In this document: piece after piece, positions 1-64,000 of the stretch
Position numbering within the stretch: position 1 is the stretch's first letter
How the letters are laid out: each line of letters opens with the position of its first letter
Source: Spirochaetota bacterium
GTDB taxonomy: Bacteria > Spirochaetota > UBA4802 > UBA5550
Length of the DNA stretch: 64,000 nt
NCBI GenBank assembly: GCA_963664815.2
Contig: CAXXHB010000002.1
Span: 192,001 to 256,000, forward strand
Direction: 5' to 3'
Notes under the pieces: model-generated
The model's input: only the letters and a program-made list of their open reading frames with translations
Told to the model about the DNA's origin: nothing
The model's database searches: none
Translations under genes and position numbers: made by a program

Positions 1-1
1 G

Positions 2-1732
2 ATAATACAACTGGCTGGACAGAAACCCTCTCACATGGTTATGCCTGCAATACATATGACAAAAGAAGAGGTGTCTGTACTTTTCAGCAGTGAGATAAAT
101 GAAGTTTTGTCAAATAATATCCCGGAACTAGTTAACGTAGCCAGAAAGGAGATGAGAAATGCGTTTTTTTCGGCAGACATGGGTATAACTGGAGCAAATA
201 TAGCTGTGGCAGAAACAGGCAGTATTGTAATAATAACCAATGAAGGTAATGCAAGAATGGTGACAACCCTGCCAAAAATTCATATAATCCTTGCAGGCAT
301 TGAGAAATTCGTTGAAAAATTTGATGATATAGTTCCAATATTAACTGCCCTCCCTCGTAGTGCAACAGCCCAGATTATTACAAGTTATGTTTCAATAATT
401 ACCGGCCAAACACCAAACATTGATGGTACGATGAAAAATCTTCACATTGTACTCCTGGATAACAGGCGTTCTGAAATGGCGAAAGACCCGGAATTTGCAG
501 AAGCAATGCAATGCATAAGATGTGGTTCCTGCCTTAATGTGTGTCCTGTTTTCCGGCTTGTAGGTGGGCATGTTTTCGGCAAGACATATACAGGAGGCAT
601 AGGAACAATACTGACTGCATGGTTTGAGGAATTAAAGAACTCCGAAGAGATACAGAGTTTATGTATACAATGTGGAAATTGCCGTGAGATATGCCCGGGG
701 AGGCTGGATATCCCCGGAATGATATTGGAAATCAGAAGACGAATTGTAAAAGAAAAAGGGTTGTCTGTTCCATCAAAAATTATTTTCAGTATTGTTAATA
801 ACCGTAAATTATTTCATGCGATGCTTCGCACTGCATCTGTTGCCGGAAAGCCTTTTACCAGCGGAGGTTATTTAAGACACCTTCCGCTTTTTCTGTCAGG
901 CCTTACAGAGGGAAGAAGCCTTCCAGCAATAGCTGCTGTCCCTTTCAGGGATGAGTTTACTAAAATAACGCAGCCCCACTATGATGAAAAGGTTGCTTTC
1001 TATTCCGGCTGTCTCATCGATTTTGCATACCCAAAGATGGGGATAGATCTTGTCAAAATATTTAATAGTGCAGAGATAGAAGTTATATATCCGCAGGGAC
1101 AAACCTGCTGTGGTGCTCCTGCAAGATATAGCGGTGCATATGATGCTGCTGCCGGTAATGCGCTGGAGAATATTATAGCTCTGCTTGAACAGGACACAAA
1201 TTATATAGTTTCAGCATGCCCCACATGCACAGTCGCCCTCAAATATGAATTCATTAATACTTTTAAAATTCTTGGGCTGACAGAGCATATCCCAATGGCA
1301 GAAAAACTTGCCGCTAAAGTAACTGATTTTTCCATACTTGTAACGAAGCTGATAGATGCTGGACGAATTAAGTTGAAAAGCGTACATAAGAGATGTAGAA
1401 TCACTTATCATGATTCCTGCCATCTTAAAAGAACCCTGAAAGTTTCAGAACAACCTCGAGAGATTCTCCATAAAGCCGGTTATGAGATTGAGGAGATGTC
1501 TGAATGTGATATGTGTTGTGGCATGGGCGGGTCTTATTCACTCAAACTGCCGGAGATTTCCCGTCCAATACTTGAACGTAAACTTGCCAATATAATCAAT
1601 ACCGATTCAGCCATTGTTGCAATGGATTGCCCTGGCTGCGTTTTGCAGATTGCCGGAGGTTTCCACCAGGCCGGAAAAAGAATTGCCGTCAAACATACTC
1701 TGGAGTTACTCGCTTCACAGCTTGAAAAATAA
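2..1732 (+). CDS. ldhH: L-lactate oxidation Fe-S protein (LUD/LutB domain + 2x[4Fe-4S] + two CCG domains), 5'-truncated by the window edge
   Basis: The frame is open from base 2 (IIQLAGQKPSHMVMPAIH). It carries the LutB motifs GITGAN..AETGS and NEGNAR, two CxxCxxCxxxCP motifs, and the CCG motifs QTCCG and HDSCH..CCGMGG. Confidence 0.85.
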   Translation: MIQLAGQKPSHMVMPAIHMTKEEVSVLFSSEINEVLSNNIPELVNVARKEMRNAFFSADMGITGANIAVAETGSIVIITNEGNARMVTTLPKIHIILAGIEKFVEKFDDIVPILTALPRSATAQIITSYVSIITGQTPNIDGTMKNLHIVLLDNRRSEMAKDPEFAEAMQCIRCGSCLNVCPVFRLVGGHVFGKTYTGGIGTILTAWFEELKNSEEIQSLCIQCGNCREICPGRLDIPGMILEIRRRIVKEKGLSVPSKIIFSIVNNRKLFHAMLRTASVAGKPFTSGGYLRHLPLFLSGLTEGRSLPAIAAVPFRDEFTKITQPHYDEKVAFYSGCLIDFAYPKMGIDLVKIFNSAEIEVIYPQGQTCCGAPARYSGAYDAAAGNALENIIALLEQDTNYIVSACPTCTVALKYEFINTFKILGLTEHIPMAEKLAAKVTDFSILVTKLIDAGRIKLKSVHKRCRITYHDSCHLKRTLKVSEQPREILHKAGYEIEEMSECDMCCGMGGSYSLKLPEISRPILERKLANIINTDSAIVAMDCPGCVLQIAGGFHQAGKRIAVKHTLELLASQLEK

Positions 1733-1741
1733 ATTCATCAA

Positions 1742-2272
1742 TCAATATTCAATTCCTTTCCGGGCAATAACCCCTGATTCAAAATAGTGCTTTATTTCTT
1801 TCATTTCAGTAACAAGATCAGCACGACTGAGAATTGCAGGGGAGGCTCCTCGCCCTGTAAGAACTAATTCGATCTCTTCCGGTTTCATTTCGATCAATTC
1901 AATAATTTCACTCTCGTGGAGAAGGCCAAAAGCTGGCATGTTCAATATCTCGTCAAGAACCACAATACTGTATCTTTTCTCTTTTAATATTTCTTTTGCT
2001 TGTTTAAAACCTTTCTCCGATGCAACAAGATGCTCTTTGTATGATGGTGAATTCTTATCTTTAATAAATCCGCTGCTTCCGTACTTCCGGAAAAACATAC
2101 TTTCGCCGAATTTTTCAGCAGCCTGGAATTCACCGGTCTCCTGCCCCTTCATAAACTGAATGAAAGCTGAATGAATTCCCCATCCTGCAGCCCTGAAACA
2201 AAGCCCGAGAGCTGCAGTTGTTTTTCCCTTACCTTCCCCGGTATATATATGAATTAATCCCTTCTGAATCAT
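1742..2272 (-). CDS. cobO: cob(I)yrinic acid a,c-diamide adenosyltransferase (CobO/BtuR)
   Basis: Motifs YTGEGKGKTTAALG, QFMKG, VVLDEI, LVLTGR, ADLVTEM..KHYF..G..ARKGIEY. Confidence 0.93.
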   Translation of the reverse strand: MIQKGLIHIYTGEGKGKTTAALGLCFRAAGWGIHSAFIQFMKGQETGEFQAAEKFGESMFFRKYGSSGFIKDKNSPSYKEHLVASEKGFKQAKEILKEKRYSIVVLDEILNMPAFGLLHESEIIELIEMKPEEIELVLTGRGASPAILSRADLVTEMKEIKHYFESGVIARKGIEY

Positions 2273-2275
2273 TAG

Positions 2276-3907
2276 TCAGTCTCTCACATCAATCTTCTGG
2301 TCATAGCGTTCAATATTTTCTATTTTCACTTCAACAAACCATACAGGAGGGGAACCAAGCCCCTTGGTGATAAAAAACTCCTGGTTTTTCACTATATCAG
2401 TAAGAGTGGTCTTCGCTAGCGGAGGTATATATTCAGAAGATATATCAACTGTGACTGGTAATAATTCAATGCCGTATGCATCAGAGTCGGATTTCCGGAT
2501 AATAAACCCTGTCTTCAGAAAAACCCCGTTGGTTGCCTGCCGTTCAAAAACATCCATAATTTTCTGATTTTTAACTTTTACCCAGAATGAAATTTTGCCG
2601 TCAGAAATCAGCACCCTTCCATTATATAAAGTACCTGATTTTTTGGATAATTCACTTTGCAGGGAGGAAACAATATATCCGATGTTATTCTGAAGAGGTT
2701 CCTTCTGCATTATCATTATCCCTGTATACTCAGAAAAAGTCTGGATCAGTTTATCCGGTGTTAATAATTGTTTTGTGTGAAAAACCTCATCAAGAGATTC
2801 TGGTGGTTTTACATATTTCGGGTTTTTGTAGTCTGAAGCAAGAATTCCTTTCTCCCATTCGTGGTAAGCGGCTATTGAATGAAATATTCTCCCGCGTTGC
2901 AGGTAAATATCATGTCTTGTTCCTGCTTTATCAAATACCCGCTGATGATACGAAACACTGAAGTTTTTCCCCTGAGTAAGTCCGGAAAGCCTTTCAATGT
3001 CGATATATTCTCCGGCTATTCTTCCAGAGCTTATTACATTAATATGGATCCCCTTTTTCTTTGCCTCGACTGAGAACCTTTCCGGAAAAAACATCCCTCC
3101 AAGTCTTGAATTATTTATGATATAAATATCTTTAGATGCTCCGCTTCTCCACTTGATGTTTTTAATTGTATAGTTTAGAAGACTTGAAAATTTTTCAAGA
3201 TTTATCCCACCACCAGGCTGGAGTTTTGAGAGTGTTTCATTTAATTCCTTTATAGAATTCTGGTGCATTGTTAGTGTTTCATATGATCTTCTATCCGAAT
3301 ACGGAGCGAGATAAATATTGGTATCAACGTTAAGCCTGCCAATAAGTGTTGTTGAAAATTCAGATATAGAACTCTTTACATCATTCCATTCATCACTCAT
3401 TCCGTAAGATGAGTCTAAGAGGAAAACAATATCGGCCTGGGTTTTACCTGTAACTGCTTTTTTTGCACTGAAATTAATGAGAGTTTCTTTAATCTCAAGC
3501 TGAACAAGCTTGTAAATATCACGTGAGCTGTTATGGTTTCTGGAAAGAATTTTTCTGTCTCTTACCGAATAAAGAACATTGTCAAAAGCAAACTCACCCT
3601 TACTTTTACTTATTGATCCGAGTAGAATATATTTAAGATTATATTTAACTCCAAAAGCATTGAGATCTTCTGCATCAACAGACTTTTCCGGATTAATCCC
3701 CAGCTGTTTCATTCCAATATCAGCTTCCTCGGGAGACAGTACATCGGTATCCTTCATCAGAAGTATACCGAGAGATACCAGTCTTGCATATTCCTTGCCT
3801 GAAATTCTTGAATCAAATGCCTGATCCCTGTATGGAAGAATGGCTATAGATGCAAAAGCCTGTGAAACTGAAAACACAAGAGTAATAAAAAACAGAATTT
3901 TTTTCAT
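2276..3907 (-). CDS. exported vWA-domain protein
   Basis: Signal peptide MKKILFFITLVFSVSQAFA. Central DIVFLLDSSYGM is a degenerate MIDAS motif. The N-terminal IAILPY segment is TolB_N/CsgG-like. Confidence 0.7.
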   Translation of the reverse strand: MKKILFFITLVFSVSQAFASIAILPYRDQAFDSRISGKEYARLVSLGILLMKDTDVLSPEEADIGMKQLGINPEKSVDAEDLNAFGVKYNLKYILLGSISKSKGEFAFDNVLYSVRDRKILSRNHNSSRDIYKLVQLEIKETLINFSAKKAVTGKTQADIVFLLDSSYGMSDEWNDVKSSISEFSTTLIGRLNVDTNIYLAPYSDRRSYETLTMHQNSIKELNETLSKLQPGGGINLEKFSSLLNYTIKNIKWRSGASKDIYIINNSRLGGMFFPERFSVEAKKKGIHINVISSGRIAGEYIDIERLSGLTQGKNFSVSYHQRVFDKAGTRHDIYLQRGRIFHSIAAYHEWEKGILASDYKNPKYVKPPESLDEVFHTKQLLTPDKLIQTFSEYTGIMIMQKEPLQNNIGYIVSSLQSELSKKSGTLYNGRVLISDGKISFWVKVKNQKIMDVFERQATNGVFLKTGFIIRKSDSDAYGIELLPVTVDISSEYIPPLAKTTLTDIVKNQEFFITKGLGSPPVWFVEVKIENIERYDQKIDVRD

Positions 3908-4178
3908 TTAATTTACACTTCTTAAAAGATTAATGTCAGATTCTCTGCCGGGCTTTTATATGACATACCCTTTGTCTGCTGAAGAACCACTCTTATTATA
4001 AAACTTCTTAATTCTAACATTGTAATAATAGACTTGAATGTTATTAAAATTCAAGATAATTTTAATATTGAACAACGTTAAAATTTCATTCATACAAAAT
4101 AAAAATAAATTTGACATTCTTTTCAAAGAGAGTTTCATATAAATTATGGAAGTATTTATACCAGGGAGGGGTATATTT

Positions 4179-4862
4179 ATGAAAATAACACCGGATGTTA
4201 ATTCCACCGGAATAAGGCCGGGGGGAAATGTTTTACAGCGCTCAAATAAAGATAGCCACATCATTAATGTATCAGATGCAAAAATCGCTCAGGATGTTGT
4301 TTTAAAGATGCAGAGAGAGAAATCTCTTGTTGATGCACTTGCTATCGCTCAGTCTTCAAGAGAACTTGTACAGAAGGCTCTTAATATTTCGTCAAGACTC
4401 ATGTCTCTTGCTTCAGAGGCAATGATTACAGGCAGGGTTAATATTGAAGAAGTATCAACACAGATGTCAAGCATCAATACATCGATGAGTGGATACGGGG
4501 AAAGAGTTTCAATTCCTATTGAAGGAGCAACGCCCCCTGTAAATGATGCTCAAGTAAAGATCAATGAAAGTTTCACCAGACTTAAAGAAAAAACCGGGGA
4601 TTTAATTTCGGGTAAACCTGTTCAAGAAAATGAATTCGAGCCGATAATGGCAAACCTGAAAGTAATAGCTACTGAATATGATGTTAAAATAAAGAAGTAT
4701 TCAGAAGAACTCGGTAGTGTTAAAAAAATTCCGAATTTTAATTTTGATTATGCCGGATTAAATAAAAACACTGCTGCTCTGATACAAGGTAATCCTTCTA
4801 AGGCTCTTGAAACTCAAGGCAACATAAGCTATGACATGGCAGGAAGACTTACAACAGCATGA
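4179..4862 (+). CDS. hypothetical protein with degenerate flagellin-like N- and C-terminal helices
   Basis: GGAGGGG RBS precedes ATG 4179 (track ORF starts at 4146). Flagellin-like segments: KSLVDALAIAQSSRELVQKALNISSRLMSLASEA and DYAG..ALETQGN. Confidence 0.6.
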   Translation: MKITPDVNSTGIRPGGNVLQRSNKDSHIINVSDAKIAQDVVLKMQREKSLVDALAIAQSSRELVQKALNISSRLMSLASEAMITGRVNIEEVSTQMSSINTSMSGYGERVSIPIEGATPPVNDAQVKINESFTRLKEKTGDLISGKPVQENEFEPIMANLKVIATEYDVKIKKYSEELGSVKKIPNFNFDYAGLNKNTAALIQGNPSKALETQGNISYDMAGRLTTA

Positions 4863-4872
4863 AATTTTTTAT

Positions 4873-4931
4873 GATGATATGGCAGTAGCGGATGAGATTA
4901 AATTTTTCTGAACTGTCATATCATCTTTTTT
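4873..4931 (+). terminator. stem-loop plus T-tract after the flagellin-like gene
   Basis: gatgatatggcagt ... actgtcatatcatc forms a 14-bp stem with one G-U pair and a long loop, followed by a T run. Confidence 0.5.
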
Positions 4932-5322
4932 CATATTTTTTAATATGATCGAAGAACTATTTTCCAATTTTATAAACTACATACATCACATTTCGGGTCA
5001 CCCTATTTTTATATTATAAGGCCTACAGTTAAAAACTGCAGCAGTGCTTATTAAATGGAATTTGTTCAAGTTAGATTTTCCTGAACAATTATAGTTCATC
5101 CGGGTTTGTGAGTCATTTTAATGTTTGAAAATGTCTCATATGAAATTGAGGTTATATAAAAAATACTTAAGTAAAAAATTTTATCTTGACTTTAAATTAA
5201 TTTTAAACTATTTAAGTATTAAAATTAATCGTGCTTGTTCTTACCCTGTCCAGACTTATTTTTATGCAGAAATCCCTGACATGTTCTGTCAGAGAATTAT
5301 TAATAATTATGTAGAATAAAAA

Positions 5323-6111
5323 ATGACTTCTTTTAAGAAAATTAAATCAAAAAGAAAAGATAAAGAAATTAATCAGGTTTATTTTAGAATTAAAAACCGG
5401 AATTACATTGAAAATTCTTGTAATTCATCGTTGAGTATGTTTAATTCGATTTATAAATTTCATTCATCATTACAGAGTAATGAATCATTCAGATCAATGA
5501 AAATCAGAGACTGCTATACATTAACACTGGCAAACGCAATAATAGAACGGCTGCAATCAGAAAAGATCATAGCCGACAAAAATCATTCTATCCCCGATAT
5601 GTTTTATGACAATCTGGCCGAAACTCTGCTTGAAGAAAACAGCGATAAGGAACTGATTATAATATATCTCAAACAGATGATGAATATAATGAAGAAAAGT
5701 GGGATTATTCTTTTTAAGGATAGGATCGCAATTGTATCTGAAACCTTTAAAGAAAAAGAAACCCTCTATTTCAGGTTATTTCACTCATTCTGGAACGAAA
5801 CAGTGTGGAGTGAAATTTTTCCTTCATCACCGGAAACCGCTGACAAATTGCATGAAAAAAGAAATGTATTTGCTGAGCTTATTCAGGGATTCTTTACCGA
5901 AGTAAGCATAGAGGATATTTCAAATGATTTTTTTGATATGACCGATATAGCTGAAAGAAATGATTATTTTATGATTTCATTTCTTGATTTTTACCTTATC
6001 GCATGGCTTAAAAATTTCGGGATAATCGAGTATTCAAACAGCAAAAATAGCGATATTATATACATTTCTATACAGGACTACGGGAAAGATATTCTCCGCA
6101 AATTAATCTGA
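5323..6111 (+). CDS. hypothetical protein
   Basis: 262-aa ORF with no recognised motif; the start is uncertain. Confidence 0.65.
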   Translation: MTSFKKIKSKRKDKEINQVYFRIKNRNYIENSCNSSLSMFNSIYKFHSSLQSNESFRSMKIRDCYTLTLANAIIERLQSEKIIADKNHSIPDMFYDNLAETLLEENSDKELIIIYLKQMMNIMKKSGIILFKDRIAIVSETFKEKETLYFRLFHSFWNETVWSEIFPSSPETADKLHEKRNVFAELIQGFFTEVSIEDISNDFFDMTDIAERNDYFMISFLDFYLIAWLKNFGIIEYSNSKNSDIIYISIQDYGKDILRKLI

Positions 6112-6114
6112 TAT

Positions 6115-6464
6115 TGGAGACGGCGGGACTCGAACCCGCGTCCTACAACATACCCCTATAGCGTCTACATGCTTATCTTCTTCATTTAATCTAAGTTTGC
6201 AATCCGGGAAGAAGCGCCGTATTACAAACCTGTCTCCCTAAAGCTTTGCCCTCATCACGGGAGCATTAAATCGGGCTATTCCCAGTAATTTTATGCCTTT
6301 AAACCTCCCTGAGAAACAAAATGTTTAAAGACATAGCAGGTATTAAGCTGCTAGTGCAAAATTATCGTTTGCGATTACATTTAATCTGCCATGATTTACG
6401 AGGTGACAGCACACTCGGCATGCAACTATAGAAACACTATTGCAGTCGAAACCAGATCGTCCCC
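6115..6464 (-). ncRNA. ssrA: tmRNA (transfer-messenger RNA), tag peptide (A)ANDNFALAA
   Basis: On the minus strand, 5' GGGGACG pairs with 3' CGTCTCC-A, including the G3-U alanine identity pair. The T-arm is GCGGGTTCGAGTCCCGC. The tag ORF GCA AAC GAT AAT TTT GCA CTA GCA GCT TAA lies at 6372-6343. The CCA end is not encoded. Confidence 0.97.
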
Positions 6465-6588
6465 TGCAAAAAGCTTTAAAGTAACTAAAAAGATTGCCTC
6501 TTGAATATTTGTCAATATATTAAATCATAATTGACACATCTCTTTGTTTATGATATCTGTTAAGATATATTGTTACAAGGAATATCTG

Positions 6589-7146
6589 ATGAATAAAGTC
6601 ACTTTAAGGGAAAAAATATATATTTTATTACTTATCGTTTTCATCAACTCGAATTTTTCTGTTTATGCTTCTTCAGGAGATATGTTTTATTATTTCGATA
6701 ATGTATTATCCAAATTATCAACTTCGATAAAAGACGCTTCAGCAGATATATTACCGTTAAATTTTAAAACATTAAGCGGTAATTGGAATTTAATGTACGG
6801 GAACGATTACGGTTATAGCTTCAGGTTTTTTAAGAATTACCGGGCAATTGTTATTGTATATCTCAACACAAACTCAGTTATTTTCAAAGGTGTCTATAAT
6901 ATAGAGAACAGCAATGCTATTAGAATTAATATTTCTGAAATGAAAAGAGTGGAAAGTGTTAAGGAACTTGATCTTAAAGGGGGCTTTGTCAAGGCTAAAT
7001 CATCCTACTTTATTTTCAATGCTCGGGCTATATCACGAGAAAGAGAAAAAAATCTTGAATTAAGACCGAGAGAATCCTCTATTGACGGTAAAGATTCTGA
7101 AGGATATTTTGAACCATATATAAAACTCGAATATTCAGGAAAATAA
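6589..7146 (+). CDS. exported/membrane-anchored hypothetical protein
   Basis: AAGG precedes ATG 6589 (track ORF starts at 6544). Hydrophobic N-terminal segment; the stop overlaps the next start (TAATG). Confidence 0.7.
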   Translation: MNKVTLREKIYILLLIVFINSNFSVYASSGDMFYYFDNVLSKLSTSIKDASADILPLNFKTLSGNWNLMYGNDYGYSFRFFKNYRAIVIVYLNTNSVIFKGVYNIENSNAIRINISEMKRVESVKELDLKGGFVKAKSSYFIFNARAISREREKNLELRPRESSIDGKDSEGYFEPYIKLEYSGK

Positions 7147-7898
7147 TGTCTGTTGATAACTTTAAATTTATAAATCATCGGGGTTTAAGTCTTTCAGGAA
7201 GAATTTATAGCGGTAATAGTAATCATAAATCAGGTTTGATCTTTAGTCACGGTCTTTTTTCAAGCAAGGATGGTTATAAAATAACAAGAATAGCCGATAC
7301 CATAATAGATTCCGGGTTTGATCTAATGACTTTTGATTTTACTTTTTCCGGTGAATCCTCTGGTAATATTACGGATATTTCTGTTTCTGAAGAAGTGGAA
7401 GATCTAAAGTGTGCAATAAGATTTTTCAAAAATAAAGGCATAGAAAAAATCCACCTTATGGGATCAAGTATGGGAGCTTCAGTTACTATACTGACTGCAT
7501 CAACAAACATGTTTGAAATTGAATCTCTTATCCTGATTGCAACACCGGTTACATTTACACAATTGCTGCCTGATAAGAATAAAATTGAAATCGACTCCCT
7601 TGATCACAACGGGTATACTTTCATAACCGGAATTAAAGTGAACAACAGGTTTATCAAAGAACTTTTCGAGATAGATATGCTTGCTGCAATAAAAAATATA
7701 AGGATCCCTTCTCTACTTATACATGGGAAAAAAGATGCTGTTGTGGATTCCAGCAATCTCGATTCTTTTATACGGAATTCCCCTTCAAAGTGTACTTCCA
7801 TTATAATTGAAGATGGAGATCATAATCTGACAAGGGATTCAGATATAAATTTAATATCAGAAAATATAAAGAGTTGGCTTGGAAAATTTAATATATAA
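7146..7898 (+). CDS. alpha/beta hydrolase
   Basis: Oxyanion segment HGLFSSK, nucleophile GSSMG, IHGKKDAVV (Asp) and GDHNL (His). Confidence 0.88.
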   Translation: MSVDNFKFINHRGLSLSGRIYSGNSNHKSGLIFSHGLFSSKDGYKITRIADTIIDSGFDLMTFDFTFSGESSGNITDISVSEEVEDLKCAIRFFKNKGIEKIHLMGSSMGASVTILTASTNMFEIESLILIATPVTFTQLLPDKNKIEIDSLDHNGYTFITGIKVNNRFIKELFEIDMLAAIKNIRIPSLLIHGKKDAVVDSSNLDSFIRNSPSKCTSIIIEDGDHNLTRDSDINLISENIKSWLGKFNI

Positions 7899-8283
7899 AT
7901 ATTTCCTGATAACTATAGGTTTTTCACAGGTTATTATGGCGATCCTGGGATTGTTTTTCCCACAAAGAATATTTAACATGTGGAAAAAATGGATTTTAAA
8001 CCATTTTTTCCCCCTGCATGGAATTGCTTTAATTCTTATAGGATTTCCAATGACTATTTATAAAGGATTTTTATCATCTATTATTTTCTTTATAGGTCTT
8101 TTTGTTGTTTTTACAGGCCCATTTATTCTTATTTATCCTGAAAAAATACAAGATGCATTCAGTAATTCAGATACACGTTTCAAAGAGAAAGATATTAAAA
8201 TCATGATTTACATTGATGCTTTATTCAGATTAAGTGCAGGATCAATTTTCCTTTTAAGTTGCTGGAAAACTTTTCTCAATTAA
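7879..8283 (+). CDS. small multi-pass membrane protein
   Basis: 134 aa with about four hydrophobic segments; TTG start overlapping the upstream gene. Confidence 0.7.
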   Translation: MENLIYKYFLITIGFSQVIMAILGLFFPQRIFNMWKKWILNHFFPLHGIALILIGFPMTIYKGFLSSIIFFIGLFVVFTGPFILIYPEKIQDAFSNSDTRFKEKDIKIMIYIDALFRLSAGSIFLLSCWKTFLN

Positions 8284-8655
8284 ACCACCTGAATTTCAGG
8301 AGAGATACCTGAAAAGAGATTTTTATTATATTCCATCAAAATATTATTTTTAACAATTTTTTCTTTGCCCTCTTTTAAGGGATTGAGGCTTTTTCCTTTT
8401 TATAATTGACACAAATCTTTTTTTTAAAATTATAATATTATATATCTGTAAATATTAATTAATACAAATATTGTCACTTGAGGTATGTGATGATATTGCA
8501 CTCTATCTTGCAAAATATGTTTTTTGCAAGAATTGTTTGTATTACTATGATCACAATGAAAGATGCTGATCATTTTTTAAAAATTACACCATGAAGTATT
8601 TCTGATTTATCCGGGAAAATCAGATTTTATATATTAAAATGTGGCTGGAGTTAAA

Positions 8656-11600
8656 ATGGAATTTATTAATATCTCACAAAAAATATTTCATAAAGGAATT
8701 ATAAATAGCAGTTCAAGTTGCGAAAGCGATTTATTTAAAGCAGAGAATATTCTTAATGACAGAGGTCATTGGTGTACCAAGAAAAGAAACGCCGCCATCA
8801 AAGAATACACAATTATTGATTTTGAGAAAAATGTACCGATTGATTACATAAAAATAACAGCTTCATCAGGTGGATCATCAACCTTCCCGAATGGATTCCG
8901 TCTTGAAGGGAGCAATGATAGTGAAACATGGTCAATACTTTACAGTGAAAACAATACATCTCTCGAAGAAAACATTCACGAAGTCCATCTTCCGCTTACA
9001 ATAATACGTTTTCTCAAATTATTAATTACTGATCCTGCGGTACTCGAAACCCATTATTATTCCGAGATAGGAAGAGTTGAAGCAGGAATTTTTGGCATCC
9101 TTGAATTATCAGCAAGCAGTTTTACCGGGCAAAATCCTCTTGAAAACCTGCTTAACGAAGACCCTGGACTTTACTGGGAATCTGCCCAGAACTCAACAGC
9201 TATAATGGAATCGATTAAGATCGATCTTGGAAAAACTTTTTGCATAAACAGGATTCTTCTCGGTTCTGTAAATGAAGGCTTTCCGGAGAGCTTTCATGTA
9301 GAAACTTCTGTTGATAACGAGATATGGATAACTCTCCTTCATGAGAAAGGATTTGATGTTGAAAACGGTAAAAAGTATTCGTGGGAAACAGATATCAGAC
9401 CTTCCAGGTTTATAAGATTTGAGGCTCCCGGGAAACTTCTTTTAAACGGGAAATATGGTCTAAGGCTTTCGGAGTTGTCTGTTTTTGCAGCTCCGGTAAA
9501 CCATCTTCATACACATACCATTGGAGATATATCTCCACATGCTTCAGTTTTTCATGCAGGGATGGTGAGACTCTCAAGAGATGGTGAAAGTGTTCCAGGT
9601 ACAGTAGTTCAATCTTCAGACAGCAGACTCAGAGATGCATCAACCGTGTTTAAAGGGATTGTTCAGCTTTCCAACGATTCTGATATAGCACATGGTCTAG
9701 CTGTACAGGCCAGTGATTCAAGACTCCTTCCTGCTACGGAACAAAGAGCAGGGATAGTCCGGCTAGCTTACAATCGGGAAACCAGCATTAATTCTGTTGT
9801 ACAATCCAGTGATTCAAGACTTCAGCATGCCAGTGAAGATAATTTCGGAATTGTAAGGATATGTCAAGATGGAGAATATAAAGAACATTCAGTAGTTTCT
9901 GGCAATGACACAAGGCTGCATAAGGCTACAACTTCATCATATGGTATATGCAAATTGGCGGAAGACGGAGGTTCGGATTTTGGTACAGTTGTCCAGGCCA
10001 ACGACAGAAGACTGATGGAAGCATCAACTTATAGTAAAGGAATTGTTAAAATTGCAGCTGATGGTGAAATTTCCGGAGACTCTGTTGTAGTATCAACAGA
10101 TAAACGCCTTAAAGATGCAACAACAAAATATAAGGGTATAGTAGAACTCGCTGAAGATGGTGAAGAAACAGCCAATGTTGTTGTACAGGGTAATGATAAA
10201 CGTCTTAAAAATGCCACAGTACAAAGCCGAGGAATTGTTGAACTTGCCGAAGATGGTGAGGATAAAGCTGATGTTGTTGTTCAGGGTAATGATAAACGTC
10301 TTAAAAATGCCACAGTACAAAGCCGGGGAATTGTTGAACTTGCCGAAGATGGTGAGGATAAAGCTGATGTTGTTGTTCAGGGTAATGATAAACGTCTTAA
10401 AAATGCCACTGAACTATCCTATGGAATAGTAAAATTTGCCTCTGACGGATCTACAGAAAACTTTTCTGCAGTTCAGGGAAGTGATAAAAGGTTAAAAGAT
10501 GCAACTATTCTGAGAAAGGGGATTGTTGAACTTGCAGAGAACGGCGAAGAGAGTGAAGGTGTCGTCGTACAGGGCAATGATAAAAGACTTAAAGACGCAA
10601 CTACCACCAGTAAGGGGATTGTTGAACTTGCAGAGAACGGCGAAGAGAATGAAGGTGTCGTCGTACAGGGCAATGATAAAAGACTTAAAGACGCAACTAC
10701 CACCAGTAAGGGGATTGTTGAACTTGCAGAGAACGGCGAAGAGAATGAAGGTGTCGTCGTACAGGGCAATGATAAAAGACTTAAAGACGCAACTACCACC
10801 AGTAAGGGGATTGTTGAACTTGCAGAGAACGGCGAAGAGAATGAAGGTGTCGTCGTACAGGGCAATGATAGAAGACTTAAAGACGCAACTACCATCAGTA
10901 AGGGGATAGTTGAATTTGCAGAGAACGGCGAAGATAAAGAGTTTGTCGCTGTTCAGGGAAATGACAGAAGGCTAAAACCAGCTTCAGAAAAAGATGCCGG
11001 AATTGTAAGATTTTCTGCAAATGGTGAAAGCGGACATAACCTCGCTGTCAAGGCTGATGATAAAAGGCTTAATGATAAAAGAGATCCTCTGCCGCATATC
11101 CATGACTATGCTCCTGTTAAACATGAATACGTGAGCCATACAGGTACTATATCAGTAAAAGAAAAGAAAAATGAACCGTTCAGTGAAATTACACCTCCAT
11201 CTGACGGTTCTTCGGTAATTTATGGGAACAATCTCTCTGATAAACCATTTTCAATTGGTATAGCCGGAATATCCGGCGCAATGGCTAATGAGAAAATCAG
11301 CAGTTACGGGGTTTTGGGCCATAGTACTCATGTTGGAGTAAGAGGTCAGTCTGCAGGGAAAGATAGTTCAGGTGCAGGAATTGTTGGAATTTCAAGATTC
11401 GGCACAGGAGGAATTTTTTCAAGCGAACACGAATTTTCTCTTATAGCGGATGGTTCAGGAGCTGTTCTTCATAAATTTGACGAAAATCTTAATCTATCCG
11501 GCAACGGAAAAGCTCTGCTTGTATCCGGTGTGTCACAATTCGAAGGTAAAATATTTGTAAAAGGTTACGGCAACGCCGAATTCCCCGGAGGACTTGCCGA

Positions 11601-11991
11601 ACTCTTTGAGGTTGATGAAGCTGAATATGTCTCTCCTGGTGATATTCTTATAGTAAACGAAAGAGGAAATTCAATCCTTTCAAAATCAAAAAGCAGTTAT
11701 AGTCAATCAGTTATAGGAATTATATCAGGAAATCCTTATATAATAATAAATAACAGCGGAAAAGAGGAAAAGCTCTACCCTGTTGTTCTTGCCGGAAAAG
11801 CTCTCTGCAGAGTGGATGCAAGAAACAATCCGGTGAAAGCTGGCGATCTTATCGTCACATCGGAGACAACAGGTTGCGGCATGACCGGGAAGATAGATTC
11901 ATTTGAAAAAATCGGAACTGTAATAGGAAAAGCTTTGCATGGTCTTGAAGAAGGAATCGGCTTGATCCCGATATTTGTTACTCATCTGTAA
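8656..11991 (+). CDS. discoidin (F5/8 type C) domain protein with phage tail-fibre-like repeats and a C-terminal chaperone-like domain
   Basis: GGAG precedes ATG 8656 (GTG 8641 is an alternative). Two discoidin-like domains (FPNGFRLEGSNDSETW; FPESFHVETSVDNEIW), 16 AT..KGIVxL repeats, and a C-terminal LAELFE..PGD..GDLIVTS..VIGKAL domain. Confidence 0.8.
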   Translation: MEFINISQKIFHKGIINSSSSCESDLFKAENILNDRGHWCTKKRNAAIKEYTIIDFEKNVPIDYIKITASSGGSSTFPNGFRLEGSNDSETWSILYSENNTSLEENIHEVHLPLTIIRFLKLLITDPAVLETHYYSEIGRVEAGIFGILELSASSFTGQNPLENLLNEDPGLYWESAQNSTAIMESIKIDLGKTFCINRILLGSVNEGFPESFHVETSVDNEIWITLLHEKGFDVENGKKYSWETDIRPSRFIRFEAPGKLLLNGKYGLRLSELSVFAAPVNHLHTHTIGDISPHASVFHAGMVRLSRDGESVPGTVVQSSDSRLRDASTVFKGIVQLSNDSDIAHGLAVQASDSRLLPATEQRAGIVRLAYNRETSINSVVQSSDSRLQHASEDNFGIVRICQDGEYKEHSVVSGNDTRLHKATTSSYGICKLAEDGGSDFGTVVQANDRRLMEASTYSKGIVKIAADGEISGDSVVVSTDKRLKDATTKYKGIVELAEDGEETANVVVQGNDKRLKNATVQSRGIVELAEDGEDKADVVVQGNDKRLKNATVQSRGIVELAEDGEDKADVVVQGNDKRLKNATELSYGIVKFASDGSTENFSAVQGSDKRLKDATILRKGIVELAENGEESEGVVVQGNDKRLKDATTTSKGIVELAENGEENEGVVVQGNDKRLKDATTTSKGIVELAENGEENEGVVVQGNDKRLKDATTTSKGIVELAENGEENEGVVVQGNDRRLKDATTISKGIVEFAENGEDKEFVAVQGNDRRLKPASEKDAGIVRFSANGESGHNLAVKADDKRLNDKRDPLPHIHDYAPVKHEYVSHTGTISVKEKKNEPFSEITPPSDGSSVIYGNNLSDKPFSIGIAGISGAMANEKISSYGVLGHSTHVGVRGQSAGKDSSGAGIVGISRFGTGGIFSSEHEFSLIADGSGAVLHKFDENLNLSGNGKALLVSGVSQFEGKIFVKGYGNAEFPGGLAELFEVDEAEYVSPGDILIVNERGNSILSKSKSSYSQSVIGIISGNPYIIINNSGKEEKLYPVVLAGKALCRVDARNNPVKAGDLIVTSETTGCGMTGKIDSFEKIGTVIGKALHGLEEGIGLIPIFVTHL
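9541..11076 (+). repeat. intragenic tandem repeat, 16 x 96 bp (32 aa)
   Basis: Units start every 96 bp from 9541 (e.g. 10213, 10501, 10981). The units at 10597 and 10693 are identical in DNA; those at 10213/10309 and 10789 are nearly identical to their neighbours. Confidence 0.95.
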
Positions 11992-12053
11992 ATTTTAACA
12001 ACAAATAACAGTTAGAGTTTAAGGAATCCAACCTTCTTTTAATATTATTCCTC

Positions 12054-12827
12054 TCAGGGCTTCATCGTGTCTACAAGATTCTTTTCAGATTTGTTCAGGA
12101 TGGAATTTGTATAGTCGTTCAGTTCTTGTGAGTATTTTTTGCTAATATAGATTATTTTTCTGCAAAAAGGTTTTTTCTCATACTGGTCAATCCACATTAT
12201 TACGATTGTATTTTCCGAATCCCAGGTCATTGCCCCCTGGTTGTCTTTTACATTTTCTCCCGTATGATTCCCGTATTTTTGCTGAATTTTCTGATAAACC
12301 TGATCTCTGTCAAGATAGGGAAAAGTTATTGAAACATAAAGGAGTTTACCCTCGTCTTTTTCAGGAGTTGTTGCAGACTGCTTATCAGTAGTCGGTTTAG
12401 TTTCATCTTTTTTGGGCTCATTTTTTTTCGGTTCTTCTTTTTTAAGTTCCTCTTTTTTCAATGAAACTGTTTCAGCAGAAGGTTCCTTGTAAAAAAAGCC
12501 GTAATAATATTCTACTTCATTGTCTTTTGAAATTATTATTCTTTTTTCATCTGTAAACGATAATATTCCGGTAATTTTGTCTCTGGCATCTGAAAGGTAC
12601 ATTCCCCATGTAAGATTACCATATCCGTCTGGAATTTTTCCGGATTTTTCTTCATTTGTTCCAGGTTTGGCTGTATCTTTGTTTTCTGTTTTTTTGTCGT
12701 TTTTAATTTCTTTTTTTACTTCCGTTTTTGTATCGGATTTTATTACAGCTTTTTCTGCCGGCTTATTCTGGGCATAGACAGCGGATGCCAATAAAAATAT
12801 AATTAACAGTACATATGATCTGCGCAT
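12054..12827 (-). CDS. exported hypothetical protein with Lys/Glu-rich linkers
   Basis: Signal peptide MRRSYVLLIIFLLASAVYA and low-complexity KKEEPKK tracts. Confidence 0.75.
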   Translation of the reverse strand: MRRSYVLLIIFLLASAVYAQNKPAEKAVIKSDTKTEVKKEIKNDKKTENKDTAKPGTNEEKSGKIPDGYGNLTWGMYLSDARDKITGILSFTDEKRIIISKDNEVEYYYGFFYKEPSAETVSLKKEELKKEEPKKNEPKKDETKPTTDKQSATTPEKDEGKLLYVSITFPYLDRDQVYQKIQQKYGNHTGENVKDNQGAMTWDSENTIVIMWIDQYEKKPFCRKIIYISKKYSQELNDYTNSILNKSEKNLVDTMKP

Positions 12828-12899
12828 AATTTCCCCTCTGAAAAAAGCTTGAAATACTATTTTAATTATCGACAGAATTAAAAGAAAGAGATACTTTTT

Positions 12900-13934
12900 T
12901 CAAAGAATTGCAACTTTTACATTATCAAAATCTGTAACTTCTCCTATCAAATGTGGATTGTTTCCATTACTTCTAAGCAAACTGATTATTTTATCAGCAG
13001 ATTTTTCAGATATAATAAGTATCATCCCGATACCCATATTAAAGGTTGTATACATCTCTCTTTCAGTAATTTCACCCTCCTTTTCCATTATTTTAAAGAT
13101 CGGTGGAATAGTGTATGAATTTTTTAAAATTTTTACAGAAGTTTTCTCAGGGAGAATACGGGGAATATTTTCATAGAATCCGCCCCCAGTTATATGGACA
13201 ATCCCTTTTATATTGATACCAGCGTTAATGATCGAGTGGAGAGATTTGACATAAATTTTTGTCGGTGTCAATAAAACATTTCCAAGTTCATCATCGAGAT
13301 CGCTTAGTCTTGTTGAAGGATTATATTTTTTTCCTTCGAAAAATATTTTTCTTACAAGCGAATACCCGTTTGAATGAATACCACTCGAAGGGAGCCCGAT
13401 GATCAGATCCCCTTTGACAATATTCTCACCGTTAATAATTTTTTTTTTGTCAACAACTCCGACCGAAAAACCGGCAATATCATAATCATCCGCATCCATT
13501 ATCCCCGGATGTTCAGCAGTCTCTCCTCCTACAAGTGAACATTCTGACTGCATGCATCCTTCGGCAATACCTTTTACTACATCGACAAGTACATCTTCAT
13601 GTAATTTCCCGCAGGATATGTAATCAAGAAAGAAGAGTGGTTTTGCTCCACTGGTTACTATATCGTTTACACACATAGCCACGGCATCAATTCCAATTGT
13701 ATCATGTTTGTTCATCATTTGTGCTATTTTCAGTTTTGTACCAACACCATCAGTTCCTGAAACAAGAACAGGTTCCTCCATATTTTTAAAATTCGCGGCA
13801 TAAAGTGATCCAAAACCTCCGATGTCGGCAAGAACATCATTTGTAAAAGTGCTTCTGACAAACGGGGCAATCCTTTTTACAAATCTGTTTCCCCCTTCTA
13901 CATCAACTCCTGCATCCTTATATGTTATTGACAT
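12900..13934 (-). CDS. purM: phosphoribosylformylglycinamidine cyclo-ligase (AIR synthetase)
   Basis: Motifs TYKDAGVD, GTDGVGTKL, GGETAEHPG, SSGIHSNGYSLVRK, HITGGG, TFNMGIG. Confidence 0.97.
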   Translation of the reverse strand: MSITYKDAGVDVEGGNRFVKRIAPFVRSTFTNDVLADIGGFGSLYAANFKNMEEPVLVSGTDGVGTKLKIAQMMNKHDTIGIDAVAMCVNDIVTSGAKPLFFLDYISCGKLHEDVLVDVVKGIAEGCMQSECSLVGGETAEHPGIMDADDYDIAGFSVGVVDKKKIINGENIVKGDLIIGLPSSGIHSNGYSLVRKIFFEGKKYNPSTRLSDLDDELGNVLLTPTKIYVKSLHSIINAGINIKGIVHITGGGFYENIPRILPEKTSVKILKNSYTIPPIFKIMEKEGEITEREMYTTFNMGIGMILIISEKSADKIISLLRSNGNNPHLIGEVTDFDNVKVAIL

Positions 13935-13948
13935 GTTTATCTCCGGAA

Positions 13949-14479
13949 TTATTTTATAATTGAATAAGAATACACATCTCTCGGTATTGGAGAAATATTA
14001 GGATGAAGTGAATATTTTCTTAATATTCCTTCTTTAATCAATCCGGCATTTTCCATTACTTTTGCTGACGCGCTGTTTTCAATATCACATACACCACATA
14101 CTCTGTATATTGAATCGATTGCAAAGGCATACTTAACAACTCTTTTCAAGGATTCAGTCATAAAACCTTTGCCCCATTCATTTTTCATCAACACGTAGCC
14201 GAAATTTGCCCTGCAACTTTCCAGTTTAAGGTCAATCATTCCTATTAACTGATTATCAACTTTATTTACTATACACCATGCAATACGGCCGCCATGATCA
14301 AAATCCATTACGCAGGAATTTAAAAAATCATAAGTATCCTGTATCCTCCTGTGAGTTTTCCACATTAAATACTTTGTAACATCGGAATCTTTGGCATATT
14401 TATTAAATATAGCATCAGCATCTGTTATAACAGGTTTTCTTAGTATAAGACGCTCTGTTTCAATAAAAGTTGTATTCAT
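13949..14479 (-). CDS. GNAT N-acetyltransferase, RimJ/RimL type
   Basis: Motifs IETERLILR, WGKGFMTE, NSASAKVMENAG..EG. Confidence 0.88.
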   Translation of the reverse strand: MNTTFIETERLILRKPVITDADAIFNKYAKDSDVTKYLMWKTHRRIQDTYDFLNSCVMDFDHGGRIAWCIVNKVDNQLIGMIDLKLESCRANFGYVLMKNEWGKGFMTESLKRVVKYAFAIDSIYRVCGVCDIENSASAKVMENAGLIKEGILRKYSLHPNISPIPRDVYSYSIIK

Positions 14480-14671
14480 AGATATATACTACATCAAACT
14501 AAATACAAAAAAATATTTTTAAATCATTCTTTGTAAAGTATTATTTGCCAACAATTTTAATCGTCTTTTTCATTTAAAAAAAAGTATTTCATATTTTATG
14601 AAACAACATTTCTGGCTCAGATCAACAAGAGGGCCGTTTTTAAAACTGAAATTCAGAATTATGAGAACTTT

Positions 14672-15355
14672 CTATCTTTTATATCCATTATCGGGAGGAA
14701 GATTCTCCCCATGCGCTGCAGATACGGCAAGTTCATCACATCTTTCATTAAGAGGATTCCCCGCATGCCCCTTTACCCAGATAAAAGTAACTTTTAAAGG
14801 TTCTACAAGATCAAGAAGCTCGCTCCAGAGATCTTGATTAACTGCGGGTTTTTTATCAGATTTGATCCAGTTGTTATTCCGCCAGCTCTTTGCCCACCCT
14901 TTTGTAATTCCGTTAACTACATACCTTGAATCAGTGTAGATTTTAACAGGAATATTTTTATACTCAAGGTTTCTTAGTGCCACAATTACACCCATAAGCT
15001 CCATCCTGTTATTTGTTGTCAGACGAAATCCTCCGGAAATTTCTTTTTTTTCATTACTGTATATCTGGACAACTCCAAAACCTCCAGGGCCTGGATTACT
15101 GGAGCTTCCCCCGTCAGTGTATATAATTACTTCTTCTGTTTTATTTGATGATGTATTTTCCGACAAACTCTCTTTAACCTTGATTAAATCTGAACCGGTT
15201 ATACTGTTAAGCCATTCATCAGCTTCTGCAACTGAAGGGAATCCTTTAAATACAGCACCGGGAAATCCTTCAATCTGGGACTGGGCGGCAGGCCAATTGT
15301 TATATATACCTGGCTTGCGGCCTTTTGCAACAGCGTAAAATTTCTTTGTACTCAT
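14672..15355 (-). CDS. rnhA: ribonuclease HI with N-terminal hybrid-binding domain
   Basis: N-terminal KFYAVAKGRKPGIY..W (Cauli_VI/HBD); catalytic motifs IYTDGG..NPGPGG, TTNNRMEL, TDS, WVKGHAG, NERCD. Confidence 0.95.
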   Translation of the reverse strand: MSTKKFYAVAKGRKPGIYNNWPAAQSQIEGFPGAVFKGFPSVAEADEWLNSITGSDLIKVKESLSENTSSNKTEEVIIYTDGGSSSNPGPGGFGVVQIYSNEKKEISGGFRLTTNNRMELMGVIVALRNLEYKNIPVKIYTDSRYVVNGITKGWAKSWRNNNWIKSDKKPAVNQDLWSELLDLVEPLKVTFIWVKGHAGNPLNERCDELAVSAAHGENLPPDNGYKR

Positions 15356-15359
15356 GAAT

Positions 15360-16253
15360 TTATATTTTACTCATATTTATATCTATAAGTTTATCTTTTT
15401 TCAACCAGATATTATTAAGCCAGTCTTTAAACTCATTCTGAAATTTTTCATCCTCAATATCCGCTTTTGCAAATTTATCAGGAATTTCAAGTGTTTCAAT
15501 AAAAACATCAATTTTTCTTACTTTCCCGCAAATAAAGTCCCACATAGTCCCAACACCATCAGGATATACAATTGTAACATCAAGCAGCTTATGAAACCTG
15601 TCCCCCATCGCTGAAATAGTAAAAGAAAGACCTCCGGCTTTTGGTTTTAGCAAATGTTTATATGGAGACATTTGCCTGTCATGCTTTTCTCTGGTCAATC
15701 TTGTTCCCTCCGGGAATGTCATCACCGTAATATAGTTGGTTTTAAATCTTTCACATGCTTTTCGGGTAATTTCAATGTCCTTCCCTTTCAGTTTCGGGTT
15801 TTTTTGAACCTGTTCCTTCGTAAATCGTTTCATAAATGGAAAATCGAGAGCCCACCATGCAGGACCCATGATTGGAACCCATATAAGCTCCTTCTTTAGA
15901 AAAAACTTGATGAAGGGAATTTTACCATATAAAACTTTCTGAAGGATTACTATATCAACCCACGATTGATGATTTGAAATTACAAGATACCATTCCTTAA
16001 TGTTTAATTTTTCAGCACCTGTTATTCTCCACTCAATTGGAAAAAAACATTCAATAAATAATGAATTAATAAAGACCCAGTTACTTGCTATTCTGATTAA
16101 TATTTTTCCTGTAAAAACACGCCACCATTTGATAGGTATTATAATTTTTATAAAAGTAAATAGAAAGAGCTGTACTGCTGTCTGAAGAATATTCAAAACC
16201 AGAAAAATAAAAAATAGACATCCGAAAAGATTAGAGGTAATAATTTTTAACAT
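15360..16253 (-). CDS. PlsC-family acyltransferase, YihG-like
   Basis: Motifs NHQSWVD (HX4D), KFFLKKELIWVP, FPEGTR, LLKPKAGG. Confidence 0.9.
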   Translation of the reverse strand: MLKIITSNLFGCLFFIFLVLNILQTAVQLFLFTFIKIIIPIKWWRVFTGKILIRIASNWVFINSLFIECFFPIEWRITGAEKLNIKEWYLVISNHQSWVDIVILQKVLYGKIPFIKFFLKKELIWVPIMGPAWWALDFPFMKRFTKEQVQKNPKLKGKDIEITRKACERFKTNYITVMTFPEGTRLTREKHDRQMSPYKHLLKPKAGGLSFTISAMGDRFHKLLDVTIVYPDGVGTMWDFICGKVRKIDVFIETLEIPDKFAKADIEDEKFQNEFKDWLNNIWLKKDKLIDINMSKI

Positions 16254-16395
16254 TTATTATTTCCTATTTTAAAATTTAAATCTACACAAGCTTATAATAA
16301 CGTTACATCAACAATATATACTTTTTCTGTCAAATATTATAAACTCCATATTTAAGAGCTTCAGGCTTAATTAGACTTATATCCTTTGATAGAGT

Positions 16396-18534
16396 TTAAT
16401 CTCTCCCCAGATAATAGAGTCTACAAATACTTATTGTTTCATAATCAATCATTCCATTAAGAGCTTCATATGCAGGTTTAAGTCTGTCTATGCCGGTAAG
16501 TTCAAATGCATTGATAATTGTAAATAAAATATTTTTATCAGCCGGGATCAATGGCAAGAGGAGGTCCTTTCTTACATATCCACCATATTTAATATATCGG
16601 AAAAGGTATTCTATTATCGTCCTCTTTTGAATTCCTTCTCTCACTGTTATCTCGTCTATAGGAATTCCTGAGTTATATAACTCACTTATTCCAATATAAC
16701 GTGGAGTTTTTTGTGAAGCCTTCATATCGGTATTATTATCTATTCCGTGTTTACAACAATATTCTGTTACTATCAAAATAAGTATATCTCCATACTTTTT
16801 AACTTTTTGAACACCTATTCCATGTATCTTTAGAAGTGAATCATGGTTTCGCGGGTACAAGCTTGCTATTTCTAAAAGTGTTTTATCAGAAAAAATTATA
16901 TAAGGGGGAACATTTTCCGACATGGCCAGTTCCTTCCGTTTTTCGCGAAGTATTTCAAACAACTCTTCGGTATATTCCTTTTTACCTGTATCAGAATTAT
17001 GTTTTTTAGCACCATCCTGCAAATTACCAAAAACTTTATCCGTTCCTTTCATAACATCATATGCCTTTCCCGTCAATTTCAGCACACCGGGAACTTCAGA
17101 ATCATTGTGGATAAGTTTCTGCTTTATAAACTGACGGACAAGGTTCATCCAAAAATCTTTTGTATACTCTTTCCCAATCCCATATGTTGAAAGTGAATTA
17201 TGATTAAAAACGCTTATCTTTTTTGATTTTGATCCGCGCAGAATATCAATAATATATCCTGCTCCGAATTTTTCTCCGGTTCTTTTTATGCATGATAGAA
17301 ACATCTGCGCCTGAACCGTAATATCTTCACTCTGTTCTTCCGGAGCTAAACAGTTATCGCACATTCCGCAAAATGGTTCATTATATTCCTCACCAAAATA
17401 TTTAATAAGAGGTATTCTTCTGCAACCTGAAGTGTCAGCATAATCGACAAGGGCATTTAATTGTGTCATTGCTGTTCTTTTCTCTTCGTTATCGCTCTTT
17501 TGATCTATAAAATATCTTATTTTATGGATATCCGAATAACTATATAGAAGAAGGCATGTAGAATCAACTCCATCCCTCCCCGCCCGGCCGGTTTCCTGGT
17601 AATATGACTCAATACTTTTAGGAAGATCAAAATGTATCACATATCGGACATTAGTTTTATGTATCCCCATACCAAATGCAATTGTTGCTACCATAATCTG
17701 CACTTCCTCCTTTAAAAAAAGCTCCTGGTTTTCTTTTCTTTCTTCATCTGATAAACCTGCATGATACGGCCTTGCTCTGTATCCGCACTTTTGAAGTCTG
17801 GAGAACAATCGATCAACACTATCCCTCGAAAAACAGTATATTATACCAGATTCGTTTTTAAACTGTTCTAAAAAATCCAGAATCTGTTTAAATGGATTAT
17901 TTTTATGAATAATTTTATAGAAAAGATTCTCCCTGTTAAAACTCGCAACAAAATCATTCGATTCATTCATTTCAAGATTTTTCCTTATATCTGATCTTAC
18001 CCTTGCTGTTGCAGTCGCAGTTAGGGCTATACATACAGCATCCGGAAAACGTTTCCTTACATGAGCTATCTTTCTGTATTCCGGACGGAAATCATGACCC
18101 CATTCCGAAATACAGTGAGCTTCATCAATGGCAATACAGTCAACCTTCACCGAATCAAGAAATTCGAGTATATCACTTTTAAGAAGAGTTTCCGGAGCTA
18201 CATAAAGCAGTCTCACATCACCATTCCTGATTTTCTGAATATTATCTGAATATTCAACTCTGGAAATTGAACTGTTAAGCAGAACTGTTTCAATCCCAAG
18301 CTGTTTCATCTGATCGACCTGATCTTTCATCAAAGATATCAGTGGGGAGACAACTACTGTCAGACCATTAAAAATCAAAGCCGGAAGCTGATAGCAGAGT
18401 GATTTCCCCCCTCCCGTAGGCATTACTACAAGAACGTCTTTTTTATTTACTACCGATGTTATAATTTCCTGTTGCAGAAAACGAAAATTATTATATCCAA
18501 ATACTTTTTTTAAAATCTCTTTTTCTCTAATCAT
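16396..18534 (-). CDS. recQ: ATP-dependent DNA helicase RecQ
   Basis: Motifs MPTGGGKSLCYQLPA, DEAHCISEWGHDFRPEY, QETGRAGRDG; Zn/RQC region (CGMCDNC); HRDC (VPPYIIFSDKTL). Confidence 0.96.
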   Translation of the reverse strand: MIREKEILKKVFGYNNFRFLQQEIITSVVNKKDVLVVMPTGGGKSLCYQLPALIFNGLTVVVSPLISLMKDQVDQMKQLGIETVLLNSSISRVEYSDNIQKIRNGDVRLLYVAPETLLKSDILEFLDSVKVDCIAIDEAHCISEWGHDFRPEYRKIAHVRKRFPDAVCIALTATATARVRSDIRKNLEMNESNDFVASFNRENLFYKIIHKNNPFKQILDFLEQFKNESGIIYCFSRDSVDRLFSRLQKCGYRARPYHAGLSDEERKENQELFLKEEVQIMVATIAFGMGIHKTNVRYVIHFDLPKSIESYYQETGRAGRDGVDSTCLLLYSYSDIHKIRYFIDQKSDNEEKRTAMTQLNALVDYADTSGCRRIPLIKYFGEEYNEPFCGMCDNCLAPEEQSEDITVQAQMFLSCIKRTGEKFGAGYIIDILRGSKSKKISVFNHNSLSTYGIGKEYTKDFWMNLVRQFIKQKLIHNDSEVPGVLKLTGKAYDVMKGTDKVFGNLQDGAKKHNSDTGKKEYTEELFEILREKRKELAMSENVPPYIIFSDKTLLEIASLYPRNHDSLLKIHGIGVQKVKKYGDILILIVTEYCCKHGIDNNTDMKASQKTPRYIGISELYNSGIPIDEITVREGIQKRTIIEYLFRYIKYGGYVRKDLLLPLIPADKNILFTIINAFELTGIDRLKPAYEALNGMIDYETISICRLYYLGRD

Positions 18535-18784
18535 TTTTCTCTCTTTTATTCGTTTTATATTCTTCTGCTAAAATCCGCAAACTTTACTTAAGAAAACTGA
18601 ATTTATCACTTAATTCTCATGAATCACATCAACTGCAAAACATTTATACAGTTGTCTATATATACGATCAATAAATCAGAAATTAAAAACTTCAAAAAAA
18701 ATTTTTTGCACCCATATTTTGATAGTTTTGTTTTAATGACAGATAATTAATATTTCAACAATATATAGAAACTGTGAGGTTCTA

Positions 18785-19672
18785 ATGCTGAGTTTTCTTC
18801 TTGGAGTAGTAAAAGGTATAATAAGTGCCATTCTTTTTGTAATAAACACTCTTTTCTGGGTCAGTCTGCTCCTGATAGTCTCAGCGTTCAGAATACTAAT
18901 CCCTTTAAAATTCTGGTACAGGTATACTTCAGAAATCTCTATCTTTATTGCAAATAGCTGGATAACCATAAATAATATGACAATTGCATTATTACATAAA
19001 ATTCAGTGGGATGTGGAGTATTCCGGCGAGATGAAGATGAATGACTGGTATCTGGTACTTTCAAATCACCAGACATGGGTTGACATCATTGTTCTTCAAA
19101 AAGTTCTGCTCAATAAAATTCCATTCCTCAAATTCTTTCTAAAAAAAGAACTCATCTGGGTTCCTGTCCTCGGTCCGGCATGGTGGAGTCTCGAGTTCCC
19201 GTTTATGAAACGATACTCCAAAGAGTTTCTTGAGAAGAACCCACATCTAAGGGGAAAGGACATTGAATCAACAAAAAAGGCATGCGAAAAATATAAAACA
19301 ATGCCAATCTCAATCATGAATTTTATGGAAGGCACACGCTTTACAAAATTCAAGCATGACCATCAACAGTCACCTTACAGTAACTTACTTAAACCGAAAG
19401 CCGGTGGTATTTCATTGGTAATGAACAGTATGGGAAACATGCTTCACAAAATTGCCGATGTAACAATCTTTTACCCGGAAGGACCAAAGACTTTCTGGGA
19501 ATTTCTCTGCGGTAAAACAACCAGAATTGTAGTAAAAGTAAATATTATTCCAATAACCGATGAAATCCGTGGAGATTATGTTAATGACACAGAGTTCAGC
19601 AGTAAATTTTATAGATGGCTTAATGATTTCTGGATTAAAAAAGACAAACTTTTAACAGATCTTAAAAAATAA
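18785..19672 (+). CDS. PlsC-family acyltransferase, YihG-like (second paralog)
   Basis: Motifs NHQTWVD, KFFLKKELIWVP, FMEGTR, LLKPKAGG. Confidence 0.9.
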   Translation: MLSFLLGVVKGIISAILFVINTLFWVSLLLIVSAFRILIPLKFWYRYTSEISIFIANSWITINNMTIALLHKIQWDVEYSGEMKMNDWYLVLSNHQTWVDIIVLQKVLLNKIPFLKFFLKKELIWVPVLGPAWWSLEFPFMKRYSKEFLEKNPHLRGKDIESTKKACEKYKTMPISIMNFMEGTRFTKFKHDHQQSPYSNLLKPKAGGISLVMNSMGNMLHKIADVTIFYPEGPKTFWEFLCGKTTRIVVKVNIIPITDEIRGDYVNDTEFSSKFYRWLNDFWIKKDKLLTDLKK

Positions 19673-19680
19673 AATTCTTT

Positions 19681-19718
19681 ATCCGGTCATTTCATTTATG
19701 AAGAAGATCTGACCGGAT
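19681..19718. terminator. hairpin between convergent genes
   Basis: Inverted repeat atccggtca ... tgaccggat between the stops at 19672 and 19718. Confidence 0.45.
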
Positions 19719-20449
19719 TATTGCCACTCAGTTATCCCTCTCGTCAACTCCTTTCCCGAGTTTTTCCCTATGAGTCTGTGAATAATTCTTCCGTCTTCTT
19801 TATTACCTGACGCCTGAGATATAACATTCTCACCATACCGGGTCTCACTTTTAAAATTGATCACTATATCCTTAAGTGCTTTTTCTCCATTAATATCTTC
19901 GCCGGTCTCTATAATCCATGATGTATAAACTGAATTGTTAACATGCCTGTTCATATCGAGGTCACTTTTTCGTACAGAAAATTCCTTCTCGTATTCGATC
20001 CGGGATATTTCAGAAATAGGGGGGAATTTATCATCCAGGGCTCTTTCCGAATTCATTGGATAACCGGGAAAGAGATCGGAGGGCTTAACCGGAACCATTT
20101 TAAAAATATTCATCAGCATCCATGAACTAGTTGCCTGCATTAATATGTTTTTTTCTTCATCTGTTACAATAAATTCACGAACAGCAAAATATCCATTCTC
20201 ACCGGATCTCCATGTTGTAATAGTAAATTTATCATAAAGGGAAGGAAGTTTTAATACAGAGAGCCTGTATCTTGAAATAACCCAGCTATACCCTTTGCGG
20301 AGAATGTCTGATCCTCCAAAACCGATAGAATTAGCATGCGCACCGGTCACTCCCTGAAAATAATTAAATAATACCGGTATTTTAATTGTTCCTCCGGGAC
20401 CTGCATCATAAAGGGTAACCGAGGATGTAATGGAATACTTGTTGGTCAT
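19718..20449 (-). CDS. acyl-ACP thioesterase (double hotdog fold)
   Basis: Motifs SDLDMNRHVNNSVY..W, WVISRY, and ATSSW. Confidence 0.88.
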   Translation of the reverse strand: MTNKYSITSSVTLYDAGPGGTIKIPVLFNYFQGVTGAHANSIGFGGSDILRKGYSWVISRYRLSVLKLPSLYDKFTITTWRSGENGYFAVREFIVTDEEKNILMQATSSWMLMNIFKMVPVKPSDLFPGYPMNSERALDDKFPPISEISRIEYEKEFSVRKSDLDMNRHVNNSVYTSWIIETGEDINGEKALKDIVINFKSETRYGENVISQASGNKEDGRIIHRLIGKNSGKELTRGITEWQ

Positions 20450-20512
20450 CTGATCTATATCTCCCTGAATAATTATTTACAGCCTTACAGAATCAGATTC
20501 ATTTACTGATTT

Positions 20513-21244
20513 CTATTTTTTCATTACCAGTGGATGGTTCAATCCTCCGACATTGTTTTTTATTACATCAAATTCCGGCAGGCTTTCAAAGAGTTGAGTA
20601 AGATTTTTGAACCCATATGCGCGCGGATCAAAACTCGGATTTATCTTTCTGAGGTTTGATCCAACATGTGAAATATGAGTTTCTGAACCTTCACTCAGTG
20701 ACATTTCATAGGCCTTATCGATAAGATCGAGGTCAACTGCTGAGAGCTGAACTTTTTTAACTTTTGAATGAGAATTTTTTCCTTCAGCTTTTTCCTTTTC
20801 CGTTTCAGCCATTATATTTTCACAATAGGTAAAAATCTCACATGACTGTACAAAGGCATTAGGAGTTTTTTTCTCACCTATACCCATTACAAAAATCCCC
20901 TCCTCCCTGATTCTTTTTGCCAGACCTGTATAGTCGCTGTCACTTGATACTATACAGAAACCGTCCACAATTTTATCATGGAGAATATCCATTGCATCAA
21001 TAATCAGCGAAGTATCTGTGGAATTTTTTCCTGTAGTATATGAAAATTTCTGTATAGGGCTGAAAGAAAGATCATTCAGCGTCTCCTTCCACATGTTCAT
21101 ATGAGGATGAGTCCAGTCTCCGTAAATTCTCCGGATTGTTACCTTCCCATATTTTGAAACTTCCTCAAGTATTGCCTTCATCAGCTTTGCCCGGGCATTG
21201 TCTCCATCTACGAGTATTGCTATATGGTTTATTGCTGTTTCCAT
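20513..21244 (-). CDS. NYN-domain (PIN-like) protein with C-terminal OST-HTH/LOTUS domain
   Basis: Motifs LVDGDN, RIYGDW, GKNSTD..LIIDAMD, VSSDSDY; C-terminal PSFDPRAYGFKNL. Confidence 0.9.
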   Translation of the reverse strand: METAINHIAILVDGDNARAKLMKAILEEVSKYGKVTIRRIYGDWTHPHMNMWKETLNDLSFSPIQKFSYTTGKNSTDTSLIIDAMDILHDKIVDGFCIVSSDSDYTGLAKRIREEGIFVMGIGEKKTPNAFVQSCEIFTYCENIMAETEKEKAEGKNSHSKVKKVQLSAVDLDLIDKAYEMSLSEGSETHISHVGSNLRKINPSFDPRAYGFKNLTQLFESLPEFDVIKNNVGGLNHPLVMKK

Positions 21245-21356
21245 CCGCTTTTTCCTTATTCGTTCTCTTTTTAAAAATTTTTAATATTTAATCAAGGAAT
21301 CCATCAGGAATATTGATTTTTTCAAAAAATTAAATTTTAAAAAACAGAAATTCACT

Positions 21357-23450
21357 CTATTTGTATACCGGCATGCCAAGTGCAAGGTTCTTGATCATCT
21401 TGCGATCAACGATAGAACATCTTGCAATTGTCATCATGGGAAAATTTGCTTTAAAATATATCTTTTTACCATCAATTATCGTAAAAAGTTTATCTCCAAG
21501 CATTATATCCGATGCCTTTCTGGAAGCTACAGTAATTTCGAAACTTGCATTATTTATATTATAGATTTTGCCGATGAGTACACCCTCAACTTTTTTCTCT
21601 TCCACTGTTTTACTTATCAAATCCATAAGATCTGGAACAAGAGAAGCAATGTCCGGATATTTTGCTCCAAGTCGTAAAAGAACCTCTTCATCGGTCTGGC
21701 AGCTTTTTATAATTTCCTGGATTAATTCCGGTTTATTCAAATACTGCGAAAAAGCAAAGGCCGGAAAAAACAGCCCCTCTTTATCCCTTCCCTGATTGAT
21801 GTGCCATCCTATTAACTCATCTGCACCGGGACTTGTTGCATAATATCCCTTTGGTGTCCAGACAATCCATCGTTTTCTGTCGTTATGAGGGAAAAAGCTT
21901 AACAGCTCTTTACCGTCGGAAAGCCTGAACCAGCGTATTGTTCCATCACCAAATGATGCAATACCGAATCTCCCGTCAGAAGAAATATTTACATCCCATA
22001 CAATTGATGGTGCTGGCATAGACCACAACAAACTGCCATATCTGTTAAAACAATACAGGTTCCAGCTTGCTCCAAGCAATAATGTTGTGCCCTGATAGGA
22101 AACTGCGGCGCAACGTGAAACTTCACCATTAGCTATAGGAAGATTAGTTCCATTTAATGTCGGTTTGAGATAATGCTGCCAGAAATCAATTTTCATGGAT
22201 GATGAGTTAATCAAAGGATCATTTAAATCCGATCCGGGTTTAACTGATGGATTAAGAACCATTGTCTTGAAAGAAAAAAGTGCCGGCAATTCGTTATTGT
22301 ATTTGTATCCGAAATAAACGGAAGACCCATCGGATGAGATCTTCATACGTTTATTATTAAACATATGATTTGCAATTGACGGGGTATTGATAAATTGCAC
22401 CTTATTGTTTTTAATCACCCCGACCACAGGATCAGATGCGGCAAAAGCAACCATATCATTTTTAATTGCAACTATTGTCTGTATAGAGTCATTTCCTATA
22501 GCAATTTCCTCTTTTGATGATTTTCCTGAATCCTTCCACCTGAGTATATACCGGATTTCACCGTCTTTTTTATAGGACTGCCCTCCTGCATATAAACTCT
22601 TCCCGTCAGCAGACCAGCATGTCGCATAAAATCCGTGTGTAAATCCTGTCGTATTGGCAGAATACTTGTAAGCCAAATCCTCTCCCGAGTAAATATCTAT
22701 ATGTGAATCATCATTATATCCGACTGCAATAAGTCTGCCGTCAGGGGAAATACTTACAGGACGGGGTTTTGAATATCTCGTAAGCACTTTGCGTTGAAGT
22801 CTGAAACTCCTGTCATACAGTCGAATATATCCATCATCACAGGCCGTTACCAAACGACCGCTTTTGTCAAAAGAGGCATAATAAGTACTGTCTCCGTAAC
22901 TCGTATCCCGGGAATTCAAAGTATAATCTGCAGTATTATAAACTCGAATTCCATTTGAACCCAGACTTGCGACAAGATATTTCCCGTCAGGTGAATAAAT
23001 CAGGTTGAATATAACGTCTGGATGCCCTGTTATACGTTTAATCTGTTTGCCATTTTCAGTATTATAAATATATATAGATACGTCTTTATCCCAATCCCAG
23101 CATGTCCAGCCGCTACATGCAATAGTCGAGCCATCAGGAGAAATTGATACTGCATATATTTTACCTTCATTGCCATTGTCTAAAGGAGGTCTGATGGTTT
23201 TCAACAGCTTCCCTTTTACCCCGTCAAAAATCTTGACAGTTTTATCTCTTGAACCAGTTACTATATAGCGACCCGAAAAATCAACACTGACTCTCGCTAT
23301 GCTGGCTGTATGCATATTTGTATTAATACGAATAACTGGATTAGTTGCAGGATTAATTTTGGGTTTAATGTCCTCCACTTTTCTCTTTGCAGAGACGCAT
23401 GACAAAATAAAACTAAGACTAAAAAAAATAATGACAGATTTTTTTATCAT
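21357..23450 (-). CDS. WD40-repeat lipoprotein
   Basis: Lipobox ILSC; repeated GH..SPDG and TGSRDKTVKIFD units; WIVWTPKGYY..IGWHINQG motif. Confidence 0.85.
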   Translation of the reverse strand: MIKKSVIIFFSLSFILSCVSAKRKVEDIKPKINPATNPVIRINTNMHTASIARVSVDFSGRYIVTGSRDKTVKIFDGVKGKLLKTIRPPLDNGNEGKIYAVSISPDGSTIACSGWTCWDWDKDVSIYIYNTENGKQIKRITGHPDVIFNLIYSPDGKYLVASLGSNGIRVYNTADYTLNSRDTSYGDSTYYASFDKSGRLVTACDDGYIRLYDRSFRLQRKVLTRYSKPRPVSISPDGRLIAVGYNDDSHIDIYSGEDLAYKYSANTTGFTHGFYATCWSADGKSLYAGGQSYKKDGEIRYILRWKDSGKSSKEEIAIGNDSIQTIVAIKNDMVAFAASDPVVGVIKNNKVQFINTPSIANHMFNNKRMKISSDGSSVYFGYKYNNELPALFSFKTMVLNPSVKPGSDLNDPLINSSSMKIDFWQHYLKPTLNGTNLPIANGEVSRCAAVSYQGTTLLLGASWNLYCFNRYGSLLWSMPAPSIVWDVNISSDGRFGIASFGDGTIRWFRLSDGKELLSFFPHNDRKRWIVWTPKGYYATSPGADELIGWHINQGRDKEGLFFPAFAFSQYLNKPELIQEIIKSCQTDEEVLLRLGAKYPDIASLVPDLMDLISKTVEEKKVEGVLIGKIYNINNASFEITVASRKASDIMLGDKLFTIIDGKKIYFKANFPMMTIARCSIVDRKMIKNLALGMPVYK

Positions 23451-23743
23451 AATTTATCTCCATATCAAATCAAATTTTATATATTCATCAGAATAATAAG
23501 TCAGAAATATCCTGCTTAATAATCCTTTATTAATTTTAATAAAATTAATAAACATTGCTGATATAATAATTTTTTACTGGTAAATTTTATTTAATGTATA
23601 TTTTATAAACTATTTGTCAAGAATGTTACACAGCCACCTTCCGAAAGCATACATGCATGATTTCATCATTCGATAGCAAAATCCGGATTGACATTGCTCC
23701 ACTTTTAAGATTGTTATAAGAATCAAAACACTCAGGGAACAAT

Positions 23744-24592
23744 ATGTTTACGGCATCAGATGGGATACAGATCGACATCAGGGAAAATCCGGCACCGGTA
23801 CAAAAAGCCATCCTCGTTTTATGGCCATGCATGACAGGAAATACTGACATGTACAGGCTTCCTGTCGGGGATTTTAACATCGCCGGTATTTCAGTCGTAC
23901 AATTCAATCCACGCGGTCATGCAGGTTCCGGTGGACAGTTTGACCTGACCCGCTGCATTGATGACCTCAACGAATATCTCGAATCATTACATATAAAAGA
24001 CATCCCGCTCTGGTTCGTTGGACACAGCGCCGGAGCAAGTGCGGTTCTGAAATATGGCACATTTTATAAACTGTCTTACAGGTACATCCTTGTCTCACCG
24101 GTGCTGGACAGTATAGAATCATACAAATATCTTTATATGAATCAACACCAGCCAGAAATTAATACGCTTATTTCATCGCTGACCTCAAATAAAGAGTTTA
24201 TGCACAAACTTCTTGAAAATAATGAGTGGATGAAACATGAAGTATGGGAAAAGAAATTCTGCCGTATAAAGATTAATGCAATTTCCGGAAATTTACTTAT
24301 CGGCTCGCTCATGGAAAAGCTGTTCATTGAAGGATATAATGCATTCCAAGACCTGAAACTGCACAGGGAAAAAACAACAATTCTACTCCCCGTGTCAGAT
24401 AACTGGTATCCAATGACAGTTACTTCTGAACTGGCCGCACAGAACGGAATTAATCTTGAAACAATAATTGAAGCAAAAGATCATTACTTTACAGGCGCAT
24501 GGAAATATGTCTGGCAACGCATCCTGGAGTATATGCGTTTGCAAAATGACACCTATTTCAAATCATCTACAGATATCACTGTCGCTCCGTAA
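23744..24592 (+). CDS. alpha/beta hydrolase
   Basis: Motifs NPRGHAGSGG, nucleophile GHSAG, and KDHYF. Confidence 0.8.
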   Translation: MFTASDGIQIDIRENPAPVQKAILVLWPCMTGNTDMYRLPVGDFNIAGISVVQFNPRGHAGSGGQFDLTRCIDDLNEYLESLHIKDIPLWFVGHSAGASAVLKYGTFYKLSYRYILVSPVLDSIESYKYLYMNQHQPEINTLISSLTSNKEFMHKLLENNEWMKHEVWEKKFCRIKINAISGNLLIGSLMEKLFIEGYNAFQDLKLHREKTTILLPVSDNWYPMTVTSELAAQNGINLETIIEAKDHYFTGAWKYVWQRILEYMRLQNDTYFKSSTDITVAP

Positions 24593-25215
24593 GATTTATA
24601 TTTTTCAATTCTTCCCGCTGAAGGTTCACCTCCGGAGACCGAGATTACAGCATCTTTCACAACAAACACTTTGTAACCCTTCGCAACAGCTCCTTTGATA
24701 GTGCTGTCAACGCAAAACTCTGCAGCAAGCCCGGTTATATAAAGGGTTCCTATCTTTTTTGACTCGAGATATTGCTGTAATGAAGGATTTGTAAAAGCAT
24801 CTCCCCTTGACTTTGTAATAATTTTCGATTTTTCCCTGTAGATTAATTTATTAATTGCTGTTCCGGGATCTCCCTCTTCAGGGAATGTAGGAAGCAGAAA
24901 AGAAAGAAATGAATTTTTAGGGAATTCCTGTCTTATGTAAACCGGTTCCAGCTTTTTGAGTTTATCAAGAACTGTGTTTACATTTTTAAGAAATATATCC
25001 ACTTTATATTCATGCATTTTTCTTTCATTATCATAAGATGTAAGCATGTTCTGTACATCAATTACCAGTATTGCAGAATTTGTATCTTTCACAGGATCAA
25101 TAGCAGCCCCTTTGGATGGGACAAGTATATAGAAAAACTCAATGCATAAAACAACTACGGCATACAAAAGAACAATCCCGACTGGAATTGCCAGTATTTT
25201 CATAACTTTTTTCAT
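24553..25215 (-). CDS. isochorismatase-family cysteine hydrolase with an N-terminal membrane anchor
   Basis: D-K-C triad in VIDVQN, ITKSRGDAF and GLAAEFCV; hydrophobic N-terminus. Confidence 0.88.
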   Translation of the reverse strand: MKKVMKILAIPVGIVLLYAVVVLCIEFFYILVPSKGAAIDPVKDTNSAILVIDVQNMLTSYDNERKMHEYKVDIFLKNVNTVLDKLKKLEPVYIRQEFPKNSFLSFLLPTFPEEGDPGTAINKLIYREKSKIITKSRGDAFTNPSLQQYLESKKIGTLYITGLAAEFCVDSTIKGAVAKGYKVFVVKDAVISVSGGEPSAGRIEKYKSYGATVISVDDLK

Positions 25216-25275
25216 ATAAATTCCTCCTCATATAAAAATATCACCAGCTCCAGTGTATTTGTCAATGAAGAAAAA

Positions 25276-25304
25276 TTGACCGATTAGTTCCTGTTCAGTA
25301 TAAT
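25276..25304 (+). promoter_or_regulatory. sigma70-type promoter for the MCP gene
   Basis: TTGACC-N17-TATAAT. Confidence 0.6.
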
Positions 25305-25464
25305 AAGAAATACATCTTCATAAATATACTTTTACCATTTTTGATAAGTGCAACCTGTATCAAAATTTATATTAACCAAAAGATATTGACAAAACCATTG
25401 ATTATTTTAACGAAGATTTACTGTATAAATAAGAGATTTACAACTTCAAATAAAAGCAGGAAAA

Positions 25465-27018
25465 ATGAATATTTTTATTACACTAGAAGATCTACTGTTC
25501 AGACGAATTAAGCATTCTGCGAATTTATTAATTTATAAAAAAGCACAATTTACCGCTTATTCCGATATATTTTTTATTATTCTTATGGTTATCCTCTGTT
25601 TTGCCGCAACATCCTATGAAGATAAAACCCGTTTGTATAATACATTACGGCTTTCCATTCCGGTCATGACGGTTGCAGTTATCTCCCTGATTTCCGTGAT
25701 AAAGGGGAAACCTGAATTCGGAATGAATATTATGGCCGTCGGTGCCTGTATTTTGGCTTCTGCGGGGTATCTTACTGCCCCGGGTCATCTTGCAGGCGTA
25801 TCTCTTGCCTACTTCATGTATCTTGATCTCATCTATGCTTCTTTTTTCTGTCCTGCAATTCTTTCCGCAATTATGCTTATTATGTTTCTTGCAACCAAAT
25901 CGGTTTATTATTTCATAATAGCTCTACCATCTGCAGATGGAATTCTGCATGTAACAATAAAGACTGCGTTCCTTGACGGTAGTATAACTCTTATATGTGT
26001 TTATGTAGTCGGATTCTTCGCCAGCAGGTTTATGAACCAGGGACTCAACCAGACTGCAATGGAATCAAAAAAAAATGAAGCGCAGCTTGTGTATATCAAC
26101 AACCTTCTCCACACAATAAAATCTGCTTCCGAAGAACTCCGTAATTCAATAAATCTCAATTCTCAATTGATCGATTCATATACAGAAAATGCACAGAATC
26201 ATTCGGCTTCTGTTGAAACACTAACATCCTCTCTTGAAGAGATCTCTGCCGGAACAGAAAATGTTGCACTCCAGGCAACTGATCAGAATAAAGCTCTCAT
26301 GAATCTGATAGACTGCCTTAACTCCCTGACGATGTCGATAGACCACACGGAGAATTTCTCAAACGAAATAAACGATCTTTTTAAAAGTTTTATATCGCTG
26401 GCAGAACAGGGGGAAAAAGCCTCTGAAGAACTTGAAAAAACAAACAGAAAAATATTGCATAACTCCGTAGAAGTTGAAACGGTAACATCCATCATAGAAG
26501 ATTTTTTCGACAAAATAAACCTTCTGTCTCTGAATGCGGCCATCGAAGCAGCCAGAGCTGGTGAGTTCGGACGTGGATTTGCAGTAGTCTCCGATGAAAT
26601 AGGAAAACTTGCTGATACTTCCCAGCAGCAGCTTAAACACATTTCAGCACTTCTGGGAACCAATCGTAAAGATGTTGAAGAAGGGAACAAAAATATTGAA
26701 AATATACTTAACTTTATCCGTGGTATCCTTGTTAATTTCGAAAAAATTCAGGGAAAATCGCTTGATATAATACAAGAGATTAATGGGCAAAAAAAACTGA
26801 AAAAAATCATGAACGAACGGGCTGAAGCTGTAATTGATAAATCTGTAATTATTGATAATTCCATGAATGAGCAAAAGCTGGCTATTACTGATATAGTTCA
26901 ATCTGTTGAAGACACAAATTATATAGTGCAGAAAAATGCTGAGAATACCGAACTTTTACGTGAAAATTCCGGCAAAATTAAAAATCTTGCAGAAGACTTA
27001 AGTACAAAATTATCATGA
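25465..27018 (+). CDS. methyl-accepting chemotaxis protein
   Basis: Hairpin-tip motif INLLSLNAAIEAARAGEFGRGFAVVSDEIGKLA; several N-terminal TM helices. Confidence 0.93.
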   Translation: MNIFITLEDLLFRRIKHSANLLIYKKAQFTAYSDIFFIILMVILCFAATSYEDKTRLYNTLRLSIPVMTVAVISLISVIKGKPEFGMNIMAVGACILASAGYLTAPGHLAGVSLAYFMYLDLIYASFFCPAILSAIMLIMFLATKSVYYFIIALPSADGILHVTIKTAFLDGSITLICVYVVGFFASRFMNQGLNQTAMESKKNEAQLVYINNLLHTIKSASEELRNSINLNSQLIDSYTENAQNHSASVETLTSSLEEISAGTENVALQATDQNKALMNLIDCLNSLTMSIDHTENFSNEINDLFKSFISLAEQGEKASEELEKTNRKILHNSVEVETVTSIIEDFFDKINLLSLNAAIEAARAGEFGRGFAVVSDEIGKLADTSQQQLKHISALLGTNRKDVEEGNKNIENILNFIRGILVNFEKIQGKSLDIIQEINGQKKLKKIMNERAEAVIDKSVIIDNSMNEQKLAITDIVQSVEDTNYIVQKNAENTELLRENSGKIKNLAEDLSTKLS

Positions 27019-27105
27019 AATGCTTTTAATTAAAATTCCTGATGTCCTCACTGCTATCAAAGATAAAGATTTTTACTTCTTCAATTACTCCTTATAAGAA
27101 AAAAA

Positions 27106-27921
27106 TCAGCTGCCTCCGGAACTGAATCTAATAACCAGCCCTTTTTCCGTAACCGAAAATTCAATGATCATGGTTTCCGTTCCCATCCCCATTTCATCAA
27201 CAGACTCATCATATATCTTTAGATAAACAATATCTCCTTTAATCTCCTTTACTTCTACAGTATCATTCCACTTAGTATTTAACATCTGAATACTCCCGGA
27301 AGAATTTGCTACAGGGAACTTTCGTCCTTTCAGATTATTAAATCCCATCATCTTCATCATAACAAACGCTTCAGCAAGCCTGACATCCTGCATAGTAAAA
27401 ATAATACTGAACTCAGGTAATCCAGGCTTGCCTTCCTTCCTCTCAATAGTAAAACGGTTAGTGTATTCTTTCACTGAATAAAAATACATATTATCTTCTG
27501 TTTTTTTCTCTTTTCCTTTCAATTTAAATTTTTTATCAGCATATAGTTCTAAAATTTTAAAATCATCACACTCTTTTATACATTTATCCGGAACAGGATG
27601 CAAGGAAAGAAATCCATCAAAAGCATATCCCTCTTCCCCTTCATAAAAAACTTTAACCCAATAACCCTTAATTCCGTTTAGCTCAAAAGGTTTATCCCCA
27701 ACATTTTCTTCCTTGACCGTTACCTGTTTGCCATAAGGAGCCAAAGATATTTTGGAAGCATTTTTATCAGCAGACGACCTTAACACAAGTCCTGCCTCAG
27801 AGAGAACGAAGAGCAGGTCTCCTTTTTTATAATATATTTTTTCTTTTCCATCAACCGGGAATAAAAACACAGCTAAAAGAAAAAGCAATCCGACAGCAGA
27901 TATTACTTTTGCGTTTCTCAT
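27106..27921 (-). CDS. exported SH3b-domain protein
   Basis: Signal peptide; SH3b-like GLVLRSSA..PYG..V..GYWVKV..EGYAFDGFL. Confidence 0.75.
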   Translation of the reverse strand: MRNAKVISAVGLLFLLAVFLFPVDGKEKIYYKKGDLLFVLSEAGLVLRSSADKNASKISLAPYGKQVTVKEENVGDKPFELNGIKGYWVKVFYEGEEGYAFDGFLSLHPVPDKCIKECDDFKILELYADKKFKLKGKEKKTEDNMYFYSVKEYTNRFTIERKEGKPGLPEFSIIFTMQDVRLAEAFVMMKMMGFNNLKGRKFPVANSSGSIQMLNTKWNDTVEVKEIKGDIVYLKIYDESVDEMGMGTETMIIEFSVTEKGLVIRFSSGGS

Positions 27922-28262
27922 TGATATTTTCCTTTATTAAAAAATTTTAATAAGATGAAATTAATGCATTATCACTTCAAATGCCATTATAATTTGAAAA
28001 ACATAACACCTTCATATAATTCTGATATTAACAATAAATATAATAGAATACAAAAAAATTGTTCTTAATTTAAACTAAATCTTAAAATCATTAATCATAG
28101 ATCAGAGATCTATACAATAGGCATCTAATCTTGATAAAAAATTATATTAAGTGGTATATATAAATTTATTGACACTAAAAATCTTTCTTCTATTCTTAAA
28201 AAATAAATTCCCATCGGACTGATAAAATGATATAATCTCCAATTCCGGATATCGTGATAATA

Positions 28263-31223
28263 ATGCAGATTAAAAAATCCGTTCACGCAGTCGTTGTCAT
28301 CATAACATTGATACTTTTTTCATGTAATGAAAAAAAGGATGAAAATATCAAAAAGGAAAAAGGAGAAATATCTCTTGAATATTATAATCTGCACGATTTA
28401 ATTATTCCTCTTGATACACAATGGGAATTCTATTTTGAAAAATTATACACACCCTCTGATTTTCTTGTAAAGCAGCCTGTTAAAACAGGTTTTATAAATG
28501 TACCCGGAACATGGAATGGATATGAAACAGGAGAAAAAATTCTTTCCGGTGATGGTTACGCCACGTACAGGCTTACTTTAAAAAAAGTTCCGGCCGGTTA
28601 CTATGCATTTAAAATTCCCTCCATGGCAACAGCATACAGAATGTGGGTTAACAATCTTGAAGTTTCATCAAATGGAAAAGTTGCAGAAAATGCAAGCATG
28701 ATCCCAATGCAGAAACCCGAAGTTGCTTTTTTTGACTCGGATGGAGGTGATATTGTTATCATTATTAATGTGTCCAACTATATGTCTGACAAGGGCGGAA
28801 TCTGGGATACAATTTATTTCGGGGAACGGTATAATATTTTAAAAAAAAGATATATTTCTATCTGTCTTGAAATGGCGCTCTTCGGTGCATTTATCATCAT
28901 GTCTTTATATCATTTTGCGCTTTATATATTCAGAAAGAAAAACGATTTTGCACTTTATTTCGGACTTGTTTGTTTTATTATAGCATTAAGAGTAATAATA
29001 ACCGGAGAATTTATTCTTGTATATTTTGTCCCGTGGATTGACTGGACTTTGCAGATAAAAACAGAGTTTTTAACTGTTTTTGGAGGATTTACATTCTTTA
29101 TTATCTTTCTTAAAAAACTTTATGATAATGAATTCTCAGCCGAAATTATTAATTTTTATATTATTACCGGTCTTCTCTTTTCCCTTGCTTCCCTGATTCT
29201 TCCGGTAAAAATTTCAGCACTGATGATCCCTCTGTATCACATGCTTATTATTGCAGGATTTATTATCATACTCAAATCCCTCGCAGCAGCAGTAAAAAAT
29301 AAAAAAAATGGATCCCTGCATATACTTGCAGGTTCCATTATCCTTATTATTACATTAATAAACGACATTCTTGATTCAAATGGACTAATTAATTCCACAT
29401 ACATTTTCCCATACGGACTTCTTCTCTTTATCTTCTCACAATCTGTAATCCTTGCAAAAGTCTTTTCTGAATCATTCAGCAGGGTTGAGGATTTATCCAT
29501 GCAGCTAGGCATTTCATATCTGCAGATTGACGAATATAACAAAAACCTTGAACTGAAAATTGCAGAACGCACTTCAGAGCTGGAAGCTGCTAATGAAAAA
29601 CTCCGTGAACTTGACCGTGCCAAGACTGATTTTTTCGCCAATATCTCACATGAGCTGCGTACTCCACTTACCCTTATACTCTCTCCTGTTGAAGATGCTC
29701 TTTCAGGGAAAGAGCTTGAAAGTGAAACTCTGGAAATGATTCACCGTAATGCCATGAATCTTCTGTCATTAATAAATAATCTTCTTGAAGTTTCACGCAT
29801 AACTGCAGGTAAGATGAAATTAGCAGTATACGAAACAGACATATGTGATCTTGTAAAAAAAAGATGCGGAGAGATGGAATCAGCCGCAAAACTAAAGGGA
29901 ATTAATCTTCTATGCAATATACCACCGGATGCTGTAAAAGCATTTGTAGACAGGGAGAGGAGCCGGCATCTTCTCTCCAACTTTTTTTCCAACTCCTTCA
30001 AGTTTACTGAACCGGGGGGTAGTATAGAGGTATCTGTCGCTGCAGAAGATAACTACTGCATCATAAAGTTCAGTGACACTGGCTGCGGCATTCCTGCCGA
30101 CAAGCTCGGTATAATTTTTGACCGCTTTACACAGGGAGATACAAGCTCAACAAGAAAACATGAAGGTACAGGTATAGGGCTTTCAATTGTGAAAGATCTT
30201 GTGACACTTCATGGTGGTGAGATTTCTGTCAAGAGCTGGGATATGAAATACTACCCGATTAATCACGGTACTGTTTTTACGGTAAAAATACCTTCAGGTA
30301 AAAAACACCTTGAGGGGCGGGATTATGTTGAATTTATTAACGATGAAGATTCAATTACACCCGGAAAAATCATTTCCTGTGTACGTGGTAATTTTTCCGG
30401 CACATCTACTGAAAAAAGAGATGTTCCTGCATTAGACGAAGATGCACTTTCCATACTTGTTGTAGAGGATAATGATGATCTTCGCCAACTTCTCTCAGAA
30501 ATGCTCAGTAATCAGTATAGAGTATTTGAAGCTACCAACGGTGAAGAAGCCACCGAATTTCTTGAAAAGAATGAAGATATAGATCTTGTTCTTTCAGATA
30601 TTATGATGCCCGGAATGAACGGTCATGAACTCATTTGTAGAATAAGAACTGATAAAAGATTTGAAACTCTCCCTTTTATCTTCCTTACAGCGCGAGCTGA
30701 CAGCTTTATGAAAATAGAAGGCCTTGCTCTTGGAGCAACTGACTATGTTACAAAACCATTCAATTCCAGAGAGCTCCTGCTACGCATAAGCAACCAGATG
30801 GAAATGAAAAGACTGAAAAACTCAGTTTTAAAAAATTACAATAAACTTATCGAAAAACTTAAAACTGTTAATTTAAAACCAATTAGTAAAGACAACACCA
30901 TAAAGATAGAAACGATATGTAGTTTTATCAAGGAAAATTTCGATCAGGAATTATTGAGGGAAGATCTGGCTTATGCGGCTGGAATTAATCCCGACACATT
31001 CAGTCGTCTCTTCAATCAGTATACTGGTTCAACACTGAATGATTATATACAAAATCTGCGAATAGCTGAAGCCATGCATCAGCTTTCTACAACAGAAAAT
31101 ACAGTTACCCGCATATCTATAAATACAGGATTTGACAATATCCGCACATTCAACAGGGCTTTTAAAAAGATTACAGGCATTACTCCGGGAGAATACAGAG
31201 ATAAAAGCAGGATAAAAAATTAA
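28263..31223 (+). CDS. hybrid sensor: 7TM-DISM + HisKA/HATPase + receiver + AraC HTH
   Basis: Lipobox-like LFSC, 7TM region, FANISHELRTPL, GTGIGL, LSDIMMP, and a C-terminal AraC motif GFDNIRTFNRAFKK..G.TP.EYR. GTG 28254 is an alternative start. Confidence 0.92.
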   Translation: MQIKKSVHAVVVIITLILFSCNEKKDENIKKEKGEISLEYYNLHDLIIPLDTQWEFYFEKLYTPSDFLVKQPVKTGFINVPGTWNGYETGEKILSGDGYATYRLTLKKVPAGYYAFKIPSMATAYRMWVNNLEVSSNGKVAENASMIPMQKPEVAFFDSDGGDIVIIINVSNYMSDKGGIWDTIYFGERYNILKKRYISICLEMALFGAFIIMSLYHFALYIFRKKNDFALYFGLVCFIIALRVIITGEFILVYFVPWIDWTLQIKTEFLTVFGGFTFFIIFLKKLYDNEFSAEIINFYIITGLLFSLASLILPVKISALMIPLYHMLIIAGFIIILKSLAAAVKNKKNGSLHILAGSIILIITLINDILDSNGLINSTYIFPYGLLLFIFSQSVILAKVFSESFSRVEDLSMQLGISYLQIDEYNKNLELKIAERTSELEAANEKLRELDRAKTDFFANISHELRTPLTLILSPVEDALSGKELESETLEMIHRNAMNLLSLINNLLEVSRITAGKMKLAVYETDICDLVKKRCGEMESAAKLKGINLLCNIPPDAVKAFVDRERSRHLLSNFFSNSFKFTEPGGSIEVSVAAEDNYCIIKFSDTGCGIPADKLGIIFDRFTQGDTSSTRKHEGTGIGLSIVKDLVTLHGGEISVKSWDMKYYPINHGTVFTVKIPSGKKHLEGRDYVEFINDEDSITPGKIISCVRGNFSGTSTEKRDVPALDEDALSILVVEDNDDLRQLLSEMLSNQYRVFEATNGEEATEFLEKNEDIDLVLSDIMMPGMNGHELICRIRTDKRFETLPFIFLTARADSFMKIEGLALGATDYVTKPFNSRELLLRISNQMEMKRLKNSVLKNYNKLIEKLKTVNLKPISKDNTIKIETICSFIKENFDQELLREDLAYAAGINPDTFSRLFNQYTGSTLNDYIQNLRIAEAMHQLSTTENTVTRISINTGFDNIRTFNRAFKKITGITPGEYRDKSRIKN

Positions 31224-31599
31224 TTATATAATTTCATCCGGAGATCAGCCAGAAAAACCATCTATTTAAAAAAACTATTTTTAACTTAAAATTAAAATGA
31301 TTCAATAAAAAACTGATTTAATGTTCTTAATTTCCAATCTATATCTTCAATTTTCTGAAATAAATATTACTCATAGTACGAATAATTCTTGTAAATACTA
31401 ATATATATTATAAAAATATCAATATTTACATGTATGACTTTAGTATCATCAGCCTGATTAACTCTATTAAGGCAATTAATTTATTATTTATAAGATAATC
31501 TGTCTGTTTTTTAATGAGATACCATAAATTATCCATAGCAAACAGTTTTTTTGAAAATATTTTAATAAAAACTATATAATGCAGAAGGAGAAAACTTGT

Positions 31600-32457
31600 A
31601 TGGAAATCAGAAACGTATGCGTAATTGGTGCAGGACTTATGGGAAATGGTATTGCACAAATATGCGCTCAGGCCGGAATGCAGGTAACAATCCGGGATAT
31701 CGAGCAGAATTTTATTGATATCGGTATGAATACTATCAGGAAAAATTTCAACCGTGAAGTTGAAAAAGGGAAAAAATCCCGTTCCGAAATGGATGAAATT
31801 ATGTCGCATATCAGGACAACGCTGGATCTTAAAGACGCGGCAAAAAACGCCGATGTTGTCGTTGAAGCAATAATTGAACTAATGGATGTAAAAAAACAAC
31901 TTTTCAGTGAACTTGACAAGATTGTTCCTGCACATTGTCTGTATTTTACAAATACTTCGGGACTAAGTATAACAGAAATTGCCTCATCCACTAAGCGCCC
32001 TGATAAGGTTATAGGCACCCATTTTTTTAATCCGGTTCCCGTTATGCAGCTTCTGGAGCTGATAAGGGCTTTTCAGACTTCTGATGAAACTCTTCAGTCT
32101 GCAGTTGAATGGGGGGTCAGGCTTGGCAAAGAATGTATTGTAGTAAAAGAAGCTCCTGCTTTTGCCGTAAACCGTATACTCTGTGCTCTTCTCAACGAGG
32201 CGTTCCTGGTTCTTGACGAGGGTATTGCCACAGCTGAGGATATCGACAAAGGTATGGTCCTCGGATGCAATCATCCAATAGGCCCACTTGCTCTTGCGGA
32301 TCTTGTCGGCAACGACACCCTGCTGCACCTTATGGAGGGGCTTCACAGGGAACTAGGAGATAAATTTCTCCCGGCCCCGATGTTGAGAAAACTTGTTCGT
32401 GCCGGATATTACGGACGAAAGAGTGGACGGGGAGTCTATAATTACAGTAAAGTTTGA
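31600..32457 (+). CDS. hbd: 3-hydroxybutyryl/3-hydroxyacyl-CoA dehydrogenase
   Basis: AAGGAG precedes ATG 31600. Motifs VIGAGLMGNGIA, TNTSGLS, HFFNPVP, NHPIGPL. Confidence 0.9.
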   Translation: MEIRNVCVIGAGLMGNGIAQICAQAGMQVTIRDIEQNFIDIGMNTIRKNFNREVEKGKKSRSEMDEIMSHIRTTLDLKDAAKNADVVVEAIIELMDVKKQLFSELDKIVPAHCLYFTNTSGLSITEIASSTKRPDKVIGTHFFNPVPVMQLLELIRAFQTSDETLQSAVEWGVRLGKECIVVKEAPAFAVNRILCALLNEAFLVLDEGIATAEDIDKGMVLGCNHPIGPLALADLVGNDTLLHLMEGLHRELGDKFLPAPMLRKLVRAGYYGRKSGRGVYNYSKV

Positions 32458-32608
32458 AATTAACAGCCTTTGTATTATCATATATAAAATCCAGGAAGAT
32501 ATATTATGCTTACCCGGCTCTTGTTTAATTTATAGCTTCCTGGAAATTAAAATCACTTTTTTATATTTTCTTTAATAAAGGTTTCGTTTTTACTGAGATT
32601 TTGCTAAT

Positions 32609-34042
32609 TTATAATTCATCAAACAGATTGAAGTGTTGATATCCTCCATACTGGGCAGGGAAATCATCCGCAGCAACCCAGAAATCTCCTTTCTCTGGAT
32701 ATATTATAAAACTCCATAAATTCGCGACATGAGCCTTGAAGGTTTTTGCAGGCAAATCTTCAAAAAATATATCATCTTTATATAGGGCACATATTGTTGA
32801 AAGCTGATTATTACTCACCGAAGGTGTGTATTTTGGCCTCTCTTCACCGGTGTAGGGGTCAAATCTGTCGCTGAGGATTCTGACGGCAATCTTAAAATCT
32901 ATCTGCCCATAATGTTCATTAAGAAGCTCCCGGTATCGTTCAAACCTGGAAGGTGCTGCAACATAAAGATTCTCTGGATCCCTGAGACTCCTCTGCCACT
33001 GTTCAATTGTATCAACTGATTTTAATTCATAAACCGGGGCCTGATCAAAAACCATATTATATCCTGTGAAATTCCCCCAGCCAGGATATGAATTTGAATG
33101 ATTTGTTGTCCAGATACAGCACGAATTTTTTTCCGGCAGTCTCTTCGTTATATTTTCCGATGATACTTCTATAACTGAAGCATCACGTTCTTTTGCATCT
33201 GCTACATGATAAGCAATTCCTGTACATCGGGGATTTTTAATAAAAACTTCATGTGCATCATTTATACTGGCTGCACTATTAAGAACGGTTCTCGATAAAA
33301 TTCCGATTCCACATCCCTCCATTGTTTCATGCACCGAAGGATTATATTGTGTCATCATTGAAATTCCTTTTTCATTAAATCCCCCGTCAATTCCCACCAT
33401 GCCGGGATGAGTCATGCATGCATGTGAAAACCCTTTATCCGGATTTACAATAAGAAGAATCCTGCTTTCAAGAATTCCGGGAAGATTCAGGTTGTCCATG
33501 TTTTTCCCGAATATCAGAGATCCATCTCCCCCGGCTGCTTCTCCCCATGCAGAAAAACTGCTGCAACCACATCCTCCAAGTACAAAGGTACCGGGTAATC
33601 CCCCCCTATACTCAGCCCTTGTACCAGGCCGATAAGGATCCCAGTGTTTGGGATGAGCATATATACACCACTGATCATACATTGTATTCCAAAGACATAT
33701 TGCAGAAAAATCAATACCTGTGATGCCTGTTTTTTTTACTCCGTCACTAATACCTAACATTTCCTCTTTCAGCTCTTCAGGGAAAAAAGGTGTCGCCGCT
33801 TTTACTCCTATATCCATTCGTTCTTTAGCTTCATTAAAAGAACAATGAATTGTTTTTGCAATAACTGCGGCAGCTGCATCAAGAACCTCGGGAACCACTT
33901 TTTTTATTTCATGGGCAAGAATATATCCATGCTGAAATCCTCGAATATAAGGTGATCCTTCAACTTTAAGCACTTTTATTCCATTTCTGAATTTAAGAAC
34001 TCCTTTTTCATAAGATCTTTCTTCATTAATCATAAAATTCAC
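32609..34042 (-). CDS. C45-family Ntn-hydrolase (autoproteolytic acyltransferase/peptidase)
   Basis: N-terminal GSPYIRGFQHG and EEMLGI; nucleophile region GCSSFSAWG; GKNMD, GFNEKG, TTNH. No signal peptide seen. Confidence 0.82.
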   Translation of the reverse strand: MNFMINEERSYEKGVLKFRNGIKVLKVEGSPYIRGFQHGYILAHEIKKVVPEVLDAAAAVIAKTIHCSFNEAKERMDIGVKAATPFFPEELKEEMLGISDGVKKTGITGIDFSAICLWNTMYDQWCIYAHPKHWDPYRPGTRAEYRGGLPGTFVLGGCGCSSFSAWGEAAGGDGSLIFGKNMDNLNLPGILESRILLIVNPDKGFSHACMTHPGMVGIDGGFNEKGISMMTQYNPSVHETMEGCGIGILSRTVLNSAASINDAHEVFIKNPRCTGIAYHVADAKERDASVIEVSSENITKRLPEKNSCCIWTTNHSNSYPGWGNFTGYNMVFDQAPVYELKSVDTIEQWQRSLRDPENLYVAAPSRFERYRELLNEHYGQIDFKIAVRILSDRFDPYTGEERPKYTPSVSNNQLSTICALYKDDIFFEDLPAKTFKAHVANLWSFIIYPEKGDFWVAADDFPAQYGGYQHFNLFDEL

Positions 34043-34127
34043 CCCTGAATTTATTTATTTCAATTGCATTAATTACATACATAATTCAATTTTAAAGAAA
34101 ACAATTTTTTCTTCTAAAATGATTTAG

Positions 34128-37100
34128 ATGGAGTTTTATATGGAAATAAACAATAAATCAGCTCTGTTTTTTATCCTTTTTTTGTTTTTTTTCATTTCCT
34201 GTGAACCCATGAAATCAACCACTCCCAGAGCAAATAAAGGGATACTTGATCTAAGAGGATATAACTTCTCATCTGACGAAACTACCACACTGGATGGTGA
34301 ATGGAGCTTCTACTGGAAAAAACTTTTTACTCCGCCTGATATTTATAAAATTTCAGAAAACTTCTATCATGTTCCAGGATCATGGAAAACTGCCGGAGAA
34401 AATTCTTCAGAAGGATACGGAACTCTCTCTCTTGTTATATATAAAGATAAAACATCCGTTCCTCTCGCATTGAAAATTCCCTCTATATCCTCATCATATA
34501 AATTATGGATAAATGATAAACCTGTATGTGAAAGCGGAATTGTTGGCGAGAAACCTGAGAATTCAAAACCTCTATGGCTCCCCCGGGTTGTCATACTGCC
34601 GGATACGGAACGAGAATGTATTCGCCTTACCCTCCAGATATCAAATTTTCAGGACAGAAGAGATGGCTTCTGGGGGAGCATTTTAATTGGCACAACAGAA
34701 AGTATAAACAAGGCTAGGGATAAAAAAATTGCATTTGAGCTTTTTATTTTCGGAAGTATTTTAATTATTGCACTTTATCATTTCTCTCTTTTTATTTTAA
34801 GGAGAGAAGACAAATCGATTTTTTATTTCGCTCTGTTCTGCCTTTTACTGGCAATTCGTACAGTAACCAGTGGAGAATGTTTTCTGACCCTGCTTACAAG
34901 TATTCCTTCAATTATAATCTATGAAACACTCTATATAGCTTTTTTCCTCTTAATCCCGGTATTAACGATGTATATGCTGCATCTTTATCCTGAAGAAGTA
35001 TGGAGCAAATTATACTTAATTGCTGTAATATCTGCCGTGGCTTCTTTAATAATTGTTTTTTTACCTCTTAGAATTATTACAGGATCAGCCATATTTTTTG
35101 AAATAGAACTTCTGCTTTTTATTATCTATGGCACATGGTGTCTCATCAGAGCTATTATTAATCACAGGGAAGGGGCACCGGTTTTCCTTACCGGATGGAT
35201 AGTCCTGTCTTTAACAGGAATAAATGACATTTTATTTGATATGGGTGTTCTCTGGACAGGTCTACTGGCTCCTTTCGGACTTCTCTTTTTTATTTTTTCC
35301 CAGGCATTTATGCTTTCAAAGCGCTATGCCAATGCATTCAGAACGATTGAGATAATGAGTAACAGCCTGCTGTCCCTTGATATAATGAAAGATGAGTTTC
35401 TGGCAAATACATCTCACGAGCTCAAAACGCCACTTAACGGTATAACAGGTCTTGCCGGATCCCTTTTTGATGGAGCGAGAGGGAATCTTCCTGAAGATGT
35501 AAAATCAGATCTTCTTATGATTGTCACAAGTGGAAAAAGACTCTCTTTCCTGGTTAACGATATTCTTGATTTTTCCAAGCTTAAAAACAAAGACGTTGTG
35601 CTTCAGGAAAACACGGTAGATATTAAATCCATTATTGATTCAGTAATCTACCTGACCCGCCCCCTGCTTAAAAGCAGTAATGTAACTCTTGTTAATAATA
35701 TAAAAAACAATCTCCCGCTTATTAAGGGGGATGAAAACAGATTGCAGCAGATATTCTATAATCTCATCGGTAATGCAATCAAGTTTACAGATAAGGGCAA
35801 TATTGAAATCAATGCCAAAGAGATCTCCATAGATAAAAATAAAATGATAAGTATATCCGTAAGCGATACCGGTATAGGGATAAATAAAGAACAACTGGAT
35901 AGAATATTTGAGCCATTCTGTCAGGCAGATGGCAGCATCTCCAGAAAGTACGGAGGTACAGGGATTGGTCTGTCTATAACAAAGCAGCTTGTTATTCTGC
36001 ATGAAGGTCAAATAAATGTAGAATCAGAACCAGACAGAGGATCAACCTTTACTGTTACGCTTCCACTAAAAAAAATACATTTCCCGGAAAAAGTAACTCC
36101 TATAAAAGGATACGGTTTTTATGATACAACAGATAGAGATATCAACCAGAAATACTTCAATAGTGATATTATTAATGATAATAATGCATCATTTTCTCTC
36201 AATAAAAACAAACAGGAATCTTCAGAAAAGAGATTCACAGTCCTCCTGGTGGATGATGATCCTGTAAATCTTCAGGTACTTGAAAACTACCTTTCTCTGG
36301 AAAATTATATAATAAAAAAAACAAATTCTGGTCACGAAGCAATTAATATAATTGAAAATGACCTGTCAATCGATATCATTTTGCTCGATATTATGATGCC
36401 TAGAATTACCGGTTATGACGTCGCAAAAAAAATAAGGGAAAAGTATGCACATTTTGAACTTCCCATTATAATGCTAACTGCAAAAAATCAGATATCAGAT
36501 ATAGTTTTTGGAATTGAATCGGGAGCAAACGACTATCTTTCAAAACCTTTTGACAGAAGAGAACTTATTGTAAGAGTCGACTCTCTTTTAAAACTTAAGG
36601 AATCTGTAAAAGAAAGTAAAAAACTGGCTGTAATAGAACAGGATTTAGCAATAGCAAAAAACATTCAGCTTTCCACAATGCCTTCATCTATACCGGAACT
36701 GGATTCAATGAAAATAGCAGTTCGCTATATTCCCATGGAGAGTATTGGAGGGGATTTCTACAGCTTTCATGTACTTGCAGATAACAAAATAGGAATACTC
36801 CTCACGGATGTAACAGGACATGGTATTCCCGCTGCTCTTATTGCCTCCATGCTGAAAATTGTATCAACTATACTTGCAGAATATGCCGAAACTCCCGCCC
36901 TTTTCTTGACAGAAATGAACCGGATGTTAACCGGCAATATGGGGGATCACTTTATCACCGCAGTATATATATTTATTGACACAAAAAACAAGAGACTCCT
37001 GCATGCAAACGCAGGTCATGAACCGGTTATAATACTTAAAAGAAATAAAAGAATCATTATTGAAGAGAGCCCGAAAGGAAGAATAATCGGCCTTACCAAG

Positions 37101-37358
37101 GATAATGATATTGAATTGTCCGACTCAGAAATTGAAAGCGGTGACAGAATTATACTTTTTACAGATTGCATTGTTGAAGCATATAATGATAATAAAATAA
37201 TGTTTGGAACTGATTCTTTTAAAAACGCAATTTTTAATACTATTGACATGAATACAGAGGAGTCATCCGATTATCTTCTGAATGTCCTCAAAGAATGGAT
37301 AGGCAAAAAAGAAAAATTCGACGATGATTTTTCACTTATCATAGTTGATATAAAATAA
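34128..37358 (+). CDS. hybrid sensor: 7TM-DISM + HisKA/HATPase + receiver + SpoIIE/PP2C phosphatase
   Basis: Motifs LDGEWSFYW, LANTSHELKTPL, GGTGIGL, LLDIMMP; PP2C motifs IGGDFY, DVTGHG, LFTD, DDFS. Confidence 0.92.
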   Translation: MEFYMEINNKSALFFILFLFFFISCEPMKSTTPRANKGILDLRGYNFSSDETTTLDGEWSFYWKKLFTPPDIYKISENFYHVPGSWKTAGENSSEGYGTLSLVIYKDKTSVPLALKIPSISSSYKLWINDKPVCESGIVGEKPENSKPLWLPRVVILPDTERECIRLTLQISNFQDRRDGFWGSILIGTTESINKARDKKIAFELFIFGSILIIALYHFSLFILRREDKSIFYFALFCLLLAIRTVTSGECFLTLLTSIPSIIIYETLYIAFFLLIPVLTMYMLHLYPEEVWSKLYLIAVISAVASLIIVFLPLRIITGSAIFFEIELLLFIIYGTWCLIRAIINHREGAPVFLTGWIVLSLTGINDILFDMGVLWTGLLAPFGLLFFIFSQAFMLSKRYANAFRTIEIMSNSLLSLDIMKDEFLANTSHELKTPLNGITGLAGSLFDGARGNLPEDVKSDLLMIVTSGKRLSFLVNDILDFSKLKNKDVVLQENTVDIKSIIDSVIYLTRPLLKSSNVTLVNNIKNNLPLIKGDENRLQQIFYNLIGNAIKFTDKGNIEINAKEISIDKNKMISISVSDTGIGINKEQLDRIFEPFCQADGSISRKYGGTGIGLSITKQLVILHEGQINVESEPDRGSTFTVTLPLKKIHFPEKVTPIKGYGFYDTTDRDINQKYFNSDIINDNNASFSLNKNKQESSEKRFTVLLVDDDPVNLQVLENYLSLENYIIKKTNSGHEAINIIENDLSIDIILLDIMMPRITGYDVAKKIREKYAHFELPIIMLTAKNQISDIVFGIESGANDYLSKPFDRRELIVRVDSLLKLKESVKESKKLAVIEQDLAIAKNIQLSTMPSSIPELDSMKIAVRYIPMESIGGDFYSFHVLADNKIGILLTDVTGHGIPAALIASMLKIVSTILAEYAETPALFLTEMNRMLTGNMGDHFITAVYIFIDTKNKRLLHANAGHEPVIILKRNKRIIIEESPKGRIIGLTKDNDIELSDSEIESGDRIILFTDCIVEAYNDNKIMFGTDSFKNAIFNTIDMNTEESSDYLLNVLKEWIGKKEKFDDDFSLIIVDIK

Positions 37359-37374
37359 AAAAAGGAGAAATAGA

Positions 37375-38676
37375 ATGAAATCCTGGAAAAATTTATTTCT
37401 TATTACAATTTTAACAATCACCTCTTTTATTGTCTGCGGATGCAAAAAAGACCGAATAGTCCAAATCCAGGACAAAGGTACTCATTACCTGATGTCGATT
37501 GACTACACAAAAAATAAAACTCATTATGAAACCGGTAAATTTATCGGAAAGGCTATTCTGAAAGATGTTGACTCATACGAGAAACGCGTTGATGAATTTA
37601 TTGCACTTACTGCAAAAAATTATGGCTATCCGGAAGAAGTTCCCGGAACACCGGAAGAGCACTATATGCTCTTTATGAAGCGGGTAGGTGATCTCAAACC
37701 ACTTCTCCCCCAGACTATCAAAGATGAAATAGAAGGTGTAGCTGATTGCTTTTCAGGGAAGAACAATGATATTATGGGTGATGGCAAACTTTCAATAAAT
37801 GAATACTATTTTCTAAATCTTATAATTGAATCATCAGAAAATACAGAGTGCTGCGCAGTTTCGGCATTCAACAGCGCATCTAAAACAGGAAGCACTATAA
37901 TAGCCAGGGTAATGGACTGGTATATTGATACAGAAAAAAAAGAAGTTGAGAATCTTTTCGGAATAACAGAGTTCAAATATAATGATTTTACTCTTTACAC
38001 AATCGGTATAATAGGACACCTCGGAATAATTACCGGGATAAAAAACAATGGTATTTATTCAGCTATACTTTTTTCAAGAAATAATACTCCTTATTCATCT
38101 TCAGGTAAGTATTCTCTCTCTATGGAGCTTCGTTACGCAATGGAAAAATTTTCATCTATTGATGAAATTGCAGATTATATGCGTGTAAAAGACCGTAATT
38201 ATACCATGAACCATAATATCTTTCTTTCAGATAAAAAAAGAAGTATAGTATTGGAAAACAATATACAGGGGGGCCCTACCTCTGAACGTAAAATAAGAAC
38301 ATGTACCTCAAAACTGAATAAAGGTGTAAATTGGGGTTTTGAAAACAGGATAGCCTGTGTAAATTCATTTATTCTGTACGGAAATGACGACAATCATACT
38401 ACCATTCCAGGGAATCAGAACCGATGGCTTTCTCTGGTAAAACTTATGGCGGAAAAAAAAGTTCCACTTTCCTCCAATGATCTGCGCTCAATCATAACAT
38501 TCTATCCTGGTGAAAAACCGGGTGATTTCGATGAAGGGGGATTGTACACCAAATGGTCTAAACAGGTAATGATTTTTCAGCCTGATGATATGTCGCTTGA
38601 AATTTTCTTCAGCCCGAAAAAAGGAGATATTCCTCTTAAACCGGTGTTCGAGAAAATTCAATTAGGTAATATTTAA
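37375..38676 (+). CDS. C45-family Ntn-hydrolase, predicted lipoprotein
   Basis: AGGAG RBS; lipobox VCGC; DEIEGVA; nucleophile region ECCAVSAF; ARVMDW. Confidence 0.78.
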   Translation: MKSWKNLFLITILTITSFIVCGCKKDRIVQIQDKGTHYLMSIDYTKNKTHYETGKFIGKAILKDVDSYEKRVDEFIALTAKNYGYPEEVPGTPEEHYMLFMKRVGDLKPLLPQTIKDEIEGVADCFSGKNNDIMGDGKLSINEYYFLNLIIESSENTECCAVSAFNSASKTGSTIIARVMDWYIDTEKKEVENLFGITEFKYNDFTLYTIGIIGHLGIITGIKNNGIYSAILFSRNNTPYSSSGKYSLSMELRYAMEKFSSIDEIADYMRVKDRNYTMNHNIFLSDKKRSIVLENNIQGGPTSERKIRTCTSKLNKGVNWGFENRIACVNSFILYGNDDNHTTIPGNQNRWLSLVKLMAEKKVPLSSNDLRSIITFYPGEKPGDFDEGGLYTKWSKQVMIFQPDDMSLEIFFSPKKGDIPLKPVFEKIQLGNI

Positions 38677-38809
38677 CACTTTAACTCTTTCCAGGTTGTT
38701 TGGGGAAATAATTCTATTAGAATAATTTATCCTCATCAGATTCAGAAGGAACAGTTTTTATTTTTACCATTTCCAACTGAATTCCGGGAAAGAGTTAAAT
38801 TTTTTCCTG

Positions 38810-40789
38810 TCAGCGTTTAATCCCGAACTCTTCCATTTTTTTGTATAAAGTATTTCTGGCAATACCAAGTTCCTGTGCTGTCTTCGATATATTGAAATCA
38901 TGTTTTTTAAGGCTTTCCATAATTATCATCATTTCATTGCTCTTGAGGTTTCCGGATGACTTGATATGTTCCGGATGACCTTGTGCGGCAATTAATCTTT
39001 CTGTTTTTTCTCCACTCAGTTCCCTTATATAGGCAGGAAGACAATCTGGTGTTATAGCGTCTCCTTCAGAAAAAACGAATGCTCTTTCTATTATATTTTT
39101 CAATTCTCTCACATTTCCCGGCCAGTTATAGGCTGTAAGAAGCTGAATTACTTCCGGTGTAAGATATTTGTGGCCAGTACTGAACTGTTTCCAGATAATC
39201 TTCAGTATATGTTCCGCCAGCAGCGAAATATCACTTTTCCTGTCCCTCAAGGGGGGGATTGTAAGCTGTATAACATTAATCCGGTAATAAAGATCCTCCC
39301 TGAAATTGCCGATTGCAACCTCTTCAGAAAGACTGCGATTTGTTGCCGCGATTATGCGTACATCAACACGCTTGAATCTGGAACCTCCAATCCGTACTAT
39401 AACCTTATCCTGCAGAAAACGGAGAAGGCTTACCTGCATGTCTTTCTGCATCTCCCCTATTTCATCAAGAAAAAGAGTCCCCCCGTCGGCAAGCTCAAAT
39501 TTTCCAGGCTTTCCCCCTTTTTGCGCTCCGGTAAAGGAACCCTCTTCGTATCCGAAAAGTTCACTCTGTATAAGGTCTTTAGGAATTGAACCACAATTGA
39601 TTGCAATAAACGGACCTGTCGCCCCGCTCTCCATGTGTATTGCCTGTGCTATTAGTTCCTTACCGGTTCCGCTTTCCCCTTCAATCAGAACATTGAATGA
39701 TGATTTAGCCACCCTCAATGCAGAATCGCGGACTTTGAGAAACTCTTCACTCTCCCCTACTATCTGGTCGAATGTAATTGCCGCAAAAGAAAGCTGTCTG
39801 TCACGAATAGGGCTTTTCTTCGTGGAAGTTTTTGTATCTTCCTCAAAGATAAGGAAACTAACAGGTCTATTACTCTCATCCATGATAATTTTGCGGTTTA
39901 CTGTAAACACTCCGCCGGCTGCTTCTTCCTCCAGGCTGACATTTTTTATAATCACGTTTTTAAGTTCATCAACATTGACTGATGCCGCGAGAAGATTTTT
40001 AATCTGCAGATTGCCGGAAATAAAGTCTGTTATGTGTTTACCAATGGCCTCTTTGCGGTCTATTCCTATCCTGTCGAGGAACTTGCGGTTGGCATCCACA
40101 ATATTTCCCTGTTCATCTACAGCCGCAGCTACCTGAGATATAACATTAAGAAGAATCGGTGTATTATGATCGGATATCTGTTCCTTTATGATCTCAGCTT
40201 CAATCAGTCTTGTACCAAGAGATACCATTGACTTAATAGCTGGAAGACTTCCGCTTAAATTTACAACAGCGATAAAACCGGCAATACTCCTGTTATAGTT
40301 GAAAATTGCCGAACCTACTTCGTGCCAGTTATGTGCATGAGAATGAAGATTTTCAAATCCGATAGTTTCAGCTATCTGCCCTGTTCTTATTGCTATTCCC
40401 AGGGCGCTGATAGTACCATTCATCTCATTGCACCTGTGACCAATCCTGATCTGATCATTACCTTTTTCAAGAAGTTCAATAATATCCCCTTCATCATCAA
40501 AAAGCGCCACTACATAAGAATCAGAAATGCCGGAAAGAACCTCGTTAATATCTTTCATGACAGGAACTGATTTCTCTATAAGATTCCTGTTCTTTTCACG
40601 CTTTATTTTTATTTCTTCATCGGAAAGAAGCTGCGGTGTATAGTCGAGCAGATTCCGCTGATAAACCTTCACCCAGGAATCGGCCAGTTCCGGCCTGATA
40701 ACTTCTGTATCAATATTACCGGTACGGATAAACAGTTTCCACGCCTCTTTTATTTGATCGTAATATGACCGCATTATATCATCCCTCAA
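38810..40789 (-). CDS. sigma54-dependent activator (GAF-PAS-AAA+-Fis HTH, AcoR-like)
   Basis: Motifs GESGTGKE, SELFGYEEGSFTGA, LFLDEIGE, WPGNVREL, AQELGIARNTLYKK; N-terminal IRPELADSW. Confidence 0.93.
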   Translation of the reverse strand: MRDDIMRSYYDQIKEAWKLFIRTGNIDTEVIRPELADSWVKVYQRNLLDYTPQLLSDEEIKIKREKNRNLIEKSVPVMKDINEVLSGISDSYVVALFDDEGDIIELLEKGNDQIRIGHRCNEMNGTISALGIAIRTGQIAETIGFENLHSHAHNWHEVGSAIFNYNRSIAGFIAVVNLSGSLPAIKSMVSLGTRLIEAEIIKEQISDHNTPILLNVISQVAAAVDEQGNIVDANRKFLDRIGIDRKEAIGKHITDFISGNLQIKNLLAASVNVDELKNVIIKNVSLEEEAAGGVFTVNRKIIMDESNRPVSFLIFEEDTKTSTKKSPIRDRQLSFAAITFDQIVGESEEFLKVRDSALRVAKSSFNVLIEGESGTGKELIAQAIHMESGATGPFIAINCGSIPKDLIQSELFGYEEGSFTGAQKGGKPGKFELADGGTLFLDEIGEMQKDMQVSLLRFLQDKVIVRIGGSRFKRVDVRIIAATNRSLSEEVAIGNFREDLYYRINVIQLTIPPLRDRKSDISLLAEHILKIIWKQFSTGHKYLTPEVIQLLTAYNWPGNVRELKNIIERAFVFSEGDAITPDCLPAYIRELSGEKTERLIAAQGHPEHIKSSGNLKSNEMMIIMESLKKHDFNISKTAQELGIARNTLYKKMEEFGIKR

Positions 40790-40963
40790 AGTTTACCCAT
40801 GACTAAGATTAAATAATTCAATTTTTAACGACAAGCACTTTTTAAAAAGAAGCCTATTTCTGTTTTGGCAAACATAGATCTCCATTTTTTCCGGTTCTTG
40901 AATTCAATATTTATTCCTTAATTTTATGTGATAAAATTTTCTGCAAAATATAGACTTTAGCAT

Positions 40964-41025
40964 TGTTCAGTTTTTGAGCAAAAGTGTTCAATAATTTATC
41001 ACCCATGTTGCTGTCTTATTGAACA
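40964..41025. promoter_or_regulatory. candidate enhancer (UAS) sites for the sigma54 activator
   Basis: Three imperfect TGTTCA-N5-TGAACA palindromes starting at 40964, 40985 and 41009. Confidence 0.55.
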
Positions 41026-41236
41026 GTTCATTAAACAACAGAACTTATCAATAACATACACCAACTTATCTGAGAAAAATAAAATATTATATATTTATTT
41101 CTTTTTAGAAACCTGAATGAATTCTGGAGCGACTTTTTACTAACATGGCAAATTAAAGTGTTACTTATCATATTTCCTATCTTATAGATGAATAAATATT
41201 TTAAATAATATTTCCATTTAATCAAATTTGATTTTC

Positions 41237-41252
41237 TGGCACGGAATATGTA
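41237..41252 (+). promoter_or_regulatory. sigma54 -24/-12 promoter of the fix operon
   Basis: TGGCACGGAATATGTA has a consensus -24 TGGCACG; the -12 position reads GT instead of GC. It is divergent from a bEBP gene. Confidence 0.7.
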
Positions 41253-41370
41253 TATATTAGTAGTTAAGTAAAGCTATGCTGATACCAATATATCTGGTTT
41301 CAGTACAATACAAATTATAAATTATGCGGTTACTGATCTATAAAACAGATTCAGCCGTAATGAGGTTAAA

Positions 41371-42150
41371 ATGTCAAAAGTAATTGTCTGCTTTAAATGG
41401 GTCAAAGTTGAGGAAGATATAAGAATTGATCCCGCCAGTCTGAACGTCGATTTAAGCAAAGCAAAGGGAAAAATAAGCGAGTACGACAGGAATGCTATCG
41501 AAGCTGCAAAAACTGCTTCCGAAGCAATCGGCGGAGAATCCGTAGCACTAACTTACGGAGCAGCTGATTCCAAAACATCTCTGAAAGATGCCCTTTCTCG
41601 CGGACCTAAACAGGCCTACTGGGTAAACGACCAGTCTGCTGAAAATGCCGACGGATTTGTTACAGCGAATGTACTTGCAGCAGCCATTTCAAAAATCGGG
41701 GATTACAGCCTTGTAATTTGTGCAGAAGGCGCTGCTGATACCTATGCACACCAGGTTGGCCCAAGAATAGGAACACTGATTAATGTTCCTGTTATCTCTT
41801 ATGTGAAAGATATGAAAATTGAGGGGAACAAACTGACCGCTGTAAGAAAACTGGAAAATTCGCTTGAGCAGGTTGAAGTTGAACTCCCTGCAGTGGTTAC
41901 AATTCTTCCAGAAATGAATCCAGCACCGATTCCCGGCCTTAAAGCGGTTCTTGAAGGTGGTAAAAAACCGATAACTGAATTCAAGATCCAGGATCTTGGC
42001 CTCAGCGATGAAGATGTAAAAAGGAAAACAGAAATTGTATCATTTAAAGGCTGCTCGATGTCACGAAAAAACATCATGTTTGCTGAAGGCGATGCTAAAG
42101 AAAGAGTTAACGCTCTTGTCGCCGCATTAAAGAAAGAGGGGGTACTGTAA
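41371..42150 (+). CDS. fixA: electron transfer flavoprotein beta subunit (FixA)
   Basis: Motifs KISEYDRNAIEAA, KDALSRGP, GAADTYAHQVG, LPAVVT. Confidence 0.9.
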   Translation: MSKVIVCFKWVKVEEDIRIDPASLNVDLSKAKGKISEYDRNAIEAAKTASEAIGGESVALTYGAADSKTSLKDALSRGPKQAYWVNDQSAENADGFVTANVLAAAISKIGDYSLVICAEGAADTYAHQVGPRIGTLINVPVISYVKDMKIEGNKLTAVRKLENSLEQVEVELPAVVTILPEMNPAPIPGLKAVLEGGKKPITEFKIQDLGLSDEDVKRKTEIVSFKGCSMSRKNIMFAEGDAKERVNALVAALKKEGVL

Positions 42151-43067
42151 TGGCCGGGATCTATGTATACTCAGATAATTTGGATTTAAACGGCGAGCTG
42201 ATCTCTCTTGCCAGAACTTCCGGGCAGGAAGTTTGTGTAATAACAATGAATGATTCCGATACCGTGGAAATTTCAAAGTACGGACCGGATACTGTTTTTA
42301 CGCTGAAGGGTCAGAATACGATCGCAGAAAGTTATACTGATGCTATGGCTAAACTCCTCACTGACCAGAATGCATCGGCATTCCTTGTTGGAGCCACTGT
42401 ACGTGGACGGGACATAGCAGCCCAGGTCGCTGCAAGATTAAAAGCTGGACTTGTAAGTGAAGCCAGCAGCGTATCTTTCAAAGATGGTTCAATTCAGACT
42501 GTGCGCTTTATATACGGCGGCCTCACTGAACTTGCAGAGATATGTAAAACACAAACCGTAATAACAATTTCTTCAGGAAAATATCAGGCTGTAGCAAATG
42601 ATTCTGTAAAAAGCGTCGTGGTATCCATGACCGTTGATACCGATTCACGAGTAAAACTTATCGGATCATCACCGATTATTAAAGAGGGTGCCGATCTTTC
42701 GAAAGCAAAAAGAATTGTTTGTGTTGGTATGGGATTTGATAAGAAAGAGGATTTAAAAATAGCGGAAGACCTCGCCTCTGCATTAAATGCTGAAGTTGGC
42801 TGCACAAGATGTATAGCTGAGGACAGGGGATGGATGCCTGCTGAATTATATATTGGCATCTCCGGAGCAGTTGTTAAACCGGATCTATACCTTTCACTCG
42901 GGGTTTCCGGACAGATTCAGCACACTTTCGGAGTACGGGATTCAAAAGTTATTGTAGGTGTTAACAATAACGACAAAGCAACTATCTTCAGTGTTGCGGA
43001 TTACGGTATAGTGGGAGACCTTTACGAGATTGCTCCTCTTCTTACAGAGGCTGTAAAGAATAGTTAA
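42150..43067 (+). CDS. fixB: electron transfer flavoprotein alpha subunit (FixB)
   Basis: Motifs YIGISG..VKPDLY..GVSGQIQH and ADYGIVGDL. Confidence 0.9.
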   Translation: MAGIYVYSDNLDLNGELISLARTSGQEVCVITMNDSDTVEISKYGPDTVFTLKGQNTIAESYTDAMAKLLTDQNASAFLVGATVRGRDIAAQVAARLKAGLVSEASSVSFKDGSIQTVRFIYGGLTELAEICKTQTVITISSGKYQAVANDSVKSVVVSMTVDTDSRVKLIGSSPIIKEGADLSKAKRIVCVGMGFDKKEDLKIAEDLASALNAEVGCTRCIAEDRGWMPAELYIGISGAVVKPDLYLSLGVSGQIQHTFGVRDSKVIVGVNNNDKATIFSVADYGIVGDLYEIAPLLTEAVKNS

Positions 43068-43120
43068 TGAGCGCGGGCTTTTGCCCGTCTCCGATTTATT
43101 TATAAGGAGGTAATCACAAA

Positions 43121-44404
43121 GTGAGCGAAGAAGATAAATTTGATGTGATTATAATAGGTGCAGGCCCTTCCGGAATAGCATGCGCTTATACGCTTGCAAA
43201 AGAGGGGAAGAATGTACTTGTCATAGAACGTGGAACATCTGCGGGAAGTAAAAATGTTACAGGCGGAAGATTTTATACCTATGCGCTTGACCTTGTTGAA
43301 CCGGGATTATGGAAAGATGCCGCTCTGGAGAGAAAGGTAACTCATGAGCAGATAATGATGATGGATAAAGAATCTTCTGTCACAATAGACTACTCAAACC
43401 CTGCATTCAGTAAAGACGGGGAGATGCCGCAATCCTTTACAATACTACGGGCTGTATTCGATGAATGGTTTGCTTCAAAGGCTGAGGAACAGGGTGTGGT
43501 TATTGCATGCGGTATAAAAGTTGACGGACTTATCGAAAAAGACGGACGGATAGCAGGAGTAAAAGCAGGCAGTGACGAGATGTATGCCGACCTCGTTATA
43601 GCTGCTGATGGAGTAAATTCTATAATCGCCCGTGAGGCTGGACTTGTTCCGGAACTATCTGCTGAAACAATAGGTGTCGGAGTAAAAGAGGTTATAGAAC
43701 TCCCTGCAAAAATCATAGAAGAACGATTTCGTGTTAAGCCGGGTGAAGGAGTAAGCTTGTTAATGCTCGGATGTACAGAGGGTATTCACGGCGGAGGATT
43801 TTTGTATACAAACAATGAGAGTGTTTCTCTCGGCTGCGTATTTACTCCTTCCGAAGTAACAAAGAATGGCAGGCAGATTCATGATATTTTCCAGGATCTA
43901 AAAATGCATCCGTCTGTATACCCGCTCATTGAAGGTGGCAAAACTGTTGAGTATGCCGCCCACCTTGTACGTGAAGAGGGTCACCGGGGCATCCCTAAAA
44001 AACTTTACCGCGACGGACTCCTTGTAATAGGAGAAGCAGCCGGTTTTGTTGTTAACATGGGTTTTACAATCCGGGGCATTGATCTTGCAATGGTGAGTGG
44101 TGTTGCAGCTGCACGTGCAGTAATAGGCGGGAAAAATCCCGGTCCGTCATATATTGAAGAACTTGATAAGATAAAACTTTTTCCTACAATGAAAGCAGTG
44201 GATGGATACTTTGACCTTCTTGAAATACCCAGAATGTATGCTGCTTATCCAAAAATTGCAACGGGTGTTTTCAATAAAATGTACAGCATCAATAGTGAAA
44301 CTCCAGTCAGTATAAAGAAAGGAATCTTCTCTGTATTGAAGGAAAACAAGGTTTCACTCTGGCAGCTTGTTAAAGATGGTATAAGGGGGTATAGATCAAT
44401 ATGA
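43121..44404 (+). CDS. fixC: FixC-family FAD-dependent ETF:quinone oxidoreductase
   Basis: Motifs IIGAGPSG, GSKNVTGGR, AADGVNS, GGGFLYTN, EYAAHLV.E.G. Confidence 0.92.
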   Translation: MSEEDKFDVIIIGAGPSGIACAYTLAKEGKNVLVIERGTSAGSKNVTGGRFYTYALDLVEPGLWKDAALERKVTHEQIMMMDKESSVTIDYSNPAFSKDGEMPQSFTILRAVFDEWFASKAEEQGVVIACGIKVDGLIEKDGRIAGVKAGSDEMYADLVIAADGVNSIIAREAGLVPELSAETIGVGVKEVIELPAKIIEERFRVKPGEGVSLLMLGCTEGIHGGGFLYTNNESVSLGCVFTPSEVTKNGRQIHDIFQDLKMHPSVYPLIEGGKTVEYAAHLVREEGHRGIPKKLYRDGLLVIGEAAGFVVNMGFTIRGIDLAMVSGVAAARAVIGGKNPGPSYIEELDKIKLFPTMKAVDGYFDLLEIPRMYAAYPKIATGVFNKMYSINSETPVSIKKGIFSVLKENKVSLWQLVKDGIRGYRSI

Positions 44405-44697
44405 GTATAAAACAGATGGAAGCTCCGGAACTTCTTAACCTCAACAGATTCGAAGTCGATGAAGAAGTTCCTCATATAGTTCTGGATAAAGAGATTTGTA
44501 AAACCAAATGCATGGAAAAACCCTGTCTTACAGCTTGCCCTGCTGTTTTGTACAAACTCGATAAAACCGGTGATATTACTTTCGATTATGCGGGATGTCT
44601 TGAATGCGGCACATGCAGAATTGTATGTAAGGCAAATGGTATAACCAAATGGGAATATCCCAGGGGTACTTTCGGCGTCAGTTACAGGCATGGATGA
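44401..44697 (+). CDS. fixX: FixX ferredoxin
   Basis: Motifs CKTKC..PC..CPA and GCLECGTCR..C..WEYPRG.FGVSY; ATGA overlap with fixC. Confidence 0.92.
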   Translation: MSIKQMEAPELLNLNRFEVDEEVPHIVLDKEICKTKCMEKPCLTACPAVLYKLDKTGDITFDYAGCLECGTCRIVCKANGITKWEYPRGTFGVSYRHG

Positions 44698-44774
44698 TTA
44701 ATTGGTCTCATGCTGTAATCATTAAAATGTAAGCATTAAAAATTAAAGGATATAAATAGGAGGTTTTTTATAAT

Positions 44775-45938
44775 ATGTGGTACATGAATGAAGAAAGAGA
44801 GCTTATGCTCAATGTCGTAAAAGATTTCGTTAATCAGGAAGTAAAACCTGTAGCAATGGAAATTGATAAAACTTCAGAATTCCCCAAAAAACTTTTTAAA
44901 AGAGCCGGGGAACTGGGTCTTCTTGGAGTAACTATTGCTGAAGAGTTCGGCGGGCTCGGCAAAGATCACACAACAAACTGTCTCATAATGGAAGAGATTT
45001 CAAAAAGCCTTCCTGTACTCTGTGTAGCAATGGGAGCTCATACACTCCTTGCTGGCGGACTTCTCAATATGCTTGGCACTCCGGAACAGAAAAAAAAGTA
45101 CCTTGTACCTGCATGTTCAGGGGAAATTATCCTGGCCTGCGGATCTACTGAACCTGCCGGCGGAGCGAATCATATTGAGCATACTACAAAAGCAGTTCTT
45201 GATGGCGATCAGTGGGTAATAAACGGCGGGAAAGTTCTGATAAGCAACATCGGCGTTGCAGATATTTATGTAGTACTCGCAATTACCGGAGAAAAGATGG
45301 ATCCTGTAACAAGAGAAGGTATGAGCGCATTCATAGTACCTGCGGGTACACCCGGCCTTGAAATCGGAAAGCATGAACACAAACTCGGCTGGCACGGTTC
45401 TGCAACTGGAAGTATCTCTTTTAAAAATATGCGGATTCCTAAAGAGAATCTTCTTGGACCAGCCGGAAAATGCATGCAGGCGCTTTTCGTAAGTGCAACC
45501 GATGAATTTCTCAGCTGCGGACCTGTTGGACTTGGAATGGCTGAAGCTGCTTACGAAATGGCATATAAATACAGTAACGAAAGAATCCAGCGCGGTCAGA
45601 CTCAGTACGACAGGTTCCAGGTTACAAGGCATAAACTTGTTAAAATGTACGGGGAGATAGAATCTCTCAGAGCCCTTGTATATCATACCGCTGCACTAAA
45701 AGACAGCGGTGAACTTCCTCTTAAACTTGGCCGTATGCTGAAGATAAAGGGCGCCCAGGTTTCAGAGTATGTCGCAGGAGAGGCAATACAGATATTCGGC
45801 GGAGTAGGTACGATCGTTGACACAGGAGTTGAACGTTTCTGGAGAGATGCAAAAGTCCTTGCCATAGGAGGTGCATCTGTCGAGGCACTTGTTGAAGACA
45901 TCTGTGTTATTACAAAACACAAAATGAGCAGGTACTAG
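44775..45938 (+). CDS. acyl-CoA dehydrogenase
   Basis: Motifs TEPAGGA, WVINGGK..ISN, KLGWHGS, AIQIFGGVG, ERFWRDAK. Confidence 0.92.
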   Translation: MWYMNEERELMLNVVKDFVNQEVKPVAMEIDKTSEFPKKLFKRAGELGLLGVTIAEEFGGLGKDHTTNCLIMEEISKSLPVLCVAMGAHTLLAGGLLNMLGTPEQKKKYLVPACSGEIILACGSTEPAGGANHIEHTTKAVLDGDQWVINGGKVLISNIGVADIYVVLAITGEKMDPVTREGMSAFIVPAGTPGLEIGKHEHKLGWHGSATGSISFKNMRIPKENLLGPAGKCMQALFVSATDEFLSCGPVGLGMAEAAYEMAYKYSNERIQRGQTQYDRFQVTRHKLVKMYGEIESLRALVYHTAALKDSGELPLKLGRMLKIKGAQVSEYVAGEAIQIFGGVGTIVDTGVERFWRDAKVLAIGGASVEALVEDICVITKHKMSRY

Positions 45939-46068
45939 TATCCAGATTTCAGATTAACCGGATGATAAACCGTAATCCATAGCAGATTGTTTTCCCCCGG
46001 ATAAAAGTATTCAGTTCATCCGGGGAAATGACAATATTAAATCAAAACAAAGGAAGGAGAAATATCAA

Positions 46069-46875
46069 ATGTATTCATACACAAAAACTTTTGACCATGT
46101 AGTTACATTTAAAAAGGAAAATGGAATAGCAACCATTACTCTTGACTGTCCTCAGAATATAAACAGGATCAATGAACAGCTTATTGATGAACTCACTGCA
46201 GCTCTTGAACAGGCAAACTGGGACAGGGAAGTTCGCGTTATCGTACTCAGGGGAACTGGTGAAGTCTCTTTCGGCCCCGGCGATCTTGAAATTATTAAAT
46301 CAAAGCTTGCGAAGAATCTCCTTGAAGCCCGTGAGGTCATGACAGAGATAGGAAGTATGCTGAAAAAAATGTACACTATCGGAAAACCGATAATCGGAGT
46401 TGCGGAGAAAGGGTGTATCGGCGGCGGCTGCAACATTCTTTTATCAAGTGATATAGTTATTGCATCAGAAGAGGCATATTTTCACGAAGTATTCGTTAAC
46501 TTCGCTCTTACCCCGGATTCAGGCGGATTATGGGCCCTTCAGAGGCTTGTTGGCCCGATGAAAGCCAAAGCAATCTGTATGCAGGGCGATCCTGTAAAGG
46601 CAAAAGACGCTTTTGATATGGGTATGGTTTACAAAGTTGTTTCTGCTGACAAAGTATATGATGAAGCGTATGCACTTGCCGCAAAACTGGCAACAAAATC
46701 TCCGGTCGGCATCAATCATATCAAACAGATTTCAAACCGGCTCCATGACTATACCATGGATACCTATTTTCAGATTGAAGCTGATTATCTTTCATTGGGT
46801 GCTCTGAGCAGCGACTTTAAAGAGACAAACATTGCCATGATGGAAAAAAGATTCCCGCAATATAAGGGATATTAA
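46069..46875 (+). CDS. enoyl-CoA hydratase/isomerase family, PaaG-like
   Basis: Motifs KPIIG..G.CIGGGCN and FVNFALTPDSGG. Confidence 0.88.
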   Translation: MYSYTKTFDHVVTFKKENGIATITLDCPQNINRINEQLIDELTAALEQANWDREVRVIVLRGTGEVSFGPGDLEIIKSKLAKNLLEAREVMTEIGSMLKKMYTIGKPIIGVAEKGCIGGGCNILLSSDIVIASEEAYFHEVFVNFALTPDSGGLWALQRLVGPMKAKAICMQGDPVKAKDAFDMGMVYKVVSADKVYDEAYALAAKLATKSPVGINHIKQISNRLHDYTMDTYFQIEADYLSLGALSSDFKETNIAMMEKRFPQYKGY

Positions 46876-47018
46876 AATAAAACTATTTATGAAAAAATAT
46901 TTTTACTGGTGCAATATAAAATCTATGGTGTCTCAGGCTGGTGGTCTTAAAATCCAGATATGGGATACCATCAGATTTTAATGAATTAAATAAAAAATTA
47001 TATAAAGGATAATGAAAT

Positions 47019-47774
47019 ATGAAACTTAAAGATAGAGTAGCAATAGTAACCGGCGCCGGGACTGGAATAGGACGGGAAATAGCCCGTGAATATGCCCGCG
47101 AAGGAGCAAAGGTTATCGTTTCTGATTTTGTCAAGGAAACAGCAGAAGAAACAGTAGCCATGATAAAAAAAGAGGGTGGAGTCGCTCTTTTCATTCAGGC
47201 AGATGCATCCAAAGAGGCCGAAGTTGAGAATTTAATGAATAAAACAGTATCTGAATTCGGTAAAATTGATATACTTGTAAACAATGCAGGTATAGGAGGA
47301 ACTCTTTCCTCAATGAATGAAATCACTGTTGAAGAATGGGACAAAGTTATGGAAGTAAATCTCAAAGGACCATTCCTTGCTGTAAAAAAAGCACTTCCTT
47401 TTATGGTTAAAAACGGTAAGGGTAATATCATCAATATAGCTTCTATGGCGTCATTTGCTGCCGGACGGGGCGGGTTAGCTTATACAGCTGCAAAACATGG
47501 ACTTCTCGGATTTACCAGACAGCTTTCATTTATGCATGGCGCACAGGGTATAAGAACAAATGCTATATGCCCGGGACCTATTGAAACAGCAATGATTAAA
47601 AGAGTTCTTGAAATGCCGCAGCACCCATTGAATATGAAAATCAAGGCTTCTCCTGCCGGAAGAGCCGGCAAGTCTGAAGAAGTTGCCAAACTAGCACTTT
47701 TTCTGGCTTCAGATGATTCAGAATTTATTCATGGTGCAGCATACCAGATAGACGGCGGTTATACTATTTTCTAA
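47019..47774 (+). CDS. short-chain dehydrogenase/reductase
   Basis: Motifs TGAGTGIG, NNAG, YTAAK, ICPG. Confidence 0.93.
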   Translation: MKLKDRVAIVTGAGTGIGREIAREYAREGAKVIVSDFVKETAEETVAMIKKEGGVALFIQADASKEAEVENLMNKTVSEFGKIDILVNNAGIGGTLSSMNEITVEEWDKVMEVNLKGPFLAVKKALPFMVKNGKGNIINIASMASFAAGRGGLAYTAAKHGLLGFTRQLSFMHGAQGIRTNAICPGPIETAMIKRVLEMPQHPLNMKIKASPAGRAGKSEEVAKLALFLASDDSEFIHGAAYQIDGGYTIF

Positions 47775-47826
47775 AATATACCTGTTGATTTACACATGTT
47801 TGTTTAAAAAACATTAATACTTCCTG

Positions 47827-47857
47827 AAAAAAAGCCGGAATATTTCCGGCTTTTTTT
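47827..47857 (+). terminator. intrinsic terminator of the fix operon
   Basis: aaaaaaagccggaa-tat-ttccggcttttttt. Confidence 0.85.
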
Positions 47858-48068
47858 ATTATCTACAACTGAAAATATTACAGATACTACCTGTTAAATA
47901 TTTTTCATTTATTTCTTTCTTTCAAAAAATCACCGGAAAACTTATTCTTTTACCTCTATCCATCATAGCATTATATTTTATATAACATGTGAGCCAGTTA
48001 AAAATGTTTGCATTATAAAAACTATTATAATATATTTATCGCATAATAAAAAATACAGAGGTCAGCTG

Positions 48069-49688
48069 ATGCGTTATAGAATTAATAATAAAAAGATAGT
48101 CTCATTAATTGCATGCGCAGTTTTTTTAGTTTTTCTTTTTTCAACTACTGAATCCTTTTCAAGGGCAGGACGGGGACAGAGCTATAGTTCAAAATCTTCA
48201 AGCTCAAAATCAAGTTCCTATTCCAGAAAAAGTTCTTCAGGAAGCAGCTCCGGTTTTTTCTCCGGCAGCTCAGGTTCAAAAAACTCTTCTTCTAAAACTG
48301 TTATACCAGTTTTTATACCATCATCGGGTGGAACCGGTACTGGGGGGAATACCGCAGCAGGATCTGCATCTCCAGATACAACATCAACCCAGACTTCGGC
48401 GGGGAAAAATGACTGGATTTTCGGTCTTGTCGGCCTTGTAATAATAATCGGGATCTTTGCCCTGATTATTTACCTGATAGTAAAACTATTTAAAAAAATA
48501 TTTGGTTCCGGCGGTTCCGGAATAAAATTTGATGATACAAAGCCTACCGCTTTTGAGTTTGATCCTTCCCTGCTGCAACAGTTAAAAGGTACCGATCCGG
48601 ACTTTTCGGCTGATCTATTTATGGACAAGGCAAAAACAATCGCCGAGCGTCTTCAGAAAGCCTGGAGCGATGGCGACATGATGCCGGTAAGAAATTATGT
48701 CTCACAGGGAGTTTTCAACCGTTTCAGGCTTCAGCTTGAACTTATGGTAGAAGAAGAAAAAGTCCGCAATATACTCTCCGATTATAAAGTACTTAAAATT
48801 TCTGTATCAGATCTCAGTAATTCAAAAAGCTACCAGACTCTCCATGTAAATATCTTTGCGTGTGCAAAAGATATAACCATTACTGCAAACGCCTCAGAAG
48901 ATGAGAAGCAGAAATCTCTCGCTGGAACAAAAAAAACTGCATTCTATGAAATATACTCATTCACACGAAAACTCGGAACAAAGACAAATACCAAAAGCGA
49001 CTGGCTTAAAGGGGAATGTCCTAACTGCGGATATGTTCCGGATAATTTCAGCGAAACAAACAAGTGTGTAAGTTGTGGATCAATATATAACTCCGGAGAA
49101 TTCGATTGGGTTCTTTCTGAAATCACACAACAGGAAGAATGGCAGCCTGGTTCAGCGGATGATATTGACGGACTCAAAGAACTTGAGGGGAAAAACCTTT
49201 CAATCAACAGGGAGGTTATTGAAGATCGAGCCTCATACCTTTTCTGGAGATGGATTTACTCACGGGTGAAAGGAACATCAGCGCCTATGTCGAGAGATGC
49301 ATCGGCAGAAATGCTTGATTCACTCGGAAATGGTAAAGAACCTTTATATAACACATCTGTAGGTTCAGTAGACCTTATTTCTGTCCGGAATGAAAATGGT
49401 AACGCATATGCAGATGTCAAAATTCAATGGAGCACTGCCCGTGTTATAAATGAAGAACCTTATCACCAGGAGCACAATTTCGTATTGAAAATGCCTCTGA
49501 CACAGAAAAACCCTTATGGTCTTGCCGATCATTCATGCGAATCATGCGGAGGACCTCTCCCTGAAAGTGATACAATAAAATGCAGCTATTGCGGTAATGA
49601 ACTTCCATCAACAGTAACTGACTGGGTACTTACAGATGCCGAAGAAATAGACTGGGAATCGGAATACCCGGAGGAGAATGAATATTAA
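48069..49688 (+). CDS. TIM44-like domain protein with zinc ribbons
   Basis: Signal peptide, RAGRGQSYS Ser-rich tract, one TM helix, DPDFS..F..KA..Q.AW, and CxxC pairs CPNCG/CVSCG and CESCG/CSYCG. Confidence 0.8.
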   Translation: MRYRINNKKIVSLIACAVFLVFLFSTTESFSRAGRGQSYSSKSSSSKSSSYSRKSSSGSSSGFFSGSSGSKNSSSKTVIPVFIPSSGGTGTGGNTAAGSASPDTTSTQTSAGKNDWIFGLVGLVIIIGIFALIIYLIVKLFKKIFGSGGSGIKFDDTKPTAFEFDPSLLQQLKGTDPDFSADLFMDKAKTIAERLQKAWSDGDMMPVRNYVSQGVFNRFRLQLELMVEEEKVRNILSDYKVLKISVSDLSNSKSYQTLHVNIFACAKDITITANASEDEKQKSLAGTKKTAFYEIYSFTRKLGTKTNTKSDWLKGECPNCGYVPDNFSETNKCVSCGSIYNSGEFDWVLSEITQQEEWQPGSADDIDGLKELEGKNLSINREVIEDRASYLFWRWIYSRVKGTSAPMSRDASAEMLDSLGNGKEPLYNTSVGSVDLISVRNENGNAYADVKIQWSTARVINEEPYHQEHNFVLKMPLTQKNPYGLADHSCESCGGPLPESDTIKCSYCGNELPSTVTDWVLTDAEEIDWESEYPEENEY

Positions 49689-49718
49689 AACTTATTTTTA
49701 AAATAACTATAATCTTTG

Positions 49719-49747
49719 ATACCGACGGATTGGTAATCCGTCGGTAT
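49719..49747. terminator. perfect 13-bp hairpin after the TIM44-like gene
   Basis: ataccgacggatt-ggt-aatccgtcggtat. Confidence 0.6.
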
Positions 49748-49898
49748 ATATCTCTGATATACGTTTCTCCGTCCAGTATCTTTATTTTATCCAGTCGTAT
49801 AATTGCAATCTGAACATCAGTTACAGTGCAAAACCAATAAAATAGTTGTAAAGAAAAGGGCAAAATATATCTTTTACTTTAACAATACGGATAATCTA

Positions 49899-51755
49899 TT
49901 GAAAAAACTGAATCTCATATTAATATCAATACACATTAAAAATTCTCCACAGGCTATGCCGCTTGCTGCTGGTCTGCTTAAAGCGCAACTTGATTCAATA
50001 CCTGAAATTAATTCTAAACTTAATGTATCTTTTATGGACTTCTATACAAACACTTCGTCTGAATCTATATCCGAAAGTATATGCCATGAGATGCCCGACT
50101 TAATTGGTTTTTCAGTATACTTATGGAACAGACAGCTGACTGAAGAGGTTTGTCATCTAATAAAAAAAAGACTACCTGAAACTTTACTCTTCGCCGGAGG
50201 TGCAGAAGCCACAGCCCGTCCAGAAAATCTTCTTTTCAGTGCTCCCTTTGACTTTGTTGTTAAAGGTGAAGGAGAACTGCCTCTCACTGAAGTAATGAAA
50301 AGAATACTGAAAAATATGTTATATAATAATATACCCGGAGTCTTTATTAAAAATGAAACAAGCATTATCGCAGAAGACCAATGGCCTCTTCCGCCCCTTG
50401 ATCTTCTCCCCTCCCCTTTTATGACCGGCATTATAAATATCGAAAACTATTCAGGTATTTTATGGGAGCTCTCCCGTGGCTGTCCGTTCAAATGCAGTTT
50501 CTGTTTTGAATCACGCGGAGTTTCCGGAATAAGACAAATCTCGATGGATCGTCTTCAGAGAGAACTGGAGATATTCGAATTTAAAAAAGTAAACCAGGTA
50601 TTCGTACTCGACCCTACATTTAACCAGGATATAAAGCGCGCAAAAAAAATTCTCCGGATAATACAGAAAACAGCACCTCTGATACACTATACCTTTGAAT
50701 TAAGAACAGAATTTATCGACAATGAAATTGCCGGACTATTCGCATCACTAAACTGCAGTCTCCAGATAGGACTTCAGAGCGCCATTCCTGAAGTACTCTC
50801 TAATGTAAACAGAAACATTGATCCGGATAAATACAAAGAAAAAATTTCAATTCTTAACATGAAGGGAGCAGTTTTCGGACTCGATCTGATCTACGGCCTC
50901 CCGGGCGATACATTCGAGGGGTTTAAATATAGCCTCAATTTCGCTCTCAGCCTTCAGCCTAATCATCTTGATATCTTTCCTCTGTCAGTACTTCCGGGAA
51001 CCGTTTTATATGAAAAAGCCGATTCTTTTAATCTTAAATTTCTTCATGAATCACCATATACACTAATCTCTTCACCAGGATTTTCTGAGTCAGATATGGA
51101 TGCTGCTGATCAGTTAAAAAATTCCTGCAACATTTTTTATAATAAAGGTGGCGCTGCGGGCTGGATGTTTATGATTACTGAAACTCTTGGTTATAAACCC
51201 GTCAAACTTCTTGAAGATTTTTCTAAATATATACATCCTGGCATTACGGAAACAGGCTTAACTGAAATCTCTATAACTGAATTACAATTAACATTTATAG
51301 AGGAGCTTTTCAGAAAACATAACATTATGCATCTGTTTCCTGTTATGAAAGATATAATAAATATTCATGGCGCATTAAACCGTTCTCTCTACGCAGGCCC
51401 ATACACAGAAACAATTACCCCTTCACTTAATGACGAATCTCTTTACAAATTATCATCAGGAACAATATTTATCACTCTCAGCTATAATTTTGATGACCTT
51501 ATGGCCGTGGGGGAATTTACCCTGGAGGAATTTCTGGCTCATTATCATCCGGAAACAACATCTGTAATAATTTATAATTGCAGAGGAGTTGTTAAATCTA
51601 TAATAGTAAATAGAAACATCTACAATCTGCTTCAGAACTTTACCGGAGAACTCACATTAAATAAAATTTCAGATAAAAAATCACAAATCAGTACGGAGGA
51701 AGCACATGAATTTATAGAATATGCCATTACTGAAACAATGATTCATCTTATTTAA
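49899..51755 (+). CDS. cobalamin-binding radical SAM protein
   Basis: B12-binding region (PDLIGFSVYLWN, AGGAEAT, KGEGE) and SRGCPFKCSFC (CX3CX2C). TTG 49899 is the probable start (track ORF starts at 49803). Confidence 0.9.
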   Translation: MKKLNLILISIHIKNSPQAMPLAAGLLKAQLDSIPEINSKLNVSFMDFYTNTSSESISESICHEMPDLIGFSVYLWNRQLTEEVCHLIKKRLPETLLFAGGAEATARPENLLFSAPFDFVVKGEGELPLTEVMKRILKNMLYNNIPGVFIKNETSIIAEDQWPLPPLDLLPSPFMTGIINIENYSGILWELSRGCPFKCSFCFESRGVSGIRQISMDRLQRELEIFEFKKVNQVFVLDPTFNQDIKRAKKILRIIQKTAPLIHYTFELRTEFIDNEIAGLFASLNCSLQIGLQSAIPEVLSNVNRNIDPDKYKEKISILNMKGAVFGLDLIYGLPGDTFEGFKYSLNFALSLQPNHLDIFPLSVLPGTVLYEKADSFNLKFLHESPYTLISSPGFSESDMDAADQLKNSCNIFYNKGGAAGWMFMITETLGYKPVKLLEDFSKYIHPGITETGLTEISITELQLTFIEELFRKHNIMHLFPVMKDIINIHGALNRSLYAGPYTETITPSLNDESLYKLSSGTIFITLSYNFDDLMAVGEFTLEEFLAHYHPETTSVIIYNCRGVVKSIIVNRNIYNLLQNFTGELTLNKISDKKSQISTEEAHEFIEYAITETMIHLI

Positions 51756-51879
51756 CTGAATTTCAGTTTAAATACAACCATTCACTAATTAACTGCCATA
51801 ATCTGTTTATAAAAAACTTGACCTCAATGTAATATCTTTCTTATTAATCCATAAGAGAAAAACAGGAATAATTTATTAA

Positions 51880-53934
51880 ATGACAGAAGAAAAAATATCA
51901 CGCCTTAATTTTAATATTGATGCTGAGTCAAAAAATTCCTCAGCCCGGGCATGCACATTCACTACTCTGCACAATACTGTCCAAACACCTGTATTTATGC
52001 CTGTGGCGACACTGGCGGTTCTCCGTTCTCAGGACACTTCATCAGTTGAAGATCTGGGTTATCCGGTATTACTTGCCAACACTTATCATCTTCTTCTACG
52101 CCCTGGAACAGATGTTTTCAGTAAAATCGGCGGTATACATAAATTCATGAACTGGAAAAGATCCATTCTCACCGATTCCGGCGGATTTCAGGTTTTTTCA
52201 CTATCAAAGGATGTGAAAATCACAGAAGACGGTGCTGTATTTAAAAGCTACCATGACGGCCGAAAAATTCTTTTAAGCCCCGAATCAAGTATCAATACAC
52301 AAAAATTAATCAACAGTGATATTATGATGGCTATGGATCTATGCATACCTTCCACATCTGAAGAGTCCCTGTGTATGAAAGCCGTGGATATAACAGCAAG
52401 ATGGGCGGAGAGAAGCATAACGGTGCGGGGAGATTCTCTTCAATCAGTTTTCGGGATAGTACAGGGTGCATGCTTTTCTGAACTCCGCAAAAAAAGTGCA
52501 GGGCAGATAACATCTCTCCCATTTGACGGATTCGCTATCGGTGGTCTTGCCGTTGGAGAATCCGGTGATGAAAGAAAGGATATTACTGAATTCACCGCAT
52601 CACTTCTCCCCCGCAGCTTTCCGCGTTACCTTATGGGAGTTGGTACTCCTGTCGATATTCTCGAGGCTGTACACCGAGGTGTCGATATGTTTGACTGTAT
52701 ACTCCCCACTGCAATGGCACAGCAGGGAGTTGCCTACACTTCTCATGGAAGAATGGAACTGCGCCGAGGAGTCTATAAGTTTCAGGATCGGCCCCTTGAT
52801 GAAAACTGTTCCTGTCCGGCTTGTGCCAGGTACAGCCGGGCATATCTGCACCATCTTACAAAAACAGGGGAGTACTATGGCGGAAACCTCATAGGGATTC
52901 ACAATCTGACATTCTATCGCAATTTGATGATATCCATGCGCAGAGAGATAATCAATGGAACATTTGCATCTTTTTATTATGAATATAAAGAAAAACTGGC
53001 TATTGACGATGATGAATATCCTGTCTCTCCTCCGAAGACAAAGAAAAAAACTTTTCTTCCAAAACTCGGTGATTATGAAATTATAAAACATAGTACCGGT
53101 TTTCACAGCATACGCCATATAAAATCCGGGGAGGTAATGCATTCCGTTACAGATCCACTGACTGAAGCATATAACCTTTACATAAGCCAGTCAGATATAC
53201 ATCGCATGTTTAAAATTGTCCCTGATGAAAATATCGTTATCTGGGATGTGGGACTCGGCGCAGGAACAAATGCCATGGCGGCAATTTTTGAATTCGAAAA
53301 AATATACGCCGTCAATAATAACGAAAAAGGAGTCCGGATAATCAGCTTTGAAAAAAACCTTGATTCAATGCGCCTTGCTGCTAAAAATCCTGCACTTTTT
53401 CCGCACGTACGCCACTCCGCTCCGTCTGCACTGCTGAAAAACGGAATATGGAAATCGGATTTGTATAATATCGAATGGAATCTGGTTGAAGGAGATTTCC
53501 TCAATAATATCGAAATTACTCAAAGACCTCATTTAATTTTTTATGATCCTTTTTCTATAAACACTGATGGTCCTCTCTGGGATTATTCAGTATTCAGACG
53601 CATCTTTAATCGCTGTGCGGGGAACCCGGCAAAGCTGTTTACTTATTCAAGTTCCACTAAGGTCAGGAGTGCACTCCTGGCTGCAGGTTTCTATACAGGG
53701 ACAGGTGCGGGCACAGGACCGAAAACAGATACAACAGCGGCTTTTACTTCTCCCGACATAATAAATCCGGAAATACTACTCCTGGGTGATGACTGGCTTG
53801 AACGCTTTAGCCGCAGCAGTTCAAGATTCACCAGTGATATCTCTGATGACAGAAAGTCTGAAATCGAAAAACTGATAATAAACCATCCTCAGTTTAAAAA
53901 ATATTCAGTTAAGGATATTCATGGAAAAGAATGA
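51880..53934 (+). CDS. tgt: tRNA-guanine transglycosylase fused to an MnmC-type SAM methyltransferase domain
   Basis: TGT motifs TPVFMPV, LANTYHL, TDSGGFQV, FGIVQG, GGLAVGE, RYLMGVG, DMFDC, CSCPAC..HN. C-terminal GEVMHS, DVGLGAGTN, ISFEK, FYDPFS, TYSSSTKVRSALLAAGF. Confidence 0.92.
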   Translation: MTEEKISRLNFNIDAESKNSSARACTFTTLHNTVQTPVFMPVATLAVLRSQDTSSVEDLGYPVLLANTYHLLLRPGTDVFSKIGGIHKFMNWKRSILTDSGGFQVFSLSKDVKITEDGAVFKSYHDGRKILLSPESSINTQKLINSDIMMAMDLCIPSTSEESLCMKAVDITARWAERSITVRGDSLQSVFGIVQGACFSELRKKSAGQITSLPFDGFAIGGLAVGESGDERKDITEFTASLLPRSFPRYLMGVGTPVDILEAVHRGVDMFDCILPTAMAQQGVAYTSHGRMELRRGVYKFQDRPLDENCSCPACARYSRAYLHHLTKTGEYYGGNLIGIHNLTFYRNLMISMRREIINGTFASFYYEYKEKLAIDDDEYPVSPPKTKKKTFLPKLGDYEIIKHSTGFHSIRHIKSGEVMHSVTDPLTEAYNLYISQSDIHRMFKIVPDENIVIWDVGLGAGTNAMAAIFEFEKIYAVNNNEKGVRIISFEKNLDSMRLAAKNPALFPHVRHSAPSALLKNGIWKSDLYNIEWNLVEGDFLNNIEITQRPHLIFYDPFSINTDGPLWDYSVFRRIFNRCAGNPAKLFTYSSSTKVRSALLAAGFYTGTGAGTGPKTDTTAAFTSPDIINPEILLLGDDWLERFSRSSSRFTSDISDDRKSEIEKLIINHPQFKKYSVKDIHGKE

Positions 53935-54175
53935 AACATCAATGATGGACCCGACCGTCCTTATTGATCTTACAACAACTGAAATGCCTTTCGGCAAATA
54001 CAGGGGAGTAATACTCTGCAATCTCCCGGAACATTATATTGTATGGTATCATGAAAACGGATTCCCGAAAGGGAGGCTTGGTATGCTTCTTTCCACCTTA
54101 TATGAAATAAAACTTTATGGTCTGGAATATCTTTTAAATCCATTAAAAAAAACTAATTCCTATTATAATGATTAA
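53921..54175 (+). CDS. DUF3820-family small protein
   Basis: MPFGKYRG..LCNLPEHY..W...GFPKG.LG; AAGGA RBS; overlaps the tgt stop. Confidence 0.85.
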   Translation: MEKNETSMMDPTVLIDLTTTEMPFGKYRGVILCNLPEHYIVWYHENGFPKGRLGMLLSTLYEIKLYGLEYLLNPLKKTNSYYND

Positions 54176-54319
54176 TGAAAAAATAAATATATTTTTTTTA
54201 ATTTCTGTAAATATCAATTAATTTATATTTCCACTTCTGTTTTGATTGAAGAATAATATTGTTATAAATCTTTTGTGTTTTATCATCCTTTATAAATAAC
54301 ATTTAAATATTGACTTTTA

Positions 54320-54348
54320 TTGACTCTCTCCTGATTTAGTATTATAAT
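54320..54348 (+). promoter_or_regulatory. sigma70 promoter of the two-component system
   Basis: TTGACT-N17-TATAAT ending 11 bp before ATG 54360. Confidence 0.7.
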
Positions 54349-54359
54349 CGGTTAATATT

Positions 54360-56168
54360 ATGAATTCTGATTATTTATTCCGTGATGATTTATTTAATGT
54401 GCAATCGGGGCTGGCAACAGTTATTCTCGACGAAGATCTCTCTGTAATAAAATGCAATAATGAGTTTCTGAAAATAACAGGTCTCTCTGCCGGAAATGTC
54501 ATACAGAAACACTGGCACGATCTGATAATATATGATTATCCCTACTCTCCGCTTGAAAACGCAGTAGTTTTCAGCAATTTAAATGCAGTCCCTTCCGGAA
54601 AATTCTGGTGTTCAATCAAAGATAAAAATCCCAGGAAACTAATCTCAGCCACGATATCCTATAACCCGGTTCAAGGCTGTTACTACGCAACTTTTTATGA
54701 TATTTCAGAACAGATGGTTCCTGAAAGGATGCTGCAGGATGGCGGTCTTATAATTAACTCAATAGTTGATAACCTGAAAGATGCGGTCACATTTCATGAT
54801 AAATATGGAATCATAAAATTAGCATCAACTGAAGTCTGTAAAATGGCCGGGGTTGAAAAAAAAGATATTCTGGGGAAAAATATCCGTGAATTTTTTGACA
54901 GTGCTCTTGTAGATAAGTGGCTATACTGGATGAACAACAAACCGGATATGCTTCCGGCTTATCTTGAATTCGACAGTTTATTAAACAATGATAAAATATT
55001 TCATGTAATAGCATCCCCGAAACTTTTTTTTGATTTAAACAAAAAGGTTGTCGGCTGCCTCTTTATTTTCTCGGATGTCACCGAATTAAAAATCAATGAG
55101 CAGAAGCTCCGAATCTCTGATGAAAAATACTCCAAGGCATTTCATGCAAGTCCCGCCCCCAGCTCTATAACAACACTCGAGGAAGGTAGTTATGTCGATG
55201 TTAATGAAAGCTATACCAAGCTTGTAGGCTATACAAAAGAGGAACTTTTAGGAAGTACAACCTTAGACATCAAATTTTTTACCGATATGGAGGAAAGGGC
55301 AAGGTTCATAAATGAACTTATTAAAACCGGTAAACTCCGCAATTATGTAACGCATATGTATTCAAAAGTCAAAGGAATAAGAACAGTATCAATCGCTGCT
55401 GAAATTATTGAACTGCAGTCGAAAAAATGTATTATATGGGTCGGATACGACGTTACAGATCAGATTCAGCTTGAAAAAGAGGTACTCACAGCAGCAGGCC
55501 GCGAAAGATATAAAATAGGTCAGTATCTTCATGATGATCTTGGTCAGCATCTCGTTGGAATTGAGGCGATGTGCTCTCTCCTTTTAAAAAGACTGAAAAA
55601 TCAGAATAATTCCGAGGTTAAAATTGCCGAAGAAATACATGAATATCTGAAAGAGGCGCATGAAAAAGCCAGAGTCACCGCAAGAAATTTATGCCCGGTG
55701 AGACTCGAGGAGAATGGACTCAGCATTGCCATTACCGATCTTATTGCAAAAACTGAAAAAATATTCGGAATAACCTGCACCTTTTATAATTACAATCTGC
55801 ATATAAGAATTTACAACAGCCAGGTTGCGATCAATATGTACTATATAGTTCAGGAAGCTATGAATAATGCTGTTAAACATGGAAAAACAAAAAATATTAT
55901 TATATCTTATTCATCAAATAAGGATAATATATATTTATCTATAGAAGATGATGGTGAAGGTTTTGATCTGTCTCAGATCACCTCTCCGGGTATCGGTCTT
56001 GAACTGATGAAATACCGGGCCCGTGCCATCGGAGGTTCTCTTGAAATAACTACCTCACCGGGATCAGGAACAAAAGTTCTGCTGAAATTCCCGAGAATCA
56101 ATAATAATAAAAACGAATGGGACTGGAAGGAAAAAACATATGAAGAAATCACGAATATTTATAGTTGA
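54360..56168 (+). CDS. cytoplasmic multi-PAS histidine kinase (HisKA_3)
   Basis: Three PAS-like segments, ERYKIGQYLHDDLGQHL, QEAMNNAVKHG, DDGEGF, GIGL. No TM segment seen. Confidence 0.92.
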   Translation: MNSDYLFRDDLFNVQSGLATVILDEDLSVIKCNNEFLKITGLSAGNVIQKHWHDLIIYDYPYSPLENAVVFSNLNAVPSGKFWCSIKDKNPRKLISATISYNPVQGCYYATFYDISEQMVPERMLQDGGLIINSIVDNLKDAVTFHDKYGIIKLASTEVCKMAGVEKKDILGKNIREFFDSALVDKWLYWMNNKPDMLPAYLEFDSLLNNDKIFHVIASPKLFFDLNKKVVGCLFIFSDVTELKINEQKLRISDEKYSKAFHASPAPSSITTLEEGSYVDVNESYTKLVGYTKEELLGSTTLDIKFFTDMEERARFINELIKTGKLRNYVTHMYSKVKGIRTVSIAAEIIELQSKKCIIWVGYDVTDQIQLEKEVLTAAGRERYKIGQYLHDDLGQHLVGIEAMCSLLLKRLKNQNNSEVKIAEEIHEYLKEAHEKARVTARNLCPVRLEENGLSIAITDLIAKTEKIFGITCTFYNYNLHIRIYNSQVAINMYYIVQEAMNNAVKHGKTKNIIISYSSNKDNIYLSIEDDGEGFDLSQITSPGIGLELMKYRARAIGGSLEITTSPGSGTKVLLKFPRINNNKNEWDWKEKTYEEITNIYS

Positions 56169-56808
56169 TGACCATCCTATTTTCAGAAAAGGTCTTATAC
56201 AGCTTATAAACGAAGAAACAGATATGGAGGTTTGCGGCGAAGCGGAAGATGTCTTCTCGGCAACTCACAAAGTACGGCAATTAAAGCCAGATCTCGTAAT
56301 TGTAGATATTACACTAAAGGATACCAGCGGTCTGGAACTTATAAAATTTATTCAGGATAATAATCTGAATATTCCTTCACTTGTTCTTTCAATGCATGAC
56401 GAAAAAGTATATGCTGAAAGAGCCCTGGTATCAGGAGCCAAAGGTTATATAATGAAACAGGAGATGTCAGGACAGGTCACCACTGCCGTCAGGCAGATCC
56501 TTTCCGGGAAAATATATATAAGTGAAAATATGAATGACCGTCTCCTTAATACTTTCTTATCTAAAGGGGGAGAGGCAGGTAAAAAAACTTATGACGATGA
56601 TCCGGCATCCATTCTTACAGGACGGGAACTTGAGATTTTCAGACTTATCGGCAAAGGTTATACCAGAAAAGATATCTCTGAATCTTTAAATCTGAATGTA
56701 AATACAATAGGAACATACAGAGAGAGAATAAAAGAGAAGATGAGTATAACATCATCAAATGAACTTCTCTCCTGTGCAATTAAATGGGTACAAAAGACAG
56801 AAGAATAA
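56140..56808 (+). CDS. NarL/FixJ-family response regulator
   Basis: Motifs IVDDHP, VIVDI, LSMH, GYIMK; LuxR HTH LTGRELEIF. Confidence 0.94.
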   Translation: MKKSRIFIVDDHPIFRKGLIQLINEETDMEVCGEAEDVFSATHKVRQLKPDLVIVDITLKDTSGLELIKFIQDNNLNIPSLVLSMHDEKVYAERALVSGAKGYIMKQEMSGQVTTAVRQILSGKIYISENMNDRLLNTFLSKGGEAGKKTYDDDPASILTGRELEIFRLIGKGYTRKDISESLNLNVNTIGTYRERIKEKMSITSSNELLSCAIKWVQKTEE

Positions 56809-56891
56809 GGGTTCCGGCAGCATTTACCTGCTGATATTTATCTTCTGTTTAAATTTAAAGTTTATTTTTAAATTCCGGCTAAACCCCCTCA

Positions 56892-56969
56892 CCACAAAAA
56901 AATAATTAATACGACCACAAGTCAGTGTCCATGACGGCTATTGCATTAATTTCTGCGATCAGTTATCTC
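56892..56969 (+). promoter_or_regulatory. conserved operator/promoter upstream of thiolase (copy 1)
   Basis: ccacaaaaaaataattaatacgaccacaa is identical to 59652-59680 and is followed by ctattgcatt and gttat at the same offsets. Confidence 0.75.
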
Positions 56970-57070
56970 ATTATTATGATTTTTAAATTATTAAAAGACC
57001 ATTTGTCAATATTCATCTGTTTCGAAGACAAATGATAAAAGTTTTGAATAATTAATAATGGAGGCTGTTT

Positions 57071-58273
57071 ATGAACGAAGTTGTGGTAGTTGGTGCATGC
57101 AGAACACCAATAGGAAAATTTTTAGGAAGTCTGAAAGATGTAACAGCGAAGGATCTTGCTGTAACTGCGGGAAAGGAAGCGATTAAACGTGCAGGAATAG
57201 ATTCCCAAAGCATTGATGAGATCGTAATGGGACAGGTATATCAGCATATGCAGAATTCTCTACCTGCGAGAATTGTCGGTCTTGCCTGCGGCCTCCCTTT
57301 CAGAAGCTCAGCAATGGTTGTAAATCAGAACTGCTCTTCAGGAATGAGAGCGATGGAGATTGCGGCCAGTAATATTATGCTGGGCAAAACTGAGATTGCT
57401 CTGGTTGTCGGAGTCGAAAGCATGTCTGGTGTTCCTCATATGCTTCCCGGCTCAAGAAGCGGTTTCAGAATGGGGAGTGCAGAGATTGTTGATGCACTTA
57501 CACACGATGCTCTTTTTGATTCACTGGTTCCTGGTCACATGGGTCTCACTGCTGAAAACGTAGCTGTAAAATATGGCATAACGCGTGAAGAGTGCGACAA
57601 ACTTGCCCTTCTCAGCCATCAGAGAGTTGCGAAAGCTGTAGAGTCAGGGGCATTTGAAGAGGAGATCGTCCCTGTTGAAATTAAAACAAAAAAAGGAACC
57701 ACAGTGTTTGCCAAGGATGAGCATTTCATACCTGACGCAAGTGTTGAGTCTATGTCAAAACTTAAACCCGCATTCAAACCTGACGGCGGAGTTGTTACTG
57801 CTGCCAATGCATCAGGTATCAATGACGGAGCTGCTGCTCTTATACTAATGTCAAAAAAGAAAGCAGAAGAGCTTAAACTTAAACCTCTCGGAAAGCTTCT
57901 TAATGTATGCTCATATGGTGTTGAACCGGAAATCATGGGGATAGGACCTGCTGAAGCAATCCCAAAATGCCTGGAAGGAACCGGTATTAAATTTGATGAT
58001 GTTGAATACTGGGAGATAAATGAAGCATTTGCTCCTCAATTTATCGGCTGTCAGAGAAAACTTAAAATTGATCATAATCTTAATCTCGACCTGGATAAAG
58101 TAAATCATTACGGGTCAGGAATTGCCCTTGGACATCCAATCGGCTGTACCGGAGCAAGGATTATTGTTACTTTGCTTTATGAGATGAAGAGGAAAGGTTA
58201 TAAATTCGGAGGGGCATCTCTCTGTGTCGGTACAGGACCCGCGATGGCGTCTCTCTGGACCACTAAAATATAA
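57071..58273 (+). CDS. acetyl-CoA C-acetyltransferase (thiolase)
   Basis: Motifs RTPIG, NQNCSSGM (catalytic Cys), NASGINDGAAA, EINEAFA, GHPIGCTG, SLCVGTG. Confidence 0.95.
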   Translation: MNEVVVVGACRTPIGKFLGSLKDVTAKDLAVTAGKEAIKRAGIDSQSIDEIVMGQVYQHMQNSLPARIVGLACGLPFRSSAMVVNQNCSSGMRAMEIAASNIMLGKTEIALVVGVESMSGVPHMLPGSRSGFRMGSAEIVDALTHDALFDSLVPGHMGLTAENVAVKYGITREECDKLALLSHQRVAKAVESGAFEEEIVPVEIKTKKGTTVFAKDEHFIPDASVESMSKLKPAFKPDGGVVTAANASGINDGAAALILMSKKKAEELKLKPLGKLLNVCSYGVEPEIMGIGPAEAIPKCLEGTGIKFDDVEYWEINEAFAPQFIGCQRKLKIDHNLNLDLDKVNHYGSGIALGHPIGCTGARIIVTLLYEMKRKGYKFGGASLCVGTGPAMASLWTTKI

Positions 58274-58301
58274 TAAAAACTTAAGTTTAAAGGAGACAAA
58301 G

Positions 58302-59498
58302 ATGAATACAGTAGTAAACAATAAGACAGACAATTCAATAAGTTTCAAACTCACAGAAGAGCAGGAAATGATCAGGGAGATGACAGCAGAGTTCGCTGAT
58401 AAAGAGATCAAACCCTTTTGCGGACAATGGGATAAAGACGATCATGTCCCTTTGGATGTTCTTAAAAAAATGCATGAGTTGGGATTAACTAATATCGGTG
58501 TTCCGGCAGAATTCGGCGGACAGGGACTTGACAATCTCACAAGATATACAGTTATTGACGAGCTTGGTCAGAGAGATGCAGGGATAGGAACAACTATAGT
58601 TGCTTCTTCACTCCTTGCAACTGATCCTATTATGGTCGGTGCCAACGATGAGCAGAAAAAATGGTGGTTTGGCCGAATGCTCGATGGAGCGATGTGTGCT
58701 TTCTGCCTTACAGAACCCGGTGCAGGTTCAGATGCTCTCGGTATGAGCATGAAATGTAAAAAAGATGGAAACGATTGGATACTCAACGGAACAAAACAGT
58801 TTATCACAAACGGTGGATTTGCCAAGCAGTTCTCAGTATTTGCAACAACTGACAAAGCTCTGGGAAACAAAGGTATATGTTGTTTCATGGTAGATCGCGA
58901 CTTCCCCGGAGTAAAAATCGGGAATAAAGAGGATAAACTCGGAATAAGAAGTACAAGCACTACAGAAGTTATATTTGAAGATGTAAAGGTTCCCGGGTGG
59001 ATGTGCATAGCCGGCGAAGGACAGGGAACAGCCGTTCTTATGGAAACTCTTGACTATTCAAGAACAGCTATAGCTGCGCTTGCTACAGGAATTTCCACCG
59101 GTGCACTTAATGCAGCTCTTGCATATGCCAATGAAAGAAAACAGTTCGGTAAACCGATATCATCATTTCAGGCTATCTCATTTATGCTGGCCGATATGGC
59201 CACAACAACAGAAGCTTCCAGGCTTTTGTACCAGAAAGCCGCATGGTGCCAGGATAACGGGCTGCCATTTAAAATGCTTTCAAACATGGCAAAAATGTAT
59301 GCAGCAGATATGGCAATGAAAAATACAGTAGACGCTGTACAGATTTTCGGCGGTTACGGATATATTAAAGAATACCCTGCAGAAAAATTCATGAGAGACG
59401 CAAAAATCATGCAGATATTTGAGGGAACTGTACAGGTTCAGAGAATGGTTATAGGAAAATATCTTACCAAAGATGGTAAATATACATACACTGTCTGA
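58302..59498 (+). CDS. acyl-CoA dehydrogenase (butyryl-CoA dehydrogenase-like)
   Basis: AAGGAG precedes ATG 58302. Motifs FCLTEPGAGSD, KLGIRST, RKQFGKPI, QIFGGYGY, QIFEGT. Confidence 0.93.
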   Translation: MNTVVNNKTDNSISFKLTEEQEMIREMTAEFADKEIKPFCGQWDKDDHVPLDVLKKMHELGLTNIGVPAEFGGQGLDNLTRYTVIDELGQRDAGIGTTIVASSLLATDPIMVGANDEQKKWWFGRMLDGAMCAFCLTEPGAGSDALGMSMKCKKDGNDWILNGTKQFITNGGFAKQFSVFATTDKALGNKGICCFMVDRDFPGVKIGNKEDKLGIRSTSTTEVIFEDVKVPGWMCIAGEGQGTAVLMETLDYSRTAIAALATGISTGALNAALAYANERKQFGKPISSFQAISFMLADMATTTEASRLLYQKAAWCQDNGLPFKMLSNMAKMYAADMAMKNTVDAVQIFGGYGYIKEYPAEKFMRDAKIMQIFEGTVQVQRMVIGKYLTKDGKYTYTV

Positions 59499-59522
59499 CA
59501 ATTTTTTAAAACATACATGTTG

Positions 59523-59554
59523 TAAGGAAGCCGCTGATATAAGCGGCTTCCTTA
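59523..59554 (+). terminator. hairpin after the ACAD gene
   Basis: taaggaagccgct-gatata-agcggcttcctta. Confidence 0.7.
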
Positions 59555-59651
59555 TTGCTAATTCAACTGCTTTTTCCGAAGTAATTATTAAAAATCCTGC
59601 CATTAAAAACCATATTTAGTAAAAATATGAGTTAACCATTTAACTGCACTG

Positions 59652-59729
59652 CCACAAAAAAATAATTAATACGACCACAAATCATTAGATACGATGACTA
59701 TTGCATTTGTTCATTAAACCGGTTATTTA
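59652..59729 (+). promoter_or_regulatory. conserved operator/promoter upstream of crotonase (copy 2)
   Basis: Aligns without gaps to 56892-56969 (offset 2760). Confidence 0.75.
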
Positions 59730-59771
59730 ACATATAGTAACAAAATCTTAATATTATTAAGGATTAAAAAT

Positions 59772-60563
59772 ATGAAAACACAAACTGAATTTGAAAACCT
59801 CAAATACCGGAAAGAATCTCATCTGGGAATTCTCACTCTTTCCAGGCCTAAATTTCTTAATGCCTTAAACTCCGCACTGCTCGTTGAACTTGGTCAGGCA
59901 ATCGATATGATTTCGGATGATTCTGAAATTCACGTTCTTATCATTACCGGTGATGGTAAATCCTTTGTGGCCGGGGCAGATATAAATGAAATGAAAAACT
60001 ATAACAGCGAACAGGGGCGCGCATGGGGAGAGCTTGGATCATCTGTTTTTAAAAAAATTGATGAAATGAAAATTCCTACCATTGCAGCTGTTAACGGATT
60101 CGCTCTCGGCGGCGGGTGTGAACTTGCTTTGGCATGTGATATACGAATCGCCAGTGAAAATGCTAAATTCGGGCAGCCTGAAGTAGGTCTTGGAATTACT
60201 CCGGGATATTCAGGATGCGTACGTCTCCCCAGAATCATTGGTCTGGCAAAAGCTAAAGAGCTTATTTATACCGGCGGCACTATCTCTGCCTCTGAAGCCG
60301 AAAAACTCGGTCTTGTTAATATGGTAGTTCCTTTTGAAGAATTATTAAATGCTGCGACAAATATGGCAGAAAAAATTGCATCCAAAGCACAGATTGCTGT
60401 AAGATATTCAAAAATGGCCATTAACAGGGGAATTGAAACAGATATCAATACAGCTATAACATTTGAAAATCAGATCTTTGCTTTATGCTTTTCAACAGAA
60501 GATCAGAAAGAGGGTATGAATGCATTTATTGAAAAGAGAACACCCGGATTTAAGCTGAAATAA
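59772..60563 (+). CDS. crt: short-chain enoyl-CoA hydratase (crotonase)
   Basis: Motifs FVAGADI, GGGCELA, FGQPEVGLGITPG; both catalytic Glu residues present. Confidence 0.9.
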   Translation: MKTQTEFENLKYRKESHLGILTLSRPKFLNALNSALLVELGQAIDMISDDSEIHVLIITGDGKSFVAGADINEMKNYNSEQGRAWGELGSSVFKKIDEMKIPTIAAVNGFALGGGCELALACDIRIASENAKFGQPEVGLGITPGYSGCVRLPRIIGLAKAKELIYTGGTISASEAEKLGLVNMVVPFEELLNAATNMAEKIASKAQIAVRYSKMAINRGIETDINTAITFENQIFALCFSTEDQKEGMNAFIEKRTPGFKLK

Positions 60564-60666
60564 TATCAGTTCATGCATCTCATAAGTGAGAAGCAATGGT
60601 ATCAGGAAATTAAACGACCAAGTTAAAACACAAAAATATCATTGAGGAAGAAAAAGGAGAAAAAAA

Positions 60667-62016
60667 ATGTCAAACATCTGGAGTTCACAATATCATGAAA
60701 AATTAAAATCCGCAGGAGAGGCTGCAAAAATTGTCAAATCCGGCGATGTTGTCTTTATGGGGGAGTTTGTCCAAAATGTTGAAGCCATGGATGCTGCTCT
60801 TGCCGAAAGAAAAAATGAACTTAAAGATATTATTATTGTTACAACTACAAGAGCTAAACCATTAAAATGCGTAGAAGTAGATCCTGCAAGAACCGTCTTC
60901 ACATGGGATGACTGGCACTTTTCAGGATTGGCCAGAAAGCTTTCAGAGCAGCGACTTGTAAATTACATTCCATTTACCTATCACCAGGGCCCGGAAATAA
61001 TTTCTAAGTACAATAAAGTCGATGTTGTATGCATTCAGGTAACACCTATGGATGAAAAAGGATTTTTTAATTTCTCTACTTCCAATTCAATTGGATATGC
61101 ATACTGTCAGAAAGCCGATAAAGTAATTGTTGAAGTTAACACCAGCATCCCTCGATGTCTTGGAGGCGCCTCAGAGGGAATACATATCTCCGAAGTGGAT
61201 ATGATAATCGAAGGAAGCAATTGCCCTCTTATTCAGCTTGCTGCAGCTCCTGTTACTGAAACAGACAAAGGAATAGCAAAATATGTTATGGATCTGATCG
61301 AAGATGGTTCAACCATTCAGCTTGGTATCGGTGGCCTTCCCAATGTCGTTGGTTCGATGATAGCAAAAAGCGATTTAAAGGATATTGGCGTTCATACCGA
61401 AATGCTGGCTGATTCATATGTTGAAATGTACGAAGCAGGAAGAATTAATGGAAAGAAAAAAAATATTGATAAAGGAAAAATGGTTTATACCTTCGCCATG
61501 GGATCAAAAAAACTTTACGATTTTCTTGATAATAATCCAGTCTGTGCATCTTACCCGGTTAACTATACAAATGATCCGAGAATAATCGGTTTAAATGATA
61601 AAGTTGTAGCTATCAACAATGCTCTTGAAGTGGATCTCTTTTCACAGGTTGCTTCCGAATCAAACGGATCAAGACAGATCTCCGGTACAGGTGGACAGCT
61701 TGATTTTATTATGGGCGCTTTTAATTCCAATGGCGGAAAAGGTCTTATATGTATCAGCTCTACATATAAGGATAAGGATGGTAAAATACAATCAAGAATA
61801 GTTCCGACTTTTTCACCAGGTACAATAGTGACCTGCCCCAGATCAATAACTCATTATGTCATCACTGAATTCGGCTGTGCCCAGATGAAAGGGAAATCCA
61901 CATGGCAGCGCGCTGAATCATTAATTGAAATAGCCCATCCTGATTTCAGGGATGAAATGATCAAGCAGGCTGACGAACTGAACATTTGGAGAAGAAGCGC
62001 AAAACTGGCCGGATAA
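60667..62016 (+). CDS. butyryl-CoA:acetate CoA-transferase-like (acetyl-CoA hydrolase/transferase family)
   Basis: Motifs QLGIGGLPN, GVHTEM (catalytic Glu), ISGTGGQLDF, IAHPDFRDE..IWRRS. Confidence 0.88.
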   Translation: MSNIWSSQYHEKLKSAGEAAKIVKSGDVVFMGEFVQNVEAMDAALAERKNELKDIIIVTTTRAKPLKCVEVDPARTVFTWDDWHFSGLARKLSEQRLVNYIPFTYHQGPEIISKYNKVDVVCIQVTPMDEKGFFNFSTSNSIGYAYCQKADKVIVEVNTSIPRCLGGASEGIHISEVDMIIEGSNCPLIQLAAAPVTETDKGIAKYVMDLIEDGSTIQLGIGGLPNVVGSMIAKSDLKDIGVHTEMLADSYVEMYEAGRINGKKKNIDKGKMVYTFAMGSKKLYDFLDNNPVCASYPVNYTNDPRIIGLNDKVVAINNALEVDLFSQVASESNGSRQISGTGGQLDFIMGAFNSNGGKGLICISSTYKDKDGKIQSRIVPTFSPGTIVTCPRSITHYVITEFGCAQMKGKSTWQRAESLIEIAHPDFRDEMIKQADELNIWRRSAKLAG

Positions 62017-62070
62017 AATTTTCAGCCACGTTTTAATATATTTTAAAAAAGATATTTTCTTTCCCGAAAA

Positions 62071-62105
62071 AGCGGGTATCATTTTAATGTAAAATGATAC
62101 CCGCT
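62071..62105. terminator. 16-bp hairpin after the CoA-transferase gene
   Basis: agcgggtatcatttta-atg-taaaatgatacccgct. Confidence 0.65.
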
Positions 62106-62267
62106 ACCCATATTTCTTAATTCACCCTTATTCTTAAAAATAAATAATTCTTGAAAAAAAACCTCATATTCCTGAAAGAATACATTACTAATTAAAAGGA
62201 TTCTCTTCTGTAATTTAAAAAATATCCTGTTAATTATTGTATTTTAAATATTAAAAAAGGTAATTAC

Positions 62268-64000
62268 ATGCATAAAGTCAGTGATTTACGCAGATCTTTC
62301 ATAGATTATTTCAAAGAAAACGGCCACAGGATTGTTCCTTCAAGTTCACTCCTTCCAAAAGATGATCCCACTCTTCTTTTTACCACTGCAGGCATGGTGC
62401 AGTTCAAACCTATGTTTGCCGGTACAGTTGACCTTGAATATACCCGGGCCGCATCAATACAGAAATGCCTGCGTACAAGCGACCTCGAACAGGTAGGACG
62501 AACAAAACGCCATCTTACTCTTTTTGAAATGCTCGGAAATTTCTCCTTTGGAGATTACTTCAAAATAGAAGCCATTGAATTTGCATGGGAATATTCGACA
62601 AATGTTATTGGATTTCCGAAAGACAAACTATGGGCAAGTATATACGAGGATGATAACGAAGCGTATGAAATATGGAATAAAAAAATCGGCATTCCTTCAG
62701 AAAAAATCGTAAGGCTTGGAAAAGCCGACAATTTCTGGGGACCTGCAGGAGAAACAGGAGCGTGCGGCCCATGCTCCGAACTCTATTACGACAGGGGAGA
62801 GCAATTCGGCTGCGGTTCACCTAATTGCAAACCCGGTTGTGAATGCGACAGGTACCTTGAATTCTGGAACCTTGTATTCAATCAGTTCAATCAGGATGAA
62901 AATGGAAATCTTAATCCACTCCCCCGTACAGGTATTGATACGGGAATGGGACTTGAAAGGCTTACAACCCTTGTTCAGGGAGTGGACTCTGTCTTTGAAA
63001 CAGATGAGCTTAAATCACTTATTGAGTTTGTAAGCAGTGCCTCAGGGAAAAAATATGAAGGCAGCAATACACTCCCTATTAAAGTAATTGTTGAACATGC
63101 AAGAACTCTAACCTTCGCTATGTCTGACGGAATATACCCGTCCAATGACGGAAGGGGCTATGTATTGCGACGAATCCTCCGCCGTGCACTGAGATATAGC
63201 AGATTTCTCGGATTGAAAGAACCTTTTGTTTACAAAGTCGTAGACCCCATTGTTAATATAATGGGTGAATTTTACCCGGAAATAATTGGAAGCGCATCCA
63301 ATGTAAAAAGCGTAATCGAATCTGAAGAGAAACGGTTTCTTGAAACTATTGAAAACGGAATGGACCGACTTGACGAGATAGTAAAGTCAGTAAAAAAAAG
63401 CGGCTATAAAGCTATTTCCGGAAATGATGCCTTTGTTCTATATGATACTTTCGGGTTCCCTCTTGAAATGACAACAGAAATGGCCATTGAACAGGGGCTT
63501 ACTGTTGACACAGAAGGCTTTACAGCCGAAATGTCCAGACAGCGGGAACGTGGCAAGCAGAGCTGGAAAGGAAATGATATCGGACTTGATGCGGTATACG
63601 ACGAGATAATTTCCAGTTGTGGGAACAGTGAATTCCTCGGGTATGAGTCTGAAAAAGCCGAAGGTAAAATACTCTCCCTTTACAGGAATACCTCGAAAGT
63701 TGACACTTTGACTAAAGGAGATAATGGACTTATCGTGCTTGATCGGACACCGTTCTACGGCGAATCCGGAGGACAGGTTGGGGACAAGGGTGAGATAATC
63801 TGCGGCAATGCAGTATTTACTGTTGAGGACACAAAAAAACATAATAAAACAATAATACATACAGGAACCGTTGTTTCAGGGACATTCAAAACCGGAGATG
63901 CAGCAGAGGCCAGTATAGATGTAGTTAACAGAAATCTGATCCGAGCCAATCACACAGCAACGCACCTTCTGCAGGCTGCACTGAGACGTACACTCGGCAA
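62268..64000 (+). CDS. alaS: alanine--tRNA ligase, 3'-truncated by the window edge (absent from the ORF track)
   Basis: Translation from ATG 62268 gives MHKVSDLRRSFIDYFKENGH..DDPTLLFTTAGMVQFKP, RHLTLFEMLGNFSFGDYFK, IDTGMGLER, GRGYVLRRILRRA, LYDTFGFP, NHTATHLL. Confidence 0.97.
   Translation, partial: MHKVSDLRRSFIDYFKENGHRIVPSSSLLPKDDPTLLFTTAGMVQFKPMFAGTVDLEYTRAASIQKCLRTSDLEQVGRTKRHLTLFEMLGNFSFGDYFKIEAIEFAWEYSTNVIGFPKDKLWASIYEDDNEAYEIWNKKIGIPSEKIVRLGKADNFWGPAGETGACGPCSELYYDRGEQFGCGSPNCKPGCECDRYLEFWNLVFNQFNQDENGNLNPLPRTGIDTGMGLERLTTLVQGVDSVFETDELKSLIEFVSSASGKKYEGSNTLPIKVIVEHARTLTFAMSDGIYPSNDGRGYVLRRILRRALRYSRFLGLKEPFVYKVVDPIVNIMGEFYPEIIGSASNVKSVIESEEKRFLETIENGMDRLDEIVKSVKKSGYKAISGNDAFVLYDTFGFPLEMTTEMAIEQGLTVDTEGFTAEMSRQRERGKQSWKGNDIGLDAVYDEIISSCGNSEFLGYESEKAEGKILSLYRNTSKVDTLTKGDNGLIVLDRTPFYGESGGQVGDKGEIICGNAVFTVEDTKKHNKTIIHTGTVVSGTFKTGDAAEASIDVVNRNLIRANHTATHLLQAALRRTLG

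Follow-up and report, generated by a model that had tools for sequence, protein, structure and literature searches.

A TGT paralogue tethered to an MnmC2-like methyltransferase: a candidate second fate for preQ1 in bacterial RNA

Introduction

The window analysed here, a 64,000-nucleotide stretch of DNA from a Spirochaetota bacterium, encodes a conserved two-domain protein in which a paralogue of canonical TGT, here called TGT2, is joined to an MnmC2-like methyltransferase, both parts retaining their catalytic residues. To our knowledge, bacterial TGT chemistry in tRNA ends in queuosine alone. A TGT paralogue that is conserved, tied to an amine methyltransferase and found in many phyla alongside a complete queuosine (Q) pathway suggests a modification, at the wobble position or elsewhere, that has yet to be described. 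We tentatively propose that TGT2 inserts preQ1 and that the tethered domain N-methylates the aminomethyl group of preQ1, a reading that conserved residues and the analogy with MnmC2 render possible, if somewhat short of probable.

Architecture and authenticity of the fusion

The original prediction described the 684-residue ORF as a TGT, a PVSPPKTKKK linker and an MnmC-type domain, and translation, Pfam and NCBIfam confirm this layout:

51880-53934, + strand: whole fusion ORF, 684 aa, uninterrupted, comprising TGT2, linker and MnmC2-like methyltransferase (ORF listing, translation, Pfam, NCBIfam)
51940-52995, + strand: TGT2 domain, Pfam PF01702, aa 21-372 (E 3.7e-133, 444 bits)
53020-53049, + strand: Lys-rich linker PVSPPKTKKK, aa 381-390 (low confidence in the predicted structure)
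53068-53931, + strand: MnmC2-like domain, predicted to be a SAM-dependent N-methyltransferase, with a subfamily-specific C-terminal tail, aa 397-684

The two halves differ in how they score against family models. The fusion matches the NCBIfam Tgt model TIGR00430 at 437 bits, above the equivalog cut-off of 306.75. Methyltransf_30 (PF05430) is matched at aa 530-622 (E 4.7e-11, 43.1 bits) and passes its Pfam gathering cut-off of 22, whereas the NCBIfam MnmC2 domain NF033855, matched over aa 415-621, reaches 67.5 bits and falls below its equivalog-domain cut-off of 136.

Three public runs, belonging to two studies, yielded contigs that bridge the junction between the TGT and the methyltransferase without differing letters (spanning 52786-53255, 52559-53256 and 52110-53108). 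Both Pfam domains are present in 116 of the 119 other homologues listed, which are 54-80% identical, and the remaining three have only PF01702 on record. An assembly artefact, which the original prediction had allowed for, is rejected on the strength of these bridging contigs and of the conservation seen among homologues; the fusion is real.

In the full-length structural model (pTM 0.60), the linker is disordered, with pLDDT below 50 at aa 386-390, and there is no fixed geometry pointing to a hand-over between the two sites, which counts against the methyl-preQ1 reading. Complex prediction between the TGT2 domain and the methyltransferase domain gave a score of 0.00 and a mark of 0.32, a result that weighs neither for nor against the reading.

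Residues and phylogeny of TGT2

TGT2 aligns over its full length to solved Zymomonas TGT structures (E about 1e-100), and its residues were mapped via the 1ozm alignment. The motifs named in the original prediction (TDSGG, DxC, GGLAVGE, MFDC and the zinc site) were all located in the ORF:

52171-52185, + strand: TDSGG, aa 98-102; D99 corresponds to Zymomonas Asp102 and is invariant in 60 fused proteins
52333-52344, + strand: MDLC, aa 152-155; D153 and C155, both invariant in 60 fused proteins, correspond to Zymomonas Asp156 and Cys158 (preQ1-type pocket)
52540-52560, + strand: GGLAVGE, aa 221-227 (Zymomonas 229-235), preQ1 pocket, with V225 at Val233; invariant in 60 fused proteins
52687-52698, + strand: MFDC, aa 270-273; D272 corresponds to Zymomonas Asp280 (nucleophile) and is invariant in 60 fused proteins
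52702-52728, + strand: LPTAMAQQG, a clade-specific change, with A278 and Q281 where canonical TGTs have Arg (Zymomonas 286 and 289)
52807-52902, + strand: zinc site, CSCPAC at aa 310-315 (C310, C312, C315) with H341; ligands invariant in 60 fused proteins

In the Zymomonas enzyme, we take Asp102 and Asp280 to be catalytic and Asp156 to recognise the base, with Cys158 and Val233 presumably marking a preQ1-type rather than a queuine-type pocket, and Cys318, Cys320, Cys323 and His349 presumably serving as the zinc ligands. Met260 of the preQ1 pocket (Zymomonas numbering) is likewise kept in TGT2, as are the residues that we take to form the dimer interface. More broadly, 82 of the 95 columns conserved in canonical TGT are unchanged, including five of the eight conserved Arg, and none of the altered columns is a base-pocket residue.

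A single branch separates 19 canonical TGTs from 116 methyltransferase-linked TGTs, with a support of 100 in FastTree and an SH-aLRT of 100 in IQ-TREE (mixture model, 61 rows). In the IQ-TREE tree, TGT2 branches are much shorter than those of canonical TGTs from the same genomes. By this phylogeny, TGT2 is a clade of its own, paralogous to canonical TGT.

The clade is also marked by its residues. Zymomonas positions 286 and 289 are Arg in all 19 canonical TGTs (the location of Arg286 in TGT is from PMC5395182), whereas among the 116 TGT2 proteins position 286 is mainly Gln (77), Ala (13), Lys (12) or Ser (10) and position 289 is mainly Gln (104); V282 is replaced by Ile. The loss of the two Arg and the change at 282 were counted against the methyl-preQ1 reading, and with the Arg286/Arg289 pair lost the modified site may differ from the classical G34. 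For genome annotation, these clade-specific residues could serve to separate the two types of TGT.

The methyltransferase subfamily

The methyltransferase domain is modelled with a pLDDT of 88.9, and its top nine PDB matches in Foldseek are all MnmC2 or MnmC chains, with Aquifex 3vyw matched at a TM of 0.67 (E 3e-15). Residue roles in motifs I-IV and VI of MnmC2 follow the accessible part of PMC3527978. The main sequence features are:

53242-53271, + strand: motif I, WDVGLGAGTN (GxGxGxN, the SAM-binding motif; G458, G460, N464)
53542-53580, + strand: motif IV, YDPFSINTDGPLW, with the catalytic D556-x-F558 kept and the P and N-P-E of the canonical DxFxPxKNPELW gone
53638-53658, + strand: motif VI, FTYSSST, in which Y589 corresponds to Aquifex Tyr225, the proposed substrate-stacking residue
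53794-53895, + strand: tail WLxRFxRS ... HPQF, modelled as helices, subfamily-specific and absent from the canonical MnmC2 of the same genome

The motif II Glu (E491), the motif III Asp (D539) and the motif IV D556-P-F558 are also kept, and the catalytic residues of either domain vary little or not at all among 60 fused proteins of several phyla. The loop that follows motif IV and the C-terminal tail depart from canonical MnmC2 in a systematic way. The motif sequence DPFSINTDGPLW has no Pro after the Ser, unlike DxFxP, and two adenine contacts of Aquifex MnmC2 are without a match, with Asp at the position of Asn200 and a variable residue at that of Glu202. Because Asn200 and Glu202 are not conserved, SAM binding may differ from that of Aquifex MnmC2, a point against the methyl-preQ1 reading. 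Pfam scores of the fusion methyltransferases lie at 44-60 bits, against 82-117 bits for canonical copies from related genomes. Judged by its sequence, the methyltransferase is MnmC2-like but a distinct subfamily.

Distribution and coupling of the two parts

Related loci were retrieved with an alignment as the query; a single methyltransferase domain used as the query retrieved none. Of the 80 best genome loci, 78 have the methyltransferase subfamily fused to TGT2; the other two are truncated at a contig edge. Among 80 metagenome loci, 33 are fused and another 20 have TGT2 as a separate gene of the locus, in most cases immediately upstream with an overlap. The remaining 27, some of them on short loci, have the methyltransferase without a TGT within 7 kb, which counts against the methyl-preQ1 reading. 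This pattern of linkage indicates that TGT2 and the methyltransferase are functionally coupled.

At least several hundred species carry the module, spread over Verrucomicrobiota, Bdellovibrionota, Spirochaetota, Binatota, Acidobacteriota, the former Deltaproteobacteria (assigned from the record titles Thermodesulfobacteriota, Syntrophobacter and 'Deltaproteobacteria') and other groups. Within the window's own order it is patchy, being found in about 13-14 of 41 genomes. Seven loci have long ORFs (858-1253 aa) in which no extra N-terminal domain was found, Pfam returning only TGT and Methyltransf_30; in this high-GC DNA the ORFs have probably been called too long.

As the original prediction suspected, the fusion was already in databases, where these proteins are currently named 'Tgt' or 'MnmC family methyltransferase', and one sentence in the accessible part of a preprint lists it. 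If borne out, the methyl-preQ1 idea would correct this annotation.

Canonical Q and mnm5 genes in the same genomes

The genome check proposed in the original prediction, for a second tgt, queA, queG/H and mnmE/G, turned up a canonical tgt, queA, queH, mnmE and mnmG, together with queF. The canonical tgt encodes 383 aa and outscores the fusion (513.6 versus 446.6 bits). A canonical, standalone MnmC2 of 272 aa is also present, scoring 107 bits compared with 47 bits for the fusion.

Other phyla show a similar arrangement for the Q genes. Among 20 fusion-bearing genomes sampled from them, all have a canonical tgt alongside the fusion, and in four the canonical tgt adjoins queA; QueA is found in 19 and QueF exceeds the cut-off in 16. 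On this gene content, the fusion is an extra module and not the housekeeping Tgt. The MnmC2 side is less uniform. A canonical MnmC2 is present in 38 of 41 genomes of the window's own order and in 11 of the 12 fusion carriers listed there, but in 12 of the 20 genomes from other phyla the fusion is the only PF05430 gene. In those 12 the fusion domain could simply be the MnmC2 of the cell, which counts against the methyl-preQ1 reading.

No dedicated extra tRNA was found among the 45 tRNAs of the window's genome, in which the Asp, Asn, His and Tyr GUN tRNAs are each single-copy.

Genomic neighbourhood

Two genes flank the fusion in the window:

49803-51755, + strand: B12-binding radical SAM gene, upstream of the fusion, not a conserved partner (Pfam, NCBIfam)
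53921-54175, + strand: 84-aa DUF3820/QSregVF_b ORF, overlapping the fusion stop by 14 nt (Pfam)

Homologues of the radical SAM gene occur in two of eight related loci, adjoining the fusion in one and about 3 kb away in the other. DUF3820 homologues lie beside the fusion in two of the eight, both same-genus loci. Conservation of either flanking gene is confined to close relatives. No conserved partner gene emerged from 999 neighbouring ORFs in 160 loci, the most widespread family being present in just six; with no neighbour family exceeding that number, the fusion module appears to need no partner genes. The neighbours of ten methyltransferase-only loci likewise share no common theme.

Upstream of the fusion, no preQ1 or SAM riboswitch reached the gathering score in the window or in eight other loci, a result that counts against the methyl-preQ1 reading. 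Promoter and terminator scans gave counts close to the shuffled expectation. The sole match of the riboswitch scan was an unrelated tmRNA.

A phage, plasmid or viral origin was considered and rejected, as those collections held no matches: tblastn found no relatives of the methyltransferase domain in 50,697 phage records or 72,556 plasmid records, and a pattern scan for the domain confirmed none in a viral contig collection.

Proposed function

The fusion may be a self-contained enzyme, modifying RNA in two steps and operating alongside the normal queuosine pathway without replacing it. In the first step, its conserved residues suggest, TGT2 would put free preQ1 in place of the guanine of a U-G-U context resembling an anticodon loop, most likely at G34 of one or more GUN tRNAs. 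In the second, by analogy with MnmC2, preQ1 that has just been inserted would be N-methylated on its exocyclic aminomethyl group by the tethered domain, with SAM as methyl donor, yielding 7-(methylaminomethyl)-7-deazaguanosine. Tethering would let methylation beat QueA, so that part of the substrate pool is diverted from queuosine, and cells could thus split their preQ1-tRNA pool between two fates.

Such a product is chemically plausible, since its deoxy form, mdPreQ1, exists in phage DNA according to the accessible part of the published record. By calculation, the product nucleoside would have an [M+H]+ of about 326, against about 312 for the preQ1 nucleoside; the published values of the deoxy pair are 310.1 and 296.1. 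No report of methyl-preQ1 in RNA was found in the literature searched, which counts against the methyl-preQ1 reading. TGT2 and its methyltransferase may form a second, queuosine-independent 7-deazaguanine branch that writes a nucleoside new to RNA, a proposal that we regard as a real possibility and hold with some reserve.

Alternative explanations

The fusion might instead combine two independent wobble activities in one chain, with TGT2 producing ordinary preQ1-34 on GUN tRNAs, the C-terminal domain acting as an ordinary MnmC2 and the fusion serving only to co-regulate or co-localise them. Both domains do pass the Pfam thresholds of the TGT and MnmC2 families, neither the preQ1 pocket nor the MnmC2 catalytic motif is disrupted, the fusion is the sole source of PF05430 in 12 of the 20 carriers from other phyla, and bioRxiv 10.1101/2023.12.21.572861, in its accessible part, treats the TGT fusion as an MnmC2 fusion. 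We nevertheless consider this arrangement unlikely. TGT2 would be redundant with canonical tgt in the window's genome and in all 20 sampled genomes, 11 of 12 listed carriers in the window's order retain a canonical MnmC2, and the NF033855 score is about half its cut-off. Both parts form distinct clades or subfamilies with class-specific substitutions, and where they are unfused their genes remain neighbours, an arrangement uncommon among enzymes from pathways without a connection. Genome content, the separate TGT clade and the TGT-linked methyltransferase subfamily thus favour a new function over two ordinary activities.

That new function could also be the same or a similar chemistry, 7-deazaguanine insertion followed by N-methylation, directed at a target other than tRNA G34, such as another tRNA position, another RNA or DNA. 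The genome holds only the usual single-copy GUN tRNAs, the patchiness of the module within its order and the short TGT2 branches fit the lateral spread of an accessory function, and bacterial TGT is able to label DNA hairpins, as reported in the accessible part of PMC10103133. Such a target seems improbable to us, given that most canonical-conserved TGT columns and the presumed dimer interface are kept, that no methyltransferase relative appeared in phage or plasmid records by tblastn or was confirmed in viral contigs, and that no restriction-like or DpdB-like partner is conserved nearby in the 160 loci. A very remote prospect is that one domain is a binding module, with TGT2 merely holding the anticodon loop or an inactive methyltransferase-like domain adding RNA affinity. 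The unconserved SAM-adenine contacts, the Lys-rich linker and the Arg/Lys-rich tail would suit such a role, but a mere scaffold is not expected when the catalytic residues of both domains are so nearly invariant in 60 fused proteins from several phyla. Insertion of preQ1 followed by its N-methylation remains the best reading, at the tentative strength given above.

Comparison with known systems

TGT2 shares its catalytic Asp residues, preQ1 pocket and zinc site with bacterial Tgt (TIGR00430; Zymomonas mobilis and E. coli). It differs in forming a separate clade, in always being additional to canonical tgt, in lacking Arg286/Arg289 and in having Ile at 282. Moreover, it is not linked to queA and instead carries or adjoins a methyltransferase.

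MnmC2 methylates the primary amine of 5-aminomethyl-uridine, acting on nm5(s2)U34 of the Glu, Lys and Gln tRNAs. The wobble base on which it acts thus presents a primary aminomethyl group, as does preQ1. The best PDB matches of the fusion methyltransferase, in both sequence and fold, are MnmC2/MnmD/MnmC(m) proteins (Aquifex DUF752, PDB 3VYW; the N-terminal domain of E. coli MnmC), with which it shares the class I fold, GxGxGxN in motif I, DxF as the catalytic element of motif IV and a motif VI Tyr. In the fusion, however, the loop DxFxPxKNPELW becomes DxFSxxT(D/S)xxLW, an extra conserved tail WLxRWxRS...HPQF is present, and the genetic link is to TGT2 and not to MnmC1, MnmE or MnmG. Fusions of MnmC2, including MnmC1-MnmC2, are treated in bioRxiv 10.1101/2023.12.21.572861, which counts a fusion to TGT (COG0343/PF01702) as one of four further kinds and, in its accessible part, lists it without study.

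The phage dPreQ1 pathway, with DpdA transglycosylases and the DpdM methyltransferase, follows a parallel logic. The original prediction noted N-methyl-preQ1 in phage DNA, and the accessible part of the literature bears this out, though mdPreQ1 is there the product of DpdM, a metal-binding protein of the DUF3109 family with no relationship to MnmC2. The substrate of DpdA is DNA, and its TGT subfamily is a different one. The fusion methyltransferase is a PF05430 protein, and no phage or defence-island context was seen for it: tblastn gave no match in the phage and plasmid records, the pattern scan confirmed none in viral contigs, and the 160 loci share no conserved neighbours. The logic is nonetheless the one proposed for the fusion, namely insertion of a 7-deazaguanine by a transglycosylase and N-methylation of its aminomethyl group by a methyltransferase.

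Architecture of the Fusion

The fusion is encoded by a single uninterrupted ORF of 684 aa (51880-53934, + strand; ORF listing and translation). Pfam places a TGT domain (PF01702, 444 bits) on residues 21-372 and Methyltransf_30 (PF05430, 43.1 bits; cut-off 22) on residues 530-622. According to NCBIfam, the N-terminal part is a bacterial Tgt equivalog (TIGR00430, 437 bits; cut-off 306.75), and residues 415-621 score 67.5 bits with the MnmC2 domain model NF033855, short of the 136 that the model requires. The original prediction had described such a fusion and named its motifs, all of which are found in the translation:

Fusion aa 98-102, + strand: TDSGG
Fusion aa 152-155, + strand: MDLC
Fusion aa 221-227, + strand: GGLAVGE
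Fusion aa 270-273, + strand: MFDC
Fusion aa 310-315, + strand: CSCPAC, plus H341
Fusion aa 381-390, + strand: linker PVSPPKTKKK

The fusion is real, because contigs from three public runs (two studies) span the TGT/methyltransferase junction with zero differing letters, and both Pfam domains are kept in 116 of the 119 other proteins among the matches listed (54-80% identical, mostly 660-700 aa). In the full-length model each domain is confident (pLDDT 91.5), whereas the pTM of 0.60 and the disordered linker mean that the relative placement of the two active sites is not predicted.

An Additional Copy of Both Parts

The same genome encodes a canonical tgt of 383 aa, the housekeeping queuosine enzyme, which scores 513.6 bits with the TGT model versus 446.6 for the fusion, and a standalone MnmC2 of the canonical kind (272 aa, 107 bits versus 47 for the fusion). 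The fusion is an additional copy of both parts. Also encoded are queA, queH, queF, mnmG and mnmE, along with the usual single copies of the GUN tRNAs Asp, Asn, His and Tyr; the search for queG in this genome gave sub-threshold queG-like matches only. The prediction had called for a check of a second tgt, queA, queG/H and mnmE/G, of which canonical tgt, queA, queH, mnmG and mnmE are present, and every outcome of the genomic tests it proposed favours its interpretation.

Within the order of the window, canonical tgt (~370-430 aa) is present in 41/41 genomes and canonical MnmC2 (82-117 bits) in 38/41; 11 of the 12 listed fusion carriers have it too. A second TGT match lies within a 588-706-aa ORF in 13/41, and one further copy ends at a contig end. 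All 20 fusion-bearing genomes sampled from other phyla likewise have canonical tgt, which adjoins queA in four; QueA is found in 19/20 and QueF over cut-off in 16/20. Two fusion-bearing genomes carry an extra standalone PF05430 ORF of ~283-296 aa with a low score of ~48 bits (G042:C38:107521-107844 and G060:C116:4861-5073), which may be another member of the fusion's methyltransferase subfamily, present as an unfused second copy.

TGT2: Clade and Residues

Phylogenies separate the methyltransferase-linked TGT paralogue, TGT2, from canonical tgt. In an unrooted FastTree phylogeny of 135 TGT domains (19 canonical from fusion-bearing genomes and 116 methyltransferase-linked), the canonical copies split from the rest on a single branch with a support of 100. 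The same branch was recovered with an SH-aLRT of 100 in an unrooted IQ-TREE mixture-model analysis of 61 rows (19/19 canonical, 15/15 split, 26 fused rows drawn at random, and the window). Long branches occur on several of the canonical rows. By these sequence trees, the TGT domain of the fusion is a separate clade. TGT2 branches are far shorter than those of canonical copies from the same genomes, a pattern consistent with lateral spread or with a more recent origin.

TGT2 keeps Asp102, Asp156, Cys158, GGLAVGE 229-235, Met260, Asp280 and the zinc ligands (Zymomonas numbering), and the mapped catalytic, pocket and zinc residues are invariant across 60 fused proteins. Canonical TGTs conserve 95 columns at ≥85%, and TGT2 shares 82 of them unchanged. 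It differs consistently at Arg286 (Q/A/K/S), Arg289 (Q), Val282 (Ile) and a few other positions, including Y161S and H127Y (approximate numbering). Judged from these residues, TGT2 has a base pocket resembling the preQ1 type, and the backbone contact beside the target nucleotide is altered.

A Distinct MnmC2-Like Methyltransferase

Although MnmC2-like, the methyltransferase belongs to a subfamily of its own that is linked to TGT2. Among PDB sequences it matches Aquifex MnmC2 best (3vyw, E 7e-8), and the top nine structural matches of its domain model (pLDDT 88.9, pTM 0.88) are MnmC2/MnmC chains, followed by m4,4C synthase and spermidine synthases. Functional features described in the Aquifex MnmC2 paper include motif I GxGxGxN, the motif II Glu, the motif III Asp, the motif VI Tyr and the catalytic Asp of DxF, whose replacement in E. 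coli (D178A) abolishes activity (PMC3527978); the fusion has all of these. However, the canonical loop DxF(S/A)PxKNPELW, which reads FQDPFSPSKNPELW in the genome's own MnmC2, is FYDPFSINTDGPLW in the fusion, with loss of the Pro and of the positions of Asn200 and Glu202. The fusion's subfamily also has a conserved tail, WLxR(F/W)xRS...HPQF, which the canonical protein lacks.

Genomic Linkage and Surroundings

A scan of species-representative genomes yielded at least 593 confirmed stretches of this subfamily; in the best 80 loci, the methyltransferase is fused to TGT2 in 78 and cut by a contig end in two. When more distant standalone forms were used to seed a metagenome scan, 80 loci were found: the methyltransferase is fused to TGT2 in 33, a TGT2 gene lies in the same locus in 20 (mostly directly upstream and overlapping, four ~5 kb away), and no TGT was found within the locus (~7 kb, some loci being short) in 27. 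In four high-GC metagenome contigs (L110, L115, L119, L122), the methyltransferase is separated by a few genes from an unfused TGT2-type gene of 377-389 aa, whose product has PVAT in place of PVGT close to its N-terminus, so the module exists in dispersed form too.

The 27 loci without a nearby TGT (L102, L104, L107, L108, L114, L153, L164 and others) hold standalone HPQF-tail methyltransferases, many of which keep a canonical-like DxYSPK..N..MW loop; the neighbours, looked at in ten such loci, share no theme. As a preliminary lead, the Atlas has standalone clusters of this type, mainly in Verrucomicrobiota, Myxococcota and Spirochaetota.

The following features were identified in the window:

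6112-6464, - strand: full-length tmRNA gene (Rfam RF00023, 201.6 bits)
48069-49688, + strand: 539-aa protein with a Ser-rich N-terminus, predicted membrane segment, Tim44-like domain and C-terminal zinc-ribbon motifs (ORF listing, Pfam)
49803-51755, + strand: B12-binding radical SAM gene, 650 aa, 124 nt upstream of the fusion (Pfam, NCBIfam)
53921-54175, + strand: DUF3820/QSregVF_b ORF, 84 aa, overlapping the fusion stop codon by 14 nt (Pfam)
54360-56808, + strand: overlapping ORFs for an apparent PAS sensor histidine kinase of 602 aa and a LuxR-type response regulator of 222 aa (sequence reading only)

The radical SAM and DUF3820 genes accompany the fusion in close relatives only. The former, which NCBIfam matches best to the KedN5-type C-methyltransferase subfamily (153 bits, far below the cut-off of 700), has a homologue adjoining the fusion in L015, from another genus, and one ~3 kb off in L018, and not elsewhere; DUF3820 homologues adjoin it in two loci only, L018 and L021, both from the same genus as the window. 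The apparent kinase/regulator pair is also kept next to the fusion in L018. Across 160 loci (999 neighbouring ORFs) no conserved neighbour family emerged, the widest cluster spanning six loci. The tmRNA is the sole Rfam match at gathering score within the window, and no riboswitch was found upstream at that score there or in eight other loci. Searches for phage and plasmid relatives of the methyltransferase gave no tblastn match in phage or plasmid records, and a pattern scan of viral contigs confirmed no relative there.

Proposed Reaction and Alternatives

The most economical reading, a tentative one, is that TGT2 would exchange guanine for preQ1, as its intact pocket and catalytic residues suggest, and that the tethered domain would then N-methylate the preQ1 aminomethyl group, as MnmC2 does on that of nm5U, giving 7-(methylaminomethyl)-7-deazaguanosine. 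Tethering may explain the need for a dedicated TGT, since QueA would otherwise compete for preQ1-RNA from the canonical enzyme. The prediction of preQ1 insertion and methylation is partly supported: architecture, paralogy, coupling of the two parts and residue conservation are established, and we infer which base is inserted, which atom accepts the methyl group and, with uncertainty, which site is targeted.

That the chain joins two independent wobble activities is unlikely: it has room in the lineages of the 12 of 20 fusion-bearing genomes from other phyla in which no other PF05430 gene was found, but TGT2 would duplicate canonical tgt throughout, and the methyltransferase would duplicate canonical MnmC2 within the order of the window. 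The same chemistry on a different target, to which the lost Arg pair (286/289) and the patchy distribution point, is likewise improbable. That one domain serves as a binding module only is very unlikely, the invariant catalytic residues speaking against it. Insertion and methylation of preQ1 by one chain remains our preferred, if provisional, account.

Relation to Known Systems

Databases name these proteins 'Tgt', 'queuine tRNA-ribosyltransferase' or 'MnmC family methyltransferase'. A literature search on the TGT and MnmC2 families together returned only bioRxiv 10.1101/2023.12.21.572861, section 6 of which names a fusion with TGT as one of four further kinds of MnmC2 fusion without pursuing it there. 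The search for methyl-preQ1 turned up one paper on phage DNA and two on chemistry, and no others. The mdPreQ1 of phage DNA is the product of DpdM, a DUF3109 protein (10.1101/2023.04.13.536721), so that the proposed enzyme would represent a non-homologous solution and would most likely act on RNA.
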